DNA from: Macrostomum hystrix
Lineage: Eukaryota > Animalia > Platyhelminthes
DNA: 64,000 bases
Assembly (NCBI GenBank): GCA_950097015.1
Contig: CATNEN010000033.1
Coordinates: forward strand, 3,224,001-3,288,000
Reading direction: 5' to 3'
Shown here: one piece after another, positions 1 to 64,000 of the stretch
Layout: every line of letters begins with the position of its first letter
Numbering within the stretch: position 1 is the stretch's first letter
Position numbers and translations under genes: made by a program
Notes under the pieces: model-generated
Databases searched by the model: none
The model's input: the letters and a program-made list of their open reading frames with translations, nothing else
Told to the model about the DNA's origin: nothing

Positions 1-923
1 TTGGTGGACTTTAACGAAAATCTGTCATTCGATTTGGGAGCTATCGGGAAGTGGTTGGGTTGTTTATTTTTGCTGGAAAGGAAAGTACGAGTATAAAAAG
101 TCTCTTTGTGTTGCATCGTCAGTTTTCTGTCTATATTGGCTGCTTCTATAGTTCAATCAGCGCAGTTGCTTCTGCAGGAATTCTAAACTTGGATGCCAAT
201 CAAAATAACCAATGATTGCCCAAGAGAAATACACGTGCGACTGTCCCCTGCGGGGGCCATGGCTGTTTTGCGGTGCAAACAAATTAGATGAAAAACGGAA
301 GACGGCATTGCAGTGAACGGCCATGCCGTCACGCACGGAGCTGCGAAAGTTTGTGTCCTTCCTTACGTTTGCCTGTTTGGACACTGAGGCAGGAACTCGG
401 AAACGAAAACTTTTCTATTTCTGTTCAGAGAGCCTGGTTTGGGTTGCCAAGCAGCTGAGAGCAGCATTTGCAGCTATTTCCGTCCCTCATCAGCTGTCAC
501 CGGGGGAATAAGGGCCAGATGGTCTTCTTTCTTGCGGGCATCAGCTGCTGACATCTCGCAGCAGCCATCAAGTAAACTGCAAGTGGAGCCTCCTAAAATA
601 AGAGTACCGGGCGATATTTGATTTTCGTCAACTTTTATCGGCGAATTTTCAGCCCGGGTGTCAAAACATTGGTCAGCTTCTGTTTATCCCGAGTTCGATA
701 TTTATAAATACCCTTGAGCTTTTACGAGTGTTCCGCACATTTTTGAGAGCATTCCATGAAATCGTGTATATAGAATAAAACAAATCCATCTTGACAGCAG
801 ATTGTGGTGCCACAGCCAAGCTGTGCCAAGAATTTAAATTTCCATCTTTAACTCGCACAATAGACTGTGATTGAGTGAGGCCGATCTGGCTGGAATTATT
901 TGCTCTACAGTGTATTTTCTTGG

Positions 924-1268
924 CATCGGGCCGGTTTGACATCGGGACGGTTTGACATCGGGACGGTTTGACATCGGGACGGTTTGACATCGGGACGGTT
1001 TGACATCGGGACGGTTTGACATCGGGACAGTTTTGACATCGGGACGGTTTGACATCGGGACGGTTTGACATCGGGACGGTTTGACATCGGGACGGTTTGA
1101 CATCGGGACGGTTTGACATCGGGACGGTTTGACATCGGGACGGTTTGACATCGGGACGGTTTGACATCGGGATGGTTTGACATCGGGACGGTTTGACATC
1201 GGGACGGTTTGACATCGGGACGGTTTGACATCGGGACGGTTTGACATCATGACGGTTTGACATCGGGA
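924..1268. repeat. Minisatellite, 16-bp unit GACATCGGGACGGTTT, about 21 copies
   Basis: Period 16 read directly; near-identical copies. It explains the VKPSRCQTVPMSNRPD ORFs. Confidence 0.95.
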
Positions 1269-1810
1269 TTTATCTCTTTGAGGCTCTATTTCAAAGTCTT
1301 GTAATTTTTTACGTCGCGAATTTTAAGTCAGAATTAAAATTGCCTAGAATTCTAATGCGTGCAGCTTCAAGAGCTACTGAAGGCCTCAGTATGGCTGCCA
1401 GTACTGCCAGTTTTAGCAAAAAAACTCTTTCAATCACGCTCGTCTGAAAATTTGGCGCGGGTATATTAAACCAGTTACAGGATGCGGCGCGCACCTTTTC
1501 GGAACGCACCTTATCTTCGTCTGCCTCAACTTCGGAGAAGTGACGCAGCTGAGTTCCTCGGTCTCACCCAACTGCTCACATGCACCTGCACATTCAGCTG
1601 CTCCTCTGAACCAGCGAGCCTTAAGTTTCTCCGACTTCAGCTTCTCTTTGCTCAACCCCATGTTCGTGACGCAGCAAGTAGATTGATAATACCTGCTAAT
1701 TATTGCCTGAACACTTAAATCAAGGACTACTGGAAAAGGACTACTGCTTTTCATTCTGATGGCAAAATTCGTTTGTGATCGATTCCAGCAAAGTCTGCGT
1801 TTCTCGCCAC

Positions 1811-2018
1811 GGCTACGATTCTATCTACAGCTACGATTCTATCTACGGCTACGACTCTATCTACGGCTACGACTCTATCTACGGCTACGATTCTATCTAC
1901 GGCTACGATTCTATCTACGGCTACGACTCTATCTACGGCTACGATTCTATCTACGGCTACGACTCTATCTACGGCTACGACTCTATCTACGGCTACGATT
2001 CTATCTACGGCTACGATT
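1811..2018. repeat. Minisatellite, 18-bp unit GGCTACGA(T/C)TCTATCTAC, about 11 copies
   Basis: Direct tandem periodicity of 18. Confidence 0.95.
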
Positions 2019-2340
2019 TTGCATAGTTATGCGAGGCGGCTTTCAGAATCGATTTGTCTTAGATTTCATATTTTAGCCCAAAATGCTCGGGTCGCGTTCA
2101 ATAGAGTAAACTGCCCACAGAATTAATTTAATTTTCAGCTTTTGCGGCCCCTTGAGTCCCGCAGTTCCACCCACCTCACACGGAAACTGGTGTTTTTGTA
2201 TGACAAAAAGCTGTTTTGGTTTTAAACTCAATTATGCTTGCTAAAGCTGAAGCTCGGGTTCACATGCTTGCACTTCTGGCTTAGCAAACAATATTTTGGA
2301 TAACAACAACATATCACAAAATTTTCTAAGCTTAGCAGAT

Positions 2341-2760
2341 TTCTGTCCCTGATGATTCAGCTGATTCCTGTCCCTGATGATTCAGCTGATTCCTGTCCCT
2401 GATGATTCAGCTGATTCCTGTCCCTGATGATTCAGCTGATTCCTGTCCCTGATGATTCAGCTGATTCCTGTCCCTGATGATTTAGCTGATTCCTGTCCCT
2501 GATGATTCAGCTGATTCCTGTCCCTGATGATTCAGCTGATTCCTGTCCCTGATGATTCAGCTGATTCCTGTCCCTGATGATTCAGCTGATTCCTGTCCCT
2601 GATGATTCAGCTGATTCCTGTCCCTGATGATTCAGCTGATTCCTGTCCCTGATGATTCAGCCGATTCCTGTCCCTGATGATTCAGCTGATTCCTGTCCCT
2701 GATGATTCAGCTGATTCCTGTCCCTGATGATTCAGCTGATTCCTGTCCCTGATGACTCAG
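2341..2760. repeat. Minisatellite, 25-bp unit TTCCTGTCCCTGATGATTCAGCTGA, about 17 copies
   Basis: Period 25; the unit contains the palindrome TCAGCTGA. Confidence 0.95.
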
Positions 2761-2821
2761 CTCTGTCGATCGCAATGTCAGTCTAGAATTTCAAATGGAC
2801 TCAAGTGTCGGTGCTTCATCG

Positions 2822-3149
2822 CCATTATTATTATACCCATAAAGTCCATTATTATTATACCCATAAAGTCCATTATTATTATTCCCATGAAGTCCATTAT
2901 TATTATTCCCATGAAGTCCATTATTATTATTCCCATGAAGTCCATTATTATTATTCCCATGAAGTCCATTATTATTATACCCATAAAGTCCATTATTATT
3001 ATTCCCATGAAGTCCATTATTATTATTCCCATAAAGTCCATTATTATTATTCCCATGAAGTCCATTATTATTATTCCCATGGGAGATGGGAGATGGGAGA
3101 GAAGGGAGATGGGAGAGAAGTCCATTATTATTATTCCCATAAAGTCCAT
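2822..3149. repeat. Minisatellite, 24-bp unit CCATTATTATTATTCCCATGAAGT, interrupted by a GGGAGAT patch at 3081-3120
   Basis: Period 24, read directly. Confidence 0.95.
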
Positions 3150-3485
3150 TGAGAGATTATTAAAGCGATTAGCAGACAGGTGACAATGGAAGCGGAGAAG
3201 GGCTTAAAACTGTTTCTTGTTCGACTCTTTGTCGACTCTTTGTAGGGAATAGCGGCTCTTTTAAAATCAGACCACGGAATATGTAAACAATCGTATTTAA
3301 GTAAACACACTTTCACAGTTAAAAAACTTGACAAAACAAAAAAACAAAAAACGATTGCACAACTCACAAGAGTCTAAAAATGAAACAATAAGTGTTTGTA
3401 AGCATTGTAGAGTAAAATAGGAAAGCAGTGCAATATGTTTTTATTGGGAAATAGAATTGAACAGGGTCATGCGTTGGACTTTCAC

Positions 3486-7611
<4,126 letters not shown>

Positions 7612-8151
7612 GCTTCGGAGTGACTCGGAATGGCTCGGAATGGGGAAAGTTAACTAGCGGTTAAAAGGGTGCAGCTCATAATACTGCTGCTGATTATATA
7701 GCATGAGCTGCGTATTCTGCTACAGGCCAATCAGATACCACTAGAAATTCTCGACCAATAGGAAATCATCTGCAGAGGCGACAAGCAAAATCTTGAGCCA
7801 TCATCTATGATCTTAATTTGCACCTTGGCCTGACCCAGTAATTAGCCAGAAAGGACTAAAATGGCAGATTGTGGTGCTGCTTTGAGATGGCTTCTCAACC
7901 CGCATCATTTTCACCCGCAACTGGAGATTCAGAAGCTCAGATTGCTCAGTGAATGATACTGGCAGGCAGGCTGCTGCTGATGCTGCGATAATGACTGTCA
8001 TTGGCCTGTCATTGACTCATCAGTGTAGAGATTTTTTACACCTCTATCACAGGGACTGGCTTTAACAAGGTCAAGCGGAAACCTACACACTTTACGGTCA
8101 TTTATTACTGCATTTAAATCCTTTAAATGACCAAAAAGAATGACTAAAACT

Positions 8152-9237
8152 TGAGCTCATTGAATGACGAAATTCGGAGCTCATTGAATGACGAAATCCA
8201 GAGCTCATTGAATGACCGAATCCAGAGCTCATTGAATGACCAAATCCAGAGCTCATTGAATGACCGAATCCAGAGCTCATTGAATGACCGAATCTAGAGC
8301 TCATTGAATGACCGAATCCAGAGCTCATTGAATGACCAAATCCAGAGCTCATTGAATGACCGAATCCAGAGCTCATTGAATGACCGAATCCAGAGCTCAT
8401 TGAATGACCGAATCCAGAGCTCATTGAATGACCAAATCCAGAGCTCATTGAATGACCGAATCCAGAGCTCATTGAATGACCGAATCCAGAGCTCATTGGA
8501 TGACCGAATCCAGAGCTCATATGAATGACCGAATCCAGAGCTCATATGAATGACCAAATCCAGAGCTCATTGAATGACCAAATCCAGAGCTCATTGAATG
8601 ACCGAATCCAGAGCTCATTGAATGACCGAATCCAGAGCTCATTGAATGACCGAATCCAAAGCTCATTGAATGACCAAATCCAGAGCTCATTGAATGACCG
8701 AATCCAGAGCTCATTGAATGACCGAATCCAGAGCTCATTGAATGACCGAATCCAGAGCTCATATGAATGACCGAATCCAGAGCTCATATGAATGACCAAA
8801 TCCAGAGCTCATTGAATGACCGAATCCAGAGCTCATATGAATGACTAAATCCAGAGCTCATTGAATGACCAAATCCAGAGCTCATTGAATGACCGAATCC
8901 AGAGCTCATTGAATGACCGAATCCAGAGCTCATTGAATGACCAAATCCAGAGCTCATTGAATGACCGAATCCAGAGCTCATTGAATGACCGAATCCAGAG
9001 CTCATATGAATGACCGAATCCAGAGCTCATATGAATGACCGAATCCAGAGCTCATATGAATGACCGAATCCAGAGCTCATATGAATGACCGAATCCAGAG
9101 CTCATATGAATGACCGAATCCAGAGCTCATATGAATGAGCAAATCCAGAGCTCATTGAATGACCGAATCCAGAGCTCATTGAATGACCGAATCTAGAGCT
9201 CATATGAATGACTAAATCCAGAGCTCATATAAAGACT
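8152..9237. repeat. Minisatellite, 24-bp unit GAGCTCATTGAATGACCGAATCCA with a 25-bp CATATGAAT variant, about 44 copies
   Basis: Direct periodicity; explains the MSSGFGHS ORFs. Confidence 0.96.
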
Positions 9238-9654
9238 AAAGGTATGACTTATGTGAATGGCTGATTATCAGAATCGTAAGACTTAAGGATTATATTTCTT
9301 ATCCCACTCCTGATGGGAAGCTCAAGCAAATCCTAATTGTGCATCATTAGTTTTGGGATTCTGTGTTCGCAAAGCTTGCCGTGACTTTCTCGCGCCCTGT
9401 GCAGCGGCTGCCAGCCAAGCCACGTCTCAAGCCAAGGAGTTTCACAACAACCCTGCAGACGACACTGGGGCACTGAGGTGAGACACATTAAATACACTTC
9501 AAGACACGTCTCAGGCCCTACCAATGTCTTACTGCTCCCCATTTCAATCCCTTCCCCTTAGCGGTGGCTTGAGGCTAAGTCTTGTGCATCTGACTGCATT
9601 TTATCCCAGTAGCCTAGAATATCCCCTAATGCCTCCTCTTTTCATTGGATTCCT

Positions 9655-11665
9655 TCCTTCATCCCTTCACCCTTTCATCTCTTCATCCCTTCACCCCTTC
9701 ATCCCTTCATCCTTTCATCTCTTCATCCCTTCACCCCTTCATCCTTTCATCCTTTCATCCCTTCATCCCTTCATCCCTTCATCCTTTCATCCTTTCATCC
9801 TTTCATCCTTTCATCCCTTCATCCTTTCATCTCTTCAAACCTTCACCCCTTCATCCTTTCATCTCTTCAAACCTTCACCCCTTCATCCTTTCATCCTTTC
9901 ATCCCTTCACCCCTTCATCCTTTCATCCTTTCATCTCTTCATCCCTTCACCCCTTCATCCTTTCATCCTTTCATCTCTTCATCCCTTCACCCCTTCATCC
10001 TTTCATCCTTTCATCCTTTCATCTCTTCATCCCTTCATCCCTTCACCCCTTCATCCCTTCATCCTTTCATGAAGTTTCAGGCGTGACGAAGTGACGATCC
10101 TTTCATCCTTTCATCCCTTCATCCTTTCATCCTTTCATCCCTTCATCCTTTCATCCTTTCATCCCTTCATCCTTTCATCCTTTCATCTCTTCATCCCTTC
10201 ATCCCTTCATCCTTTCATCCTTTCATCCCTTCATCCTTTCATCCTTTCATCTCTTCATCCCTTCATCCCTTCATCCTTTCATCCTTTCATCCCTTCATCC
10301 TTTCATCCTTTCATCTCTTCATCCCTTCATCCCTTCATCCTTTCATCCTTTCATCCCTTCATCCTTTCATCCTTTCATCCCTTCATCCTTTCATCCCTTC
10401 ATCCTTTCATCTCTTCATCCTTTCATCCTTTCATCTCTTCATCCCTTCATCCCTTCATCCTTTCATCCTTTCATCCCTTCATCCTTTCATCCTTTCATCT
10501 CTTCATCCCTTCACCCCTTCATCCTTTCATCCTTTCATCCCTTCATCCCTTCATCCCTTCATCCTTTCATCCTTTCATCCCTTCATCCTTTCATCCCTTC
10601 ATCCTTTCATCTCTTCAAACCTTCACCCCTTCATCCTTTCATCCTTTCATCTCTTCATCCCTTCATCCTTTCATCCTTTCATCCCTTCACCCCTTCATCC
10701 TTTCATCCTTTCATCTCTTCATCCCTTCACCCCTTCATCCTTTCATCCTTTCATCTCTTCATCCCTTCACCCCTTCATCCTTTCATCCTTTCATCCTTTC
10801 ATCTCTTCACCCCTTCATCCCTTCATCCTTTCATGAAGTTTCAGGCGTGACGAAGTGACGATCCTTTCATCCTTTCATCCCTTCATCCTTTCATCCTTTC
10901 ATCCCTTCATCCTTTCATCCTTTCATCCCTTCATCCTTTCATCCTTTCATCTCTTCATCCCTTCATCCCTTCATCCTTTCATCCCTTCATCCCTTCATCC
11001 TTTCATCTCTTCATCCCTTCATCCTTTCATCCCTTCATCCCTTCATCCTTTCATCCCTTCATCCTTTCATCCTTTCATCCCTTCATCCTTTCATCCATTC
11101 ATCCCTTATCGGGGGGTCGGTGGCAGAGCGGTTATCGCGTTTGCCTCTCGCACCACGGTCCCTAAGTTCGATTCCACGGCGAGGCCACATTTATTTCGGG
11201 CGCAGCCGCGGAGAGAAGGCTTGGGGGCTTGTCAATTTACGCCCTTTGGGGGCCAACCTCCAAGGCACAGTTAAATATACACTGCCTGACGATAAGAAAG
11301 TCAGGGCAGATGTACACACCTGTGTGTACATCCAGAACATCCAGCGAAATGAGCAGAATTGCCTCCTCGCTGGCTGCAAGTCTAGTGTCGCCAAATGATG
11401 TGCCATTGCCCGCAGCCCTCCTGCAATTATTTTTTTCCTACATTTATCGATTCATCCCTTCATCCCTTCATCCCTTTATCCCTTCATCCCTTCATCCCTT
11501 CATCCCTTCATCCATTCATCCCTTCATCCTTTCATCCCTTCATCCCTTCATCCCTTCATCCCTTCATCCATTCATCCCTTCATCCTTTCATCCCTTCATC
11601 CCTTCATCCCTTCATCCCTTCATGCCTTCATCCCTTCATCCCTTCATCCCTTCATCCCATCATCC
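9655..11665. repeat. 8-bp TTCATCC(C/T) array, interrupted by a SINE and containing an internal ~764-bp duplication
   Basis: Read directly; a unique marker ATGAAGTTTCAGGCGTGACGAAGTGACG occurs at about 10068 and about 10832. Confidence 0.93.
11111..11435 (+). mobile_element. tRNA-derived SINE, family A, full-length copy
   Basis: A box TGGCAGAGCGG and B box GTTCGATTCC. The body aligns by eye with 51656-51995 and, reverse-complemented, with 16400-16495; AT-rich tail. Confidence 0.85.
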
Positions 11666-12225
11666 CTTCCACCCTTCTGCCCTTCCTACTCATTAATCCC
11701 ACTCTCCTGTTCACCCTATCGAATTGGCACACATTTAGCAACAAAATAGAAAGCGAAATATTGTTCTCCTCAAATAATAAATCAGTGGTTCAAAACAATT
11801 TTTATTGACTAAACTTCTAAGCGAGTCGGTTAAATCTTAAGAAGCAGAAAATTCTAACCTAGTCGAGCCTACCTCTATAATTACCGCAGGATATTTTGGC
11901 GCACTACCTTACTAACACCCAGTTTAATTCCCTTGTCCCTTTCGTAAACAAGCCGGGCTTTGATCACTCAATCAGAGTGAGAACCCTGCGATAAGGGATC
12001 GGCTGTATGGGTGGGGTGCCAAGGGCGGCAATCTTCAAACCCACTATTCATTTCTGATGCCCCATGGCCAAGATTTGAGGTGGATACAGTCGATTGCTAT
12101 GAAACGACACGCTCGTATCTGAGAAATGATTTTCTCTGATTAGAAAAACACCTGCCTTCGCCTTTCGAAATCCCCCGGTAGGCCGAGAGGGAATAAGAGA
12201 AGGAGAAGGATAAGATCTGAAAGGA

Positions 12226-12462
12226 TGACCTTGGGATGGGACTGAGGATGGGACTGCGGATGGGACTGAGGCAGGGACTGGGGGAGAGGCTGAGGCAGGG
12301 ACTGAGGATGGGACTGAGGATGGGACTGAGGATGGAACTGCGGATGGGACTGAGGATGGGACTGAGGATGGGACTGAGGATGGGACTGAGGATGGGACTG
12401 AGGATGGGACTGAGGATGGGACTGAGGATGGGACTGAGGATGGGACTGAGGATGGGACTGAG
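12226..12462. repeat. 12-bp GGGACTGAGGAT array, an inverted relative of the 13368-14065 array
   Basis: Period 12; includes GGGACTGAGGCA and GAGAGGCTGAGG units. Confidence 0.93.
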
Positions 12463-13258
12463 GGAGGACTTGTGCGTCAAAAGCGCGAATTCCACACACG
12501 GGGGGGCAGCAGCCGCCCGCTGTTGCACGCACCTGGCCTTGAATCGAAAGTGAAAGCATTGAAGCAAGCAGAAATGTTTTCGCTCCGCAAAGCACATCGA
12601 GTTTGTCCTCCCAACAATAATCTTCCCGGTTATGATTCCGGTGGGATTTAGCAGATTTGTTTAGTCATCAAATAATTGTTTGTTTCGCACCCTGCTCCAA
12701 TATGCTCTTTTCTGTCCTTTTTCCCCTTGTTTACGAAAGAGATTATTTTTTTCAAAAAATATCATTCCTACTTACATTTTTCTTCAAATGGTAAATTGAA
12801 GTTTTTATCGTCAATGCTACTCTTTTTGAGTAGCCTATGTGGAATATTGAATGCTCGTTTTGATTCAAACACATGTAGGCAGTTCAACTAATAATGTAAA
12901 AATAAATATTTTTCGCCACAAAAAAATGTCAGGATTCTAAAACACTACTATAAGTAGCTTTGTTCAATTGGCAATGTAGACAAATTTAAACATTTTTTCC
13001 AGGGCGGCAGCAGCTCAACCAATCCGGAAGCGGATGGCAACAACAGGCAGGGATCAGAGGCAGCCTATAAAGATTTGGAAGGAGAGGATCAGAAAAATCC
13101 TTTCGCTTATTGCCGTCGTGAGACCGTACTCAAGCTATTTCATTCACGGCTTTCTCTTTGGCAACCTGTTGACAGGTGAGTTGACAGGTGAGTTGTGATC
13201 CGTTGATCGGTGGAGAGTCTAGTGAACTGACTCGCTTGGAAATTCTTCCCACTTCAGG

Positions 13259-15696
13259 ATGTTGAGCGTGGCCAGACCGACCGTCACAGTGGCGATTCTG
13301 GGATGCATTCTGCTTGTGCGCCTGAGTGAGCTCACGGTGGCTAGTGTTTCACTTTTGAAGCTTAATTTCTCAGTCAGTCCCTGCCTCAGTCCCTGCCTCA
13401 GTCCCTGCCTCAGTCCCTGCCTCAGTCCCTGCCTCAGTCCCTGCCTCAGTCCCTGCCTCAGTCCCTGCCTCAGTCCCTCCCTCAGTCCCTGCCTCAGCCT
13501 CTCCCTCAGTCCGTGCCTCAGTCCCTGCCTCAGCCTCTCCCTCAGCCTCTCCCTCAGTCCCTGCCTCAGTCCCTGCCTCAGCCTCTCCCTCAGCCTCTCC
13601 CTCAGTCCCTGCCTCAGCCTCTCCCTCAGCCTCTCCCTCAGTCCCTGCCTCAGTCCCTGCCTCAGCCTCTCCCTCAGCCTCTCCCTCAGTCCCTGCCTCA
13701 GTCCCTCCCTCAGTCCCTGCCTCAGCCTCTCCCTCAGTCCCTGCCTCAGTCCCTGCCTCAGCCTCTCCCTCAGCCTCTCCCTCAGTCCCTGCCTCAGTCC
13801 CTGCCTCAGCCTCTCCCTCAGTCCCTGCCTCAGTCCCTGCCTCAGCCTCTCCCTCAGCCTCTCCCTCAGTCCCTGCCTCAGTCCCTCCCTCAGTCCCTGC
13901 CTCAGCCTCTCCCTCAGTCCCTGCCTCAGTCCCTGCCTCAGCCTCTCCCTCAGCCTCTCCCTCAGTCCCTGCCTCAGTCCCTGCCTCAGCCTCTCCCTCA
14001 GTCCCTGCCTCAGTCCCTGCCTCAGCCTCTCCCTCAGTCCCTCCCTCAGTCCCTGCCTCAGTCTCTCCATCAGTCGCCGATTCGAATCAAAGTTGCACCA
14101 GAGCGAGCAACTCAAAATTAAAAAGCTGTGAGCCAAATTGAGTTTTCAGTAACTCAGGACTGACCAGAGACAGAAGCAGAGAAAGACTTTTGTGATGGGA
14201 TCAGATTTCATCATAAGCCAAATACTATTTAAAATTAAAATATTCAGTCAAACCAGACGTGCTCAATACTCAGTTGTCGAAAGAACCTGGGCAACTGTAA
14301 GAATCGAGCACCTGAACTCTCTTGCAGGCATCACTGCCGCCTCTCCAAGTCTGAGACGAAGCACCGACTCGCTTCGGGACCAAGTGGAAGGTGAGCTGGG
14401 CTGCTCAGTGGCTCCTCACTTTCATATTCCATAATCCAAGAAAACTTATTTCTCTATGGAATCTCTCTGTGAGAATCTCTGTTCATGAGAATCTCTGTTC
14501 ATGAGAATCTCTGTTCATGAGAATCTCTGTTCATGAGAATCTCCGTTCATGAGAATCTCTGTTCATGAGAATCTCCGTTCATGAGAATCTCTGTTCATGA
14601 GAATCTCCGTTCATGAGAATCTCTCTGTGAGAATCACTCTCTGTGACATTCTCTCTCCATTAGAATCTTTCTCTCCATGAGAATCTCTCTTCATGAGAAA
14701 CTCTCTCCATGAGAATCTCTCTCCATGAGAATCTCTCTCCATAAGAATCTCTCTCCATGAGAATCTCTGTCTCTGTGACAATCTCTCTCCCTGAGAAACT
14801 CTCTTACCCTGAGAATCTCACTCGCCGTGAGAAACGCTCTCCATGAAATCGCCACTCGCATTGCAAACTGTTGCAGACTTGACCAGACCTGACAGCGCTC
14901 AGAACCTGCAGCACTCGCAGCAGCAGGACAGGTAAGGCCTGAGACAATTTGGCTCTAAGTAGAATCGTCCCTAAGAGAATCCTTACTAAGAGAGTCGTCC
15001 CTAAGATATCGTCCGTGGGAAAACCATGCCTAAGATATCGTCCTAAGTACTCGTAGAATCGTCCTTAAGAGAATCCTTACTAAGAAAGTCGTCCCTAAGA
15101 TATCGTCCTAAGTAGAATCGTCCCTAAGAGAATCCTTACTAAGAGAGTCGTCCCTAAGATATCGTCCGTGGGAAAACCATGCCTAAGATATCGTCCTAAG
15201 TAGAATCGTCCTTAAGAGAATCCTTACTAAGAAAGTCGTCCCTAAGATATCGTCCTAAGTAGAATCGTCCCTAAGAGAATCCTTACTAAGAGAGTCGTCC
15301 CTAAGATATCGTCCGTGGGAAAACCATGCCTAAGATATCGTCCTAAGTAGAATCGTCCTTAAGAGAATCGAAAGAAAGTTCCCTAGAAAGTCCCTTCTTA
15401 AGTCCCTAAGTCTAAGAAGTCTAAGAAAGTCCCTAAGAAAGTCGTTACTAAGAGAATCGTCTTTAAGAAAATCGTTACTAAGAGAATCGTCCCTAAGATA
15501 TCGTCCCAAGGAGAATCGTCTCAAAGAGAATCGTCCCAAAATGCTCACCTTAACCAAGGGAATCGGCCCTAGAAACTGCCCAACCCATCTGCGCACCAAC
15601 CGCAGGTCCGAGGAGACGATGGAGGAGCTGATGCGGGAGCTGACGCAGCGAGATCAGCTCAACCGTCTCAGCAAGAGATTCGTCACCGATTGGTGA
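13259..15696 (+). CDS. Putative secreted peptide precursor (prohormone-like), 91 aa, 4 coding exons
   Basis: Exons 13259-13325, 14328-14390, 14877-14931 and 15606-15696. All introns are GT-AG and phase-compatible (1,1,2). Product: MLSVARPTVTVAILGCILLVRLSITAASPSLRRSTDSLRDQVEDLTRPDSAQNLQHSQQQDRSEETMEELMRELTQRDQLNRLSKRFVTDW. It has a hydrophobic N-terminus, RR and KR sites, and AATAAA near 15834. A probable non-coding exon lies at 13003-13175. Confidence 0.75.
13368..14065. repeat. 12-bp CCTCAGTCCCTG / CCTCAGCCTCTC array filling a precursor-gene intron
   Basis: Period 12 with mixed variants. Confidence 0.95.
14456..14845. repeat. 16-bp ATGAGAATCTCTGTTC array, degenerating towards its 3' end (intronic)
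   Basis: Period 16 at 14471, 14487 and 14503. Confidence 0.9.
14957..15540. repeat. About 15-bp CTAAGAGAATCGTCC-type array with a ~150-bp higher-order repeat (intronic)
   Basis: The marker GTGGGAAAACCATGCC recurs at about 15015, 15168 and 15315. Confidence 0.88.
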
Positions 15697-16156
15697 ACGA
15701 TAAGGAGGCCACCTGGCTGCGAAAACGGAAAGATGGACTTTGAGAAATTGACGGAAAAGACTGTTTGGGATCACAATCCCAACTCAAAGTTCCCATTTCC
15801 TTGTCATATCCTACTGGAGACGCACAGAAGCAAATAAATTAAAGTTAAACTCGAGTCGCGTCGACAAAAACTGAGCTACAAGTTTTCTTAAATTTCCCCA
15901 CTGTAGACTTAGAACCCCCAAAGAAAGCACAGGTTAAAAATGCTCAGATTTAATCGATTAGATTAGCAATCCATTCCCTTGTTTCATCTTGAGACAATAG
16001 ACTAGCAATCCATTGTGTACCAATGGAGTGCACACAATTACACAAGAGTGTAATTACGTTAGTGAAGACCAAGACGAATGTGTGATCGCCATTTCGTCAT
16101 ATTCATGAAGAAACTTTAATAAAATTTTACTAATAAAAATTCAGTACAGTCGATGA

Positions 16157-19100
16157 TCACGCTGTTGACTCATTCAGCGGTGCAGCCTCCTTTGGCTGCA
16201 GGACCGTGCGTCGATTGGCAATCACCATGGAGACCAGGCCTCTGGGCAGAGTGCGCAGAAGGGCTCCCACCTTGGCCGCCGAGCAGTTGAGGATTTTCTC
16301 CCCGTTTACCGACATGATGGCATCGCCGATGCTGGAGGGGAGAATTCGGTGCTGAGCTTAATAATAATAATAATAATAATAATTATTATTATTATTATTA
16401 TTATTATCATTGCATGAGGGCTGCGGGTAATGGCACATCATTTGGCGACACTAGACTTGCAGCCAGCGAGGAGGCAATTCTGCTCATTTCGCTGACTCCT
16501 GAGCACACACGCACACAGATACTGTACGCAGGCATACGCTCACACAGGAGTGTACATCTGCCCTGAAATCTCACTCAATCACACCGAAATCTCACTCAAT
16601 CACACCGAAATCTCACTCAATCACACCGAAATCTCACTCAATCACACCGAAATCTCACTCAATCACACCGAAATCTCACTCAATCACACCGAAATCTCAC
16701 TCAATCACACCGAAATCTCACTCAATCACACCGAAATCTCACTCAATCACACCGAAATCTCACTCAATCACACCGTGCGAATCGCACTCGAAAATTCATC
16801 ATGAGAGACTTCTTCCTAAAACTATCTTCCTTTATCGTCCCAAAAGAATCGACCGGAGAGTGGTTTCGAAAATCATTGTCACGAGAGACCGCCTCATCTG
16901 AGCGTAGGGGAGTGAGAGGTGGAGGATAGTTAAAACCGAGATTTTGCGCTAAATATCGCAAATATTTCAAGAACCAACAATCAGAGACAATGCCAGTCTC
17001 GGAGCGGGTCAAAGACAATAGGAATTTTTTTTAATGCAATTGAAAATAAGCGAAATGGGAGAAAAGTAATGAAAAAATTTCCCAAAAATTCCTATATTTT
17101 AGACTGAATTGCTAAAGCAAATGCGGCCCGTAAGTGCTGAGCAGGTATTTGAGAATTGCGAGCTTGAGTGCTTTGAAATTTCGCATTTTACGAACAGCTT
17201 GACGGTGATGCAGGACTTGTGGCTCACTTTAAATTGTTTAAATGACTAACGGTTTTAGTGTTGTCATTGGAAACGGGGGCTGTGGGTTGGAAGCCGGCAT
17301 TCAGTGAAACAGCGAAAGCAAAAACGAATTATTTTTAGCTTGACTGCTTGAAATTTTGTTAATCAGCGTGGACGAAATTTCATTTCAAGCTTCAAAAAAC
17401 TTTTTTTAGCAGAGCATTCTTATCAAAACTGGGTTCTGTCTAAGGAGAGAAACGATGTGTAAATTGTCTTAAAATATGAGCTTAAAAACAAGGAATCCAG
17501 AACGCCAATAAAAACGGAAATTTTAAACCCGGAAAATTTAACTCGGAAAAATCAAAGCCGGAAAACGACGAACATTACTAGTCTAAAGGATATTCTGTGG
17601 CTTAAAAAAATCCTGAAAATGCTCATTCAGATTAGACGTTTTTGAACTTTGAGCATAGAAAAAAAGCAACAGCAAAACTAGAATTAAACTTACAACACAT
17701 GTGAGTAGTCATACAGTGGACTTTTCTTTGAGATCCATGCGATCAGGGCGATGCCGTCCTGCATGTTGAACTCCAGACCCAGGCCGAGGATGCCCTTCAC
17801 GAACTGCACCTGCAATGCCCGGTCTTAGGCTAGAGAGCACGATGAGATAAGAGATTAGATGGAACGAGAGGGAAGATTAGATTGCAGGGGTGCAAGTTCA
17901 GAGTGCCAGGGGCGGATTAGAAAACGAGATGCGGAGCCTGAGACTGAGATGGATATAGGAGATTGAAATGGCGATTGGGGGAGGGAGATAGCAACGGGAC
18001 AGGGAGATGCCAATGGGACAGGGAGATGGCAACGGGAGAGGGAGATGGCAACGGGACACGGAGATGGCAATGGGACAGGGAGATGGCAATGGGACAGGGA
18101 GATGGCAATGGGAGTGAGAGATCCCACGGGTAGAGATAATGGGCGGGGTTGTAAGCACAGCGAAAGCTTATTAATATTTCCCGCTGCCAACCTGGAACGG
18201 TGGCCCGAAGTCACGCTTCAAAGACAGCCGCGACTCAGTCGCGCCGGCCAGCCCGTCAGAGTCGGCGTCGGCAGCTGCCGCTGCTGCCGCTGCTGCCGCG
18301 GCTGCTGCGGAGTCCGACGGCGAGGCTGCTGGCCAGGCCAGAGGCTTGTCATTGCGCAGCATCTGGTTGACGTCGAGCTCCTGGGAGGCGTCGGGCCGGC
18401 GCCTCTGGTGCTGCTGATGCCAAAGCGGCGGCGATCGATAGAACAGCGGCTCATCGGCCGCGACTCCGCCGCATGTGCAGCGGGCCAACGGTGATGTCTG
18501 AGTAGTCGCAGACGCGTAGCGCTTCTCCGGCGCGAACTCGCCAAAGCCGCCTCCCTCGGCGCTGCTGTCGGCGCTTTCGTCGCTGTCGCTGTCCCGACGC
18601 TGCTCATCGTCGGTATCGTTGCTGCTGTCAGCGGAAGAATTTTCCTCGAGCTCCAGCTCAAAGAACGCATCTTCATCGTCGTGCGACGCGATTGCAACGG
18701 CGTTGACAGCGCCGGCAGGATCGCCCGGTGGCAGGTAGGTGTCACTCTTCAGCATCAGACGCTTCGGCATGCGCTGCTGGGCGAAGATTTCGTTTTGAAA
18801 TGAGGCGGCGGCGGCGGCAGAAACCGAGTTTTGAGCTTTGGGCCGGTGCGGAGGTGGCTGCTGAGGCTTGGTCGGTTGCGGCTGCGGCGTGACCAACTCG
18901 TCGGCTCCGTGCTCCAGTCGCGGTTGCACTGAGATCAGGCGCGGCTCCGAGGACCGTGGCGAGATGACCAGCTCTGGGGTTTGATTTTGCGCTGTGAGTA
19001 GGGCTGCTCATCGGTACATAAAACTGTCCATGGCCTCACCTTTAACCTGCTTTCGCAGCACAGTGAGCCTGAAGGTGCCTTCAAGGCCGTTAAGCACATC

Positions 19101-22100
19101 GAGAATCTCTCGCCTGCTGAGGCCAGTCAGCTGGCGGTCTCCGGCGGCCTGCAAGAAGTCGCCAACTCGAAGATTCGGGCAGCGCAGCTTCAGGCCGAAG
19201 CCTTCGCGCACTTCGGAAATCTGAGGGAAAATGAGAGCCAATGCCGAACGCGTCAGTGTGGGGAATAGAATCCCAAATCTATTTGGGGAGCAGCTGTGGA
19301 GTGTGGGGAATAGACTCCCAAATCTATTTGGGGAGCAGCTGTGGAGTGTGGGGAATAGACTCCCAAATCTATTTGGGGAGCAGCTGTGGAGTGTGGGGAA
19401 TAGACTCCCAAATCTGTTTGGGGAGCAGCTGTGGAGTGTGGGGAATAGACTCCCAAATCTATTTGGGGAGGAGCTGTGGAGTGTGGGGAATAGACTCCCA
19501 AATCTATTTGGGGAGCAGCTGTGGAGTGTGGGGAATAGGCTCCCAAATCTATTTGGGGAGCAGCTGTGGAGTGTGGGGAATAGAATCCCAAATCTATTTG
19601 GGGAGCAGCTGTGGAGAGATGGCTTGCGGGCTTGTAGACTTCAGGTTGTCTGACGATGAGAAAGTCAGAAAAATCAATTTTTAATAGCTCTGTCTTCTAT
19701 TGGATGATTCACGCAGCCCTCCTGTCAATCAGAAAGTTTAGATTGTAATTTTCCATCTATGAGTGTACTTTTCTTTACATATAATTGTACTTTTTATTTT
19801 ATATGAGTGTACTTTTCTTTATATATGATTGTACTTTTGCTTTTATTTGAGTGTACTTTTATGAGTGGTGGTTGGCACTAATGGACGCACTTAGCACAAC
19901 AGCCTCCAAAAACACCAAACCAAACTGACCATGAAGTATTCCCGCATGTCGAAATCGCCCGACTTCAACGCCACGCACAGATCTTCGCCGCGCGCTTTGT
20001 TCCTGACGGTCAGCCGGACCTCGTCCATCTGCGGCAGCCGTGGCATCAGGATGTAATTCGGGCCGGGCCGGATCTGCGCCGACACCTCGTCGCGAAAGCT
20101 GCGACGAATTGTTGAACCGTTGTCGGCTCTAGAAAATGCCGGCTGCGCTTCCGTCGTGGTCAGCGCCGGCGATGATGCTGACAGCTTCCGCTGGGTAGCG
20201 CGCACGATGGCCGGCACGGCGCGGCGCACCGTCAGGCGGCAGCGGAGCGGCAGGTTTCTTAGAAAGTTCGGCATCTCGTCGCGCGGCACCGACCTGGCGT
20301 CGATGTCGTTGATTTGAACAACGACGTCGCCGCTGAATAGGCCAGCCGGGTGGGCGCGGTCGGCCGGGCCCTTCGCCTGAATCGATTTGGCCGTCCACTG
20401 GCCATTCTCCAGCTGCATGTCCATCCCCAGCAGCTCGCCTGGAATGCGATTCACTTGCGTTCGGATCTCTGCTCGCTTGTTTATTTTTGGGGCTTTTGTT
20501 ATTGTTGCCAGGCTTTTGGTTGGGCTTGGCAATAAAAATAAGAAAGTATGGGAAGATGCACTCCCGCTGGTGTTGCTGCAGGGCTGCGGGCACTGGCGCA
20601 TCATTTGTCAGTTCTGTTCATTCTGCTGACTCCTGAGCACATACGCAGGCAGGCTCACACTCTCACAGGGTGTACGTATCCCTTGACTGTGGGGAGAGTG
20701 AGTTGCTGAGCGGCTAACGCCCACCCTAAAACCTTCTTTCTGCGGCTGCGCCTCAAATTAACGTGGCCAAGGACTCAAAACTCAGGACTCAGGACTCAGG
20801 GACTCTGGCGTGTGAGGCCAACTGGTTAGACCGCTCATTTATGCGTAATTGTTTGAAATTTTGAATTTAAATATGTTTTGAAGACTTTGATACCGCGCAG
20901 TCATTTCTACCTGGCAGACGATCGATTGTGAGCACTTCAATATTGCTTCCAGGAGCAGACTGAGCTGAAGCCTGCTGCTGCTGCTGCTGCTGCTGCTGCA
21001 GCCCGCCGCTGACAAAGTCGTTAGCGGACAACTGACGATGCCGACGCTGCTGGCGGGCCTGAGGTTGTGTGTGGTTGAGCAGCTGCAGCTGCTGTGTGTG
21101 CTCACCGCCTCCGGAGCTGATGCTGCCCGGGAAACTGGGAGAGCCGATCAGCGCAGCGGCCGCCGACGCCACCACCGTCGCCAGGCCGTCGTCGTCGCCG
21201 GCGAATTCCAGTGCGATTGTCGGTGAGATCAAAGAAGGCGATGTTGAGGCTGCTGAATGCGGCACAAAGATTTGCTGCTGCTGCTGTTGCTGTGGCGGCT
21301 GCTGCTGTGGCGGCTGCTGCTGGCCAAGAGTTTCAAACATGCGAATTTTGCTGCTGACATTGCCGCTCGCTGAAATCATCTGGGAGCTGCTGAGGTTGCG
21401 AGAGATTGAGCGCTGCTGCGGCGGCCGGACGATGGCCATTGGCTGACTTGACGGAGCCGGGCCCGGGGACCGGCGACTGCAGGTATTCAGACAGTTCGAT
21501 GTTTACTGTCAGAATGTCATCCTAAAATACTAGGCTTCTAGTTTGGAAAGAGCTCATGTTTCCAAGTAAATAGCTAAAGTTTCTAGGAAACAGCTAAAGC
21601 TTCTATGAAACAGCTAAAGTTTCTAGGAAACAGCTGAAGCTTCTAGGAAACAGCTAAAGTTTCTAGGAAACAGCTGAAGATTCTAGGAAACAGCTAATGT
21701 TTCCAAGGAAATAGCTAATGTTTCTAGGAAACAGCTAAAGCTTCTAGGAAACAGCTAAAGCCTCTAGAAACAGCTAAAGCTTCTAGGAAACAGCTCATGA
21801 TTCTTGGAAGCAGCTCAAGCTTCTAGGAAACATCTAAAGTTTCTAGGAAACAGCTGAAGCTTCTAGGAAACAGCTAAAGCCTCTAGAAACAGCTAAAGTT
21901 TCTAGGCTTTCTAAAGCTTCTATGAAACAGCTTAAGCTTCAAGGAAACAGCTCATGTTTCTTGGAAACAGCTGAAGCTTCTAGAAACAGCTGAAGCTTCT
22001 AGAAAGAGCTGAAGTTGCTAGGAAACTGCTGAAGTTTCTAGGAAACAGCTGAAGTTGCTAGGAAACGGCTGACGTTACTATGGGCCAAGTGCCCAGCTCA

Positions 22101-22430
22101 AATCCCTAATCCAAACTGCACAATGACTTACCGTTCTGTTTCAATTCGGCTTCCGGACTCGCTACCAGGCGATGCGTCTCTCGATGATCCGGCTCGATCC
22201 CGAAATTCTGGAGCCTGCAAATGCTGCTGCTGCTGCTGCCGATGATGATGATGAATAGACGGCATACTTCTTGATGGAAACATCTGGGTGTTACAGGGGA
22301 TCAGGCGATGTATTAGAGAGTAGCTACTCAGCGGAGAACTAGGGCGATGGCTGCCGGTCGCAGCCAGGCTTTTTATTGAGCAACTCGCATTCTTCCTTAA
22401 GACAGTGCAGGCCACCACAGGATTACTCAT
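16157..22430 (-). CDS. Multi-PDZ-domain scaffold protein (3 PDZ domains), 7 coding exons; 5' end uncertain
   Basis: Exons 22430?-22132, 21476-20911, 20438-19930, 19220-19040, 18991-18192, 17809-17694 and 16331-16157; GT-AG and phase-consistent. PDZ signatures: DRLPGELLGM...GPA...GLFSGDVVVQIND; ISEVREG...LRVGDFL; VKGILGLGL...SPLYDYSHVFIGDAIMSVNG. Acidic, polyA and polyQ linkers. Confidence 0.82.
16400..16495 (-). mobile_element. 3' fragment of SINE family A with an (AAT)n tail
   Basis: Its reverse complement matches 11343-11430 (CAGCGAAATGAGCAGAATTGCCTCCTCGCTGGCTGCAAGTCTAGTGTCGCCAAATGATGTGCCATT). Confidence 0.85.
16564..16775. repeat. 21-bp GAAATCTCACTCAATCACACC array, 10 copies (intronic)
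   Basis: Perfect period 21. Confidence 0.96.
17960..18125. repeat. Degenerate 19-bp GGGAGATGGCAATGGGACA array (intronic)
   Basis: Period 19 at 18061 and 18080. Confidence 0.85.
19256..19615. repeat. 45-bp array GTGTGGGGAATAGACTCCCAAATCTATTTGGGGAGCAGCTGTGGA, 8 copies (intronic)
   Basis: Period 45; internal hairpin CTCCCAAAT/ATTTGGGGAG; no spacers. Confidence 0.95.
21565..22080. repeat. 20-bp TTCTAGGAAACAGCTAAAGC array (intronic)
   Basis: Period 20, moderately diverged. Confidence 0.92.
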
Positions 22431-22819
22431 TAGGGTGCCTCATTAATGATTCATGACAACGGGGTCATCACAGGGCGGTGGTGTTCCCGGTTCCTGAAAT
22501 GTTCAGCCAATCCACCAAAATGGGCGTTCACTGCCTCCTCAGCTAATTAATTATGCAGCCGGAATAATCTAAGCTGATCCAGCTATCTTGCATGGGTCAG
22601 CATTTAGCTTTTGCCAAATCCTTTGGTCTATCAATTTGGGGCAATTTGTGTATCGAGACATGTTTTTCATCTTTCATTCAGAAGGATAATAAGCTTTTCA
22701 TTTGCTTTCTCATCGGAATCTGAACTTAATGCTCATTCGATCCCGAATTGAAGCGCTTTTGCTACAAAAAATTGTCTTTACCCATCGACCGTGCATAACG
22801 TAACTCGACTTAGCCAGAC

Positions 22820-23540
22820 ACCCCATTCAGACTGAATAAATTTTCACTCCACTAAACAACCACCCCATTCAGACTGAATAAATTTTCACTCCACTTAAAC
22901 AACCACCCCATTCAGAATAAATCAATGTGCACTCAGCTCAGACAGCCACCCCATTCAGAATAAACCCATGTGCACTCAGCTCAGACAGCCACCCCATTCA
23001 GAATAAACCCATGTGCACTCAGCTCAGACAACCACCACATTCAGAATAAACCAATGTGCACTCAGCTCAGACAGCCACCCCATTCAGACTAAACCAATGT
23101 GCACTCAGCTCAGACAGCAACCCCATTCAGAATAAACCAATGTGCACTCAGCTCAGACAGCCACCCCATTCAGACTAAACCAATGTGCACTCCGCTAAGA
23201 CAACCACCCCATTCAAAATAAATCAATGTGCACTCAGCTCAGACAGCCACCCCATTCAGAATAAATCAATGTGCACTCAGCTCAGACAGCCACCCCATTC
23301 AGAATAAACCCATGTGCACTCAGCTCAGACAGCCACCCCATTCAGAATAAACCCATGTGCACTCAGCTCAGACAGCCACCCCATTCAGACTGAATAAATT
23401 TTCACTCCGCTCAGACAGCCACCCCATTCAGAATAAACCAATGTGCACTCCGCTTAGACAGCCACCCCATTCAGAATAAACCAATGTGCACTCCGCTTAG
23501 ACAGCCACCCCATTCAGAATAAATCAATGTGCACTCCCTC
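22820..23540. repeat. 43-bp CAGCCACCCCATTCAGAATAAACCAATGTGCACTCAGCTCAGA array
   Basis: Period 43 (22941 and 22984). Confidence 0.93.
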
Positions 23541-24007
23541 AGCCAACCAGGTTAACAGGAAAGACTAGTGGTTCGAGGACAATGTTATTTGTTAAATCAC
23601 TGGAAATTAGTTTTAGCCATAGGTTATCAGGTAACGATGACGGTGTCTTGCAATTCAGGTTAATATCAGTCAGTACAGAGGAAATCGCACATACAGCTTT
23701 TGCAGTGCACTATCAAGCAGCAGCAGCCAGCATGTTTGCTTTCAGTTTGGGAATAAATTTGCCGATAAGATTAGTAGGCTTCTCTTCCCGCTGAAGATTT
23801 CTAGAAACGAGCTGCTTTGGTCTCCTGCGAAGCATTGGAAACAGCTTATTGCTTGATTTGTCTAAATGTCTCCGGACAACACTGATATCTGATTTCGAAT
23901 GTTTTAGCAGGTATTGCAGGTGAGATTCGTTATAAAAAATAGATTTACTTTCAACCCGAATAATTACGATTAGGAACTTATTCAAATGATATTTCGTCTG
24001 TATCATC

Positions 24008-24765
24008 TCTACACCCCTGTTAATCCTGAAAACACAACCCCCCGTACACCCTGTGAACATAACCCCCTGTACACCCTGTGAACACAATCCCCTGTACACC
24101 CTGTGAACACAATCCCCTGTACACCCTGTGAACACAATCCCCTGTACACCCTGTGAACATAACCCCCTGTACACCCTGTGAACACAATCCCCTGTACACC
24201 CTGTGAACACAACCCCCTGTACACCCTGTGAACATAACCCCCTGTACACCCTGTGAACATAACCCCCTGTACACCCTGTGAACACAACCCCCTGTACACC
24301 CTGTGAACATAACCCCCTGTACACCCTGTGAACACAACCCCCTGTACACCCTGTGAACACAACCCCCTGTACACCATGTGAACACAACCCCCTGTACACC
24401 ATGTGAACACAACCCCCTGTACACCATGTGAACACAACCCCCTGTACCCCCTTGAACACAACCCCCTGTACACCATGTGAACACAACCCCCTGTACCCCC
24501 TTGAACACAATCCCCAGTACACCCTGTGAACACAATCCCCTGTACACCCCGTGAACACAACCCCTGTACACCCTGTGAACACAACCCCCTGTACACCATG
24601 TGAACACAACCCCCTGTACACCCTGTGAACACAACCCCCTGTACACCATGTGAACACAACCCCCTGTACACCCTGTGAACACAACCCCCTGTACACCCTG
24701 TGAACACAATCCCCTGTACACCCTGTGAACACAATCCCCTGTACACCCCGTGAACACAACCCCTG
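24008..24765. repeat. 25-bp ACACCCTGTGAACACAACCCCCTGT array
   Basis: Period 25; explains the VFTGCTG and HRVYRGLCSQG ORFs. Confidence 0.95.
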
Positions 24766-25489
24766 AACACGCTTTGTGCAAAAGCCTCTCTAAACCCTCC
24801 AGACGAAAAGTATTTTGTAACTTTGTGTTGAAGCAAAAATAGAGTTACGAGTATATGAAGGGGGAAATGGTCGAGAACAGAAATTGACCAAAGGGCTGCT
24901 AGCTGGAATGTCCCATCATAACGAGGATTCATCTACAAATTAGATTTTGCTCGAATTTAAGCTGAAGCAGCTCTTCAACAAAAAATTTTTTTTCAGTATC
25001 TAGAGGAAATAGTGTAAAATACATATTGAGTATGCTCAAATACGTAACATTCGTGACATTCAAACTGTTTTCAACCAATATGTTTTTTAGGATAAAATTT
25101 ACTAGTGACACTACTGAGAATAAGAAATAAGTAGCAAGTTGTGTTTAGTTTGTGCCATTTGTAATAGCGACGAACAGAATACTTAAAGACGATCTCTAAG
25201 AAACTGAGTTCGTTTCGAATTTATTATCAAACTCCTCTTCCATCACCTGAGAAGTTTGCACCGGACCGCTCGATCATCTGAGCTGCCTGAGTGTAAATCA
25301 GCCAGACCTAAATTGCTTTTTGGAAGTCCGTGAGTCACTTCGCACTCATCATGCTAGCTCATGCACCAAGCGGTTCTTAGTTCTGAGATGCCCGACTGGT
25401 GAACATCACTGGTTAAAGTTCCGTGCCTGTCACCGTTATTTTCAGACATTATCCACCATCTGACTCACCATTTAGGATTTATCACTTCC

Positions 25490-26050
25490 CGCACCCCATT
25501 CCCACCATCAACTCTTCATCCGCACCATCAACTCTCCATCCCCACCATCAACTCTCCATCCCCACCATCAACTCTCCATCCCCACCATCAACTCTCTATC
25601 CGCACCATCAACTCTCCATCCGCACCATCAACTCTCCATCCCCACCATCAACTCTCCATCCCCACCATCAACTCTCCATCCCCACCATTAACTCTCTATC
25701 CGCCATATCAACTCTCCATCCGCCCTATCAACTCTCCATCCGCCCTATCAACTCTCCATCCGCCTTATCAACTCTCCATCCGCCTTATCAACTCTCCATC
25801 CGCCTTATCAACTCTCCATCCGCCTTATCAACTCTCCATCCGCCTTATCAACTCTCCATCCGCCTTATCAACTCTCCATCCGCCTTATCAACTCTCCATC
25901 CGCCTTATCAACTCTCCATCCGCCTTATCAACTCTCCATCCCCCATATCAACTCTCTATCAGCCATATAAACTCTCCATTCGCCCTATCAACTCTACACC
26001 TGCCCCATCAGTTCCCACCTGCCCCCATCAATTCCCATCCGCCCCATCAA
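25490..26050. repeat. 20-bp CGCCTTATCAACTCTCCATC array
   Basis: Period 20; homogeneous core with diverged edges. Confidence 0.93.
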
Positions 26051-26780
26051 GTTACTCAGCATCGGTAAATGACTGCTCAGTCCAAGATGCAGCAGCCCCA
26101 GCCTCAGTCGCACTCAAACTAATCGTTTCCGATAAGCGCAGACCAGGTTTCCTGGAACAGTTATTGATTTTCCTGCAGTCCCAACCATGGCAACCCGGCT
26201 CAATCATGCCGTGTTTTCATGATTTCTATTTTCCTTTATTATCTGACGCGTTGGAGTGCTCTTCGAGATCACCTTCAATCTGCTCCTCTCCCAATTCTAA
26301 TCTATTTTTATCCCTCGGAAAGAATCCCATCTTTCTGTCCTTTCTCTGTTGCGGGGCTCCTTCTGCAATATCCCCAACCAGATCTCTCTTCCCTGTCTCA
26401 TTACCTCAGACCTGGGGGGAGGGGAGAGAAACGGGATGATGACAGGGGGAAAGGGGAAGGCTGAGCTCGACTCGGGCGGTGCAGAAAGGTCTATTGAATC
26501 TCAAGCCAGGCAGTATTTACTCCCCCTGCTCCGGCCAGCCAATGCGGTGGTCTCTGCTGAGCTGGGGAGGGGCAGATCCGAGTGCGAGACTGCCCCAGTG
26601 TGCGGCCAGATACCCGCTGCTTAAAAATAAAAATCCCAACACCGGTAATCGATACAGATCGATCAAAACGGTCAGATAAGTCGTTGCTGCGCCTCATCCT
26701 ACGCAGCCAGCTATCAACAGTAGCGAGGCAGATTCCCCTATTCGAGAGCACCGCATAGCAACAGCAGCACCGCGACAGGT

Positions 26781-27947
26781 ATGGCCAGCTTCATCGCGAA
26801 GCAGCTGGTTGGCAAGCAGATGGAGAGCGTCAAGGGTGAGCTCGATCAAGCTGATGATCTACCCAATGATCTACCCAAAAATCTACTCAACGATCTATCC
26901 AATGATCTACCCAATGATCTATCCAATGATCTACCCAATGATCTACCCAATGATCTATCCAATGATCTACCCACCAATCTACCCAACAATCTTCCCGACG
27001 ATCTACCCGACAATCTACTCAATGATCTACCCAATGATCGACCCAATGATCTACCCAATGATCTACCCGACGGAAAACAGAGAAAACAAGCAAAACAGAA
27101 GCGAACTAAAGTGACTTAATAAAAAAATAAAAATTGTTGTCCGTCAGGCAAGATGTCCGGCGGTGACGAGTCCAGCGCCGAGGACGCGGAGCACCGGGTG
27201 GCCATCGCCGAAGCCCTGGCCGAGGAGAAGAGGAAGCGCGAGGAGAAGCACCGCAGGATGGAGGCGGAGCGGGAGGAACTCCGGCAGGGCATCCGAGAGA
27301 AGGTGTGCTAGGGAACTGCCAGGGAAACAGCTAGGGAAACAGCCATGGAAATAGTCATGGAAACAGCCATGGAAACAGCCAGGGAAACAGCCAGGGAAAC
27401 AGCCATGGAAACAGCCAGGGAAACAGCCAGGGAAACAGCCAGGGAAACAGCCAGGGAAACAGTCGGGGAAACAGCCTGGGAAACAGCCAGGGAAACAGCC
27501 AGGGAAACAGCCGGGGAAACAGCCTGGGAAACAGCCAGGGAAACAGCCATGGAAACAGCCGGGGAAACAGCCAGGGAAACAGCCAGGGAAGCAGCCATGG
27601 AAACAGCTGGGGAAACAGCCTGGGAAACCGAAGCCAATGAGGAAAGAGTGAACTTATAAAAATATTCCAGTCATCGCCTGGACGACTTTCTACACTTTTA
27701 GTATAACATCCCGAAGAAGTCGGAGCCGCACATTGGCGACGGCGATGAGCATTTCTTTGGCGCCGGCGGCGTGGGACGCCTCGGACGGAAGCGCAAGACC
27801 GCGGAGGAACTGGCCGCCGAGCGGGAGTCGCAGGACGACGACCTGGCCTCCTACCTGCCCGAGGGCGTCCGGGACACCGTGCGAACTGTCACCGGCGTGC
27901 CGCATCGGGTGCTGGCGAACGCCCAGGAGAAGTGCTGCGTGCAGTAG
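26781..27947 (+). CDS. cpx: Complexin (synaptic SNARE regulator), 151 aa, C-terminal CAAX
   Basis: Exons 26781-26835, 27148-27302 and 27702-27947. N-terminus MASFIAKQLVGKQMESVKG; central helix EEKRKREEKHRRMEAEREELRQGIREKYNIPKK; ends in CCVQ. Confidence 0.95.
26853..27070. repeat. 12-bp AATGATCTACCC array (complexin intron 1)
   Basis: Period 12. Confidence 0.92.
27308..27630. repeat. 12-bp GGAAACAGCCAG array (complexin intron 2)
   Basis: Period 12; starts about 5 nt after the donor. Confidence 0.92.
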
Positions 27948-27954
27948 CCCTTGG

Positions 27955-28300
27955 AGAGATGAGACAGGAGGAAGATGAGACAGGGAGAGATGAGACTGGA
28001 GGAAGATGAGACAGGGAGAGATGAGACTGGAGGAAGATGAGACAGTGAGAGATGAGACTGGAGGAAGATGAGACAGGGAGAGATGAGACTGGAGGAAGAT
28101 GAGACAGGAGGAAGATGAGACAGGGAGAGATGAGACTGGAGGAATATGAGACAGGGAGAGATGAGACTGGAGGGAGATGAGACTGGGAGAGATGAGACTT
28201 GGGAGATGAGACTGGGAGAGATGAGACTGGTAGAGATGAGACTTGGGGAGATGAGACTGTGGGGAGATAGGACTGGGGGAGATGAGGCATGGAGAGATGA
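27955..28300. repeat. 31-bp GAGATGAGAC-based array immediately after the complexin stop codon
   Basis: Period 31 at 27981, 28012 and 28043. Confidence 0.85.
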
Positions 28301-29285
28301 GAAAAGTGGTATGATCATAAGAGAAGAGACAAGAGAGAGACGAGGCAGGGAGTCGTATTGATTTGTTGAGTGTATGTTTAATGTGTTGTACCCATACATA
28401 CACATGTTCACTTACAATGTTCACTTACAATGAAAGCTGAAATGACAACAGTGTTTCCTAAGTCCTTCAATACCTTGATTTGTGTCACCTGTCAATCATG
28501 CTTCTCCCTTCCTCCTAATTATTTGCTTTGCTCGTGATTTTGCTCGTGACGTCATTCCAGGCATATTCGCTCGAATCCCCAGACACAAACCACAGGAGAC
28601 CAGATCTTGGATTTGCTTGAAGAAATATGTTCTCACCTGCTCCCAGGTTAATTGAAAATCAGTGTAGGTCCGCAATCTCAGCCTTGAGGCGCAACCTTAT
28701 CGCATTGAGTTAGATTGAGATAGATCTCAGCCTTAAAACCTGTTTAGGCCGGGAAAGTTGTGAGATCGGTTCTTGCATCTTTGGGAAATTGTTAGGGTCA
28801 CAAAATTGCTCCATTTAGTGAAGGGGGTAGCTAACTGCTCCAATCTGTGATCATTGCTTGGCATCAATACCTTATTACGAGCTACAAGTATTCTCAAAGA
28901 AAGTGTCATTCCATTTGTTTGAATTATTGATTACTTTTTGAGCCGAAAAAATCACACTTATTTAATTTTGTCCTAGTTTGCAGTGTGAATAAATACACAG
29001 AGGTCCAGCTAATCGCCCAGTTGAAAATCAATAAATTTGTTTGACATAATCTTTAATTCTGAAAAAATCTCCCGGATTCAGAAGCAGAAAAATCTGTGCC
29101 CCGCAGTCGTAACTGTTCCCGTGTCCAAGGCTTTCCCGGCAGTCCTTGATACAAGCTGCCACCCTCATTCGCCTTTCTCTCCCTGTCTCCTCCTTCACAA
29201 CTGATCACAGCTATAACTGACTCAAAGCAGAATTCTATTTCCAGTGCCACCCGAGTTCGCGACCTGTATTTTTTCCATGAGCTTT

Positions 29286-29590
29286 ATGACACAGCAGTAT
29301 GACCCCACACTGTCATGACACAGCAGTATGACCCCACACTGTCATGACACAGCAGTATGACCCCACACTGTCATGACACAGCAGTATGACCCCACACTGT
29401 CATGACACAGCAGTATGACCCCACACTGTCATGACACAGCAGTATGACCCCACACTGTCATGACACAGCAGTATGACCACGCACTGTCACCACGCCACAC
29501 ATTGTCATGACCTCCCATTGTCATGACCTCCCATTGTCATGACCATAAACTGTAATGACCTTTTAGTATCATGACCTCACATTGTCATGA
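29286..29590. repeat. 29-bp ATGACACAGCAGTATGACCCCACACTGTC array, about 6 copies plus a degenerate tail
   Basis: Period 29. Confidence 0.92.
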
Positions 29591-30648
29591 TCACATAATT
29601 AGAAAGTTTAACTAATCGATGCGCCCATTCGCTAAATGAGCCTTGGGTGTTACCCGCTGCACAGGTCTGGGTTGGCATCAGGTGTGAAAATTGCATGGCA
29701 ACAACGGGCTATGGTCTACTCATACTAATTTGCCAAATAGTCAGGCCTATTATACTCAAAGCTGCTTTTCTTTTGATTAGGCTCACTATTTGTACTTTTT
29801 TCCAGACAAAAGTCTGTCTGGAAAAACAGAGCTTGCTATTCACTCAGTAGGAGCGCGCGCAAATAACATGTAAATTAGAAAGTGACCCGAAATTTTGTGG
29901 CTGCATGCAAAGTAAATTTTCAAGGGAAGAAGTATATGATATATATTTATAATAGGAACGAAAGTCAATAAAGACAGTTTTGCAGGCTACAGAACGCACT
30001 TAGTCTTGCTAAAATAATTATTCTTTAATAAGTTTGAGTATGCTAGTCAATAGCATTTCTTAGAGACAAAGTGGTAAGCATACAAGAGGTAAAATTTACT
30101 CGGAAATTAGTCCTCAATAATGTGTTGGAAGAAACTATAGACAGGTAGATCGATCCAATATTATCGAAGTCTTTAAAAGTAATAAATCACAAAAATGTAG
30201 TTTAAATTGGTGCGAAATCGAATATATTCAAACAAAATATTTAAATTTCAAAATAAGAAAATCTGGTTCTCTGACAGAAGCACAAATCAGGAAAAATTTA
30301 GGCACACTTTTTAAGAAACAAAAAATTGGGCACAAAACACGAGCTCATGATCAGTAAATTTTACTCCCAATAGGATCTATGACACCTCAATCGAACGAAT
30401 AAAAGTCCAAAAAAAATATAAGAACAAAGCTGAAGTTGGTTAACGGGATAATAGCTCAATTAATGAACAACCCATGCTAGTTTGGCCCAACCAGGTAAAA
30501 CACCTGTAAATAATAACATTCAGATTCAGTTGAAGTATTGATTATAATATTTGTGGAATCAATGCGCATGCTGCATTACCTAAAGCAAACAAATTTAACA
30601 GGTTGCTATGCTCACTGAGAGTCTCATTGTCACGGACGAGCTCACAGC

Positions 30649-33600
30649 TCAAGCCTTTTCGGGCCGGATGAAACCCTTTCTGCTGCTGGATGCGTACAAC
30701 AGGTCGTCGCGCGAGATCTCGTTGAAGTCAATCACCAGGTGGCCATCGGCATTGTAGAAGCAGACTGCCGGCTTCCGCAGGTTCAGCTGCCTGGTGGCAG
30801 CCGACAGCAGCGCCTCGAGTGAGTCGCCGAAGATGCTCTTCGGTTCGCCGATCGCGCGACCATTTTCAAAGACCCGGACGCGCCGGGTGTCGAACGATGG
30901 CGGCGCCTGGACCTGCGGCTTGGAGCTGTGCAGCGGCGGCCCGAACGGGTCAACGCCGACCAGCGGGTGGCCGCGCGCCTGCACGTGGAAGTTGGTCGCG
31001 CTCGCGCCGTACTGGCGCTTGGCTCGGCCCCAGTTGGCCTTAATCTCGACGCCCTCGAACACGGAGCCGGGTGTTTGGAACGGCTCGCCGGCGGACACGC
31101 AGAGTAGCTGGTCGCGGGTCAACTTGCCGATGTCGTGAACGTCCTTGCCATCGAGGCTGAACAGGACCCTCGCCGGCTTTCGCAGGCCCAGCCGAGTAGT
31201 TGCCGTATCCAGCACCTGGTGGATGTTCTCGGCCCACACTGTCGCCGCGGTCTTTGGATCCTCACCGTTGGCAAACACACGCAGGCGCAGCATGCTGGAC
31301 TGCCGGTACAGCTGCCTGTCGAAGTCGAACGTGGCGCGGCGCGGCGGCTGCGCCTTCGCGGAGTGCTTCTCCCTAATCTTGGCCTCCTTATTTTCGAGCT
31401 CGCTGATCTCGCGTTCGATCATCACTTCCTCTCCCTTGGGCGTCTGCCAGCCCCCCTCCACGGCCACCGGGTGCTCGGGGTCGGTAGTCGGTCGAAACGT
31501 GCCCGGTTCTTGAGACTGAAGTCGGCGGCCTTGCATCATTTTTAGGATGTGCTTGTCGGCATCCTTGCTGTTTAGCACCTGGCGCAGATCGTTGCGCTGC
31601 TTGACCATCTCACGAAACTCCTTGTGCGCTGTGCGCAGTGGGACAAAGGCCTCACCAGTTGAGGCCCAGAGCTCGATGCACAAGTCGTGCAGGTCAGGTG
31701 CCGCTTCCTGCTGCGCCACTGGCGGACCTGCCGCGCCATTCTCCGTAGAGTCAGGACTGCTTTCGGCGCCTTCGTCTTTCTGCTGCTCCTGGGTGGCATC
31801 CTGCGGCTCTTGGCTGTCGTCTGCTTCCTCATCGTCGTCATTATTCACGTCGACGTCGATGGACACGGTGATGCTGATCTCCACGTGCATTGAGGCGTGG
31901 GTCCTCTCCCCTTTCGGCTTCTCAGCCGACTTCCTGTACAAAGCGTAGTCGGCCGCAATCTTGGTCGAATTGACGAATTCCTCGTGCTCCTCTCGAACAA
32001 GCGTGTCCAACGGTACGTAGCAGGTGGCCAGCACGGTCTCCTCCGGCAGCCGGACCAGGTCCAGTTTCAGCAGCGAGAACTTCTCCTTGAAGAAGCGGCG
32101 CAGGATGGGCAACTCCGATTTGAGCTGAATCTCTCGCTTCTCACCTTCGAAGGCTTCTTCATTGTTGAAAGGGTCAGTTGAGATGGGCAGGCCGAAGAGC
32201 ATGTACCTCACAACCATCTGGGTGTCTCCCGAGTTCAGGTTCGCCTGCGGCAGAATTTGGTCCAGAAAGTTGAGCGAGTACAGGCTGATGGTCAGAGTGT
32301 AGGCTGTTGGTGTTGTGAAATTTGACCCGATCACGAAGTACTGCTGTCTGAGCCGCGGCTCCAGACTGTCTCGCCTACCGGGATTTTCAGGACTGCGTGG
32401 TGAATTTCCCGGCGGCGGGTCCACCCTCGGCGTGCCCGTCTTGTCCACCTCGGCCCGGATTTCGTCCATCTCGGGCTGCAGGCGTCCCTCGTCGATCTCT
32501 TTCTGCCGCTTGCGCACTCGCTCTGCGTTTTTGGCGCACCAGTTGCGCAAGTCGGTCAAGTCGAGCACGGGGGTTCCGTCCTCCAGGTAGAGCTTCCTCA
32601 CCGCCCAGGAGATGCGCAGCTTGGCGGCGCACTGGTCCATGATGCCCTGCACGCTGGAGGCGGCAATCAGCGCGGGCTTGCACAGCCGTCCGTCGCCATT
32701 CCGATAGGCCAGAACGCGGATCGGGCGCGGAGTTTGAGCCTCGGAGAGGCGGTTCGCGATAGCTTTCACGGACAGCTTGTTGCGCTGCACCTGAATCTCT
32801 TCCTCCCATCGCTTCAGCGTGGCCTTATCCTCGCCTTCGGCCAGATCAATCCTGTCGTTGAGCACCGCGAAGGAGCCTTGCTCTTTTAGTCCAAGCTCAG
32901 CAGACTTGCCGAAAGCGCAGGCGAAGTCAGTCTTGGCGCCCGGAGTGATCTTCTGCAGCTTGAACTTTCCGCGGAGCGACTTGGCGCAGGAGACGCAAAC
33001 GGAGCAGGCTTTCACCTGCCTTTGACTCGGCGATCCTGCTTGCCTTGTCTCCAAGAAGACGGTGTAGCCCGGTTGATCGAGACGGTCGCCTTTGTCAGCG
33101 GTGACGTAATAAGTGCAGCAGCCCGACTGGTTCGCCGAGGTGATGGCGATATCCAAGGAGTTGGTGGCGAAGCAGCGAATGGTGGAGCGATCGCTTTCCA
33201 ACGCGAACAGCTGGTGAGCCCGACCAAACTGGTGCAGCTTCAGCGGCTGCGCAGTCAGCACGGATGACTCAATGTCGACAGTCTCGACTGAGAACAGTTT
33301 TACATTTGGCAGCTTTACCGTCAGCACCACGGTCGGTCTGTATTTCAGTGAAACGGAACCATTGTTATTTAGCAGCCAGCGCTGGTAAGGATTGTCTAGC
33401 GCCCGCTTCTCCAGCGTGACCTCCAGGACGCGGGCGCCCGCACTCTCAGCAGCAGTCAAAACAAGATTTGGGTTCTCCTTCGAGGCGATGAAACCGTCTT
33501 CCAGAGCGAACTGTTTCAGGCTCAGGTTTTTATTCCCTCGCCGCTTTTTGACCGGCGCTGCCGCCGGCTGCTCCGTGCTGTCCTCGGCTGATTGGTCCAA

Positions 33601-36600
33601 GTCGTTGCTCACAATCTTCTCCCATGGCCACTTCAGGCCCTGCTTTTCTATGAGCCTCTCGTCACTGCGGCGGCAGGCCCGTTCGTGGGCATTTAGTCCA
33701 AGTTCGACGTCTTCCTCATCTTCGTCGTCGGTAGAATCGAAGATAGCATCCGGCGGACTCTGCAGCTCTTTGAGCTGCTTGGAGCGTCTCTCCCGTTTGG
33801 TCAGTGCGTCCATGGACACGCCGATCTTCGAACCCGCAGACAAGCTCTCGGCTGTGATCACCAGAGCGGAGGTTCTCTTCAAGGCCACGAAGCTGCGAAT
33901 CTTGTCGACATCCTCGGCGAGCTTGACCAGCATTGAGCGCGCCTCCAGTTGCTGCTTGGAGTATTTCGGATCGGCCCAGGATTCGCCTGTGGACACATAG
34001 ATGCTCTGATCTCTCTCGAGAGTCTCCAGTGAGAAGTGCTCCATTCCCATCTCGTCGAATATTCGCCTAGCGGCAGACGACAGGCCAAGAAGGCTAGTGC
34101 AGCACTCGAGAAAGATCTTGAACTCCACTTGCCTCACAGTGATGTCGGAGCAGTGAGGCACGTGAATGAAATCGTCCGGGGCCAATGAGTCCGACTCGTC
34201 TTGGGCGCCTCTCGCTTGTCTCTTTCGCTTCTTGTTCTTCTTGGCCTGCTTGTTCTGCTTGTTCTGCTTCTTCATGTTGGTCATGTCCGGAGCCGTCACG
34301 TACACTCCGAACTTCCCGTTCCGCTCGCCGTTCTTCAGGCAGAAGAAGCGCTTGGGACTCTCCGTCTCTGGCTTGAATTCTCTGAGCGGAGGTGCGAAGG
34401 CCACCATGTGACACTCGACCGGCCATTCCATATTCTCATCCTGGATCAGCTGGCCATTCTTGTCGGTTGGCCAGAACAGGGCCAGCTTGCTCCAGTTCGG
34501 ATCCTTGTGCTTTGTGGACTTTTCGTTTTCGCTGTCTTCGCCCGCCTTTCTCCAGTTGCTGAAGTTCTCGAACTTGCTCATGCGGAAACCGAAGCGCTGG
34601 TGCTTCTCTAGCTGCTCTCTCAGCTTCGCATTCACGTCGTTGCGCGAGTCCATCTTCTCGCAGGCGGCTAGCATGTTGCGATAGCCCAGACTGGACTCGT
34701 GCAGTTCATTCTTAGGCCTGGTCTGCGGCTCATCGACCAGGCCGCCGAGGTAGGTGAGCACGAACCCAGGCTCCAGTTCAGAGTGGATGAATCCATCCTT
34801 GCTGAAGCTCCACCGCTGTGCAGCTGGCGGTCGATCTTCTTCCATGGGCGTGAACTGGACTAGTCTTCCTCTCATGTTGACACCCTGCAGATTCGTCTCA
34901 ATCTGTGCGTCCACCAAGGTGAGAGCCAGGTTGAAATTCTTCAACACTATCTGTCCGCTGTCATGAACAAGCCAAATCTGCGAAATGCCAGCTCGTGGCC
35001 ACACTGGCCACACGTGCTTGGCCTTGTCGTCTCCGTCGCCGGTGTTTGGAGCCTCCTTCGGTTGTCGCTGGGTGCCCACGACTGGCTCTACAAATAGGCA
35101 CAGGTGCTTCGTCTTGGAGTTCTGCACGAAGCAGCCGTCCTCTGGCACAGACTCCTCCGGCGGCTTTTCCTCTTCTGGCGACTGCCGTTCCTCCTCCTCG
35201 TTCCGCGGCTCGGGTTCTGGCAGAACCAGCCGCTCGATGCCGTCTGGCACACCCAGCTGAGCTCGCCACGTCGATTTCTCATCGATTTGCGGTATCTCGG
35301 AGCGAACGATTGCAAACCTGCGGTCGCCCTTCCTCCACTCGGTCACCTTGCTGATCTCCGCCTGCAGGCAGTAGGTGAACGGATCGATCCAGTCTTCGCC
35401 GTGGGAAATCCAGATGTTCTGTTCCTGCTCCAGCGTCATGACATCCGTGATCTCCGAGCCAGTCTTTTCAAACACCCGCCTCACAAGAATGCCCTTCGAC
35501 TTGCTGTTCTTGTGGGCTAGCAGAGAATTCGCAGATAGGCAGTCCAGAAAGCGCTGGAAAACGATCTGCCTGCGGTTCTTATCTTTCTTAAGGCCTCGCG
35601 AAGCCTCCTGAATGTTAAAGTAGGCCTTGACTGGGTTTGAGTCCTTGCCATTAATGAACACGATTACGCGGAGACCCGGGCTGCCCGACACCAGGGAGTG
35701 CTTCTCCGGCAGCTCGCGGATGTGCTTCATTGTGTACTTGCTTCCCTGGTCCTGCTCAGTCTGCGCATCCGGCTCGATTTGGTCTAGCAACTCTTGGTGC
35801 TTTCGAATGAAGTCATTGTACTGATGCAGCTTTTCACTTTCATTGTCCATTTCGTTACTGATTTCGTCATCCGACATTGAAAGAATTCTCTTGTCTTTCA
35901 GTTCTTTGTCCTTCGCAGCTGAGTCTCTATCAGACTGGTAGGCAAGCTTGAGCTGCTTTTTATACTCGCGGGAAATTGCTCTCTTCTGCTTCACAAAGCG
36001 AATCACGTCGCGGAGGTACTCAGCCACTCCCATCGGACTCAAATTCTCTCCCTTGCTGGCCCACACCGGGCCCAGAAGCGGAGTTCCGTGCGAGTTATTA
36101 AGCAGGGGATCAATCTCCGGAATGTCCGAGTTGGCAAGCTCTTTACAGTTTTTCTCAGCAACATCGCTTCCATCGATTCTCAGGATTCGCTTGATGTGCT
36201 GCCCGGAGTTGAACTTGAGAGTGCAGTTGTACATCAGTTCGTCGATGTTGTCGATGTTAGCGAGTATTTCGATTCCTCCGACTCCTTTCCCATTGGCAAA
36301 AATAAGAATTCTCCTGCGAACTTTCGCGTCGCTCAATCCTCGGGGTGTTGACATCGGCTTCGTGGTCTCTCTGTCCCTGTCATTTGGTAGATTAATGCCG
36401 TTTAAGGTCCAGTTCACATCAGCACCCGTGTTAAGTCTCTTTTCAAGAAGCTTAGCTGGGTCTTTGAAAGCGTCGCCCATTGACACATAGACTTCAGTTC
36501 CGCGAGAAATAGCAGCGCCTCTAAGCACTTCTTTGCCGGATCCTAAAAATAGTTTTCTGGCTGAACTTGGCAGACCGAGCTTTATTGTGCATTGCTCCAA

Positions 36601-37065
36601 CAACTTTTCAAAGTTTGGTGCTGATACTCTAGTACTGGTTGTTCTGTCACCATTCTTAAAAGCTGTGACCACATAAACTGTGGGAACTTGCAAGTATGCC
36701 GGAGTTTCTGACCTACTTCTTCCATCCCTTGATCTACGTCGTTGATTTGAGTTACGAGAACTTTTTTCATCTGTTTCACCGAAATCAGTGGTTGGGTTCT
36801 TTCTGCTTTCCTTTCCTTCGGTAAGTCCATTTCCAGACACAGAAATCTTATCTTTTTGCTGAGCGTCAGAAGACTTAGATCTTGCGCTGTTTTGAATACG
36901 ACCTGAATTACACGGCCTTAGACTTCGATGTGTCGCTAGGATGTTCGTATGCTTCAAGGGCAGTCTGTAAGGCGAAGGTTCACATTTTCGGACAATTGAT
37001 TGGCTGGTTGTCAGTTCTTTGATGTACTGCGAAAGGAGAAGATCGTCGACGGTACGGGTTCCCAT
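30649..37065 (-). CDS. DCDC1: Doublecortin domain-containing protein 1-like (multiple DCX domains, ricin B-type lectin repeats, an extra C2-like domain), 2138 aa, single ORF
   Basis: Uninterrupted ORF; first ATG at 37065 (the track starts at an upstream TTG). Repeated DCX-like motifs (FKNGD...FEKLLEQCTIKLGLPSSARKLF; AYRNGDG...QGIMDQCAAKL; FANGED...VLDTATTRLGLRKPARVLFSLDG). QxW ricin-type motifs (SQIWLVHDSGQI, AQRWSFSKDGFI, YQRWLLNNNG). Confidence 0.88.
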   Translation of the reverse strand: MGTRTVDDLLLSQYIKELTTSQSIVRKCEPSPYRLPLKHTNILATHRSLRPCNSGRIQNSARSKSSDAQQKDKISVSGNGLTEGKESRKNPTTDFGETDEKSSRNSNQRRRSRDGRSRSETPAYLQVPTVYVVTAFKNGDRTTSTRVSAPNFEKLLEQCTIKLGLPSSARKLFLGSGKEVLRGAAISRGTEVYVSMGDAFKDPAKLLEKRLNTGADVNWTLNGINLPNDRDRETTKPMSTPRGLSDAKVRRRILIFANGKGVGGIEILANIDNIDELMYNCTLKFNSGQHIKRILRIDGSDVAEKNCKELANSDIPEIDPLLNNSHGTPLLGPVWASKGENLSPMGVAEYLRDVIRFVKQKRAISREYKKQLKLAYQSDRDSAAKDKELKDKRILSMSDDEISNEMDNESEKLHQYNDFIRKHQELLDQIEPDAQTEQDQGSKYTMKHIRELPEKHSLVSGSPGLRVIVFINGKDSNPVKAYFNIQEASRGLKKDKNRRQIVFQRFLDCLSANSLLAHKNSKSKGILVRRVFEKTGSEITDVMTLEQEQNIWISHGEDWIDPFTYCLQAEISKVTEWRKGDRRFAIVRSEIPQIDEKSTWRAQLGVPDGIERLVLPEPEPRNEEEERQSPEEEKPPEESVPEDGCFVQNSKTKHLCLFVEPVVGTQRQPKEAPNTGDGDDKAKHVWPVWPRAGISQIWLVHDSGQIVLKNFNLALTLVDAQIETNLQGVNMRGRLVQFTPMEEDRPPAAQRWSFSKDGFIHSELEPGFVLTYLGGLVDEPQTRPKNELHESSLGYRNMLAACEKMDSRNDVNAKLREQLEKHQRFGFRMSKFENFSNWRKAGEDSENEKSTKHKDPNWSKLALFWPTDKNGQLIQDENMEWPVECHMVAFAPPLREFKPETESPKRFFCLKNGERNGKFGVYVTAPDMTNMKKQNKQNKQAKKNKKRKRQARGAQDESDSLAPDDFIHVPHCSDITVRQVEFKIFLECCTSLLGLSSAARRIFDEMGMEHFSLETLERDQSIYVSTGESWADPKYSKQQLEARSMLVKLAEDVDKIRSFVALKRTSALVITAESLSAGSKIGVSMDALTKRERRSKQLKELQSPPDAIFDSTDDEDEEDVELGLNAHERACRRSDERLIEKQGLKWPWEKIVSNDLDQSAEDSTEQPAAAPVKKRRGNKNLSLKQFALEDGFIASKENPNLVLTAAESAGARVLEVTLEKRALDNPYQRWLLNNNGSVSLKYRPTVVLTVKLPNVKLFSVETVDIESSVLTAQPLKLHQFGRAHQLFALESDRSTIRCFATNSLDIAITSANQSGCCTYYVTADKGDRLDQPGYTVFLETRQAGSPSQRQVKACSVCVSCAKSLRGKFKLQKITPGAKTDFACAFGKSAELGLKEQGSFAVLNDRIDLAEGEDKATLKRWEEEIQVQRNKLSVKAIANRLSEAQTPRPIRVLAYRNGDGRLCKPALIAASSVQGIMDQCAAKLRISWAVRKLYLEDGTPVLDLTDLRNWCAKNAERVRKRQKEIDEGRLQPEMDEIRAEVDKTGTPRVDPPPGNSPRSPENPGRRDSLEPRLRQQYFVIGSNFTTPTAYTLTISLYSLNFLDQILPQANLNSGDTQMVVRYMLFGLPISTDPFNNEEAFEGEKREIQLKSELPILRRFFKEKFSLLKLDLVRLPEETVLATCYVPLDTLVREEHEEFVNSTKIAADYALYRKSAEKPKGERTHASMHVEISITVSIDVDVNNDDDEEADDSQEPQDATQEQQKDEGAESSPDSTENGAAGPPVAQQEAAPDLHDLCIELWASTGEAFVPLRTAHKEFREMVKQRNDLRQVLNSKDADKHILKMMQGRRLQSQEPGTFRPTTDPEHPVAVEGGWQTPKGEEVMIEREISELENKEAKIREKHSAKAQPPRRATFDFDRQLYRQSSMLRLRVFANGEDPKTAATVWAENIHQVLDTATTRLGLRKPARVLFSLDGKDVHDIGKLTRDQLLCVSAGEPFQTPGSVFEGVEIKANWGRAKRQYGASATNFHVQARGHPLVGVDPFGPPLHSSKPQVQAPPSFDTRRVRVFENGRAIGEPKSIFGDSLEALLSAATRQLNLRKPAVCFYNADGHLVIDFNEISRDDLLYASSSRKGFIRPEKA

Positions 37066-38627
37066 TTGATTACATGTTCTTTTACAGCAAGTAACATAAG
37101 ATAGCAAGCAAGTAAGTTTGAAGAAAAAATATTCTATGTGACTTTTTCAAACTGTTTGAAGCTTCGAAACCTCATAGTTACGCAATTGAGAAGGGTTTTG
37201 GAGTATTTTTCATCATATATGTGTTTTTTTAATAGCCTTATTTAATTTTTATCAATCGAACGATATAAGATTAAGAAATGGTATCTTTCTTTGATATAAT
37301 AGGTCATCGCGGTAATTAATCAAACCGCTTTTCGCGTTACTTTATTGTCATAAACTTGTTGGCAATGTTGCAGTTTGCTTCGCGAAATTATTTTAAAGTT
37401 TGAATCCGTTTGTGTTAACGTGCATAATACGGATACAGTTCTTCTTTACAAGTAGCATAAGAAAGTTTTGTCCATTTAAAATATTTTTAACATCGTAAAA
37501 TGTATTGGCACAGTCTAAAAATTGATGTTTTTCTTTAAAGTAAAAAGTCATGATATGTCTCAAAAGCAAGTCCTCATATAAATAGAAATAGCTAGCTAAA
37601 ATTATGTGCATATGGCTTAACATGGCTCAACATACTAGGTCTATGTTAATGTTTGGTCTATTTTAAGATTAAAATTTGTCCCTCTACAGAAAAGGGACAA
37701 GCTAAGAAATGTTTAGGGAATATAATTATGAATGACTTAGCCATCTGCTTACATGGCTTTACTAGGCCATCCCTATTCTAGGAAACCACATATAGGCCTA
37801 TATTTCCCTAAACTGGCTATTAAAGACAAAGGGAAAATCAATAATCATACTAAATTATACAATAGCTATGCTATACCTAGCTAGGGTAGTATTGAGTATG
37901 TGACAATCTTGGACTCTTTGTCCTGTAGGAGTGTAGCTATTTTTAAAGCACACTTTGAAGATTTTTGAGCCCATGTAAGATAAAAAAAATCATAGGTACA
38001 AATTTGACTTTCAAAAAATTGTGATAAAAGCATCCCTACTACGTTTATAAATCTAAAAATAGTTTTTACCTATGATTGTACAAATAATTCAAATCTCTAT
38101 TTTCAGTATAAATATGTATGTTGTGCATATTGAGTCTGTTTGAGTTAATAGGAAAACATATTAAAATATTATTCCAGCTATGAAATGGGAGTCAGAATCC
38201 AATGCAATAGAAATTTTGGTTGGTCAGACCGCCTTTTTAGTCTGTGGACTGAAGAACTGTGCAACATGCACATACTTTAGATGTTCTATGCAATAGCTCT
38301 GCTACTAGCTGTAAATCTGACCCAACTGTGTGAGGTGTTTTTATACTTTTTTTTCTATTCATAAGGTTTGAAGAGTACATATCTTTATATACAGAACTTC
38401 TCATTATACTCGTATATTTAAAGCAAGAATGAAGACATTTTAAGGCAGTATCATAATTATTTATTACATATCAAGGCAGTGTTTGTTCAAAAAAATAAAG
38501 TGGAGTCACCACCTCATAATTTTCTATCCTAACTGTAATAATTATTAATTACTAATAATTGACCTGCCACAATTGGGTCAAAGTCAACAGCACAGCTGCA
38601 GCTATTGTGTGGCATGTCTGAAGGCTG

Positions 38628-38841
38628 CATGTGGCTGTTCAGTCCATGGACTGGGGAGACGCCACACTCAACCCCAGTTACCCCCAGCTAATTCTGGTAC
38701 CTGGTAAAAAATTGGGCGAACTGAAGCAATGCAGAGTTAATAGTCTTGCTAAAGGACACGAATTGTTCATGTGGAGTCGAAAATCGAACCACCGACCTTC
38801 AAATCGTAAGTCCAACGCTCAAACTACTAGGCTCCAACCCC
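38628..38841 (-). mobile_element. tRNA-derived SINE, family B (CORE/Deu/Nin-like central domain)
   Basis: On the reverse strand: B box GGTTCGATT, then GTGTCCTTTAGCAAGAC...CATTGCTTCAGTTC...GGTACC...GCTGGGGGTAA...CCCCAGTCCATGGACTGAA, shared with 57755-57945. Confidence 0.75.
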
Positions 38842-38889
38842 CTCGATTAAATGAAATTTTACAGCCAATCGCATACACATTCTGCGCCA

Positions 38890-40059
38890 ATGGATACTGA
38901 GCAACAGCAGAAGCTGCAGAATCGCGAAACCCGCGCCACCCACCTGGCTGCGGCTCTGCAGCCCTGGCGCCAGGTGCTGGTGCGGGCCGACGCCCTGCTG
39001 CACTGGGAGCGCCCGCTGGCTCTCGGCTGCCTGCTCGCCAGCCTGACGCTAATCTTCGCCCTGCTGGCCCTGACCCGCCCGCCTCCGTTGGCCTGCCTGT
39101 CAGCCTGCTGCCTGCTAGCCGTGGCCGCCGACTTCACTGTGCCCAGCCTGCTGGCCCCCCTCCTGTTTGGCGAGGCCTGGAGCGATGCCGATCAGGTGAG
39201 CTTCTTGGGATAATACTATCAGTAGGATGAAACCCGGAAGAATCTCGAGGACAAGGGATAACAAACTGTTGAAATCCCGAGGATATGGGATAATTGCCTG
39301 TTGAAATCCCGAGGATATGGGATAATAACCTGTTGAAATCCCGAGGATATGGGATAACAAACTGTTGAAATCCCGAGGATATGGGATAATTGCCTGTTGA
39401 AATCCCGAGGATATGGGATAATAACCTGTTGAAATCCCGAGGATATGGGATAATAACCTGTTGAAATCCCGAGGATATGGGATAACAAACTGTTGAAATC
39501 CCGAGGATATGGGATAATTGCCTACTGAAATCCCAATGAATATGGGATAACAACTTTATGAAGTCCCTCAGATATTCAGCTATGAAACGCTTTTGAAATC
39601 CATATTGATGACAGCGTATTGAAATTGTAAGAACTAAAATAGCCTGTTCAGTTTCCCATGTTAAATAAAGGATTCTGACGTGTATTATTAGAATCCCAAG
39701 GTCATTTGATACAAAGCCGATTGAAATCCCATGGAAACGCGTCATTCGCCAAACTCATGTCACTCCAGAGCTGCTACACCGCCGTCTGTCGCCGCCTGTC
39801 GGCCCGTCTGGACGCCTTCCAAGCCTCCTGTCGCCGAATTGTCGCCGTCAGACGCGAGCAGCCGCGCCTCTTCGCCGTCAGCGCCGGCGGCGGTCTCCTC
39901 GGCTGCGCCATCATCGGCGCCAGCGTCAGCGGCCTCCTGCTGGCCTACACGCTGGCCCTGGCCGCCCTGCTCTGGCCCGGCCTGACCCACTACGGCCTGC
40001 TGAGCAGGGCTGCCAGGGACCTGCGCCACTGCATCGGCTGCAAGCTGGGCTCGGCCTGA
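38890..40059 (+). CDS. ARL6IP1: ARL6IP1-like ER-shaping reticulon-homology protein, 198 aa
   Basis: Exons 38890-39195 and 39769-40059 (phase 0). LQPWRQVLVRADALLHWERP, ADFTVP...LFG..W and GLLLAY...LLWPGL match the ARL6IP1 family pattern and length. Confidence 0.88.
39265..39550. repeat. 32-bp CTGTTGAAATCCCGAGGATATGGGATA(ATTGC/ATAAC/ACAAA) array (ARL6IP1 intron)
   Basis: Period 32 (39266, 39298, 39330, 39362); three tail variants cycle. Confidence 0.93.
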
Positions 40060-40751
40060 CACGCTGCAGACTCGGTGTGAACTCAAACAATTCGAGTTCG
40101 AGTCGACAAACATGAGCGCACTTTTCACCTGAACTACTTTGCCGCCTATCCATGCAGCTTCCCTACCATTTTATGCCGCTTCTACTGTAGCAACATGCTC
40201 AGCTTGCCCTGCTAGCAATAGTATTAATCTCCTTCAATTTTAATGTCTTTTGAACAGCTGTTTCTAATAATTGCTTATAAATTACAATATAAATTTTCAT
40301 CTTTCGCCGCTTATATTTTGTTATACTCTTGCGTTTTTATTGTACGAGTAATAACCTTCCCTAACAGTTTATATTTTTCACAACATGTCAGTTTCTGTGC
40401 AAATATAATCGTTATTTAAAAAACACATTTTTAAAAATCGCGGTCGCTTTTTTAACTATTGCAGGCTTAAAATTGTTATCGACCTGTTTTCAGTCGGTTT
40501 TAACAAATTATATTTCTGATATATAATTTCTATATTTCTAATTTCTATATAATTTCAGATAGATAGAAACATTATTTCTAAAATGAAACCTACAATTATA
40601 ATAAATTTATTCAAGGATGCTTTCATGATTTTTACTATCAAAAGAAGACTCGTTGGCATGTCACAAAACTTAAAATATGCGAGTAATTGCAGATAGTGGG
40701 ACATATTGGCAGTTTTATAGATAGATGTAGATCTCTAGATCTAGTCTTTAG

Positions 40752-41312
40752 CAGTAGAACTACTGAATTACCAAGGGGGAATTCCCCTGACAATTATTTT
40801 TGCTACACCCGAACGGAGCAACGCAAGCACACGAAACTGAACAAAATGGGCCAACTTTTTCTGGCGCATCTTCTGAAACAAGAATCAAGTCGCCAGCTCT
40901 TCAGACCGTCGAGATATTCAACGGTTCTAGCCGAAGGTCAGAGCTGTGCGCCTCACTGCGGCCTGCCAGGCCTTCAAACTTTATCAGCATGTCACCCGAA
41001 TGTGCCTGCATCATCTCCGACTTCGGTCGTCACTGACCTTTATCTAGACTGAGCTGCTGGACCTTGAGTTTAGTTGAGTTTAGTCCAACTTCATCATCTT
41101 CATCATCAGAAAAATTCGCTCTAGGCATAGCCAGCTGGAGTCACTCTGCTGACGTCGTCGGGGTGGTGACTGATTGGTAGAACGACTAGGCGAGGTTTCT
41201 GTGGTTGAGCTTCGTCACATACTTAGTGGGAATCAAATAATTGTCATTGGGGGGATGGGGGAATTCCCCCCTTGGTATAAAGAAGGGCGGCAAAATGGCT
41301 TGGCAGTCCTAC
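40752..41312. mobile_element. Non-autonomous DNA transposon (MITE-like), copy 1
   Basis: Termini CAGTAGAACTAC and AGTCCTAC; long imperfect TIRs with TACCAAGGGGG..TTCCCC..TGACA; the interior aligns with 50730-51080. Confidence 0.75.
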
Positions 41313-41781
41313 GTCAGAGGCCAGACATCTGGACTACTTGCAAATTTTCATTGTGAATAATTCCATAATTCGACCAGAACAAAGTTCTATTCTATTGTCT
41401 TTATTTGAAGCTATCAGGCAGTTACAAAAAATTAAGCAATTCGTTTAGCAATGCTTCCTTCCGATTCTATTCGATTGATTTTTAAAGACTAGAGAAAGTT
41501 TAGCATCTTGCAGCTGTGGGCAACCGGCATGTACATTTTGCATTAACACGTAATTTTAAATTTGTCGCGCCACATAAGTTAAACTAAACTTCCGGTGCTG
41601 GAAGATTGTGATAAAAACGTTCGAGGGCAGTATAGCGGTAATACAAATGGTTTCGCAGGACGCTCTTTGCTGTGACTGATCATACTAATATTATGACGCA
41701 ACAATATAAAAAAATTATGGTCTAACAATCTAAAATAGATCCAGTTAAATATTTTCTGCTGGCCGCTCTGAGCACGGCTGC

Positions 41782-44700
41782 TCAGCCGCGGAAGCGCAGC
41801 TCGCCGCCTGCAACCGCCCTGGCTAGATCGTCGCCGAAGAACGGCAGCCTGCGCAGCTCCGCCACCGTCTCGTTCCTGACATCCCGGCAGGGCCCAATCA
41901 GCTGGTGGCGACTAGCGCACACAGGCCTGTTCACCAGCTCGAAGCAGGGCATTCGGAGCACCTCGAAGAAGGACTGGACTGCGAACTGGGCGGTGGCCGA
42001 CATCCGGGCAGCCTGCTTCAGGCAGAAGTAGAACCTACGGGGCAGGAGAGAGCAGGGTGTCACTGCATGGCCAGAGAGAGCAGGGTGTCACTGCATGACC
42101 AGAGAGAGCAGGGTGTCACTGCATGACCAGAGAGAGCAGGGTGTCACTGCATGACCAGAGAGAGCAGGGTGTCACTGCATGACCAGAGAGAGCAGGGTGT
42201 CACTGCATGACCAGAGAGAGCAGGGTGTCACTGCATGACCAGAGAGAGAGCAGGGTGTCACTGCATGGCCAGAGAGAGCAGGGTGTCACTGCATGACCAG
42301 AGAGAGAGCAGGGTGTCACTGCATGGCCAGAGAGAGCAGGGTGTCACTGCATGACCAGAGAGAGAGCAGGGTGTCACTGCATGACCAGAGAGAGCAGGGT
42401 GTCACTGCATGACCAGAGAGAGCACGGTGTCACTGCATGACCAGAGAGAGCAGGGTGTCACTGCATGACCAGAGAGAGCAGGGTGTCACTGCATGACCAG
42501 AGAGAGAGCAGGGTGTCACTGCATGACCAGAGAGAGAGCAGGGTGTCACTGCATGACCAGAGAGAGAGCAGGGTGTCACTGCATGACCAGAGAGAGAGCA
42601 GGGTGTCACTGCATGACCAGAGAGAGAGCAGGGTGTCACTGCATGACCAGAGAGAGAGCAGGGTGTCACTGCATGACCAGAGAGAGAGCAGGGTGTCACT
42701 GCATGACCAGAGAGAGAGCAGGGTGTCACTGCATGACCAGAGAGAGAGCAGGGTGTCACTGCATGACCAGAGAGAGAGCAGGGTGTCACTGCATGACCAG
42801 AGAGAGAGCAGGGTGTCACTGCATGACCAGAGAGAGAGCAGGGTGTCACTGCATGACCAGAGAGAGAGCAGGGTGTCACTGCATGACCAGAGAGAGAGCA
42901 GGGTGTCACTGCATGACCAGAGAGAGAGCAGGGTGTCACTGCATGACCAGAGAGAGAGCAGGGTGTCACTGCATGACCAGAGAGAGAGCAGGGTGTCACT
43001 GCATGACCAGAGAGAGCAGGGTGTCACTGCATGACCAGAGAGAGCAGGGTGTCACTGCATGACCAGAGAGAGCAGGGTGTCACTGCATGACCAGAGAGAG
43101 CAGGGTGTCACTGCATGACCAGAGAGAGCAGGGTGTCACTGCATGACCAGAGAGAGCAGGGTGTCACTGCATGACCAGAGAGAGCAGGGTGTCACTGCAT
43201 GACCAGAGAGAGCAGGGTGTCACTGCATGACCAGAGAGAGCAGGGTGTCACTGCATGACCAGAGAGAGCAGGGTGTCACTGCATGACCAGAGAGAGCAGG
43301 GTGTCACTGCATGACCAGAGAGAGCAGGGTGTCACTGCATGACCAGAGAGAGCAGGGTGTCACTGCATGACCAGAGAGAGCAGGGTGTCATTGCATGACC
43401 AGAGAGAGCAGGGTGTCACTGCATGACCAGAGAGAGCAGGGTGTCACTGCATGACCAGAGAGAGCAGGGTGTCACTGCATGACCAGAGAGAGAGCAGGGT
43501 GTCACTGCATGGCCAGAGAGAGCAGGGTGTCACAGTCCGCATAACTCACCTGACATCGCAGTCACACTCTGACAAAGTGGTCAGGAAAGGATTCTTCAGT
43601 CCGTAGCGAGTCTGGAGGGCGGTGATGGAGCGCGGGCAGGTGTCGTGGTCTCGACAGCATTTGTCGGTCTCATACTCGTTGCCCAGGTTGTCATAGTGGC
43701 TGGCCACGTTTCCTGCAAAAATGATCAAACAGTTTACTGTAGAAAATGTTCGTTGTATTTAACAATTTTTTTTGCTTGAAAATCGAATACTGAACGGGTG
43801 CAGGCCGAGCACAAGAGCTACTGAACTTTTGTGCGGCAGTCTGCACAATCGCAAAAATGGAAGTTACTGCAGTTTATAACAATTTACAGTTCAGTGAGCA
43901 CCCGAAGAGCTGTGGACTAAAATTATATTATAACTGTAGCTAAAGTGTCAAATATTCATTTCGAGAAAAAAATAGCTAGAAATTAGAACGATTCACTCGC
44001 TGACTAAATAAACTCACAGCCAAGACAAATGCCTTGCCTGTCTCTGAACATAAGAATGTTTGCGCCTAGAAACACCCTTAGCTGGCTAATTAGACGGATG
44101 ACATCTGTTAGACAAGGCGTCACCTGTTATTGAGAATGCTTCACCTGTTAAAGACAAGACTTCACCTGTTAAAGACACGGCTTCACCTCTTAGACAAGGC
44201 TTCACCTGTTAGGCAAGGCTTCACATGTTAAAGTCACGGATTCACCTGTTAGACAAGACTTCACCTGTTAAAGACACGGCTTCACCTGTTCGACAAGGCT
44301 TCACCTGTTAGACAAGGCTTTATCTGTTAGACAAGGCTTCACCTGTTAAAGTCACGGCTTCACCTGTTAGACAAGGCTTCACCTGTTAGACAAGGCTTCA
44401 CCTGTTAGACAAGGCTTCACCTGTTAGACAAGGCTTCACCTGTTAGACAAGGCTTCACCTGTTAGACAAGGCTTCACCTGTTAGACAAGGCTTCACCTGT
44501 TAGACAAGGCTTCACCTGTTAAAGTCACGGCTTCACCTGTTAGACAAGGCTTCACCTGTTAGACAAGGCTTCACCTGTTAAAGTCACGGCTTCACCTGTT
44601 AGACAAGGCTTCACCTGTTAAAGTCACGGCTTCACCTGTTAGACAAGGCTTCACCTGTTAGACAAGGCTTCACCTGTTAGACAAGGCTTCACCTGTTAGA

Positions 44701-44957
44701 CAAGGCTTCACCTGTTAGACAAGGCTTCACCTGTTAGACAAGGCTTCACCTGTTAAAGTCACGGCTTCACCTGTTAACAACAGCTCACCTTTTCCGCACC
44801 ACTTAGTGCTGGGAATGATGAATACACTGACAGACTCATTCCCAGCCTTCTGAGCCGCATCACTGGCTGGCAGAGCCAAGCAAAAGCTGGACAGGAGTTG
44901 GACAAGCAGCAGAACTGACAGCAGCATCTCTGCACTAATTTTGATATTCAAATTCAT
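41782..44957 (-). CDS. Group III (bee-venom-type) secreted phospholipase A2
   Basis: Exons 44957-44789, 43712-43550 and 42034-41782. Signal peptide; IIPSTKWCGKGN Ca-loop; DKCCRDHDTC catalytic His-Asp; CDCDVRFYFCLK; C-terminal cysteines. Confidence 0.93.
42045..43533. repeat. 28/30-bp GGGTGTCACTGCATGACCAG(AG)3-4CA array filling PLA2 intron 2
   Basis: A block of 17 perfect 30-bp units at 42481-42990, flanked mostly by 28-bp units. Confidence 0.97.
44085..44775. repeat. 19-bp CCTGTTAGACAAGGCTTCA array with 21-bp variants (PLA2 intron 1)
   Basis: Period 19; begins about 12 nt from the donor. Confidence 0.94.
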
Positions 44958-45544
44958 GCCTATAACAGAATACTGAGAAGGTCACACTTCAGGTGCGAGC
45001 ACGGGCCCCTGGACTGCTCTCTCAACTATTCCAGTTATTTTGTAAATATCGCATTAAATATGTTTCGTGTATAGGCGGTGTTTCGAAAGCAATAAGACAG
45101 AGCCTCAGATGCGGGTCGGCTGCGGGCACACCCCCTGCTTTGCCTCTCTCCCCCTTGCGCTGTCCTCCGTGGACGTGAAAGGAGAGACAGAGGGGCCCAT
45201 CAGCTATTGGCTGACTTGTCATGGGCCAAGGGTGCAAGTGAAGGGACATTTTGGTACGGTTGAGTTTCTTTTTACAATCCTAAAATTGAGACAAGCGAGA
45301 GAAGAGAGAGACAGAAAGACGAAAAGAGACCATTGAGAACTCAAAATGAGCGGACTCAGTTTGCGGTGGCGCGACTAGCTTGAAACTGGCGCTGGCGAAC
45401 TTGCTAGTTAGAGACAGTTCTAGGACTCGCTTCATCGCTTCTGTTCCACAAATCCTTAGTCTGGACTGGCTTTGTAGAGTGGACAGCCCAGGTTGAACAC
45501 CAGAAACTAGCACAGAGACTAGAGAAGAGATAGGCGAGAAAATA

Positions 45545-47018
45545 TTGGAGAGAATAGACTAAATGGGAGAGAAAAGACTAGATTGGAGAGATAGACTGGA
45601 TGGGAGAGAATAGACTAGATGGGAGAGAATATACTAGATGGGAGAGAATATACTAGATGGGAGAGAATAGACTAGATGGGAGAGAATAGACTAGATGGGA
45701 GAGAAAAGACTAGATGGGAGAGAATAGACTAAATGGGAGAGAATATACTAGATGGGAGAGAATAGACTAGATGGGAGAGAATAGACTAGTTGGGAGAGAA
45801 TAGACTAAATGGGAGAGAATATACTAGATGGGAGAGAATAGACTAGATGGGAGAGAATAGACTAGATGGGAGAGAATAGACTAGATGGGAGAGAAAAGAC
45901 TAGATGGGAGAGAATAGACTAAATGGGAGAGAATATACTAGATGGGAGAGAATAGACTAGATGGGAGAGAATAGACTAGTTGGGAGAGAATAGACTAAAT
46001 GGGAGAGAATATACTAGATGGGAGAGAATAGACTAGATGGGAGAGAATAGACTAGTTGGGAGAGAATAGACTAGATGGGAGAGAATAGACTAGTTGGGAG
46101 AGAATAGACTAGATGGGAGAGAATAGACTAGATGGGAGAGAATAGACTAGATGGGAGAGAATAGACTAAATGGGAGAGAATATACTAGATGGGAGAGAAT
46201 AGACTAGATGGGAGAGAATAGACTAGATGGGAGAGAATAGACTAGATGGGAGAGAATAGACTAGATGGGAGAGAATAGACTAGTTGGGAAAGAATAGACT
46301 AGATGGGAGAGAAAAGACTAGTTGGGAGAGAATAGACTAGATGGGAGAGAATAGACTAGTTGGGAAAGAATAGACTAGATGGGAGAGAATAGACTAGTTG
46401 GGAAAGAATAGACTAGATGGGAGAGAATAGACTAGATGGGAGAGAATAGACTAGATGGGAGAGAATAGACTAGATGGGAGAGAATAGATTAGATGGGAGA
46501 GAATAGACTAGATGGGAGAGAATAGACTAGTTGGGAAAGAATAGACTAGATGGGAGAGAATAGACTAGATGGGAGAGAATAGACTAGATGGGAGAGAATA
46601 GACTAGTTGGGAGAGAATAGGCTTGATGGGAGAGAATAGACTAGATGGGAGAGAAAAGACTAGATGGGAGAGAATAGACTAAATGGGAGAGAATATACTA
46701 GATGGGAGAGAATAGACTAGATGGGAGAGAATAGACTAGTTGGGAGAGAATAGACTAAATGGGAGAGAATATACTAGATGGGAGAGAATAGACTAGATGG
46801 GAGAGAATAGACTAGATGGGAGAGAATAGACTAGATGGGAGAGAAAAGACTAGATGGGAGAGAATAGACTAAATGGGAGAGAATATACTAGATGGGAGAG
46901 AATAGACTAGATGGGAGAGAATAGACTAGTTGGGAAAGAATAGACTAGATGGGAGAGAATAGACTAGATGGGAGAGAATAGACTAGATGGGAGAGAATAG
47001 ACTAGATGGGAGAGAATA
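45545..47018. repeat. 19-bp TAGATGGGAGAGAATAGAC array with 190-bp and 950-bp higher-order structure
   Basis: Period 19; a variant pattern recurs at 45721, 45911, 46671 and 46861. Confidence 0.96.
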
Positions 47019-47743
47019 CATGGGAAGGTCACGTACAGTGTTTGTTAAAAAAATTCTGATGCTTTCTCTAACACGCCTCGCACGATTAAAAATATCATAG
47101 GCGAATTAGGAAATGTCTGCATCAAGCTACTTATAGTAAGTCACGAAAGCCTATGATAAAATATTAAAAAATAAAGCAACTATTTTGTGAGTTTGTTTAG
47201 TGAAAGGCACTTCCAATATTAATTGCATCAGATTAGTAATAACGATCAGAGCTAGAAGTTAAGCAAGTGTCTAATCGCCACTTATTTGTATAATTTCACT
47301 TTAACACAAGATCTTCATTAACAGCAGCACTCAATCTCCCAGCGGAGGCTAATAAAGACATAAATAAACTTATTTTGTATAGATCATTTTTTCAGAAGGC
47401 AGCGTGCCCAGAACGCAATAGCTCAGAAAAGTTTCGATAAATAAAAAACAATGAAAAGATAGTAGGCTAAAATATATGGGCATGCATATATATAGGATTC
47501 AATAGGTTTTGTGTGCTGTCAATCTGCTATTTCAGAACTGCGTCTATATAACTGTACCTAAAAGGTATGGGACATAAATGTGCGGTAAAAATCAAATAGC
47601 AAACGCTAACACCAGCGAGACAGCAGTAGAAAATATATACGCCCTTTGTTATAACGTAACACTAGGCTTTTGTAGGCCGGGTATCCGTTATGGTCTGGTT
47701 CACCATGGCAACAATGAAAGTTCCAAGGCATCGCCTGCTCTCC

Positions 47744-50700
47744 TTAGTCCTCATCGGCCTTCGACTCGCCTTTCTTTTCCTCTTCCTTCCCCTCGTCGTC
47801 GGGTTCGGCCGATTTCTCGGCCTCGGCCTTCGGTTCTTCCTCAATCTCCACTTTAGACTCTTTGTCTTTCTCGTCCGCTTCTTTTTTATTTTGCTCGGTC
47901 TCTTTGTCCTTCTCCACCGAGTCTTTGTCCTTCTCCTCCGAGTCTTTGTCCTTCTCCTCCGAGTCTTTGTCTTTGTCATCGGATTCTTTGTCCTTCTCAG
48001 CTTCAGCTTCTTTAACTTTCACATCGGCCTCATTATCCTTCTCCTCCTCCGCTGAGGCTTCCTTCCCATCGGAATCTTTGTCCGGCTCATCCGAGTCCTT
48101 GTTCTTGTCCGCTGGCTCTGGGGCTTTGTCTTGATCATCGATTTTATCACTCTGCGGGTGAACATAATAATTGGTTTGAAAGGGATTAGCACAATTCGCA
48201 GGCCAGTCCCAGATAAACCTGAGAATTACCTCAGTTTCACCTTTTAGAAAGTCCACCAAAGCCAGTAGAGTTGTCGGTTAGTAAAAATGAAAGCGAAACA
48301 CGTCAAGCTCTTCTCATGCAGGACGGCGGTCTCATCGGCAGCTGTTGCAGGTGGGAAAAACTTTCAACTCTTGCACACAAAAGCAAACTCGGCTTTGGTA
48401 TGGAAAAGCTGCATTAAACAGTGCACACTATGCAGAGATCACGCAAAATTTGAGAAAAGCTTTATGCGAAAACGTGATTAAACGTGTGTTCTGAATCTGA
48501 AGGATAGTCTATAGAAATAAAACTAATTAAACTTCCTAATCATAAACACGAACATAAGAAATCTGCAATCAAAGGAATTAAGCCTAAGAAATCAATAGGT
48601 TAGTACAGAAAACGACTTATCAAAAGAATCTGAGCATGTGACAGCCAAAACTGAGGATCTGGGAGAATGGCAGCTCAAACTGAGGATCTGGGAGAGTGGC
48701 AGCTCAAACTGAGGATCTGGGAGAGTGGCAGGTCAAACTGAGGATCTGGGAGAGTGGCAGGTCAAACTGAGGATCTGGGAGAGTGGCAGGTCAAACTGAG
48801 GATCTGGGAGAGTGGCAGGTCAACCTGAGGATCTGGGAGAGTGGCAGCTCAAACTGAGAATCTGGGAGAGTGGCAGCTCAAACTGAGGATCTGGGAGAGT
48901 GGCAGCTCAAACTGAGAATCTGGGAGAGTGGCAGCTCAAACTGAGGATCTGGGAGAGTGGCAGCTCAAACTGAGGATCTGGGAGAGTGGCAGCTCAAACT
49001 GAGGATCTGGGAGAGTGGCAGCTCAAACTGAGGATCTGGGAGAGTGGCAGCTCAAACTGAGGATCTGGGAGAGTGGCAGCTCAAACTCAGGATCTGGGAG
49101 AGTGGCAGCTCAAACTGAGAATCTGGGAGAGTGGCAGCTCAAACTGAGGATCTGGGAGAGTGGCAGCTCAAACTCAGGATCTGCGAGAGTGGCAGCTCAA
49201 ACTGAGGATCTGGGAGAGTGGCAGCTCAAACTGAGGATCTGGGAGAGTGGCAGCTCAAACTGAGGATCTGGGAGAGTGGCAGCTCAAACTGAGAATCTGG
49301 GAGAGTGGCAGCTCAAACTGAGGATCTGGGAGAGTGGCAGCTCAAACTCAGGATCTGCGAGAGTGGCAGCTCAAACTGAGGATCTGGGAGAGTGGCAAAC
49401 AAAGTGGAGTATCTGGGAGAGTAGCAAGCGAATTTCAAATATCCTAATTTCGTAATCGGTGACTAACCGTTATAAAACTGAATCTATCCCACTATTTGAA
49501 GTGGGATGCAGAAAATCTACATGCACAACAATGAACACAAAAACTGGAATGCACACGATAATATTTAGTAGCTATAATACAGAACAGGCATAAAAACTGA
49601 ATAAAAATCGCATGAAGCAAGCTAACAGAGACAAAAAAATTAGAGCAAAAGCAAAGCTTAAAATAACGCGGGATCTTAGCACTGTGAAAGCATTAAAATA
49701 TCCTGATTAGTATCATTTTTCTACAGCTAAAACACGTGACACAAAGGAAAGAGTGGGGGATGAGAGTCATTCCTTCGGTGGCACCTTTTCCGTGTTCAAC
49801 TCGTCATTTCCGCCCTTCTCATCCGGCGCGGCGGCGATCTTCTTCTGGAAGCAGATAAAAGTAGTGTAAAGATATTTGTTATACATGCGCACCACAGTCT
49901 ACTCACAGTAACGGGTATAGTAAAACTGTATTAAACTAGAAAAGCTTTCCGAAAGTGCATTTAAAAAGCAAAAAAGCAACGCCATGTAGAAGACAGCTAA
50001 GATTTAGGCTAGGGCATTAAAATTTTATAACCAAGGGAAAATGTAGCTAAGCTACAGAACAGTTTCTTTAAGAATCGTGTATAAAAGCATCGATACCACG
50101 TGCCAATTATTGATTCCCAAATATTAGCAAACCTCGAAGCAAAGCACGACGAAAGCTTCCAGTCCTTTTAAATCTAGAGTTAGAGAAGGACAGGTGTGGA
50201 ATAATAACAACCTTTCTACTATGAAAAGACCAATATTTCATCTAATGAAAATAAACGTTTTGAGCTTCAACAGAAGACTAGCGGAGTTGCAAGGTTAAAA
50301 ATGATTCACCTCCTTGGCGCCGGGTACCTGCAGGTACACCTCGATGTTGTCGTCCTCTACTGCGTCGTAGAAATCTTGCGCGTCCTGAGTGTTTGGGAAA
50401 ATAATTATGCGATTAACTGGGAGACAAGATATTTGCGCCTTTTGCGCCTCATCCTCGACTCACCCCAATGTAGTTGGTGTCGCGCAGCAGGTGAGGCGGC
50501 ACCACAGCCTTGGAATGCGACTTGGCGGCCTCCTGCATTTCGGCTTTGGCCTCGGCATTCTTTGGGTCGGAGATGTCAATCTCTTCATACTTCAGGCCCA
50601 GGCTGTCTAAGATTCGCTTCATGTAAGCCTGCTGCTCCTTGATCTGATTGGGTTAAATGAGAAAGTGCATGGGAATCGAAAGTACTTTTTAACAGTAGGA

Positions 50701-52469
50701 CTACCAAGCCATTTTGCCGCCCGTTTTTATACCAAGGGGGGGATTTTTCCCCCCTGACACTTTTTTTTGCTGCACCCGAATGGAACAATGCAAGCACACG
50801 AAACTCAAGAATACGGGCCAACTTTTTGTTGCGCATCTCCTGAAACAAGAAGCAAGTCGCCAGCTCTTCCGACCGTCGACATATTCAATGTTTCTGGCCG
50901 AAGGTCCGATTTTTCCCATAAGAGCTAGTGTATTTCATACACCCCTATACACGAATTTGCACTGCGCCTCAATGCGGCCTTTCCAGACCTTCAAACTTTA
51001 TCAGCATGTCACCCGAATGTGCTTGCATCATCTCCGACTTCGGCGGTCACCGACCTTTATCAAGACGGAGCTGCTGGACCTTCAACAAGTGGCACCAGCC
51101 GACTATGGAGTCCCTAAAGCGAATTTCTCTACTTTCGCTGATCACGCCTCGACATTGGGCAACACTCAACTACCTTACATGCTCTTCTAGTCCGTCAACC
51201 AATCAGTCACCACCCCGACGCCGTCAGCACCGTCAGCAGGGTGCCTCCAGCTGGCGATGGAGCAATTGTTCCGTTCGGGTGCAGCAAAAAAATTGTCAGG
51301 GGGGAATTTCCCCCCTTGGTAGTTCTACTGCTAAAAGAGCTGGTTACTAACTAGAGTGAGGGAGAGCATGGTTGTGGTAGTTATGAATAAGGTCCTTAAA
51401 ATAGCTTGTAAATGACTAATTCAATTGCAAGGATACAATCAAATTATATACGAATTTGTTCACAGCATTTTTTCATTCTGTATATATATTGGCATGTAAA
51501 AAACTAGCTAATATTAGCAAACATAACAAACCACAAGTCAATCTTATGCATTCACTATTGGAAGTTCAGAGCTTTCCTGTTCGTTAAAAGTAAATATGTG
51601 TATAACTAGATTAAATACATAGATTGAAAAAAAAATATATATATTATAATATATAGGGGTCGGTGGCAGAGTGGTTAACATGTTTGCCTCTTGCACCAAT
51701 GTCCCTACGTTTGATTCCATGGCAAGGCCACATTTATTTGGTGCACAGCTGCAGAGAGAAGGCTTGGGGGATTGTCATGTAATTTATGCCCTTGAGGGCC
51801 AATCAAAGTGTACACTGCCTGACAATGAGAAAGTCAGGGCAGATGCACACCCTGTGTGAGCATATGCTTGCATACAGTATCTGTCTGCATATGTGCTTTA
51901 GGGTTAGCAAAATGGGAAAAAGTGCCAAATCGCTGGCTGCAGGTCTAGTGTCACCAAATGATGTGACATTGCCTGCAGCCCTCCTGCAATTATTACTATT
52001 ATACATTATATTATATATATATATGAATACATTATCTATATTATAATATATAAAGAAGAGAAAAGTAACAGTAAGAAAATATTTCTAGCTAGAAAAAATA
52101 AACTCAACATATAACATAAGCAGTATGTTCTTATTTGGCCTAATAATCTTAAAAATAACTTCATATTTAGAAATATCTACGTCTAAATATATTTTACATT
52201 TTAATTTGTACAACTCATAGCTACAGCACTTATAAATGGTAAAATATAGTTTATTATACAAAGTTTCAAGAATGGCATCAATCTAATTTTTACTTCTTAG
52301 ATATAACATCTAAGCAGATTTTCTACTCAAAGTTTGAAAAAAGCTAAAAGCAAGCAGATAAAGTTCTCGCTCATGCTTTGCAAAAAAAACAGACATGACA
52401 TATGATTAAAATACTCATTCTTACTTTCATACTTCCAGAAGTTGATGAAACAAAAAGTCGCAAGGACAT
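47744..52469 (-). CDS. SH3BGR: SH3BGR-family thioredoxin-fold protein with an acidic/charged C-terminal tail, 255 aa
   Basis: Exons 52469-52425, 50643-50464, 50384-50310, 49844-49785 and 48151-47744, all phase 0. MSLRLFVSSTSGSMKIKEQQAYMKRILDSLGLKYEEIDIS...VPPHL...YIGDAQDFYDAVE matches the SH3BGR domain pattern. Confidence 0.88.
48648..49395. repeat. 29-bp AAACTGAGGATCTGGGAGAGTGGCAGCTC array (SH3BGR intron 4)
   Basis: Period 29, about 25 copies. Confidence 0.96.
50693..51330. mobile_element. Non-autonomous DNA transposon (MITE-like), copy 2 (SH3BGR intron 1)
   Basis: CAGTAGGACTACCAAG at the left and CTTGGTAGTTCTACTG at the right; inner TIR GGGGGGATTTTTCCCCCCTGACAC..TTTTGCTGCACCCGAA mirrored at 51268-51320. 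Confidence 0.82.
51656..52036 (+). mobile_element. tRNA-derived SINE, family A, with a 16-bp target-site duplication
   Basis: Homologous to 11111-11435; flanked by the direct repeat TATATTATAATATATA at 51640-51655 and 52037-52052. Confidence 0.88.
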
Positions 52470-53297
52470 TGTGTTGCAAAAATAGCGAAACAAAGAAAAT
52501 AAAAAATAAAAATAGGAAGTCTGTTAGTCAGAAGTTAACCCAATAATAAGAAACTATTTTTGCCGCATTATCCAACTACGATAACTTATTGAACTTAATT
52601 TATTGTTATTTTCGTGCATTTGAAATTCTAACAAAACAAGATAACGACATTTGTTCCATAATAAAAATCGATGCTCATTTATGCAAATTCAGTAGTATCA
52701 AAGGCAAGAAAAAGTGTTTACACAAGCAACAAGATTAGAAAGAAAAAAGAAACTTCCATTTATGCAAAATATGTGATGAACGCAGTAAATTTCGCGGCAA
52801 TATTGCATAACTGGTGTATTTAAGTTAAAACAAACAGGTATTATGGAAACTTGACTTTCAAATATATGATGACTAGAAGAGATTTTTTCAATAGTATACA
52901 TTTATTTGTTTGTTTGCAAAGAAAGCTTTAATTATATGTGCATCTTATACCTTAATTCAGTTTCTTGCTTTCTTCGAAACAAAGGACAAAACACCCCGCG
53001 AAAGGACCGAAAGAAATGAAAAGGATAACAATATAAGTAGCCAGAAATCTAGGTTAGATCCGTTTGAAGAATAGATCATCGCAAAGACTTGAAAAATATC
53101 ACTTTTTGCCAGTTTCGCTTTAAAATAAATAATTACTTGTCAAGCATTCTAGCAATGTGGAATTTCTCTTTATAAAAGAAGAAAGAAATTCTTGCACTTC
53201 AATCCAGTCGACTAGCTAATTAAGCGAGACAAAACTGTTTAGACGGTGTCAATTTTTGTAGTTTTCTTTAGTTATAAGCCTATAGTATCGAGATACC
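52470..53297. promoter_or_regulatory. Putative bidirectional promoter between SH3BGR (-) and GAK (+)
   Basis: Divergent ATGs about 830 bp apart in an AT-rich, array-free segment; inferred from gene geometry only. Confidence 0.45.
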
Positions 53298-56200
53298 ATG
53301 GCTGCTCTATTCAATTCCGCTATGCGCTACTTTAATACTACTGGTGGAGCAGAAAAGTGTGATGACTTTGTTAACCAATCCATTGAAGTTGGTCAGCAAT
53401 CGTTTAGGATAAAGCGTTTTATTGCAAAAGGTACGTCTGTTTGACTTTTTGCACTGTATTTTTATAGGTAGCTGTAGAGTAGGAAAGTATAATTTTAAAT
53501 AGTTTACCTTGGCCTAAAATATAAAAATAGTTTTAATTAAAACTTCTTTTCTATATTTCCATTATTTATTTGGGTGCCATGCATTTTGGTATTAGTCACT
53601 GCTTTTTGGTACAGCTCTTTGGGTGGGACTGCTTTTGGTATTGTGTGGTCAATAAAAAACTCGCCACATTATGCAATTTAAAACAAACTTATTTTACCAA
53701 CTTTCAGATATAGTTTGTTCACTGTCTTTAGGTTGAAGTTTAACGTAAACATAAAATTAAAACAGGCATTAAAACAGGCAGCAAAATGGCTTGGTAGTCC
53801 TGCTGTTAATTTCAGATGCAAGTTCTTAAAATAAAGTTTCTTTTATTTTAAGCCTATGGTTTTGCTATGTGGGCTCATATAGCCTCTTTGCAGATATAAG
53901 TTTCTAGACAAAAATATCAAAAGAGGTTCTGTAAGGCTATTATTATAAGTGAAATCAAGGCATTCAGAGATGATTTGTTAAGAATTATCTATATCAGAGG
54001 GCAGAATGTACATTACTTTTGTGGACATTGTCTAATAAAACAGCCATGGCTAGAAAGTTTCATGTTGACCACCCTGTTGTCCATATGATTGAATCAAAGC
54101 AAAGTCTTGTAGATGGTAAGAAAGGCACAAGACAGTTAGCAGTTTTTGGTACTAATCCACTTTTTGTGCATAAATAAATATAGGTTACAATGGCAGTGGC
54201 TTGGATCAAGAACACAATTGGGTCAAAGAATGGCCATGTTTAACTAGCCTTAGCCAACTAATTTTTAGGGTGACCTAAGTACTTTGTTTGAGACTATGAT
54301 ATGCTTTAACTGTAGAAGTGTGTTTTATGCAAATATTTTTTAAACATGCAGCTTTGCTAAAAAACTGATTACAAAAGCTTAATTTATGTATGTATACATT
54401 TTTATATTCATTAAATATAAATTTTACTCAATCCATTTCATTTCAACCATATAATACATCATACTTTTTGTTAGATGAGATGAGAGCCTGATGATGCCTG
54501 GCACAGGACAAAACATGTCACAATAAAAAAACTCGAACTTATTTTCCCTCAATTTTTAATGAATGTAATTACATAAGAAATCTGGCTTGAAACAGAAACC
54601 ACAAATTAACAAGCAGAATAAAAATTTGAATAAAAAGCAAATAATATTTTTCCTATCTGGAATAAACTAGTAACTGTTTTAAGACGCTGCTAAGTTCAAT
54701 ATAGATAACTAAATAGTTATGCAATTCTCACTTTGTTTTTTAGCACCTGAGCACAGTGGTGGTTTCAAACCGTCAATAAAAAAGGACATTAAATCAATAA
54801 GTGTATTATTGTGTCTAATGCTTGACCCAGCACCATTAAAGTAATAAAAATGATACAAAACAATAGCTTAGTGGCAGTAAAAATGTTAGATGGCTTTATT
54901 TTTTATTAAGACATGCATATTTGAGGACAAATATGGCTTTTTGTACACTTTACTAGACTTGTAAAACGGACTTCATTTTTCTCTATTATCTTTAATCCTC
55001 GTCAGGTGGTTTCGCTTTTGTCTTTGAGGCCACAGAAATCAAAACTGGTCGAGATTACGCAATCAAGGTAAGCATTTTAATCAGTCTGTCGCTTTGCTTT
55101 ACATGCTTGATCATCCAGTGATCATTAAAAGAGGTTGCAGTTATGTTTTCAGAGCGTTAGACTCACGACTTAAAGGTCTTGGGTTCGATTCTTGACTTCA
55201 CTAGTACAAATTGTCCTTCAGTCCACCCAGCAGTTAAATGGGTACCAGCCTGGGCTAACTGGGTATTCAGATTATTAAATTGTTTTACAAAAACTGTCAA
55301 AAAATCCTCAGCGCCTGCTGGCAAACGAGAAGTCCAAGTGCAAGGCCATCCTGCAGGAGATCGCCCTGTTGAAACGACTGTCCGGGCATCCCAACATTAT
55401 CGACTTCGTTGCCGCGGCCACCACCGAGAAGGACGGCATGACTGAGTACCTGGTGGTGACCGAGTTCTGCCCCGGCGATCTGGTCAAGATTCTGGAGACT
55501 CGCTGGCCCTCCAAGCCGCTGTTTCCTGACCAGGTGACGCTCATCTTCTTCCAGGCTTGCGCAGCTGTTGAGTTTCTGCACAGCCGCAGTCCGCCAATAG
55601 TACACAGGTTGGTCATGCTGGGCTTCTGCTTGGCCTGATCTGTTGTGCCGACGGGTTTTTTATTCATTGGGGATAAGGGGGGTCAGCTTCAGGCTCGCCG
55701 AAGGCTTCAGGCTTGCAGTAGTTGCTGAATCGGCTTCATGTTTACTGAAGGGTTAGTTCAGATGGTTAGCTTTTCAGGTTCAGTGAAGGATAGGTTAAGA
55801 GGGCTAGCTTCAAGTTCAGTGAAGGACTGGTTAAGAGGGCTAGCTTCAGGTTCAGTCGAAAGACTGGTTAAGAGGGCTAGCTTCAAGTTCAGTCGAAAGA
55901 CTGGTTAAGAGGGCTAGCTTCAGGTTCAGTCGAAAGACTGGTTAAGAGGGCTAGCTTCAGGTTCAGTCGAAAGACTGGTTAAGAGGGCTAGCTTCAAGTT
56001 CAATCGAAAGACTGGTTAAGAGGGCTAGCTTCAAGTTCAATCGAAAGACTGGTTAAGAGGGCTAGCTTCAGGTTCAGTCGAAAGACTGGTTAAGAGGGCT
56101 AGCTTCAGGTTCAGTCGAAAGACTGGTTAAGAGGGCTAGCTTCAAGTTCAATCGAAAGACTGGTTAAGAGGGCTAGCTTCAGGTTCAGTCGAAAGACTGG

Positions 56201-59200
56201 TTAAGAGGGCTAGCTTCAGGTTCAGTCGAAAGACTGGTTAAGAGGGCTAGCTTCAGGTTCAGTGAAGGACTGGTTAAGAGGGCTAGCTTCAGGTTCAGTG
56301 AAGGACTGGTTAAGAGGGCTAGCTTCAGGTTTAAGTCCTTCAGAATTTAGATGGGCATAGATAGACGCGGTACATCAGCCAAAGCTCCCGCCACTTCAGG
56401 GACCTGAAGCTGCAGAACCTGCTGGTGTCCGGCCAGCACACGATAAAGCTGTGCGACTTCGGCAGCTGCACCACCCGGCTGCACTACCCGGACAGCTCCT
56501 GGACAGCCGGCCAGAGGGCCACCGTTCAGGACGAAGTGACGGAGAACACCACTCCGCAGTATCGGGCGCCGGAAGCCCTGGACCTGTACCAGAACCTTCC
56601 CTTGGACACCGGCATGGACAAGTGGGCCCTTGGCTGCCTGCTGTACGTGCTCTGCTACCAGCAGCACCCGTTCGAGGACGGCGCCCGGCTGGCCATACTG
56701 AATGCCGCCTACCGCATGCCGCAGGACGACACCACCTTTGCCCACCTGCAGCCGGTCATTCGCGACCTGCTGGTTGTCAATCCGCTACAGCGACCGGATT
56801 TGTCTCAGCTGATGTCTCACTTGGAGACTCTCGTATCGCCCGGCGTAGATCCCAGGGGACCTGTACAGGGCCTGCTGCCTGGCAACCCCGTCCCCAGGGT
56901 GGCTCATCAGCAGACGCCGCCTCAGCCGCCCCCACCGCAGCAGCAGCAGCCACCAGCAAGACCACCGCCACCTGCGAGGCCGCCTGCTGTTCCGGGTCAA
57001 GGTGGTGAGACTGATGGGCCAGCAATGTTTCTAGTAGCAAATTAAACTCAGAGGCTAGGCCAGCAATCCCTCTTCAACCACAATGGCTAGGCTAGCAGTC
57101 CATTCTTCAATCTCTGAGGCTTAGCATTCCACTTTAGTTTCCATCAACCTCAGAGGCTAGGCTAGCAATCCACTCCTGTCCAATCAGCCTCAATAGCCTA
57201 TCAATAGGCTAGACTAGCAATCATAACTAAATATCTTCAATCCATAAATATTTTAGGTCATCAAACCAGTGAAAATCCGGCTGCCCCGGCCGCGGCTGGC
57301 GTCCCCGCTGGGTCGGTTCTGTCGTCATTCATGGGCCAGATTCGCGCCGCCAGCGGTCGGATCACGGAGACGGTGGCAGCCATGAGCCGGGAGGGCTTGG
57401 ACTTGCATTACCTCACCAGCCGGCTGGCCGTCATGTCCTACCCGGCCGAGGGCCTTGAGTCCGCCTATCGCAATCACTATGAGGATGTTCGCGCCTTCCT
57501 AGACTCCCGGCATCCGCGCGCCTACGCCGTCTACAATCTCAGCACCAGGCGCTATCCGGCCAGCAGATTTGAGGGCCGGGTCTCCGAGGTCGGCTGGGAG
57601 GCCGGAACGGCGCCACCATTGACCTCCCTGTTTGCGATTCTGCGCAACATGCAACTGTGGCTGCGTCAGGTGATTCTGAGGGACTAATACTTTCGTAGAA
57701 AACTTTTTATCTCATAAAATCACATTTAACCCGTCCAGAATCCATTCGTTGTATCCTAGTGGCAGGAGCGACTTGAAGGTCAGAGGTTCGATTCCCGAAT
57801 CCACTAGAACAGTTTGTGGCCCATTAGCATGACACTTAACTCTACATTGCTTGAGTTCATTCAGCTGTTAAATAGGTACCTGCATCAGCTGGGGGTAATT
57901 GCGGTTGGGTCTAGCATCCCCCAGTCCATAGACTGAATAGTCAGGTGTAATTAATTAGTCATTATTATTGCAGGGACCGAACACAGTGTGCGTTCTGCAC
58001 TGCCTGGACGGCAAGGCCAGCAGCGCGATGGTCGCCGCTGCCACCTGCTGCTTCCTTCGCCTGTTCCCGTCACCGCGTCACGGCCTTGAGCTGTTCACCT
58101 CCCGCCGCTGCCCGCCTCATATCTCGCCGTCGCAGCGTCGCTACGCAGACTACGCGGCGGCGATGGTAGCCAGCCCGCCGCGGATGCCGCATCGCCAGCC
58201 GGTGATGCTGGTGACCCTCACGTTGGCCCCGGTGCCGCTATTCAACAGGCAGCGTCGAGGCTGCACGCCCTACGCCGAGGTTTGGGCCAATGGTGACCGG
58301 GTGCTGACGACCTGCCCGGAGGCCTACGAGTCCATGCTGACGGCTGTGGCCGAGGATGGCAAAGTGCGACTCGGCCTGAACATCTCGGTGTGCGGCGATG
58401 TCACCATATCCGTGTTCCACGCCAGATCCACCATTGGCGGCAAACTGCAGGGCCGGGTGAGTCAAGGGCGCCTTTGACTACATCCTTGAGGGTATGACCG
58501 ATGACCGATTGGTATGACTCACTGAATGACCGATTGGTATGACTCACTGAATGACCGATTGGTATGACTCACTGAATGACCGATTGGTATGACTCACTGA
58601 ATGACCGATTGGTATGACTCACTGAATAACCGATTGGTATGACTCACTGAATAACCGATTGGTATGACTCACTGAATGACCGATTGGTATGACTCACTGA
58701 ATAACCGATTGGTATGACTCACTGAATAACCGATTGGTATGACTCACTGAATAACCGATTGGTATGACTCACTGAATAACCGATTGGTATGACTCACTGA
58801 ATGACTGAACGATCGGTATGAGACAATATTACCTTGACGCGTTGATAGGCTTAAATAAAAATTGCTGTAATCCATGAATGGCAACAGGTAAATATTTTTG
58901 GTTGTGAGACTCTAGTTTATTAAGAATACGGTGGCATTTGATGACCGTGGACGTGACACTTTCAAAAGTTTGACAAAATATAATTATTTTCAGTCTCGAA
59001 ATTGGTTAAGAAAGGTAAAGCATGTCTGGCTGTTATTTCTACGAATTTCGCAGCATTTTTGATTCCGCTGAAAAGGTTTTTGTTCGACCTTTACTTGCGT
59101 TTTTCATGTGTTTAATTTTCCTTTGTGTGTAAGATTATTAACTCTAAGCATTTTTTCCAATGTTCGAGTAGATGCTTTCACGTTGGTGTTCGGACAAACT

Positions 59201-60914
59201 TTCAGCTTGCCAGTTCTTTAAAGTGCAAAAATCGCTATATTAACACAATCAAAATTTTCCCATTCTTACACCCACGCAGACAGAACCACTTCCAATGTAC
59301 ACTCGCCTCCTCCATACCACTAATGTACACTCGCCTCCTCCATACCACTAATGTACACTCGCCTCCTCCATACCACTAATGTACACTCGCCTCCTCCATA
59401 CCACTAATGTACACTCGCCTCCTCCATACCACTAATGTACACTCGCCTCCTCCATACCACTAATGTACACTCGCCTCCTCCATACCACTAATGTACACTC
59501 GCCTCCTCCATACCACTAATGTACACTCGCCTCCACCCTACCACTAATGTACACTCGCCTCCACCCTACCACTAATGTACACTCGCCTCCACCCTACCAC
59601 TAATGTACACTCGCTTCCACCCTCCCCCAAAATGTACATTCGCCTTTGCCCTCCCTGAATGTTCATTTGCCTTCACCCAATGTACGATAGTGTCAGCTCT
59701 TCCCCGATTTTCATGCGATTCTACCCACCCGAATGTGCATTAAGTCCCTCAAATACACATCCGATAATATACAGCCATGGGTGTACGATAAACAGGTTTT
59801 CCACTATTGATTAATTAGTTGATAAACTAACGTTAAATTTTGCTCTTTCGGTCTAAAATTGCAGATCAGCTCCATGAAGATCTGCCAGGTGCAGTTTCAC
59901 ACCGGCTACGTTCGCGAGGATTTCGATCGGCTCAATTTTACTAAGTGAGTGCCTGCTGTGTGTTTTGTTGTACCCGGCCTGAATTAATTATTGCCTGCTC
60001 AACCAATCCCACCCAGATACGAGCTGGACTTTCTAGACACCGACGACAAATACCCCGGCGACTTCAAGCTGTCTCTGGACATTGTTGTCTCGCCGCAGGC
60101 CAAGCCTTTGGTTGACGGCCCGCCGCCCTGGGACGGCTTTCAGGCTCGCGGCCTGAAGCCCCGGCTGCTGGTGTCCGAGGACGAGGAGCTCCAGCGTCTG
60201 CGCGCTGATTTTCTGCGCGACGGCGAAGCTCCGCCACTGGTCAGTCCGGCCGACTCGCAGGACTCCCCGGTTGCCGAACGGGCGCCAACCAAATCGGCGG
60301 CTGCGACGGCTACGGCTACGTCAACGCCTGCAGCCGCGCCACAGAAGCCTCAACGCGAGGGCGCTACGTCGTTTTTCGAAACTCTTGAATGGCACGACTC
60401 CGAGTCGCCTGGCCAGACTCCGGCTCAGCCGCAGCTGCCGGGCGGCGCTCAAACCGAGGACGCGCCTCGCGATTACGAAGCCGAGGCTCTGCGCGCCGCT
60501 CACCGAGAGGCCGAGCGCGAGCGCGCCGAAGCTGCCGCCCAACGTCACCGACAACTCTCCGGTGAGGGCGGCGGCGGCGGCAGCGGCTTCTTTGATCAGA
60601 AGCCGACTACTGAGTCCGTGTTTACGATGCCGTCATCGGCCTCCGCCGAGCTTGACGATGACGCCGGTGTCGCCGACCTGCTGGGCTTTGGCGGTGGCGG
60701 TGGTGGCAGCGGCGTTGCGGCCAGTAGCAACGGCGGTCTGAGTCCAGGTGTCTCGGCCGCCAACTTGCGACAGACTCAATCCAATGCAGATCTGCTCAGC
60801 GATTTGTTCTCCGGCACTCCCTCCACTTCCGCCGCCGGCGCTTCGGCGACGCCGCCTTTGAAGGCTCCCTACGTGGTCGATGATTTCTTTGGCGGTCCGA
60901 ATTTCACTATTGGC

Positions 60915-60945
<31 letters not shown>

Positions 60946-62139
60946 GCGGTGGAAACGCCGGGAAATCCGACCTGCTTGACTTTGGTCCGTCGGCCGGAGT
61001 TGGAAATCTGGAATTCGATCCGTTTGCGCCTTTGAGTGGCCAGCAGCAGCAGCGGCAGCAGCAGCAACAACAACAAGCAGGGCCGCACTCTCAGCAACCA
61101 TCTCGACCCCCGCCACCGTCTATGGCTTTCGGTGGGCAGCAGCAGCAGGCAAAGCCGAACTACAGTCGGTCAAATTTCTCGCAGCCCTCGAAGCCTCAGC
61201 AGTCTTCTTCCTCGTCTTCATTCTTCGGCGGCAGCGGTGTCGGCAGCGCGAGCTCCTCTGGCCTATTCGACGACCTGCTGAAGGGTGCCGGCCACGCGAA
61301 TTTCGTCGGCTCCGGGCAGAACGAACGAAAGGAGCCGCGCAGCCTGCACGAGATGAAGCAGCAGGCCAGGACGCAGTCCATGGACCCGGAGAGAGCCAAG
61401 TAAGCAGCTGCTTTGTCGACTATCTGTGCCTATCCAGCAATCGATTCTTCAGAGGCTTGGCTAGCAATCCACTCTAGTCCAATCAACCTCAGAGGCTAGG
61501 CTAGCAATCCAGTGCAGATAACATCTGCCTCAGAGGCTAGGCTAGCAATCCAGTCTAGATTTCATTTGCCTCAGTGGCTAGGCTAGCAATCCAGCCTAGA
61601 TTCCGTCTGCCTCAGAGGCTAGACTAGCAATCCAGTCTAGATTCCATTTGCCTCAGAGGCTAGACTAGCAATCCAGCCTAGATTCCGTCTGCCTCAGAGG
61701 CTAGACTAGCAATCCAGTCTAGATTCCATCTGCCTCAGTGGCTAGACTAGCAATCCAGTCTAGATTCCATCTGCCTCAGAGGCTAGGCTAGCAATCCAGT
61801 CTAGATTCCATCTGCCTCAGAGGCTAGGCTAGCAATCCAGTCCAATTGAATCCCAACCGCAGAGTTGAGGCCTGGGTGGCAGGCAAGGAGCGCAATGTTC
61901 GCGGCCTGCTGTGCACGCTGCACACGGTTGTCTGGGACGGCTGTCGCTGGACCCAGGTGTCTATGGCCGATCTAGTCAGCGGCGACCAGGTGAAGAAGGT
62001 GTACAGAAAGGCCTGCCTGGCCGTGCACCCGGACAAATGGGCCGGCACCCAGCACGAGGCCTTCTCAAAGCTGGTGTTTGTTGAACTAAACGACGCCTGG
62101 TCCGCCTTTGAGGAGTCTGGCATGCGAAGTCTGTACTAG
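53298..62139 (+). CDS. GAK: Cyclin G-associated kinase / auxilin (NAK kinase, PTEN-like, C2, J domain), 1243 aa
   Basis: Exons 53298-53430, 55006-55067, 55312-55607, 56400-57004, 57257-57669, 57974-58456, 59865-59944, 60017-61399 and 61863-62139 (3732 nt, in frame). Motifs: AKGGFAFVF, YAIK, HRDLKLQN, CDFGS, TTPQYRAPE; YLTSRLAVMSYPAEG; HCLDGKAS; DPF/DFF motifs; J domain KKVYRKACLAVHPDK. Confidence 0.95.
55150..55265 (+). mobile_element. Internally deleted SINE family B copy (GAK intron 2)
   Basis: GGGTTCGATTCTT B box followed by CAGTCCACCCAGCAGTTAAATGGGTACC. Confidence 0.65.
55765..56330. repeat. 37-bp GACTGGTTAAGAGGGCTAGCTTCAGGTTCAGTCGAAA array (GAK intron 3)
   Basis: Period 37 (55862 and 55899). 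Confidence 0.95.
57048..57225. repeat. Degenerate AGGCTAGGCTAGCAATCC array (GAK intron 4)
   Basis: Five diverged copies of a motif shared with the intron 8 array. Confidence 0.7.
57755..57945 (+). mobile_element. SINE family B copy (GAK intron 5)
   Basis: CCTAGTGG A-box-like and GGTTCGATTCCC B box; body matches the reverse complement of 38628-38841. Confidence 0.75.
58497..58805. repeat. 25-bp GACCGATTGGTATGACTCACTGAAT array (GAK intron 6)
   Basis: Period 25, about 12 copies. Confidence 0.95.
59290..59640. repeat. 28-bp CATACCACTAATGTACACTCGCCTCCTC array (GAK intron 6)
   Basis: Period 28. Confidence 0.94.
61450..61842. repeat. 41-bp CTGCCTCAGAGGCTAGGCTAGCAATCCAGTCTAGATTCCAT array (GAK intron 8)
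   Basis: Period 41 (61771 and 61812); ends about 20 nt before the acceptor. Confidence 0.94.
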
Positions 62140-62774
62140 ACTATGTTTGCAAGGCTTTAAACCAGTATAAATGAAATCTATGCGAGTATGATGTGTGTAT
62201 CCTCCTCGCTTTTCGATAAGAGAAATGTTATTATAATTATACAATTATCGCAATATTCCTATTTCCAGTAGGTTACGTTGGATAATTATTTCATTTCCCA
62301 TGGGTTATGTACAGTAGTTATCTCTATATCAGTGGGATTTGTGGGCTAATTATCCTCATCTTACCACGTCTTCTGAAAAAGTGTATTGTCTGTTTCCTTA
62401 TAAATAAGTAAATTTCAGTTTTGTTAATCTTGATTTGTCAACTGTTATTAGAAATTTATTATTTCATTCCATTGTCAAATATCAGCCGTGAATGACGGAT
62501 CATGATTGACTCTAGTTGATCAATGCATAATACTTATTATTAATTACTGTTTTATATCCATGCGCACTATTTCTTCATCTCGTGTTGTCACTTTTTTCTA
62601 TTCTTGACCCTGCTAACTGCTGTTAGAATTGTTCAGTACCCGAGCATAGTCCGCATGAGTCTCTCATCTATTCTCTTTGATTCTACAAGTATTATATAAT
62701 GATTATTTGTAGCACTCCACGCGGTGACTGTTGCCTGCGATTTCCTACGAATTACGCATTGAGCGACAATCTGA

Positions 62775-63475
62775 TCACTGATAGCGACTGGATAGCTGAT
62801 AATCACTGATAGCACCTGGATAGCTGATAATGACTGATAGCAACTGGATAGCTGATAATGACTGATAGCAACTGGATAGCTGATAATGACTGATAGCAAC
62901 TGGATAGCTGATAATGACTGATAGCAACTGGATAGCTGATATCACTGATAGCGACTGGATAGCTGATAATCACTGATAGCGACTGGATAGCTGATAATGA
63001 CTGATAGCAACTGGATAGCTGATAATGACTGATAGCAACTGGATAGCTGATAATGACTGATAGCGACTGGATAGCTGATAATCACTGATAGCGACTGGAT
63101 AGCTGATAATGACTGATAGCAACTGGATAGCTGATAATGACTGATAGCGACTGGATAGCTGATAATGACTGATAGCGACTGGATAGCTGATACTCACTGA
63201 TAGCGACTGGATAGCTGATAATGACTGATAGCGACTGGATAGCTGATAATGACTGATAGCAACTGGATAGCTGATAATGACTGATAGCGACTGGATAGCT
63301 GATACTCACTGATAGCAACTGGATAGCTGATAATGACTGATAGCAACTGGATAGCTGATAATGACTGATAGCAACTGGATAGCTGATAATGACTGATAGC
63401 AACTGGATAGCTGATAATGACTGATAGCAACTGGATAGCTGATAATGACTGATAGCAACTGGATAGCTGATAACT
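62775..63475. repeat. 28-bp CTGATAGCAACTGGATAGCTGATAATGA array downstream of GAK
   Basis: Period 28. Confidence 0.95.
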
Positions 63476-64000
63476 AATAGCGGATAGCTAATAGTGACTG
63501 TATAATTAGCTTAATGTTTCACTAATGATAACAGAATTATTGGTTTAATGTGTTGTACTGTTTAATGCAAAACGGTTCTTGATCCGCTGTTAGCTAGTAT
63601 GCTTTTTTTAAGCATTGTTGATCCTAGGCTAATTAAAAAAATTGTATGACTGAGTCTAGCCAAAACACTGCATACTACTAGACTCATTCCAGTAGCATAT
63701 TACGCGAATTCTCCGTGGTCACCTGTGCTTTTTTGCGTGTCTCTGCTTATCTTTTAGTTCTTTTTGTTCTCACGCAATCACTGCTTAATTTTTTTCTTAT
63801 ATTTTTTCAAGTCTTTGTTTTGTTGAATGTTTTGTTAAAATAGACAAATTATTTTATTTGTTTTCTATCTCCTGTCTTATATGGGGTCAGGGCGCGCCAC
63901 ATATGATCTGTGAAAGAAAACTATTGATTTATGATTCCTCATATTAGTGTTTATTATTACGACCTAGAAGACCTATTATATTGTTTATTTAGCTTCTCTG

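Follow-up and report, generated by a model that had tools for sequence, protein, structure and literature searches.

The 64,000-nucleotide stretch of the Macrostomum hystrix genome analysed here (the window) contains on its forward strand four small exons that very probably form a real gene, predicted from the sequence to encode a secreted precursor ending in the pentapeptide FVTDW. Head-to-head with it, on the reverse strand, lies a two-exon gene for a peptide-type rhodopsin GPCR (3486-7611; exon A, 7611-7211; exon B, 4302-3486). The precursor exons have lengths of 67, 63, 55 and 91 nt and join into a frame of 91 codons followed by TGA. This four-exon model with canonical splice sites had been put forward in a first-pass annotation, and both the placement of the exons and their in-frame joining are reproduced from the sequence, as is their location between three arrays, with one minisatellite in each intron.

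Coding exon 1 (13259-13325, 67 nt) provides the start codon and the n- and h-regions of the predicted signal peptide and is followed by a phase-1 intron (intron 1, 13326-14327), which holds a minisatellite with a 12-nt sub-period (13374-14075). Exon 2 (14328-14390, 63 nt) encodes the end of the signal peptide, with likely cleavage at about ITAA/S, and an RR site; intron 2 (14391-14876) holds a 16-nt minisatellite (14459-14819). Exon 3 (14877-14931, 55 nt) encodes an acidic, polar spacer, and its sole open frame is the one that the splice phase requires. Beyond intron 3 (14932-15605), with a 15/147-nt minisatellite (14955-15537), the coding part of the last exon (15606-15696) specifies a helical segment, the KR pair (15673-15678), FVTDW (15679-15693) and the TGA stop codon (15694-15696). 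The donors of exons 1 to 3 (CTGA/GTGAGC, GAAG/GTGAGC and ACAG/GTAAGG, with the slash at the junction) are of the GT[AG]AG type, and the acceptors of exons 2 to 4 (...TCTCTTGCAG/G, ...CTGTTGCAG/A and ...CCAACCGCAG/G) are all CAG. The 3′ UTR extends from 15697 to approximately 15860, and contains an AATAAA signal (15833-15838) 137 nt past the stop.

This four-exon structure is above chance: when the four non-repeat islands are shuffled with their dinucleotides preserved, an ATG-to-stop chain arises in only 5 of 3000 trials (0.17%), although the rules applied to the shuffles are laxer, and none arises on the reverse strand. Codon usage points to the same frame, with log-odds of +31 bits (+0.36 per codon across the coding sequence) versus -43 and -23 in the other two frames, and each exon scores best in its true phase. 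The real intron of the adjoining conserved GPCR gene, which splits the ERY motif and is bounded by G/GTGAGT and CAG, likewise holds several minisatellite arrays, and exons hidden between arrays are therefore normal for this genome.

Upstream of the gene and on the same strand there is a putative core promoter (13019-13072) whose CCAAT box (13019-13023) and TATAAAG (13066-13072) may, judging from their sequence, direct its transcription. A putative untranslated 5′ exon would begin at approximately 13091 and end at 13175, with a donor (ACAG/GTGAGT) at 13176, and would be followed by a putative 5′ UTR intron of 82 nt (13176-13257) whose acceptor, CCCACTTCAG/G, lies one base before the ATG and could alternatively be a spliced-leader trans-splice site; trans-splicing is reported for approximately 20% of the genes of M. 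hystrix (PMC10468722).

The joined model has the prohormone-like layout described in the first-pass annotation: a hydrophobic N-terminus, dibasic pairs at residues 32-33 (RR) and 85-86 (KR), and FVTDW directly between the second pair and the stop codon with no amidation Gly. Assignment of the signal peptide relies on simple hydrophobicity and the -3/-1 rule; the most hydrophobic 12-residue window is at residues 9-20 (Kyte-Doolittle mean, 3.0). There is no Cys after the signal peptide, and a cysteine-free mature part is typical of processed peptide precursors; a single peptide copy per precursor and an absent amidation signal are both less typical of neuropeptides. AlphaFold2 predicts the last 30 residues to be one helix (pLDDT 92), but the first-pass description of a helical-looking segment as amphipathic is not supported by that segment's hydrophobic moment, which at 0.21 is no higher than that of shuffled sequences (0.22 +/- 0.11).

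Further FVTDW genes in the M. hystrix genome

A search of the published M. hystrix assembly (220,453,370 bases in 42 contigs) reveals three further single-copy genes with a dibasic pair, FVTDW and a stop codon, located on contigs C37, C39 and C2. Genome-wide, the pattern KR-F-x-x-D-W-stop matches four times and its reversed control once, and KRFVTDW-stop accounts for three of the four; a profile built on these three genes then identified the C2 gene, which ends in KKFVTDW-stop. The conservation of a KR-FxxDW ending that the first-pass annotation had proposed looking for is thus present within the M. hystrix genome itself, in three paralogues with a KR or KK pair. The paralogues surfaced only through the degenerate pattern and the profile; searches of the genome with the 29-residue exon-4 peptide and three DNA islands returned the locus itself and nothing else. 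Other pattern matches were rejected as family members: KRFKADW and KKFTIDW (both on C38) are closely preceded by a stop, RRFSSDW (C25) shows none of the features of the family, and SFVTDW in 24-codon frames comes from a repeat element present in about 14 identical copies.

In-frame spliced models can be built for all four genes, encoding precursors of 66-91 residues, and in each the first exon contains the hydrophobic core and ends in phase 1; exon 1 of the C37 gene has the same length, 67 nt, as that in the window. The hydrophobic cores are 11-14 residues long, plausible cleavage sites have small residues at -1 and -3, and codon log-odds are positive only in the model frame, all in four genes of four. 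A CCAAT box and a TATA-like word are found no more than 280 nt upstream of the ATG in all three paralogues too, and AATAAA follows the stop at +130 and +165 in the C37 and C39 genes respectively. Synonymous differences between copies affect the codons for K, R, F, T and D, yet FVTDW is without amino acid change in all four, and the remainder of the precursors is only 13-30% identical. Retention of the pentapeptide through synonymous change while the rest has diverged is what processed bioactive peptides usually show. The substitution of K for R in the C2 gene leaves the site dibasic. A weak helix motif just upstream is partly kept, for example as W-E/D-x-I-L-E-x-L in the C37 and C39 genes.

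We find no match to any known family, in agreement with the first-pass annotation. Pfam scans of each exon (E up to 10) and of the putative 5′ exon report no family, and the translation shows neither a CRF/DH44 profile match with a C-terminal amidation signal, nor the C-terminal R-F/Y followed by G and a basic site of NPY/NPF, nor achatin-type G-F-x-D units repeated between dibasic sites (there is a single FVTDW per gene), nor the two-Cys ring of somatostatin/allatostatin-C. A word-index protein search with the open frame around exon 4, scored over its last 40 residues, was blank, a weak result given that the collection missed this species' own DCDC1-like protein as a control. HMMER with the last 30 residues against 1.84 billion protein representatives gave nothing at E <= 0.001, likewise a weak negative since with so short a query that threshold passes near-identical relatives only, and ESM Atlas and PDB sequence searches with the same residues gave nothing usable. 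A metagenome scan for [SRN]KRFVTDW produced 39 pattern matches and no relatives. Literature searches for FVTDW, near variants and words from the helix returned nothing relevant, and the main texts of a Schmidtea catalogue (PMC2953531) and a study of schistosome peptides (PMC9495596) contain no peptide with FVT or TDW. As to processing enzymes, the genome contains several loci with the convertase P domain (PF01483), which passes the curated cut-off in ten matches, some of them neighbouring exon pieces of one gene.

Head-to-head GPCR genes

Three of the four FVTDW genes lie head-to-head with members of one distinct subfamily of peptide-type GPCRs; these GPCR genes are on C33 (the contig of the window), C37 and C39. 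The GPCR in the window has only two close genomic paralogues, each head-to-head with another FVTDW gene, such that the three closest GPCRs (100, 75 and 62% identity) are all paired and the next best match falls to 36%. The nearest solved relatives of the partner GPCR are the orexin, neurotensin, NPFF, QRFP, NPY2, galanin and somatostatin receptors.

Because two genes that have once become adjacent are expected to stay together neutrally over a few kb, the linkage should be counted as one ancestral coincidence. We estimate the probability of its arising by chance as roughly 1-2%, a figure that assumes about 100-250 rhodopsin-type GPCR genes (a guess, with a lower bound of at least 79 exon matches) among the 34,543 annotated in M. 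hystrix (PMC10468722).

Interpretation of the FVTDW genes

The genomic evidence shows the structure of the window gene, its membership in a family of four M. hystrix paralogues, the strict conservation of dibasic-FVTDW-stop against a diverged background and the presence of convertase genes. We think it probable that these paralogues encode a small, cysteine-free, secreted FVTDW precursor, and we infer that the precursors are transcribed, secreted, cleaved and used in signalling. The N-terminal signal peptide would direct the precursor into the secretory pathway, where a proprotein convertase would cut behind the conserved KR (KK in one paralogue) and release FVTDW with a free C-terminal acid, already in its final form without trimming or amidation. 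The pentapeptide would then act as an extracellular signal, whether as neuropeptide, hormone or pheromone-like cue, and the variable, acidic, helical pro-region may be a spacer or a second, less constrained product. FVTDW is thus a candidate signalling peptide and the adjacent GPCR is possibly its receptor. The stronger proposition, that FVTDW is the ligand of the adjacent peptide GPCRs and that the head-to-head cassette was duplicated as a unit at least twice, is considerably more doubtful; it carries the ligand role jointly with an arrangement of three linked ligand-receptor pairs and one solo ligand gene, and we regard that combination as unlikely.

A different account of the same family is that the product is an uncleaved, secreted, small helical protein of about 50-64 residues, such as a gland, seminal-fluid or adhesive-system protein, in which KRFVTDW serves as a conserved C-terminal binding or sorting motif. 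The predicted AlphaFold2 helix would fit this, continuing through KR into FVTD, as would the single copy per precursor, the absence of amidation and the partial retention of the upstream helix motif in the C37 and C39 genes; but conservation falls sharply exactly at the dibasic pair, the substitution in the C2 gene preserves a dibasic site, and a dibasic site immediately ahead of an aromatic residue, in a product without Cys, is the classic convertase context, known from FMRFamide-type precursors. We consider an uncleaved protein unlikely, although it is the alternative to which we give most weight. That the coding region instead extends upstream through an acceptor-like site at 13003, turning the hydrophobic segment into the signal anchor of a type II membrane protein, is a good deal less probable. 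A longer upstream reading frame had been named in the first-pass annotation as a danger to its model, and the frame from 13003 to 13175 is indeed open for 57 codons and runs on into the ATG frame after the 13176/13257 splice. It has no in-frame ATG, however, and its codon usage resembles that of non-coding DNA (log-odds of -3.7 overall and -8.9 past the TATA box, at 13093-13173, versus the positive values in the coding sequence); the CCAAT box and TATAAAG fall inside it, its 57-residue translation has no paralogue in the genome and no Pfam match, and the region 11686-13002 contains no convincing upstream exon. Moreover, the hydrophobic cores of all four genes are too short to span a membrane, and in the C37 gene an in-frame stop lies 6 nt upstream of the ATG.

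The two remaining explanations deny that the spliced frame is translated, and we give them very little credence. That the locus contains no functional protein-coding gene, just exons chained by chance or a spliced non-coding RNA, would accord with the lack of any database relative, but is very improbable in view of the rarity of such chains in shuffled sequence, the frame-specific codon usage and, chiefly, three independent paralogues that share the architecture and an identical peptide through synonymous changes. As for the single-exon ORF at 13259-14131, which exists and would encode a 290-residue secreted protein with S/P/C/L repeats reading through the first array, the chance that it represents the true product is close to nil: the array comes after a strong GTGAGC donor, nothing like it follows exon 1 in the paralogues, and at least three frames are open on both strands, a periodicity artefact in which the 12-nt period of the array keeps several frames open and creates spurious ORFs of 290-305 residues on both strands.

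What began as a single speculative ORF is now a family of four genes in which a dibasic site and a pentapeptide alone are strictly conserved, the kind of evidence that normally nominates a bioactive peptide, and genomic linkage supplies three specific receptor candidates. Flatworm peptide signalling is only partly catalogued and most flatworm GPCRs are orphans; if true, the ligand-receptor cassette would deorphanise a clade of them straight from genome architecture. FVTDW, with a calculated monoisotopic [M+H]+ of about 667.31, is very easily synthesised, and Macrostomum lends itself to both RNAi and in situ hybridisation; the hypothesis is therefore directly testable. The minisatellite-packed introns also illustrate how real small genes in M. 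hystrix can escape ORF-based calling.

Comparison with known systems

Somatostatin/allatostatin-C, urotensin II and MCH are made from prohormones with a single, non-amidated C-terminal peptide, and these resemble the FVTDW genes in having a signal peptide, a long variable pro-region, a dibasic site and a peptide ending at the stop; their receptors also belong to the same broad peptide-receptor group as the nearest solved relatives of the partner GPCR. Their peptides, however, are disulfide-cyclised and 11-19 residues long, whereas FVTDW is without Cys and has no sequence similarity to them. Achatin (G-F-A/G-D) is like FVTDW very short, with an aromatic residue, an Asp and a free C-terminus, but its precursors contain many G-F-x-D tetrapeptide copies between dibasic sites, in contrast to the one copy, the lack of an N-terminal Gly and the terminal Trp in the FVTDW genes. 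Like CRF/DH44/egg-laying hormone, the FVTDW precursor has, close to its C-terminus, a helical segment in which E, L, M, R and Q are frequent, yet it lacks an amidation Gly and a Pfam match, and the helix is poorly conserved among the paralogues. The flatworm NPP/SPP prohormones (Schmidtea catalogue, PMC2953531; schistosome peptides, PMC9495596) come from the same phylum and are similarly small secreted precursors, many of them lineage-restricted.

The basidiomycete mating-type (P/R) loci differ in kingdom and GPCR class and in having lipid-modified peptides, and the FVTDW genes, with one identical peptide, give no sign of allelic specificity; the two systems are nonetheless alike in that a gene for a short-peptide precursor stands beside one for a GPCR, and in the FVTDW case, too, both would have multiplied together. 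To our knowledge, these fungal pheromone/receptor mating loci are the only arrangement comparable to the proposed ligand-receptor cassette.

Exon structure and coding signal of the window gene

The first-pass annotation placed a hidden gene of four short exons (55-91 nt) at 13259-15696, and its coordinates hold exactly, with exons on the forward strand at 13259-13325 (67 nt), 14328-14390 (63 nt), 14877-14931 (55 nt) and 15606-15696 (91 nt). These join in frame through canonical sites, as claimed, the donors all being GT[AG]AG and the acceptors all CAG (intron phases 1, 1 and 2), to give a 91-residue product with RR at residues 32-33 and KR at 85-86, followed by FVTDW and a TGA stop codon. The locus is single-copy in genome searches. 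An AATAAA signal lies 137 nt 3′ of the stop, and CCAAT (13019) and TATAAAG (13066) are present upstream. The acidic 51-residue fragment between RR and KR (pI 4.4) is poorly conserved; its end is helical in a structure prediction, but it is not measurably amphipathic, and the amphipathic helical-looking segment of the first-pass annotation is not sustained.

Chance assembly of such a gene is infrequent. When the four non-repeat islands were shuffled with dinucleotides preserved, 5 of 3000 trials contained any chain of ATG-donor, CAG-exon-donor, CAG-exon-donor and CAG-stop of at least 60 codons, and the real reverse strand contains none. A codon-usage log-odds score was trained on a DCDC1-like ORF (30649-37107, reverse strand) and the neighbouring G protein-coupled receptor (GPCR) gene (7611-3486, reverse strand); it gives +31 bits for the model frame versus -43 and -23 in the other frames, and every exon scores best in the phase required by its splice sites. 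GC3 is 0.75, versus 0.71 in the training genes. We consider it very probable that the predicted gene is real. The DCDC1-like ORF is itself intronless, encoding 2152 residues with DCX, ubiquitin-like and Cep120-type domains.

The exons do lie between three different arrays, with one distinct minisatellite per intron. The window contains about 40 such arrays, and exons hidden between them are the normal state of genes here, since the demonstrably real intron of the conserved GPCR gene also carries several distinct minisatellites, among them (TAGA)n repeated about 150 times. In the intron-1 array a 12-nt sub-period leaves several frames on each strand free of stops, and we reject as spurious products of this periodicity the ORFs of 202-305 aa at 13219-14136 on both strands, which a prokaryote-style gene caller would report. 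The intron-3 array (14955-15537, unit GAATCGTCCCTAAGA) is clearly related to an array of more than 5.4 kb (unit GTCCTAAAGAATC) that lies between the paralogous gene on contig C39 and its GPCR (L011 4574-10000), at a different position and in opposite orientation relative to the gene; the two could share an origin or belong to a genome-wide minisatellite family.

A family of FVTDW genes in the genome

Searching the whole genome with the 29-residue exon-4 peptide returned only the peptide itself, and we therefore scanned all 220,453,370 bases (42 contigs) for the degenerate pattern K-R-F-x-x-D-W-stop, with the reversed pattern as control. There were four matches, versus one for the control, and three of these read exactly KRFVTDW-stop with differing codons: the window gene, C37:1339796 (+) and C39:4818477 (-). 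With a profile built from these three last exons, a fourth family member was recovered at C2:1559222 (-), its end reading KKFVTDW-stop. The conservation of KR-FxxDW that was suggested as a check is thus found within this genome, exactly in two paralogues and with KK in one. Remaining isolated matches were dismissed, having a stop just upstream or being without family features. Also dismissed was a dispersed repeat at about 14 places (loci L012-L029), whose copies all share the 18-mer AGTTTCGTCACCGACTGG, translated as S-FVTDW in 24-codon frames; its likeness to the peptide is coincidental and would be a source of false matches in naive motif searches.

The paralogues were modelled from genomic DNA, and the joined models were translated and aligned computationally. 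The C37 gene has three coding exons (78 aa) and resembles the four-exon window gene in its 67-nt exon 1 and in having RR in exon 2; the C39 gene has three coding exons (exon 1, 52 nt; 72 aa), and the C2 gene two (exon 1, 49 nt; 66 aa) and an upstream GKR site. Exon 1 ends in phase 1 in every case. All four models have canonical splice sites and join in frame, with codon log-odds positive in the model frame only and a CCAAT box and TATA-like word upstream; AATAAA occurs 130-165 nt 3′ of the stop in three of them.

Apart from their seven C-terminal residues, the four proteins share only 13-30% identity. In the final seven codons the spelling varies, with two to four codons in use for each of K, R, F, T and D, and there are no amino acid changes in FVTDW and a single change, R to K, in the dibasic pair. 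We read the four genes as old paralogues, drifted almost to randomness except for the dibasic site, pentapeptide and stop. Retention of a dibasic site, a short peptide and a stop amid drift is the usual hallmark of a peptide that is excised and functions independently, and the pattern here points to such a peptide.

As to the proposed signal-peptide-like N-terminus, all four products begin with a hydrophobic core of 11-14 residues, a length compatible with a putative signal peptide and insufficient to cross a membrane. Were the window gene's coding region to extend upstream through a 5′ exon, this segment would instead lie inside a longer, type II membrane protein. A putative untranslated 5′ exon does end in ACAG/GTGAGT (donor at 13176, the slash marking the junction), 3′ of the CCAAT and TATAAAG motifs, with an acceptor at 13257, one base ahead of the ATG, and after this splice its frame stays open into the ATG over 57 codons. 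However, that frame has no in-frame ATG, includes the promoter motifs, and has a codon score of -3.7 over its whole length and -8.9 when only the stretch 3′ of the TATA box is scored; its translation has neither a paralogue in the genome nor a Pfam match, and no credible exon is seen further upstream. We regard the extension as very improbable.

A secreted precursor that releases FVTDW is the best-supported reading, and one that we hold with moderate confidence. The signal peptide would be removed, in the window gene probably near ITAA/S, and the precursor would travel the regulated secretory pathway, where a convertase would cleave after KR or KK and liberate FVTDW, a peptide of about 667 Da with an unmodified C-terminal carboxyl group. 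The genome has several loci with a convertase P-domain.

Some further features of the paralogues may be recorded. An in-frame ATG lies 72 nt upstream of the modelled C39 start (L011 ~4376-4305, minus strand), not far from where transcription is expected to begin; its use would give the signal peptide an unusually long n-region. In the last intron of this gene (L011 3616-4102) a 35-nt minisatellite unit ends …GCTCAATGTCGCATCC, as does the sequence directly before the acceptor GCAG, and the array apparently arose by expansion of the polypyrimidine/acceptor region. The C37 and C2 introns contain tRNA-like stretches with a …GGTTCGATTCC-type T-arm (L010 8255-8335; L037 ~2700-2770 and 3260-3300, minus strand), which are probably tRNA-derived SINEs.

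Linkage to a receptor gene

The neighbouring gene, a two-exon rhodopsin-type GPCR (7611-3486, reverse strand), lies head-to-head with the window gene. Its single 2.9-kb intron, from 7210 to 4303 on the reverse strand, splits the E-R-Y motif (VER/YVAIVHP) and has the splice sites G/GTGAGT and CTCAG/. Among named proteins the receptor is closest to Lingula 'neuropeptide receptor 15' (33% identity), and among solved ones to the orexin, neurotensin, NPFF, QRFP, NPY2 and galanin receptors. Of the GPCR exon matches in the genome, which number at least 79, only two are close to it (75% and 62% identity; the best of the others reaches 36%). Both of these paralogues have an intron separating the same pair of conserved blocks, and they are arranged head-to-head with the C39 and C37 FVTDW genes. 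The two-gene block of precursor and peptide receptor has therefore been duplicated at least twice. From start codon to start codon, the paired genes are separated by about 5.6 kb in the window, 1.7 kb on C37 and 8 kb on C39, much of the window and C39 spacers being minisatellite; no receptor of this subfamily lies within 20 kb upstream of the C2 gene.

A true ligand-receptor relation between FVTDW and the adjacent GPCR is nonetheless unlikely in our estimation, because the three pairs reduce to a single coincidence in an ancestor, neutral retention over a few kb being expected once the genes are adjacent. We roughly estimate the probability of that ancestral adjacency by chance at 1-2%. The hypothesis is cheap and specific to test.

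Comparison with known peptide families

No match to the window-gene exons was found in Pfam, to its last 30 residues in a library of 1.84 billion proteins, or to its C-terminal residues in the ESM Atlas and PDB; a protein word search gave no match, metagenomes no relative, and the literature nothing relevant on FVTDW. These blanks are weak evidence of novelty, since a 30-residue query finds near-identical relatives only, and even the conserved DCDC1-like protein shares just 76% identity, across 501 residues, with its M. lignano counterpart, BOX15_Mlig002406g1 (2151 aa versus 2152). The protein collections contain M. lignano, and the DCDC1-like query brought back no copy from M. hystrix itself.

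The earlier view that the gene fits no known family stands, in that the defining features of CRF/DH44, NPY/NPF, achatin and somatostatin/allatostatin-C are all absent from it. The linkage of the FVTDW family to a receptor subfamily is unusual. Judged from their sequences, the FVTDW genes constitute a candidate peptide family, new and as yet confined to the genus, whose nearest likeness in layout is to precursors with one non-amidated peptide at the extreme C-terminus.
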